A DNA stretch of 21,802 nt, taken from the NCBI GenBank assembly GCA_001786395.1, contig MFWN01000051.1, forward strand, positions 22,807 to 44,608. Reading direction: 5' to 3'. Shown here in pieces: positions 1-21,802 of the stretch. The stretch's first letter is position 1, and every line of letters starts with the position of its first letter. The DNA is from Candidatus Pacearchaeota archaeon RBG_13_36_9 (lineage in GTDB: Archaea; Nanobdellota; Nanobdellia; Pacearchaeales; GW2011-AR1). The notes under the pieces are model-generated. The model had not been told where the DNA came from and did not search any database. It was given only the letters and a program-made list of their open reading frames with translations. Position numbers and translations under genes: made by a program.

Positions 1-2
1 GC

Positions 3-134
3 GGAATTAAAAATATAGAAATGACAGAAACGTTTGTTAGCTTATGCAGGAAAGACAAGGCAAACGAGTATATTTACCAAAAATGTGAACTTGGGAGGGT
101 TTTAGTGGGATTTGAAAAAGAACAACCAGGATAA
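3..134 (+). CDS. 3' end of a CDS entering from upstream (hypothetical protein, partial)
   Basis: Frame 3 is open from the window edge to TAA at 132-134 (...TETFVSLCRKDKANEYIYQKCELGRVLVGFEKEQPG*). The stop sits 1 nt before ATG 136 of the next gene. No family recognised. Confidence 0.3.
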   Translation, partial: GIKNIEMTETFVSLCRKDKANEYIYQKCELGRVLVGFEKEQPG

Positions 135-135
135 A

Positions 136-708
136 ATGATAAAAAGAAACAAAAAAGGAACTCGCGCCTTGACTTTAGATAGAGATAAAATGTTACTTAA
201 GTCAAAACGCTCGCAAAACGAGATAGTGGGATTTGTGATGATTGTAGTAATAGTAGTAATTATAGGGCTATTTTTGCTGGCTTTTTACTTAAGGCGGGAT
301 ACTGTAAGAACAGAGAGCAAGAATGTAGAGAACTTCCTGGTAGCTAGCCTTCCTTATACTACCTCCTGTAAAGTGGATATAGAGCCACTAAATATAAAAG
401 AGCTAACTAAAAGATGCTATGAAAAAAGGATGTGTGGAGAAAATGACAGCTGCGTTATTTTAAACGAAACATTTTCAGAGCTTCTGGAACAAGCTTGGAA
501 ACTTAATTCCAACAGACCTATAAACTATTATAATTTGAAGGTCTATTACAGAGAGGGGGGGACAGAGAACGGGGAGGAGAAAATAAAAAATGAAGAAATA
601 CTCGTTTTGAAACAGGGCAATTGCACGGGCGCAAAAACAGGAGCTGAAAAGTTTTTCAGGCATGGTATGGGGGATATTTTTCTAGAATTAGAGCTATGCT
701 ATAACTAA
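136..708 (+). CDS. Hypothetical N-terminally membrane-anchored, Cys-containing protein
   Basis: The ORF-track start (TTG 112) overlaps the upstream CDS, whereas ATG 136 follows that stop by 1 nt. The protein has a basic N-terminus, one hydrophobic helix (IVGFVMIVVIVVIIGLFLLAFYL) and a soluble domain with 6 Cys and NxS/T sequons. No family recognised. Confidence 0.6.
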   Translation: MIKRNKKGTRALTLDRDKMLLKSKRSQNEIVGFVMIVVIVVIIGLFLLAFYLRRDTVRTESKNVENFLVASLPYTTSCKVDIEPLNIKELTKRCYEKRMCGENDSCVILNETFSELLEQAWKLNSNRPINYYNLKVYYREGGTENGEEKIKNEEILVLKQGNCTGAKTGAEKFFRHGMGDIFLELELCYN

Positions 709-1068
709 CTATAAATTAACTGTAATTGTCAGGCTGTCAGCTGACAAAATGGGCTTTAACATCTCTCTTTTGCCCTGCCGGTTGGTTTCTAACTCCAAAA
801 GGCCGAATTTTTCCAAAAGCTTGACATCCTGCCTAACTGACTTAAAGTCCCTGCCAAGCACTTTAGCAAGACCGTAGATTGAAGAGGGGTCTTTTGTCTT
901 TATTGTATGCAAAATGCGTGCCCTTTCATCGCTTAGCAGCTGTCTAAGGGCGGAGATTCCTGAAAAATCATAATCCCCGCCTTTACCTCTAAGCCTTCGG
1001 AAAATGCCTGAAAAAGAACCAGTGGTTATGTTCAGAGTAATATTCCTTGTAGTTGGAGTTTTTGCCAT
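709..1068 (-). CDS. Small winged-helix DNA-binding regulator (ArsR/MarR-like; resembles the archaeal COG4190-type predicted regulators)
   Basis: 119 aa. The core LSDERARILHTIKTKDPSSIYGLAKVLGRDFKSVRQDVKLLEKFGLLEL reads as helix-turn-helix plus wing. The gene is divergent from the S-layer gene across a 425-bp AT-rich spacer. Family assignment is from memory of motif style, not a search. Confidence 0.65.
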   Translation of the reverse strand: MAKTPTTRNITLNITTGSFSGIFRRLRGKGGDYDFSGISALRQLLSDERARILHTIKTKDPSSIYGLAKVLGRDFKSVRQDVKLLEKFGLLELETNRQGKREMLKPILSADSLTITVNL

Positions 1069-1494
1069 TTTAAATTTAAGCTTTTCTTATGAAAATACAA
1101 TAAGGCTCATAGTATATAAACTTATTTATATATTATCAAAATATCTTTTATACATATATGTTTAATTTAACAATATATTGTATTTTAAACCCCATATATA
1201 AAAAATCATGCTTTTTAATCCAACTAACTTAATTTGTGAAAAATACATTTAATTATGTAGTGATAACATAATATTTATAAAGTAATTTAAGATTAAAGCT
1301 TCAATTTTATTTGAATAATCCGAAACCTTTATAAACAAAGGATAACAAAATATTATATTGCCAAAAAAAAGATGAAAAAACTGGCCATTGACAAGATTCT
1401 GAATAGGGATAACAGGAACACATGTCAAGCAGGATGATATATTCCCTATTATATATTGTTTTGCGAGACAATGTCTAAAAGATATTTAATATGA
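1069..1494. promoter_or_regulatory. Long AT-rich divergent intergenic region with promoter candidates for the S-layer gene and the wHTH gene
   Basis: About 425 bp with no convincing ORF. There are several TATA-like boxes, e.g. tttataaa at 1328-1335 preceded by purine-rich cgaaacc. The transcription start site cannot be determined from sequence alone. Confidence 0.4.
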
Positions 1495-1500
1495 TTGAAA

Positions 1501-1505
1501 GGAGG
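1501..1505 (+). promoter_or_regulatory. Shine-Dalgarno-like ribosome binding site for the S-layer gene
   Basis: GGAGG lies 7 nt upstream of ATG 1513 (gaaaGGAGGtttaaaaATG). Confidence 0.55.
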
Positions 1506-1512
1506 TTTAAAA

Positions 1513-4083
1513 ATGAATTTTAATTTTAAGAAGATTACATCAGTGATAGCGAGCGCTGTGATGCTTGGAAGCACTATAGGCTTTGCTGCTGCAGCAAATT
1601 ACCCTGCTCCTTTTGTACAAGGAGGAGCTGCAAACGTGGGTATTGTCATGGGAGCAGATGCCGCAAATAGTGACTATTTAGCTGCTGTAGGTTTAGGCCA
1701 GGCTTTGCAAGCTGAACTTGCAAAACAAACTGCCACAACCACAACAACCGGTGGTACAACTTCAGGAGAAGGAGTCAATATGGCTACTTCTGCCAGAGGA
1801 CTGTACTATGGCGATGCTTTGAATGTTGCAAGAACAACTCTGACATCTTCAGAGTTACCAAATGTCCTTGCAGATGGAACATTCGGAGATTTGACAGGCA
1901 CAGAATACACTTATAACCAGCAAATAGTTGTAGGCAACACAGTCACTACTTTTGACACCAGCGGAGGAGACCTAGATGACCCTGTTTTGTATCTAGATGT
2001 AGGAACTGTTGCAGGCGACCCACTATATAACTATACATTAAGTTTCAACAAAAACCTTAATGTATCAGACTCTACAAATGTACAAGGACAAAAGATAAGC
2101 ATCCTTGGTGTAGACTATATTATAGGGGCCGGTTCGACAAACACTACACTTTATTTATATGGCTCTGGAGAGACTATAGTAGTTTCTCAGGATGAGGCTC
2201 AGACAGTTTCTATCGGGGGCGATGACCATGTAATAGAGTTAGTAACTACAACTGGAACAAACACCGCGAAAATAAGTGTTGACGGCTCAACAAGGTCTGT
2301 TACAAAAAGTAGCAGGTATCAATTCCCAGGGGATGTTGTTGTATATGTAAAAGACGTTACACATCCATCTTACCAGGGTGACTTGAGAAGCGTCGAACTT
2401 ATAATTGGAGCAAAAGCTTTGAAACTTGAAAACGGGAAGAAGGCAAAAACTGGAGCAGAGGAAGCATCCATAAAAGAGACAAATGTAGTGATAGCTGCTG
2501 CAGAGCATGGAGTTATCTCTGGACTTACAGTCCAGGTAGCTATGGCTAACAGCGAAACAGACCACTTGGCTGCAGGAGATTCCTTCACAGACCCTGTTTT
2601 TGGAGGATTAAGCGTACAGCTCTCGGGCGCAGTGCCAGCACTAGATTCTGAAGCTAGAGGAACAATAAAAGTTGACACAGACAACAGCAGATTTGGATAT
2701 CTTACATTTACCAGCGCAAAAGCTGGAAGTGCAGGAGAACAAAAACTGACTTATGCATACGACAACGATACTTCTGATAGCACTACACAGCCATTACTGG
2801 CTCACCAGACTATAGCAAGTGCTGACAAAGGACACATATGGGTCGTTGAAGGACAAAACGCAAAAGAAGGCGACTGGATTGTTGTTAACCAGGGAGATTC
2901 TGGAGTTATCTTAGAAATTGATGACATTGAAAATGACCCTGACGCTTTGACCATAGATGTTACTTTGACAGATGCTATAACACAGGTTAGCGAGACAAAA
3001 ACTCTTGCAAACGCCACTGGAGGATTCACCAAAGAAGTCAGCATGTTTGGCGGAACTGGTTACACCATTTACGCAAACAGAGCAGGCACCACTCTTAACA
3101 TAACTTGGGATTCAACTACTGCAACAACAGTATTCCCAAGAATAAAGTTGAAAGATGGCGGATACCTTGCTTTACTAACTGACGAAACTATTGCAAATGG
3201 AACAAGCATAATCCTTCCAAATGGAGACACTACACTAACAACAAGCGGAACAAAGATAAGCAACGAAACAGGCTATTTAACAGTAGGAGAGATTAACTGG
3301 ACTGTCTATAATAATGCAGGTTCAGCTGAGATAGTTGGAATTGAAGCAGGAACAACTGATTGCAATTTTAGTGCTGCAGCAGGACCAGCTGTCTTATTTA
3401 TTGAACCAAAGAAATGGGACGATTCAACATATGGAGATTTCATATGCGTGCCATTGACAATAACAAGCGGCTCAAGCGCTGAGATAAAAGTAGGCACTCC
3501 AGTAGTTAATGGAACAGGCTCTGGTTTCAAGACTTTCACATCAGATACCTACAAGAAGCAAGCTGTAGACCAATACGGTACACTTGTAACGTATGAAGAC
3601 AGAACTAATGAGAACGGGGCTGCTACTATTGCATACCCTGCATCTCAAATGAAGATAGATACCTTCTTTACTGAAGTGGGAGCAACTGTAACGCCTGGAT
3701 CAGGCGGAACAGGAAGTGTCGAGGAACTAGGAAACTCAGCTGTTACAGATGCTGAAGTTTCTAGTGTACAAGAGAAAAACCTTATCGTAGTTGGAGGCAG
3801 CTGCATTAACAGCGTAGCATCTAAAATACTCGGTGGCAGCTATTGCGGACCTGCTTTCACAGACGCAACAAAAGGAAATGGAACTGGCGTTGGCGCAGAC
3901 CAATTCCTTATAAAGGTAGTTGATTCCCCTTATACAACAGGAAGAATCGCTATGCTAGTTGCAGGATATGAAGCAGCAGACACAACAAAAGCTGTAGAGT
4001 ACCTAAAGAACGAGGGACCAGTTTCCACTACTGTAGGTACAGAGCTGAAGAAAGTTACTGCAACCTATGCTGACGTAGAATAA
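1513..4083 (+). CDS. S-layer protein (Methanococcales MJ0822-like S_layer_N / S_layer_C architecture)
   Basis: The ORF track gives 1495..4083, but ATG 1513 has the RBS. Signal peptide: MNFNFKKITSVIASAVMLGSTIGFAAA. The N-terminal region ANYPAPFVQGGAANVGIVMGADAANSDYLAAVGLGQAL and the C-terminal region EKNLIVVGGSCINSVASKIL...GRIAMLVAGYEAADTTKAVEYL match the conserved ends of archaeal S-layer proteins as I recall them. The protein is Thr/Gly/Ser-rich with many NxS/T sequons and 4 Cys. It has no C-terminal TM anchor. Confidence 0.8.
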   Translation: MNFNFKKITSVIASAVMLGSTIGFAAAANYPAPFVQGGAANVGIVMGADAANSDYLAAVGLGQALQAELAKQTATTTTTGGTTSGEGVNMATSARGLYYGDALNVARTTLTSSELPNVLADGTFGDLTGTEYTYNQQIVVGNTVTTFDTSGGDLDDPVLYLDVGTVAGDPLYNYTLSFNKNLNVSDSTNVQGQKISILGVDYIIGAGSTNTTLYLYGSGETIVVSQDEAQTVSIGGDDHVIELVTTTGTNTAKISVDGSTRSVTKSSRYQFPGDVVVYVKDVTHPSYQGDLRSVELIIGAKALKLENGKKAKTGAEEASIKETNVVIAAAEHGVISGLTVQVAMANSETDHLAAGDSFTDPVFGGLSVQLSGAVPALDSEARGTIKVDTDNSRFGYLTFTSAKAGSAGEQKLTYAYDNDTSDSTTQPLLAHQTIASADKGHIWVVEGQNAKEGDWIVVNQGDSGVILEIDDIENDPDALTIDVTLTDAITQVSETKTLANATGGFTKEVSMFGGTGYTIYANRAGTTLNITWDSTTATTVFPRIKLKDGGYLALLTDETIANGTSIILPNGDTTLTTSGTKISNETGYLTVGEINWTVYNNAGSAEIVGIEAGTTDCNFSAAAGPAVLFIEPKKWDDSTYGDFICVPLTITSGSSAEIKVGTPVVNGTGSGFKTFTSDTYKKQAVDQYGTLVTYEDRTNENGAATIAYPASQMKIDTFFTEVGATVTPGSGGTGSVEELGNSAVTDAEVSSVQEKNLIVVGGSCINSVASKILGGSYCGPAFTDATKGNGTGVGADQFLIKVVDSPYTTGRIAMLVAGYEAADTTKAVEYLKNEGPVSTTVGTELKKVTATYADVE

Positions 4084-4090
4084 AGTTAAA

Positions 4091-4125
4091 TTTTCTTTTT
4101 TTCTTTTTTTCTTTTTTGTTTTTTA
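4091..4125 (+). terminator. Oligo-T terminator region after the S-layer gene
   Basis: ttttctttttttctttttttcttttttgtttttt lies immediately downstream of the stop. Archaeal termination typically occurs at T-runs. Confidence 0.5.
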
Positions 4126-4227
4126 ATCTTGTTACTCAAAACTTTCTGAAATTGTATATTTCAGCCTATAAAAATGCTTAAAAGGAGGGGTGTTTTAGGA
4201 AAGGCAAATAAAAATACCTGATTGGAC

Positions 4228-4680
4228 ATGAGATTAAGATTAATAAATATTAGCTCTTTGATAACTCTTTACAATGGCATTTATGCAATGGCTTTTGGAA
4301 TATTTATGATAATATTCAGCAGGTTTTTGATTAAAAAATATTTCGAGCCGTTTCCGGAGATTTGGGAGATTCTTGTTAAAAAATGGATAAGGGACCTCTC
4401 CCAGTATCATCTAATTTTAATCTATACTGGGTTTCTCTTGATTTCATTTGGAATATTTATTATCTACCTGTCAGCTTTTATAATGAAAAGAAAGGACAAT
4501 CTTGCCTGGGCAGTCTTATTTTTCGGCGGGCTTATCGGATGGGCAAGCATTTTTGTAGTAAATATACTTGCAAAAAACTTCATAATGATTGTGCTTAGCT
4601 TTCTTGGATGGGCAAGTTTTATTATAGGGATGGTTATTCCAATAAAGTATTATCTTCAAAAGGGGTATCCTAAATTTTAA
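4228..4680 (+). CDS. Small polytopic membrane protein (about 4 TM helices), unknown function
   Basis: The ORF-track start 4222 is TTG, and ATG is at 4228. There are four long hydrophobic segments (AMAFGIFMIIFSRFLI, LILIYTGFLLISFGIFIIYLSAFI, AVLFFGGLIGWASIFVVNIL, IMIVLSFLGWASFIIGMVI). Confidence 0.6.
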   Translation: MRLRLINISSLITLYNGIYAMAFGIFMIIFSRFLIKKYFEPFPEIWEILVKKWIRDLSQYHLILIYTGFLLISFGIFIIYLSAFIMKRKDNLAWAVLFFGGLIGWASIFVVNILAKNFIMIVLSFLGWASFIIGMVIPIKYYLQKGYPKF

Positions 4681-4732
4681 TCTCTATTGAACTTATAGAA
4701 TAGTTTTTAAACTGACAGATTCTTATTAAAAA

Positions 4733-5317
4733 ATGAGAAAAATAGTCACCTCGCAAGAGAAAGAAAAAAAAGACAGAAGAAATAAGATTCTAATTGGAAT
4801 TATTTTGGTAATTCTAATGGTTCTTAGCACTGCAGGCTATGCCTTTTTCTCAGGAGAAAGAGAGAATGGCAGCAGCGAGAAAATAACCTACAACGGGATA
4901 AATTTTGTCCGCGGCGATAGCGGAGTATGGGCTTTTGAGCTGCAAAATATACAATTTTATACGCAATACAATCCTCAAGAAACAGCAAATATACCTTCTT
5001 TAATCCTTCGCTCTCCTGGAGATTACAGCGGGCAGCCATTGTTTTTCCTTGGCCAAAGCGGTGCCAGGCGAGAAATAGAGTATAACTTAAGGAATATTGT
5101 TACAAGGTCGCAAGAAGGATGCATTCCCGGATATGAGAAAAGATGCAGCAACGAAACCCCAATTAAGAACTGTTCAACTGAAAATATAATAGTCATTGAA
5201 GAATCCAATGATACAAGAATCACTCAGGAGGAAAACTGCATCTTTATAAAAGCTCCGTATGAGAATCAGACATTAGTCGGAGATGCTTTTATCTTCAAAT
5301 TACTGGGTGTACAATAA
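4733..5317 (+). CDS. Signal-anchored extracytoplasmic protein, paralog of the next gene (unknown family)
   Basis: Basic N-terminus, one TM helix (ILIGIILVILMVLSTAGYAFF), then an ectodomain with 4 Cys and several NxS/T sequons. It shares the motifs YNGINF, YNPQETANIP and IIVIEESNDTRI with 5327..6061. Confidence 0.65.
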   Translation: MRKIVTSQEKEKKDRRNKILIGIILVILMVLSTAGYAFFSGERENGSSEKITYNGINFVRGDSGVWAFELQNIQFYTQYNPQETANIPSLILRSPGDYSGQPLFFLGQSGARREIEYNLRNIVTRSQEGCIPGYEKRCSNETPIKNCSTENIIVIEESNDTRITQEENCIFIKAPYENQTLVGDAFIFKLLGVQ

Positions 5318-5326
5318 ACTTAAAAA

Positions 5327-6061
5327 ATGAAAGAAAAGATTGAAGTCAAAGACGAAACTAAAGCTAAAGAAGAAAAGGCCAAAGAAGAACCTGCTGAAAC
5401 AAAACTGCCTGATGCAAAAGAAGAAGGCAAACAGGCGACAGACTACTCCAAACAGACAAAAGTTCTGGCTCTGGTCATAGCGATTTTAATAATATCTACA
5501 GTCGGAGTTTATTGGTTTTTTAAAAAAGATGCAGCAATTAACTTCAACGGAATTAAGTTTTCTAAATCACAAGAGGGAAATATTCTTTATTATAAATCCC
5601 TTCTAGGCTATGTTACTGCTAGCGGCGAGGAGATTCCATTTATATTAAAGCTTAGGACAAACCCCGAAGAGTTAAATGAGATACCGGTAAATGGAAAAAT
5701 AGAGATGTTAAAAGAGGCCGTAATAACTCTTTCCCCACAAATCGCTAACTGCTCAAACACAGCTATAACTATGCTAAATATGGGGATGATATTAAAAGCA
5801 TTTGGCATTAATGCAACTCCGGCAACTACTGATGTAAATTATTCAATCCAGTACAATGCAACAATCGCAGACTGCAGAAGCTCACTTAATAGGACTGTGA
5901 TAGTCTTCCAAGAAGGGAATGAAACAAGAATAGACAGAGAAACATTTGTGTTTAAAAACTGCTATGTTATTCAACTAAACAACTGCGAGATTAGAGAAGG
6001 CTATGAAAGGTTTATCCTTGGCTATATTTCAGATGGTATAGTCAATAATACTACCTTTTAA
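5327..6061 (+). CDS. Signal-anchored extracytoplasmic protein with K/E-rich cytoplasmic N-tail, paralog of the previous gene
   Basis: It starts 9 nt after the previous stop. A 45-aa K/E-rich N-tail is followed by a TM helix (VLALVIAILIISTVGVYWFF) and an ectodomain with 4 Cys and many sequons. Motifs FNGIKF, TNPEELNEIP and VIVFQEGNETRI align with 4733..5317. Confidence 0.65.
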   Translation: MKEKIEVKDETKAKEEKAKEEPAETKLPDAKEEGKQATDYSKQTKVLALVIAILIISTVGVYWFFKKDAAINFNGIKFSKSQEGNILYYKSLLGYVTASGEEIPFILKLRTNPEELNEIPVNGKIEMLKEAVITLSPQIANCSNTAITMLNMGMILKAFGINATPATTDVNYSIQYNATIADCRSSLNRTVIVFQEGNETRIDRETFVFKNCYVIQLNNCEIREGYERFILGYISDGIVNNTTF

Positions 6062-6563
6062 AAAGGGTCTTTAAATCAGAGTATAAAGGAATTCTTTTAA
6101 TCTTAAACAGCCAGGCAGTAAAGAACCATATAACTACAACAAGAGAAATGCTCATAAAGTACCAGAACAAGCGATGCAGCAAGTCAAAATAAGCATAATC
6201 TTCTACTAAAAGAGCTGAAAAAAGAACTATCCTCAAGATATTTACTGTTAAGAGCAAAAACAGGGAAAAAAACAGGGAAAAAACCCTCTGTTTAGCAGTC
6301 ATCTCTGTTGTAAGATTTAAAATCAAAAGAAGATAATAGGCAGAGCCTGCAACACATGCGCTTACAATCCCTATTTCCAAGCCAGCTACTTTTAGAACAG
6401 AGCCGCTTAAAGATACCTCATAAAACAGCTTAAGGAGAAAATAAGAGGGCAGTATAGTTAAATAGAAGAAAATAAGATAGAACAAACTTGAGAATATTCC
6501 TAAAACCAAAAGTACAAAGTACCTAATGAGTATATATATTATTGCTTTCTCTTTTTTATTCAT
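6051..6563 (-). CDS. Miniature exosortase/archaeosortase-family-like integral membrane protein (putative archaeosortase)
   Basis: 170 aa and almost entirely TM helices. The single Cys (C70, VSACVAGS) is embedded in a helix. Arg111 (NILRIVLF) lies 41 residues later, followed by His130-Arg131 (DLLHRLFWY). This Cys/Arg/His-Arg layout is the catalytic pattern of the exosortase/archaeosortase family. The gene sits directly downstream of a protein with a C-terminal TM+basic tail. Its 3' end overlaps 5327..6061 convergently by 11 nt. Confidence 0.6.
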   Translation of the reverse strand: MNKKEKAIIYILIRYFVLLVLGIFSSLFYLIFFYLTILPSYFLLKLFYEVSLSGSVLKVAGLEIGIVSACVAGSAYYLLLILNLTTEMTAKQRVFSLFFSLFLLLTVNILRIVLFSALLVEDYAYFDLLHRLFWYFMSISLVVVIWFFTAWLFKIKRIPLYSDLKTLFKR

Positions 6564-6581
6564 GAACTAAGAAATAAATGG

Positions 6582-6593
6582 CTATTTAAATAG
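6582..6593 (-). promoter_or_regulatory. TATA-box candidate for the archaeosortase-like gene
   Basis: ctatttaaatag lies about 20-30 nt upstream of ATG 6563. The spacing fits a leaderless or near-leaderless archaeal transcript. Confidence 0.4.
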
Positions 6594-6601
6594 TTTAATG
6601 T

Positions 6602-6637
6602 CAAAAAATTAAAAAAAATTAAAAAAGAAAAAAAGAA
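6602..6637 (-). terminator. Oligo-T terminator region after the 550-aa surface protein gene
   Basis: The plus strand shows A-runs (caaaaaattaaaaaaaattaaaaaagaaaaaaag), i.e. T-runs on the coding strand, immediately after the stop at 6645. Confidence 0.4.
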
Positions 6638-6644
6638 ATAATTT

Positions 6645-8297
6645 CTATTTTGCCGTTATTATCCTTCTTGCTACCAAAATTATCGCTATGATTAACACTA
6701 GGTTAATCACAACAATCAGCCAGATAAACCAGTTTTCCCTCAAATTATCCGTGATGACTGAGCCGGTTACAGGGGACGTAGCTGCGCTTTTTTCTATTGC
6801 AACAGATACTTCCTGTTCTTCGCTTTCTCCTGTTCCAAAATCTGTCCTTATTTTGAAGAATTGCTCTCCTGCGGTGTCTTTGCCAACATTCAGGTAAACT
6901 AGAAAGTCCTGCGAACTTCCTGCATCCAGAGTTATCAGCCTGGGCTCTATCTTATCAAGACTTGCCCAGGAACTATAATCAAGCACAGACAAAACATAAG
7001 CTGTTTTCTCGTCGCCTGTGTTTTTTATTGTTCCTTTGATTTTAAGCTGTTCTCCTTCCACAGCATCTGACTCGAGAGCAGCAGTTATAGTTGCCCCCAG
7101 GTTCTGCTCAATTTCGCAGTTTCCCTTGATCTCTATAGGGTATTCTACGGTCTTAAGCTCTCCGAATTGGTCATCATTATCATCGTAGTCGTACTCTATC
7201 TTGAACTTAAGCTTGTAGTTTCCCTCTTGCAAATCACTTGGAACTGTTACAGGGAAAGTTACTTTCTCTGCTTTATCGTCCCAGTCTAACTTGGATATCT
7301 CCCTTGAGACTTCAGAACCAAAGACAGAACCTAAAAGTGTTACTTTTATCTTGTCTTCCCTGGCTCTTCCTACGTTTGCAATCCATAAGCCCGCGTCTAT
7401 TGTTGAGCCGCAAGTTAAAAGCTCCGGAAGGTCTGTCTTTGTAACAACTACATCTGTTTTATCCCTTTCTATCTGCAAAGGAATTCCCTCTACAGCGTCC
7501 AAGGATGCAGATTTTTCATTGTCTCCAACAACAGTGCATATCTCTTCCTCGCCATCGTCATCATCATAGGCTTTTATGTAAAGAACATAACGAGTGCCCC
7601 TCTCTAAGTCGTAAGGAACCTCGAATGTGAATTCTATTTCACTGTAGTCATTGCTGTCTATATCTACTGTATCATCTTCGCCTATATCCAAGAATTCTTT
7701 TGTATCTTTATCATATATATCCCACTCTATTCTTGCAGTCCGGTCATTATCATCGTCGTTGTTTTTTACCTTAACTGTTAGGGTTATCTCATCCTGAGGA
7801 TACCATTTCCAGTCATCATCTGAAGATGAGCCACTTTCATCAATGCTTCTTATCTCAAAAACAGAGTTGTTGACTGGCCCGTTTTCACAATAACTTTTCT
7901 TTGTCCTAAAAGTTATAGATTTTGTCACATTTTCATCAGAGGCGTTACTAGTTGCTTTTATATCCAAATTTACAGAATAAATTCCATAGTCCAATGCGTC
8001 TATGCTATCTGGGTTTACTGATGCAGAAATTGCTTCATTTTGACCTGCAGCCAGTGTAAACGTATATTTATCAAGTGTAACAAGTACTTCTTTATCTCCA
8101 TCGGTTATGGATATAACTGAAGGGATAACAAAGTTAGCTGTTTCGTTTCCAGTGTTAGTTAGGGTAATTTTTGCGATATCCGTAGTTTGTGTGAACACAA
8201 CAACTGCCGGATCAACTGTAAAACCTACGCTAGCACTTGCAATCGCTGATAGCAAAATAGTTGTCAATAAAATCAAATTCAAAAATTTAGCTTCCAT
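6645..8297 (-). CDS. Secreted cell-surface protein with repeated beta-sandwich-like modules and a C-terminal TM+basic sorting tail (putative archaeosortase substrate)
   Basis: Signal peptide: MEAKFLNLILLTTILLSAIASA. Internally repeated modules end in the similar motifs FTFEVPYDLERGTRYVLYIKAYDDDDGEEE and VTFPVTVPSDLQEGNYKLKFKIEYDYDDNDDQ (CARDB / COG1361-style). There are acidic D-rich loops and 4 Cys. The C-terminus is ...SPVTGSVITDNLRENW-FIWLIVVINLVLIIAIILVA-RRIITAK. Confidence 0.75.
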   Translation of the reverse strand: MEAKFLNLILLTTILLSAIASASVGFTVDPAVVVFTQTTDIAKITLTNTGNETANFVIPSVISITDGDKEVLVTLDKYTFTLAAGQNEAISASVNPDSIDALDYGIYSVNLDIKATSNASDENVTKSITFRTKKSYCENGPVNNSVFEIRSIDESGSSSDDDWKWYPQDEITLTVKVKNNDDDNDRTARIEWDIYDKDTKEFLDIGEDDTVDIDSNDYSEIEFTFEVPYDLERGTRYVLYIKAYDDDDGEEEICTVVGDNEKSASLDAVEGIPLQIERDKTDVVVTKTDLPELLTCGSTIDAGLWIANVGRAREDKIKVTLLGSVFGSEVSREISKLDWDDKAEKVTFPVTVPSDLQEGNYKLKFKIEYDYDDNDDQFGELKTVEYPIEIKGNCEIEQNLGATITAALESDAVEGEQLKIKGTIKNTGDEKTAYVLSVLDYSSWASLDKIEPRLITLDAGSSQDFLVYLNVGKDTAGEQFFKIRTDFGTGESEEQEVSVAIEKSAATSPVTGSVITDNLRENWFIWLIVVINLVLIIAIILVARRIITAK

Positions 8298-8380
8298 TTT
8301 TTAGATCAATAGATCAATTTTGTTACGATTTTATAGTCACAATAAGCTATATAAAGATTTCTATAAGTTAATATATATTA

Positions 8381-14705: not shown

Positions 14706-15248
14706 TTAAAAATTTATGTCTTCTGGAATAATATTCTTCCGAGTCTCTCCTTCGTTTTCCACTTCTTCATTTGCCTCTTCTGTTCCTTCAGAGTCTCCTT
14801 CCTCCCCCTCTTTGTCTCTTCTGATTACCCTCAGGTTATCTAATTTGACTGTGACCGGAATTGGAACCTGGGCTCCGAGCAAACTGACAACAGCTTCTTC
14901 CTTCTGCTTGTCTATCCTTATTACTTTCGCTTTCTCTTTCTTAAAAGGTTCAGAAATAATTTCTACAATATCGTTCTTTTCTATATTTATCTCTGCAACT
15001 GTCGGCTCCAGCATATTCTTCACCTCATCGTAGGTAATTGTTTTTCCAATTATCCCCTTGACATAAGGCAAATTGAAAGCTGCTTCTTCTGCGGTGTCTC
15101 TCTCATCTGCTTCAAGAAAAACATATCCCCTCAACCCATGAGGCCTGGCAAGGCTATAAACACGAAGCTGTTTTTTTTGGACTTTTTCCTCTATCATGTC
15201 CACTGCCCTGTCTTCTTTATTGGTGGTAACCTTAATAACATAAATCAT
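14706..15248 (-). CDS. spt5: Transcription elongation factor Spt5 (archaeal NusG) with acidic C-terminal tail
   Basis: NGN domain (IYVIKVTTNKEDRAVDMI...GYVFLEA) plus a KOW motif (NDIVEIISEPFKKEKAKVIRID). A roughly 35-aa acidic tail (KEGEEGDSEGTEEANEEVENEGE...) follows. It sits between secE and rpl11 as in the conserved archaeal cluster. Confidence 0.9.
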   Translation of the reverse strand: MIYVIKVTTNKEDRAVDMIEEKVQKKQLRVYSLARPHGLRGYVFLEADERDTAEEAAFNLPYVKGIIGKTITYDEVKNMLEPTVAEINIEKNDIVEIISEPFKKEKAKVIRIDKQKEEAVVSLLGAQVPIPVTVKLDNLRVIRRDKEGEEGDSEGTEEANEEVENEGETRKNIIPEDINF

Positions 15249-15327
15249 TGTAACGAAACTACTTCATAACTATTTAAGAAGCAGATAGTATTATTTAAAT
15301 TCAGGGGTTTTTAAATTTTGCGCTTAA

Positions 15328-15501
15328 TCAGAAAATAGGGAAAAAGTTCATCACAAGGGAAATAAAAAAGCCTATCAAGCCTATGACTGCGAGCCCGATT
15401 GCAGCCACTTTCGCGGTTGTTTTGTATTCCCGGGCGTCTGGCTTCCTTAAAATCCTCCAGACTCTTCCGCATTGCGCTAAAAACGATCTTATATTAAACA
15501 T
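15328..15501 (-). CDS. secE: Preprotein translocase subunit SecE (Sec61 gamma)
   Basis: Not in the ORF track (57 aa). Hand translation gives MFNIRSFLAQCGRVWRILRKPDAREYKTTAKVAAIGLAVIGLIGFFISLVMNFFPIF*. It has a basic amphipathic N-part and a single C-terminal TM helix. Its position is the canonical one between ftsZ and spt5. Confidence 0.8.
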   Translation of the reverse strand: MFNIRSFLAQCGRVWRILRKPDAREYKTTAKVAAIGLAVIGLIGFFISLVMNFFPIF

Positions 15502-15532
15502 AAAATTGGTTGGGAAAGCGGGTTTTTAAAAC

Positions 15533-16657
15533 TTACTCTAAGAACTCTATCCCCAGTTCTTTTGAAATGTCTTTTCTTTCCTTATCAACAGTGCTCTCTC
15601 CTGGACCAAGAATCTGGCTGCTTTTAACCCCTGTTATAATCAGCATAACTCTCAGGGCTTTTTCCATATCCTCGCTTATCTGGGCGCCCCAAATCATCCT
15701 CGCATCTTCGCTTAATTTCTTCCCAACTATCTGAACTATCTCTTTTGTCTCGTCAAGACTTAAATCCTGCCCTCCTACAATGTTGATAAGAGCTCCAGAA
15801 GCATTAGATATATCTACATCCAACAAAGGATTGTTTAAGGCTTTTTCAACAGCCTCTACAGCCCTATTTTGACTATCAGATTCTCCCACCCCTATTAATG
15901 AGACCCCGCCGTTAGTCATTACTGCCTTAATGTCTGCAAAGTCCAGGTTAACAAGCCCTGCTTTTGTTACCAGTTCGGTTATCCCCTTTACCGCATTTGT
16001 CAAAATCTCGTCTGCTACCTTAAAGGCAGTATGCAGCGGAAGCTCTGGAGCCAATTCGAGAAGCTTATCGTTAGGTATAACTATCAGCGTATCCACATTT
16101 TCCTCCATTCTTTCTAGACCATAGATTGCATTTTCTATTCTCTTCTTTCCCTCGATTGTAAATGGTAAGGTCACAACGCCTATTGTCAGCGCCCCTTGTT
16201 TTTTTCCTATTTCTGCAACCACTGGAGCAGCTCCTGTTCCTGTGCCTCCTCCAAGCCCGCAAGTTATAAAGACCATATCTGCTCCTGCCAGTTTCTTTTT
16301 TAATTCCTGCTCTGTTTCATGAGCTGCTTCTTCCCCAATCCGAGGATTAGAACCTGCTCCAAGTCCCTGAGTAAGCTCCTTTCCTATAAGAACTTTATAA
16401 TCTGCATTGGTATAAAGAAGGTCCTGGGCATCTGTGTTAATAGCTATGAGCTCTGCCCCCTTAATTCCTATCTCACGCATTCTGCTCAAAGTATTGCCGC
16501 CTGCGCCCCCTGCTCCGATAACTTTAACTTTAGCTATCTGTTTCTTTAATAGCTCTTCCAGCTGCCTGTCAATTTCTGCCACATTGGACAAAGCAGCATC
16601 AATGTCAGAAACATTAGAGATTCCAAAATCATGCTCTTTTTTAAACATCTCGGCCAT
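15533..16657 (-). CDS. ftsZ: Cell division GTPase FtsZ
   Basis: Tubulin signature [16 protein letters not shown]-terminal [10 protein letters not shown], and T7-loop region [11 protein letters not shown]. 374 aa. Confidence 0.95.
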
Positions 16658-16773
16658 GTTAAAAAAGAGAGGCAGAAGGTATATAAATTTTATTGCATTA
16701 TTTTAACTATATTTGGGTGCTATATAGCATTTAATATAATCATATTTATTAAGCTATTTGTTGTAATAATATA

Positions 16774-17113
16774 ATGCCTGGAAAAGTATTGGTTAAGGTT
16801 ATAAGCACAAATGATGGTAAAGGGTTAATTGGAATTACTAATAAGCACAAATGATGGTAAAGGGTTAATTGGAATTACTAAAGAAGGAGAAGAAGTTCCA
16901 TTGAGTGCGCCTGAACAAAGATACTCACCAGGTTCATCAGATAACATTGATGAATTACTAAAAGCAGCAGGAGACGATGGTTATGTTCAATTAGGGGATT
17001 TAATCCAAGGGAATCTGACTGATATGCCTATTTGGTTTGGCAATATTTACAAAAGAAGAACTGACCTTACAGAAAAAGAAGAACGAACTAATCTGCCGTC
17101 TCAGACTTGTTAG
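16774..17113 (+). pseudogene. Small hypothetical gene interrupted by a frameshifting 40-bp tandem duplication
   Basis: ATG 16774 reads MPGKVLVKVISTNDGKGLIGIT, then enters the second repeat copy out of frame and stops at 16852-16854. The remaining ORF (track 16829..17113) repeats ISTNDGKGLIGIT and continues KEGEEVPLSAPEQ... Removing one 40-bp copy restores a single ORF of about 99 aa. Confidence 0.5.
16801..16880. repeat. Perfect 40-bp tandem duplication (2 copies)
   Basis: ataagcacaaatgatggtaaagggttaattggaattacta occurs at 16801-16840 and is identical at 16841-16880. The length is not a multiple of 3. Confidence 0.95.
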
Positions 17114-17235
17114 TCTTTTCTGTTTTCTCTTTATTTTCACTTGCTTTTTCAAAGTCTATTTCTAAAATTTCCTTGAACTTATCCTTGAAAAATTGTAAAA
17201 ATAGATCGCAACCGAAATTGCTCTTTAACATTTAA

Positions 17236-18201
17236 TTAATCTTCTGGCATATATATATGTTTTTCTTCGCTTAAAATAGTAATATAGTTATAACTTTCAA
17301 TTGTGTTAGGAAATTCATTTTCTAATTCCTCTATTAACTTTAATAAATGATTTAAATTTTTTACATGAAATTCCATTTCTAAAATTTCTCCGCCTATAGT
17401 TTTATCTATCTGATATATATTCGGATGTAGATGTGCAAAAGTTAATATCTGATCAAAATTATTCCAGCGAGACAAACGAAATTCTGTTTTATAAAATTCG
17501 TAACCTAAAAGATTAATATCTATAATTGCTCTATAGCCTTGAATAATTCCTTTTTTCTCTAATTGTTTTATTCTATAACTGATTGATTCAGCAGTTTTAT
17601 CGGTTTTTTTCGAAATTTCTAATAAGCTCACTCTTGCATTTTGTGCGAGTTCTCTTAAAATTAAAATGTCTATTTTATCAATTTGTTCTTGTTTTTTCCC
17701 GCCTAAGATTCTAATTTTGGAACTATCTTCTTTACCGACAATATAAGCTTTTGCAAAATGATAAATAGGGGAATAAATACAAACTTTATAATCTTTTATG
17801 CTTGGTAAGTAGTCTTTAAGAATTTTTTCCCAAGAATCATAAAATTGGTAAATATCTTTAATTGCAAGACCTAAGGCAACATCCCAATTTCCTGCAGTTA
17901 AAACAACCGCCCAAATATTCTTTTGGATTTTTAAGTAGTGGACGAATTCTTTCTTTTTTTGGGGATTTATATTTTTCAATTTTAAGTAAATCCTAAAAAT
18001 TGTATAGCCTAACTTAGAAGTGTCTATCATAGTAGAATATCCCTTTACAATGCCTTCTTTTTCTAGCTGTTCAATTCTATATTTAACAACTTGTTTTGAG
18101 AGTTTTACTTTTTTAGCTATTTGCGAATAAGTTTGTCTAGCGTTTATATCTAATTCATATAGGATCTTCCTATCTTTTAAATCAAGTTTTATTTTTAGCA
18201 T
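17236..18201 (-). CDS. Single-chain double Lrp/AsnC-family transcriptional regulator (two HTH + ligand-domain repeats)
   Basis: Repeat 1: LDLKDRKILYELDINARQTYSQIAKKVKLSKQVVKYRIEQLEKEGIVKGYSTMIDTSKLGY. Repeat 2: IDKIDILILRELAQNARVSLLEISKKTDKTAESISYRIKQLEKKGIIQGYRAIIDINLLGY. 321 aa, about twice the size of a normal Lrp/AsnC protein. Confidence 0.8.
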   Translation of the reverse strand: MLKIKLDLKDRKILYELDINARQTYSQIAKKVKLSKQVVKYRIEQLEKEGIVKGYSTMIDTSKLGYTIFRIYLKLKNINPQKKKEFVHYLKIQKNIWAVVLTAGNWDVALGLAIKDIYQFYDSWEKILKDYLPSIKDYKVCIYSPIYHFAKAYIVGKEDSSKIRILGGKKQEQIDKIDILILRELAQNARVSLLEISKKTDKTAESISYRIKQLEKKGIIQGYRAIIDINLLGYEFYKTEFRLSRWNNFDQILTFAHLHPNIYQIDKTIGGEILEMEFHVKNLNHLLKLIEELENEFPNTIESYNYITILSEEKHIYMPED

Positions 18202-18320
18202 ATTTTTAACTTAATCTTTAGTTATATATAAATTTTTTTGTTTTGACAAAATTTTTAATAGAAAATTATAATAATAGATTTTATCTCTATACTACTATAA
18301 AGTAAGTAAAGTAAGAGAAA

Positions 18321-19004
18321 ATGGAAGAAATAGAATTTAACCAAAGAAAATCATTGTTATACAGCCAGACATTAACGCCCACAGAAGAAGGATATAATTT
18401 GGGGATAGAATGGGGAAAGAATTATACAATAGAAATGAATAAATGGGAAGTTACAGGAGAAAAAAAGGGTTTACTTAAATTACTTAATTCTCAAGTTGAA
18501 CAATACAATGAAGAAATGGCAAGAGAATTACTTAAAAGATGGGATTTTAATCAAGAAAATATAGAACGTATACTTAAAGAAATAGAAAATATGCCTCAAG
18601 CACCAGTTATTTCTTCAAAAAAAGACGCAAGAAAAAGTTATGGTCTTAATCTTTCAAATCAGCAAATAGAAGAAATTAGAAAGAAATATGATAGTCTAAG
18701 AAAAAAAGGCTATATTAATTTAGAACTTGTACAACAAAGAGCTTGTAGGCTAAATAGGCTATTAGAAGAAGCTGTACTTCAAACCTCACAATGTATCCAT
18801 AAACCAACTGATAAAATGTACTCATTAGACAATAATTCAAGGGGGATTATATTAATATTTTTCACAAATCCTTCTCGGTTAAGTGAAAGCACAAATTGTT
18901 TAACATATTCAATATGGTCTACTTCTGAGATAGATTTAGAAGAAAAAATTGGAAGAATACGCTATTATGTTAAATTGAACTGGAACTTACCTGGACCTAA
19001 ATAA
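18321..19004 (+). CDS. Hypothetical protein
   Basis: 227-aa ORF with non-repetitive composition, divergent from the Lrp-like gene. No family recognised. Confidence 0.5.
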   Translation: MEEIEFNQRKSLLYSQTLTPTEEGYNLGIEWGKNYTIEMNKWEVTGEKKGLLKLLNSQVEQYNEEMARELLKRWDFNQENIERILKEIENMPQAPVISSKKDARKSYGLNLSNQQIEEIRKKYDSLRKKGYINLELVQQRACRLNRLLEEAVLQTSQCIHKPTDKMYSLDNNSRGIILIFFTNPSRLSESTNCLTYSIWSTSEIDLEEKIGRIRYYVKLNWNLPGPK

Positions 19005-19053
19005 AAATCCAATTAACAGCTTTATGTTCCATTATTATTAAAAAATAGCCCAA

Positions 19054-19809
19054 TTATTTTTTCTTTTCTTTCTCTTCATTATTTTCAGCAGGCTTCTCTG
19101 ATTTTTTCTCCTTACTTTCACTTGCTTTTTCTTCCTTTGCTGCAGTTTTTTTCTTTGTGCCTTCTTTTGCTTCAGCTTTCTTCTCTTCTTTCTTCTCAAA
19201 TTCCATTTCTTTCCCTAAAATCTCGCTGAATTTTTTTCCAAGAATCTTCACAAATGGCTCTGCTTCTGGCTCAAAAATAATTCTCTTTTCTTCTGTCTTG
19301 AATTTGAACCTTTTTTTAAAGAAGAAGTCCTGCAAGGAATTAACCTTTTCCTCATCTCCTTCAACTTTTCTTTTTATTGTGAACTCATACTCTATGTCTT
19401 TTCCTGAAAGAGGGTTGTTAAAGTCTACAGAGACCCTTCCTCCTGAAACACTTAATATCTTTGCAATCATGCCATCCAGATTAAGCATCAGCCCCGGAAC
19501 AGGGTTCATCTCCTGTTTTCTGAATGCAGAGAGGGGGATTATTCTTATAAGGGCAGGATTTCTCTTTCCAAACCCTTCTTCAGGCTCCACTTTAATCCTG
19601 TATTTTTGACTTATTTCTTTGTCTTCCAGCTGATTGTCAAACCCTGGAACAACCATTCCCCCGCCTATGCAAACAATTAGTGGCTGAACTTCTACCCCAA
19701 GGTTTATCTCCTTGGCTTTTTCCTTTATGTTGGTATCAAAGACAGCTCCGTTTGCGTATCCGATAAATTCTATCTCAACAAAATCGCCTTTCTTGGTTTT
19801 TTCAACCAT
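19054..19809 (-). CDS. FKBP-type peptidyl-prolyl cis-trans isomerase (archaeal SlyD-like, with insert-in-flap domain) plus K/E-rich tail
   Basis: KGDFVEIEFIGYANGAVFDTN...GGGMVVPGFDNQLEDKE...EEGFGKRNPALIRIIPLSAF...GGRVSVDFNNPLSGKDIEYEFTI matches the FKBP fold with an IF chaperone insert. The last roughly 46 aa are K/E/A low complexity. Confidence 0.85.
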   Translation of the reverse strand: MVEKTKKGDFVEIEFIGYANGAVFDTNIKEKAKEINLGVEVQPLIVCIGGGMVVPGFDNQLEDKEISQKYRIKVEPEEGFGKRNPALIRIIPLSAFRKQEMNPVPGLMLNLDGMIAKILSVSGGRVSVDFNNPLSGKDIEYEFTIKRKVEGDEEKVNSLQDFFFKKRFKFKTEEKRIIFEPEAEPFVKILGKKFSEILGKEMEFEKKEEKKAEAKEGTKKKTAAKEEKASESKEKKSEKPAENNEEKEKKK

Positions 19810-19839
19810 AAAAACTCTAAAGAAGGGGGGTTTAAAAAC

Positions 19840-19950
19840 TTAGTTCTTTTTCTTTCCTTCCTTTATCTCTTTAGGAAGATATTCATAACCAGACTCTACA
19901 AACATTAACAAGCCATTCACAGCTTTTTGACTAAATCCACTTGGCGGCAT
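19840..19950 (-). CDS. Mini-ORF (36 aa) retaining only the N-terminal module of the MPxCGF family (Cys replaced by Ser)
   Basis: Hand translation gives MPPSGFSQKAVNGLLMFVESGYEYLPKEIKEGKKKN*. It starts 1 nt after the stop of 19952..20356 (TAAAATG junction) and ends 30 nt before the FKBP start. Expression is unproven. Confidence 0.4.
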   Translation of the reverse strand: MPPSGFSQKAVNGLLMFVESGYEYLPKEIKEGKKKN

Positions 19951-19951
19951 T

Positions 19952-20356
19952 TTATTTTTTTGTCCCTATATTTAATTGATTCAAATATTGTGCTAACTCT
20001 TTCATATCATCTGGTTTTCCTTCTAATTCAGAATAAAACTTATTGTCCATTTCAAAATAAAGATTATTTATTTTTTCAATAAGCTCTTCATAATTCTCTA
20101 TCCCTTCTCTTTGAAGTAATTTGTAAAATGCACAAGCATATTCAGTTAAGGTTCTTATTAATTCTCTTACCTCTGAATCTTCAATTGCCAAAAGTTCCTT
20201 TTGGAATCTTCCCATATCTTCTATTTCTTTATTTATTGTCTCTTCTGTCATTTGATTTTTCTTTTTTGAACGTTCAATGATTCCGTGTTCAATTAAACCT
20301 CTATGTAAAAGTTTCATGCCTTCAAGCATCTCTTTATTAAATCCACAAAAGGGCAT
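19952..20356 (-). CDS. Hypothetical helical protein, MPxCGF family (long form, copy 2)
   Basis: 134 aa. It is a paralog of 20482..20880, sharing the N-terminus MPFCGFNKEMLEGMKLLHRGLIEHG and the C-terminal motif YSELEGKPDDMKELAQYLNQLN. No known family recognised. Confidence 0.65.
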   Translation of the reverse strand: MPFCGFNKEMLEGMKLLHRGLIEHGIIERSKKKNQMTEETINKEIEDMGRFQKELLAIEDSEVRELIRTLTEYACAFYKLLQREGIENYEELIEKINNLYFEMDNKFYSELEGKPDDMKELAQYLNQLNIGTKK

Positions 20357-20357
20357 T

Positions 20358-20480
20358 TTACTTTTTCCCTAACTTAGGTTTATTTTCTTCAGATTCCCTA
20401 ATGGCTTTCAGTCTAACTAATCCTTTATGAAATTCTTTTATGCCTTCAAGCATTTCTTCATTAAATCCGCATATGGGCAT
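20358..20480 (-). CDS. Mini-ORF (40 aa) retaining only the N-terminal module of the MPxCGF family
   Basis: Hand translation gives MPICGFNEEMLEGIKEFHKGLVRLKAIRESEENKPKLGKK*. Its first 24 nt are identical to the start of 20482..20880. It is flanked on both sides by TAAAATG junctions. Expression is unproven. Confidence 0.45.
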   Translation of the reverse strand: MPICGFNEEMLEGIKEFHKGLVRLKAIRESEENKPKLGKK

Positions 20481-20481
20481 T

Positions 20482-20880
20482 TTAACTTCTTAGATTTATC
20501 TGATTTAAATGTTGCACTAATTCTGCCATGTCCTCTGGTTTTCCTTCCAGTTCACTATAATATTTTTTATCCATAGACTCAAAATAAAGCAACATATTAT
20601 TAATTATTTCTTGATAATTTTTAATCCCATTCTTTCTCATAATCATATAAAATCCCATTGAATATTTTATAATCCCTTCTGTTAAGATTCTTTTTGCACT
20701 GTCGTCTATTTTAGGAATTTCGGCTAAAAGTCTGGTCATATCTGAGATTTCCCTTTTTATCCCCTGGTCTACTGTCTCTCCATTTTTTTCTGAACGAAAT
20801 TTAAGTCCATGCTCTACAAGTCCTTCGTTAAAAGACAGTAAGCCTTCTAACATTTTTTCATTAAATCCGCATATGGGCAT
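20482..20880 (-). CDS. Hypothetical helical protein, MPxCGF family (long form, copy 1)
   Basis: 132 aa: MPICGFNEKMLEGLLSFNEGLVEHG...YSELEGKPEDMAELVQHLNQIN. An AGGAG Shine-Dalgarno-like element (plus-strand ctcct at 20890-20894) lies 9 nt upstream of the ATG. Confidence 0.65.
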   Translation of the reverse strand: MPICGFNEKMLEGLLSFNEGLVEHGLKFRSEKNGETVDQGIKREISDMTRLLAEIPKIDDSAKRILTEGIIKYSMGFYMIMRKNGIKNYQEIINNMLLYFESMDKKYYSELEGKPEDMAELVQHLNQINLRS

Positions 20881-20990
20881 TTTATGTTTCTCCTTAGTTT
20901 AATATAAAGCGCGTTTATTTATATAAAATGTTTTAGGTAATATTTTTATGAAAACACAATATTTATAACTATAAGTTCATTTATGTAAAA
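20881..20990. promoter_or_regulatory. Divergent promoter region between the MPxCGF array and the second double-Lrp gene
   Basis: AT-rich with oppositely oriented TATA-like boxes around a gcgcg core (aatataaaGCGCGtttatttatataaaa, about 20901-20928). A further tttataa at 20962-20968 lies 23 nt before ATG 20991. Confidence 0.4.
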
Positions 20991-21802
20991 ATGGATAAGA
21001 AAGATGAAAGGATATTAAAAGAGCTTATTAAGAACTCTAGAAGCCCTTTAACAAAATTAAGTAAAAAGGTAGATCTTTCTAGAGAAAACATTTACTATAG
21101 AATTCAGAATCTCATAAAAAAGGATATTATAAAAGATTTTGTAGTTAACATGGATTACAGAAAGCTTGGATTCAGTCATTATGTTATTTTTTTGCAATAC
21201 GATAAAATAACTCTTGAAAAAGAAAAAAACATTATAGACTATTTAAAAAATAGCGGAAATGCGAGCTGGATAGGCCCATTAACTGGAAAAATGAGTTTAT
21301 GCTTTGATGCTTATTTTAAAGACACGGATGAGTTAGATAATTTTTTAACAGATTTTTTAACAAGATTTAAAGAAAATATCGGGGAATATCTTGTTTTAGA
21401 AGTTTTAGAGTCAGAATATTTTTTTAATAAGATTATCAGTCAAACAGAGATTCAAAAAGAAAAAGAAGTTATTAAGAAAAAAGTTAAGCTTGATAAAACT
21501 GACTTAGCTATTTTAGAAAGATTAAACAATAATTCCAGAGTTTCTTATGTTGATATATCAAGAGGCTTAAGGCTGACGCCAAATGCAATGAAACAAAGAA
21601 TCAAACATCTTGAAAAAAATAAAATTATTTTAGAGTACTCCTTGTCATTAAATTATAAGGCATTTGGATTTGAATGGCAGGGATTGCAAATAAAACTAAC
21701 AAATCCAAATAAAGAGATTGAAACAAAAGTCAAGGACTATTTTAAAGAAAACAAAAAAGTTGTTTTCTTTTATCAGTATAAAAAATCCGGAATCTATGAT
21801 TT
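20991..21802 (+). CDS. Single-chain double Lrp/AsnC-family transcriptional regulator (3' end beyond window)
   Basis: Not in the ORF track because no stop is reached. Hand translation is open from ATG 20991 to the window end. Repeat 1: DKKDERILKELIKNSRSPLTKLSKKVDLSRENIYYRIQNLIKKDIIKDFVVNMDYRKLGF. Repeat 2: LDKTDLAILERLNNNSRVSYVDISRGLRLTPNAMKQRIKHLEKNKIILEYSLSLNYKAFGF. Confidence 0.8.
   Translation, partial: MDKKDERILKELIKNSRSPLTKLSKKVDLSRENIYYRIQNLIKKDIIKDFVVNMDYRKLGFSHYVIFLQYDKITLEKEKNIIDYLKNSGNASWIGPLTGKMSLCFDAYFKDTDELDNFLTDFLTRFKENIGEYLVLEVLESEYFFNKIISQTEIQKEKEVIKKKVKLDKTDLAILERLNNNSRVSYVDISRGLRLTPNAMKQRIKHLEKNKIILEYSLSLNYKAFGFEWQGLQIKLTNPNKEIETKVKDYFKENKKVVFFYQYKKSGIYD

What the first reader, a model, noticed from the sequence alone, without database searches (positions are those of the whole stretch)
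19840..20880. Long-short-long-short array of an uncharacterised MPxCGF protein family, joined by identical TAAAATG junctions and feeding into an FKBP chaperone gene
Seen in sequence. Four consecutive minus-strand ORFs all begin with the same roughly 22-aa module:
- MPICGFNEKMLEGLLSFNEGLV (132 aa)
- MPICGFNEEMLEGIKEFHKGLV (40 aa)
- MPFCGFNKEMLEGMKLLHRGLI (134 aa)
- MPPSGFSQKAVNGLLMFVESGY (36 aa)

The two long proteins also share a C-terminal motif, YSELEGKP(E/D)DM.EL.Q.LNQ.N. The two short ORFs align only to the first 35-40 residues of the long ones. They stop exactly at the basic loop (RSEKN / RSKKKN versus ENKPKLGKK / EGKKKN).

Every boundary, including the one before the first gene, is the same TAA-A-ATG junction with a 1-nt spacer. 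The last mini-ORF ends 30 nt before the FKBP PPIase start. The two-gene (long + short) unit appears to have been duplicated long ago, because the copies are strongly diverged. Both mini-ORFs nevertheless remain open and precisely abutted.

Inference. This argues for selection rather than decay, so the shared N-terminal module may be a recognition or interaction handle. The mini-proteins could act as decoys, regulators or partners, possibly connected to the co-oriented FKBP chaperone. I recognise no described family with this N-terminus.
Basis: partly seen in the sequence, partly recalled or inferred. Interest (0 to 1): 0.7.

Follow-up and report, generated by a model that had tools for sequence, protein, structure and literature searches.

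The report
Undescribed small-protein operon with conserved microprotein
The four back-to-back genes belong to an undescribed family of small helical proteins found in tiny symbiotic archaea and some bacteria, one of them a conserved 40-residue microprotein, but the link to the neighbouring chaperone gene is accidental and the family's function is still unknown.

Summary
Four minus-strand ORFs (132, 40, 134 and 36 aa) share an N-terminal MPxCGF/MPPSGF module, and every junction is TAA-A-ATG.

- **Not a duplicated pair.** The array holds four separate, anciently diverged subfamilies (LA, S1, LB, S2), each with orthologues in many DPANN genomes.
- **S1 is a real microprotein.** There are 75 clusters, mostly 37-45 aa. 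The module is under strong purifying selection, and S1 nearly always sits directly before LB.
- **S2 is truncated here.** It is normally a constrained 56-aa (or 113-116-aa) protein. The window copy has lost its last helix.
- **FKBP linkage is not conserved** (0 of 67 other loci).

Conserved features:
- A 1-nt stop-start spacer in 24 of 30 junctions.
- A divergent tandem-Lrp/AsnC or TrmB regulator about 110 nt upstream.
- A conserved promoter/operator region.

No Pfam, NCBIfam, PADLOC, PDB or Foldseek match exists for any subfamily. In bacteria, LA-like proteins accompany two membrane proteins, often inside defence islands.

My best model is a regulated, translationally coupled set of helical subunits that assemble through the shared helix, with S1 as a single-helix partner or modulator. 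The biochemical function is unknown.

The parts
20991..21802 (+). Divergently transcribed tandem Lrp/AsnC-type winged-helix regulator (partial; it runs off the window end)
   Evidence: NCBIfam matches to LysM, LrpA and AsnC-type regulators in two stretches. It clusters by BLAST with the ~320-aa tandem Lrp proteins that lie 87-149 nt upstream and divergent in 14 other loci, and 224-542 nt upstream in 4 more.
20881..20990 (-). Conserved 110-nt divergent promoter/operator region. It holds the motif GTTATAAATATTGTGTTTTCATAAAA (20944-20969), the TATA-like TTTTATATAAAT (20917-20928) and the SD-like AAGGAG (20890-20895).
   Evidence: Intergenic sequences of 15 Lrp-type loci share TATAAATATTTAGTTTTTGTAAAA and TTTTATATAAG at the same positions. 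The roles as promoter and operator are inferred.
20482..20880 (-). LA-type long protein (132 aa), a predicted five-helix bundle
   Evidence: 498 homologues, mostly 130 aa and 65-82% identical. AF2 model with pLDDT 91.8 and pTM 0.84. No match to any known family or fold.
20358..20480 (-). S1 microprotein (40 aa): N-terminal cap MPxCGFN, one amphipathic helix and a charged tail
   Evidence: 75 clusters of 31-54 aa (plus one of 70 aa), median about 40. Near-identical 40-aa relatives keep the conserved tail RESEENKLKLGKK. Module pN 0.06-0.27 against pS 0.5-1.0. It directly precedes LB in 7 loci and an LB-like protein in 4 more.
19952..20356 (-). LB-type long protein (134 aa), an ancient paralogue of LA
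   Evidence: 49% identical to LA. 81-84% identical to LB orthologues in L011, L046, L065 and L067. Annotated as A3K73_03405.
19840..19950 (-). S2-type gene, C-terminally truncated (36 aa instead of 56-62 aa)
   Evidence: It aligns to the MPPSGFSQKAINGLL...EGKKTEG.AIK.EL.NI..YL..FKL family but stops at EGKKKN. Full-length members are constrained over both halves. Other truncated copies occur in L019, L021 and L049.
19054..19809 (-). FKBP-type PPIase with IF domain. It is adjacent and probably co-transcribed here, but it is not part of the conserved system.
   Evidence: Pfam FKBP_C and FKBP26_IF both above cut-off. tblastn finds no FKBP in 67 other loci.

Best explanation
**Shown**
- The region is a regulated operon of a previously undescribed family of small all-alpha proteins.
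- The long forms, LA and LB, are predicted five-helix bundles. Their first helix and its N-terminal cap (MPxCGFN, then an amphipathic helix with conserved Gly13 and Gly20) make up the 'shared module'.
- S1 is a free-standing copy of that helix plus a charged tail. At the DNA level it is closest to the 5' end of its downstream neighbour LB.
- S2 is a separate two-helix subfamily, and the window copy is truncated.
- The genes are joined by 1-nt stop-start spacers. The SD-like sequence of each downstream gene lies in the last codons of the gene before it.
- A divergent tandem Lrp/AsnC regulator lies 110 nt upstream, across a conserved promoter/operator region.

**Inferred**
- The spacing gives termination-reinitiation coupling and so near-stoichiometric synthesis.
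- The paralogues assemble into a hetero-oligomer through the shared helix.
- S1 acts as a single-helix subunit or modulator of LB (or LA), comparable to a microProtein acting on its parent protein.
- The operon is switched by a ligand-sensing regulator.
- The FKBP gene is a chance neighbour, brought next to the array by the rearrangement that truncated S2.

**Not established**
- The biochemical activity is unknown.
- The invariant Cys4 and His24, and the bacterial pairing with two membrane proteins in defence islands, are the only functional leads.
For: **Orthologue groups.** LA and LB are distinct groups.

**S1 is a constrained family.**
- It is conserved and under purifying selection.
- It stays constrained in genomes where the long protein has lost MPxCGF (L054-L057). 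There, gene conversion from a neighbour cannot explain the conservation.

**S1 pairs with LB.** S1 comes immediately before LB or an LB-like gene in 11 of the 12 loci that carry S1.

**Spacing.** 24 of 30 family junctions have a 1-nt spacer. [quoted passage not shown] 2023).

**Natural fusions and tandem modules.**
- In-frame fusions of an extra S1-like module to LA arose several times with different linkers: P0005, P0006, P0122, L032. P0123, P0129 and P0179 look alike from their match offsets.
- Two- and three-module proteins also exist: P0205 and P0207.

**Structure.**
- The module helix (residues 8-33) is an integral, high-confidence part of the LA bundle.
- In the natural fusion P0005, the extra helix is confident over residues 11-20 and overall pTM is 0.79.

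**Regulation.** The regulators and their intergenic motifs are conserved. TrmB-type loci carry the palindrome CCCCTGTACAGGGG.
Against: - No physical interaction was tested. The structure tool gives no inter-chain prediction or contact map, so the packing of the extra helix is not shown.
- Many genomes carry a single LA or LB with no partner, so hetero-oligomerisation cannot be obligatory.
- The S1 tails diverge quickly between subfamilies (omega about 0.5-0.6 in close pairs; not alignable in distant ones).
- There is no transcript or peptide evidence for any of these genes.
- The 1-nt spacer could partly be a by-product of duplicating the RBS-plus-module unit in an AT-rich genome where TAAAATG is a common start context.
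Confidence: 0.45

Rival explanations
1. First reader's model. The N-terminal module is a free recognition handle, for example for the co-oriented FKBP chaperone, and the mini-proteins are decoys for that recognition.
For: - The FKBP starts 30 nt after S2 on the same strand.
- The extreme N-terminus MxxCG[FY]N is the one feature kept even in very divergent members.
Against: - No FKBP is present in 67 other loci that carry the family.
- AF2 places the module helix inside the bundle at pLDDT above 90, not as a free handle.
- The motif is internal in the natural two-module fusions.
Confidence: 0.07
2. The mini-ORFs are non-functional leftovers of partial tandem duplications that merely remain open.
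For: - The window S2 is truncated and carries substitutions at positions conserved in its short-form relatives.
- Other truncated S2 copies exist in L019, L021 and L049.
- Neither mini-ORF was called in the deposited annotation.
Against: For S1:
- 75 clusters with a narrow length range.
- Saturated synonymous change against low non-synonymous change.
- A conserved tail within the window's subfamily.
- Its own SD-like sequence, and first position after the promoter in many loci.

For S2 in general:
- Strong constraint over 56 codons.
Confidence: 0.2
3. The family belongs to a horizontally mobile defence or conflict system. In bacteria, LA would be the soluble sensor or regulator of a membrane effector pair. 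In DPANN and CPR it has expanded into regulated paralogue arrays.
For: **Conserved triad.** In 11 distinct bacterial loci, a family member lies next to a ~560-aa membrane protein. In 10 of them a ~220-300-aa membrane protein was also identified. The association survives strong divergence and even a gene rearrangement.

**Defence or mobile flanks.**
- GajA/GajB 13 nt upstream
- Cas3 plus SoFic
- NsnA/GmrSD
- a MmeI-type methyltransferase plus DUF4062
- a relaxase
- IS1595
- a toxin-antitoxin pair

**Cross-domain similarity.** LA is 63-74% identical between archaeal and bacterial MAGs. Array composition varies and cassettes are duplicated.
Against: - None of the three proteins matches PADLOC.
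- The DPANN loci lack the membrane partners. They sit among housekeeping genes: FtsZ, NusG and L11 in the window, and GatDE and SecY elsewhere.
- 65-80% identity across phyla is unusually high for a conflict gene.
- L020, L028 and L072 show no defence flanks.
Confidence: 0.2
4. The module binds a metal or Fe-S cluster through the invariant Cys4 (with Glu23, His24 and Asp47), possibly bridged between subunits. The operon would serve metal, redox or Fe-S handling.
For: - C4, E23, H24, E44, D47 and E54 are invariant.
- The L065 array is followed on the same strand by a Cys-rich HTH protein, NifS, DUF1858 and NifU.
- L067 lies near NifU, DUF1858, a NifS-like gene and a radical-SAM gene.
- L061 lies near rubrerythrin, hemerythrin and desulfoferrodoxin genes.
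Against: - Only three related loci show this context, and tblastn finds NifU/NifS in no other locus.
- S2 has Ser in place of the Cys.
- The LB-like proteins of L054-L057 lack CGF altogether.
- There is only one invariant His and one invariant Cys per chain.
Confidence: 0.12
5. S1 is a cis-acting leader ORF whose translation only controls LB expression. Its peptide has no function of its own.
For: - S1 lies immediately upstream of LB with a 1-nt spacer.
- It is often the first ORF after the promoter.
Against: - Conservation is at the protein level and is strongest in the N-terminal helix, not near the stop codon.
- S1 is homologous to helix 1 of LB.
- S1-like modules are fused in frame to LA.
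- S1 follows LB in L050 and occurs as a tandem S1-S1 pair in L057.
Confidence: 0.06

Closest known systems
Translationally coupled gene pairs with -4 to +1 nt spacing that encode subunits of heteromeric complexes (termination-reinitiation; review PMC12548453 citing Huber et al. 2019 and 2023)
   Same: - Same-strand genes with a 1-nt stop-start spacer.
- An SD-like sequence inside the upstream gene's last codons.
- The spacing is conserved at 24 of 30 junctions across genomes.
   Different: - Neither coupling nor complex formation has been measured here.
- The partners are paralogues of one another, and one of them is a single helix.
microProteins: small single-domain paralogues that modulate a larger parent protein by heteromerisation, such as Id proteins and LITTLE ZIPPER in eukaryotes (from my own knowledge)
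   Same: - S1 consists only of the first helix of the long proteins.
- It is encoded next to its closest relative, LB, and is kept by purifying selection.
- Natural fusions suggest it acts on the long protein.
   Different: - It is prokaryotic and encoded in the same operon as its presumed target.
- No inhibitory or modulatory effect has been shown.
- The parent protein is not a known transcription factor, and its function is unknown.
Defence-island cassettes that pair a membrane protein with a small soluble partner (generic class; comparison by context only)
   Same: Bacterial members of the family form a conserved triad with two membrane proteins, set between Gabija, CRISPR-Cas3, SoFic, NsnA and restriction-modification genes.
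   Different: - No sequence match to any PADLOC model.
- The window and all DPANN/CPR loci lack the membrane proteins.
- No protection has been tested.
Archaeal 'genomic dark matter' families of small helical proteins (overview in PMC6393860, seen in search results only)
   Same: Small, all-alpha, confined mostly to uncultivated lineages, and without annotation.
   Different: - Unusually high conservation: 65-82% identity across DPANN, CPR and Bacteroidota.
- An invariant extreme N-terminus.
- Dedicated regulators and microprotein paralogues.

Membership tests
Any curated protein family (Pfam-A, NCBIfam) | A profile HMM match above the curated cut-off | tested here: not met
   LA, LB, S1, S2, LC, the 186-aa LB-like form and the multi-module forms have no hit better than E = 0.005, and all hits fall far below their cut-offs.
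Any solved or predicted known fold | A significant sequence or structure match to PDB or BFVD | tested here: not met
   - Profile against PDB sequences: best E = 0.27.
- Foldseek of the pLDDT-91.8 model: best E = 2.6 against PDB and 1.8 against BFVD.
- Caveat: small helical bundles are hard to discriminate by fold search.
Termination-reinitiation coupled heteromeric-complex gene pairs | Co-oriented genes with a stop-start distance of -4 to +1 nt | tested here: met
   All three internal junctions in the window, and 24 of 30 family junctions overall, have exactly 1 nt.
Termination-reinitiation coupled heteromeric-complex gene pairs | Downstream translation depends on upstream translation, and the products form a complex | not testable with these tools
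   The only indirect support is the set of natural in-frame fusions of an S1-like module to LA.
microProtein-type regulator (S1) | A small protein homologous only to the interaction region of a larger protein and lacking the rest of it | tested here: met
   - S1 aligns to residues 1-24 of LA and LB.
- Its first 70 nt are 81% identical to those of LB.
microProtein-type regulator (S1) | It binds and modulates the parent protein | not testable with these tools
   No multimer prediction or experiment was available.
   tblastn of the window FKBP against 67 other loci carrying the family gave 0 hits.
Known anti-phage defence systems (PADLOC-DB v2.0) | An HMM match of the component proteins | tested here: not met
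   No hits for LA, LB or the bacterial membrane partners.
Known anti-phage defence systems (PADLOC-DB v2.0) | Location in defence islands | tested here: inconclusive
   - Met for most bacterial loci, which have GajA/GajB, Cas3, SoFic, NsnA, MmeI-type methyltransferase or DUF4062 as neighbours.
- Not met for the window or the DPANN loci.
- No statistical background was computed.
Type II toxin-antitoxin pair | A recognisable toxin or antitoxin domain and a two-gene autoregulated unit | tested here: not met
   - No toxin-antitoxin domain in Pfam or PADLOC.
- Arrays hold 1-5 paralogous genes with a separate dedicated regulator.
Lrp/AsnC family (divergent regulator 20991-21802) | AsnC-type HTH plus a ligand-binding domain, here in tandem | tested here: met
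   - Two-stretch matches to LysM, LrpA and AsnC models (E = 1e-17 to 1e-19, below the equivalog cut-offs).
- It clusters with the window paralogue 17236-18201, which passes the Pfam HTH_24 and HTH_AsnC-type cut-offs twice.
Sodium:solute symporter family (bacterial ~560-aa partner; outside the window) | A Pfam SSF match or a PDB relative | tested here: not met
   - No Pfam, NCBIfam or PDB hit.
- The only support is a few JGI names ('Na+/proline symporter', 'Na+/pantothenate symporter') and an N-terminal DDFFxAYKKVG motif that recalls SSS proteins (my own reading).

The most novel reading that the evidence does not exclude
The MxxCG[FY]N family is the soluble sensor or regulatory component of an unrecognised, horizontally mobile defence/conflict system. 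In bacteria it works with a symporter-like membrane effector pair inside defence islands. In DPANN and CPR organisms it has been rebuilt into ligand-regulated arrays of paralogues. There, a conserved 40-aa single-helix microprotein (S1) tunes the assembly of the long subunits, which would be a prokaryotic counterpart of eukaryotic microProtein regulation.
Probability: 0.15. Interest if true: 0.85.

Novelty: categorically new. Interest (0 to 1): 0.6.

Why it matters
**Scope.** DPANN archaea and CPR bacteria have tiny genomes, so a multi-gene array with its own regulator is unlikely to be dispensable. This family is compact: only 114 representatives at 50% identity among 1.84 billion proteins.

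**What makes it unusual.**
- It is very strongly conserved, at 65-82% identity across archaeal and bacterial phyla.
- Its extreme N-terminus is invariant.
- It matches no described family or fold.
- It includes a microprotein that is demonstrably under purifying selection, and two subfamilies that gene callers often miss.

**What it offers if the models hold.**
- If the assembly model is right, it gives a clean natural system for studying how single-helix microproteins evolve from partial gene duplication and act on their parent proteins in prokaryotes.
- If the defence-island association in bacteria reflects function, it points to a new membrane-based defence cassette and to a possible antiviral or conflict function in DPANN.

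**Practical point.** The two mini-ORFs here are missing from the deposited annotation.

'Categorically new' refers to sequence and fold, since no known relatives were found. The mechanism is not demonstrated.

Tried and rejected
**Database and literature searches that found nothing**
- Pfam, NCBIfam and PADLOC on all subtypes gave no significant hit.
- PDB sequence search with the family profile, and Foldseek against PDB and BFVD, found nothing.
- Rfam on 18900-21802 gave no match, so the conserved 5' ends are not a known RNA element. Synonymous sites in the module are saturated, so the conservation is at the protein level.
- Literature searches for the N-terminal peptide strings and for DPANN small-protein families gave no description of the family.

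**Ideas tested and rejected**
- *FKBP linkage.* No FKBP occurs in 67 other loci.
- *The 550-aa ORF at 6645-8297 as the bacterial membrane partner.* It is unrelated, and no partner homologue exists in the window or the DPANN loci.
- *Fe-S gene linkage as a general feature.* It is present only in L065/L066 and L067/L068.

**Ideas rejected on reasoning**
- *N-terminal nucleophile (MCG...) amidotransferase analogy.* The fold is all-helical, and the motif can be internal in fusions.
- *Lipoprotein or signal peptide.* There is no hydrophobic leader.
- *BMC or encapsulin targeting peptide.* No shell genes are nearby, and the helix is integral to the bundle.

**Uninformative or inconclusive**
- The sigma-70 promoter and terminator scan was uninformative, because this is an archaeon.
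- The AF2 run on the natural fusion P0005 gave helix confidence but no contact information. It could not prove docking of the extra helix.
Full report
**1. The observation**

The window comes from Candidatus Pacearchaeota archaeon RBG_13_36_9: L1 matches P0001 at 100%, and L2 is annotated as A3K73_03405.

On the minus strand lie four ORFs:
- 20482-20880 (132 aa), called LA here
- 20358-20480 (40 aa), S1
- 19952-20356 (134 aa), LB
- 19840-19950 (36 aa), S2

A real FKBP gene follows 30 nt later at 19054-19809.

Supporting details:
- LA and LB are 49% identical (E = 2e-43) and share the C-terminal YSELEGKP(E/D)DM motif.
- TAAAATGCC occurs four times in 21.8 kb, once at each of these starts. About 0.47 matches are expected by chance.
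- The module is also a 70-nt direct repeat. The S1 and LB copies are 81% identical, and the LA copy is 64% identical to LB.

Two caveats apply:
- The bare TAAAATG also starts unrelated genes in this AT-rich genome.
- Neither mini-ORF is in the protein collection, and the two long genes carry consecutive locus tags.

**2. A compact, strongly conserved, undescribed family**

LA has 498 homologues, mostly 130 aa and 65-82% identical. An exhaustive profile search of 1.84 billion representatives found only 114 at E ≤ 0.001.

None of the subtypes has a significant match in any of these resources:
- Pfam, NCBIfam or PADLOC
- PDB sequences
- Foldseek against PDB or BFVD, using an AF2 model with pLDDT 91.8 and pTM 0.84

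The model is a five-helix bundle. The 'shared module' is a short N-terminal coil (MPxCGFN) plus helix 1 (residues 8-33), and this helix is an integral, high-confidence part of the bundle. Many polar and aromatic positions are invariant, including C4, G5, F6, N7, G20, E23, H24, R29, E44, D47, R50, E54, R64, Y73, Y78, D104, Y108 and D117.

A search of the paper library for the N-terminal peptide strings found no description of the family.

**3. What the four genes really are**

I collected 53 loci from species-representative genomes and further contigs. I then scanned them for the motif and tabulated gene orders. The family splits into at least five subtypes.

*LA and LB.* These are anciently separated orthologue groups.
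- The window LA is 72-82% identical to LA elsewhere.
- The window LB is 81-84% identical to LB in L011, L046, L065 and L067.
- LA and LB are only 49% identical to each other.

*S1.* This is a family of its own, with consensus MPxCGFNxEMLEGxxxFHxGL followed by a charged tail.
- A profile search gave 75 clusters. All but one are 31-54 aa, with a median of about 40.
- The window's subfamily is exactly 40 aa, with the conserved tail RESEENKLKLGKK.

*S2.* This is a different subfamily, MPPSGFSQKAINGLL..., normally 56-62 aa or an internally duplicated 113-116-aa form.

*LC.* A further long type occurs in L065 and L067.

Gene order varies between genomes:
- LC-S1-LB-LA-S2 in L065
- LC-S1-LB-S2 in L067
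- S1-LB-LA in L011
- S1-LB-S2 in L042 and L044
- LA-S1-LB-S2 in the window

So 'a long+short unit duplicated' is not supported. The pairing that recurs is S1 immediately before LB or an LB-like gene, seen in 11 of the 12 loci that carry S1.

**4. Selection on the mini-ORFs**

*S1.* Nei-Gojobori counts on 11 S1 genes give, for codons 1-24, pN = 0.06-0.27 against pS = 0.5-1.0, which is saturated.
- The constraint also holds among L054-L056. There the adjacent long protein has lost MPxCGF, so gene conversion from a neighbour cannot explain it.
- The tails are weakly constrained in close pairs (omega about 0.5-0.6) and cannot be aligned between subfamilies.

*S2.* Full-length genes are constrained over both halves: pN = 0.02-0.19 against pS = 0.4-0.9 for codons 1-34, and 0.11-0.35 against 0.5-1.0 for codons 35-56.
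- The window S2 stops at EGKKKN and so lacks the conserved last helix.
- It carries G21, Y24 and P26, where the other short-form members have C (all 8), D (7 of 8) and L (7 of 8).
- Truncated S2 copies also occur in L019, L021 and L049.

I conclude that S1 is a bona fide microprotein gene. The window's S2 is a truncated and possibly decaying copy.

**5. Junctions and regulation**

Twenty-four of 30 adjacent family junctions have exactly one nucleotide between stop and ATG. The 12 nt upstream usually read (A)GGAG(A/G)xxTAAA, so the SD-like sequence of each gene lies in the last codons of the preceding gene. The same GGAGAAAATAAA-ATG context also precedes first genes of arrays. The TAA is therefore part of a duplicated RBS-plus-module unit.

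According to the review PMC12548453, pairs spaced -4 to +1 nt are translationally coupled in Haloferax and E. coli. The review cites Huber et al. [quoted passage not shown]

Upstream of nearly every DPANN array lies a divergent winged-helix regulator, usually 100-120 nt away:
- a tandem Lrp/AsnC protein of about 320 aa, divergent and upstream of the array in 19 loci including the window (20991-21802+)
- or a TrmB-family protein of about 248 aa, upstream and divergent in 11 loci of the gene-order table, plus L061, L063, L065 and L067 by Pfam
- CPR-labelled loci have another ~284-aa protein that reads like a winged-helix regulator; no family search was run on it

The intergenic regions are conserved within each type:
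- TrmB-type loci carry the perfect palindrome CCCCTGTACAGGGG between two TATA-like boxes.
- Lrp-type loci carry TATAAATATTTAGTTTTTGTAAAA and TTTTATATAAG. The window versions lie at 20944-20969 and 20917-20928.

**6. FKBP**

tblastn of the window FKBP against all 67 other loci found nothing. The adjacency is specific to this genome. It plausibly arose from the same rearrangement that removed the 3' end of S2, which is an inference.

**7. Clues to how it works**

- An extra S1-like module is fused in frame to LA in several independent proteins with different linkers: P0006 with no linker, P0005 with about 25 aa, and also P0122 and L032. P0123, P0129 and P0179 show the same pattern in their match offsets.
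- Proteins with two or three tandem modules also exist: P0205 and P0207.
- This 'Rosetta-stone' pattern, the 1-nt coupling and the S1-then-LB synteny together support physical association through the shared helix.
- The helix is amphipathic, with conserved Gly13 and Gly20 one heptad apart. That suits tight helix packing, though this is my own reading.
- AF2 on the natural fusion P0005 gave pTM 0.79, with the extra helix confident over residues 11-20. No contact map was available, so docking is not shown.

**8. The bacterial side**

In MAGs labelled Bacteroidota, Cytophagia, Latescibacterota, Pirellulales and others, a single family member always accompanies two other proteins:
- a ~560-aa polytopic membrane protein (52% identical between two loci compared; a few JGI records name it 'Na+/proline symporter'; no Pfam or PDB hit)
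- a ~220-300-aa membrane protein, sometimes fused to the first

Further points:
- This includes a 3.7-Mb contig.
- The triad persists when the small protein is highly divergent. Only MxxCG[FY]N and the helix pattern remain in L070 and L071. It persists even when gene order is rearranged.
- The flanks are often defence or mobile genes:
  - GajA (E = 1e-166) and GajB (E = 1.7e-149) 13 nt upstream in L069
  - Cas3 plus SoFic in L009
  - NsnA/GmrSD in L010
  - a MmeI-type methyltransferase plus DUF4062 in L070
  - a relaxase in L018
  - IS1595 in L071
  - a DUF433/DUF5615 pair in L005

- The triad proteins themselves match no PADLOC model.
- No homologue of the membrane proteins is present in the window or in any DPANN/CPR locus.
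- In a rough neighbour-joining tree, the membrane-linked LA sequences sit in two small clusters within the DPANN/CPR LA diversity. This is compatible with horizontal transfer, but 130 residues resolve it poorly.

**9. Other leads**

Three related DPANN loci place the array near Fe-S or redox genes:
- NifS-DUF1858-NifU directly downstream in L065
- NifU, DUF1858, a NifS-like gene and a radical-SAM gene near L067
- rubrerythrin, hemerythrin and desulfoferrodoxin near L061

Together with the invariant Cys4 and His24, this allows a metal or Fe-S hypothesis. However, the context is not general, S2 has Ser at the Cys position, and some LB-like proteins lack CGF.

**10. Verdict**

The finding is real and more interesting than a simple duplicated gene pair, but its specific interpretation needs correction.

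*Well supported:*
- An undescribed, compact and highly conserved family.
- Four distinct subtypes in the window.
- A conserved, selected 40-aa microprotein (S1).
- A truncated S2.
- Family-wide 1-nt junctions.
- A dedicated divergent regulator with a conserved operator-like region.
- No conserved link to FKBP.

*Inferred, with confidence about 0.45:* translationally coupled subunits assemble through the shared helix, with S1 acting as a single-helix partner or modulator of LB or LA.

*Unknown:* the biochemical function. The defence-island context of the bacterial relatives (about 0.2) and metal binding (about 0.12) are the main functional hypotheses.

Noticed in passing
L003, L005, L009, L010, L018, L020, L028, L069-L072 (bacterial loci; outside the window): A conserved three-gene cassette: a ~560-aa symporter-like membrane protein, a ~220-300-aa membrane protein (sometimes fused to the first), and a small MxxCG[FY]N protein. 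No component has a Pfam, PADLOC or PDB match. The cassette is often wedged between Gabija, Cas3, SoFic, NsnA or restriction-modification genes. It is a candidate uncharacterised defence-island system.
   Followed up: partly
TrmB-type loci L001, L011, L019, L042, L047, L049, L052, L053, L061, L063, L065, L067 (intergenic regions): A perfect palindrome, CCCCTGTACAGGGG, lies between two TATA-like boxes in the ~110-nt region between the TrmB-like regulator and the array. It is conserved across species and is a likely operator.
   Followed up: partly
window 17236-18201 (-): A second, complete tandem Lrp/AsnC regulator (321 aa, two HTH_AsnC units). It is paralogous to the one upstream of the array and lies about 0.85 kb beyond the FKBP gene.
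   Followed up: no
window 18321-19004 (+): An orphan 227-aa ORF in the lowest-GC stretch of the window (about 27%). It has no Pfam hit and no homologue in any collected locus. It lies between the FKBP gene and the second Lrp gene.
   Followed up: no
window 19054-19809 and 13901-14680 (-): The FKBP and a 259-aa ORF whose N-terminus reads like ribosomal protein L11 both carry long low-complexity C-terminal tails, Lys/Glu-rich and Ala/Lys-rich respectively.
   Followed up: no
L067 1592-2861 and 3730-4999: A recent segmental duplication of a TrmB-regulator plus LC-gene cassette. The two LC copies are identical 143-aa ORFs, which shows that the arrays are still evolving by duplication.
   Followed up: no
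L001 4860-5100: A GC-rich stretch that looks structured lies downstream of the S2-long gene in an otherwise AT-rich genome. It has no Rfam match at gathering threshold.
   Followed up: partly
L065 6159-6524: A 121-aa HTH protein with a C-terminal Cys cluster (CSCEVC...CGC) lies between the five-gene array and a NifS-DUF1858-NifU operon. It has a weak DUF134-like match.
   Followed up: no
L054-L057 (about 3970-4535; L056 at 627-1190): LB-like proteins of 185-187 aa with an internal duplication of two helices and no MPxCGF N-terminus. Each is preceded by one or two S1 microprotein genes that do keep the motif.
   Followed up: partly
P0234: A 353-aa repeat protein with a signal-like N-terminus carries five copies of KGINKFGPGIVEHGLP, which resembles the GLVEHGL core of the module. 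The match is weak (E = 9e-4) and may be chance or convergence.
   Followed up: no
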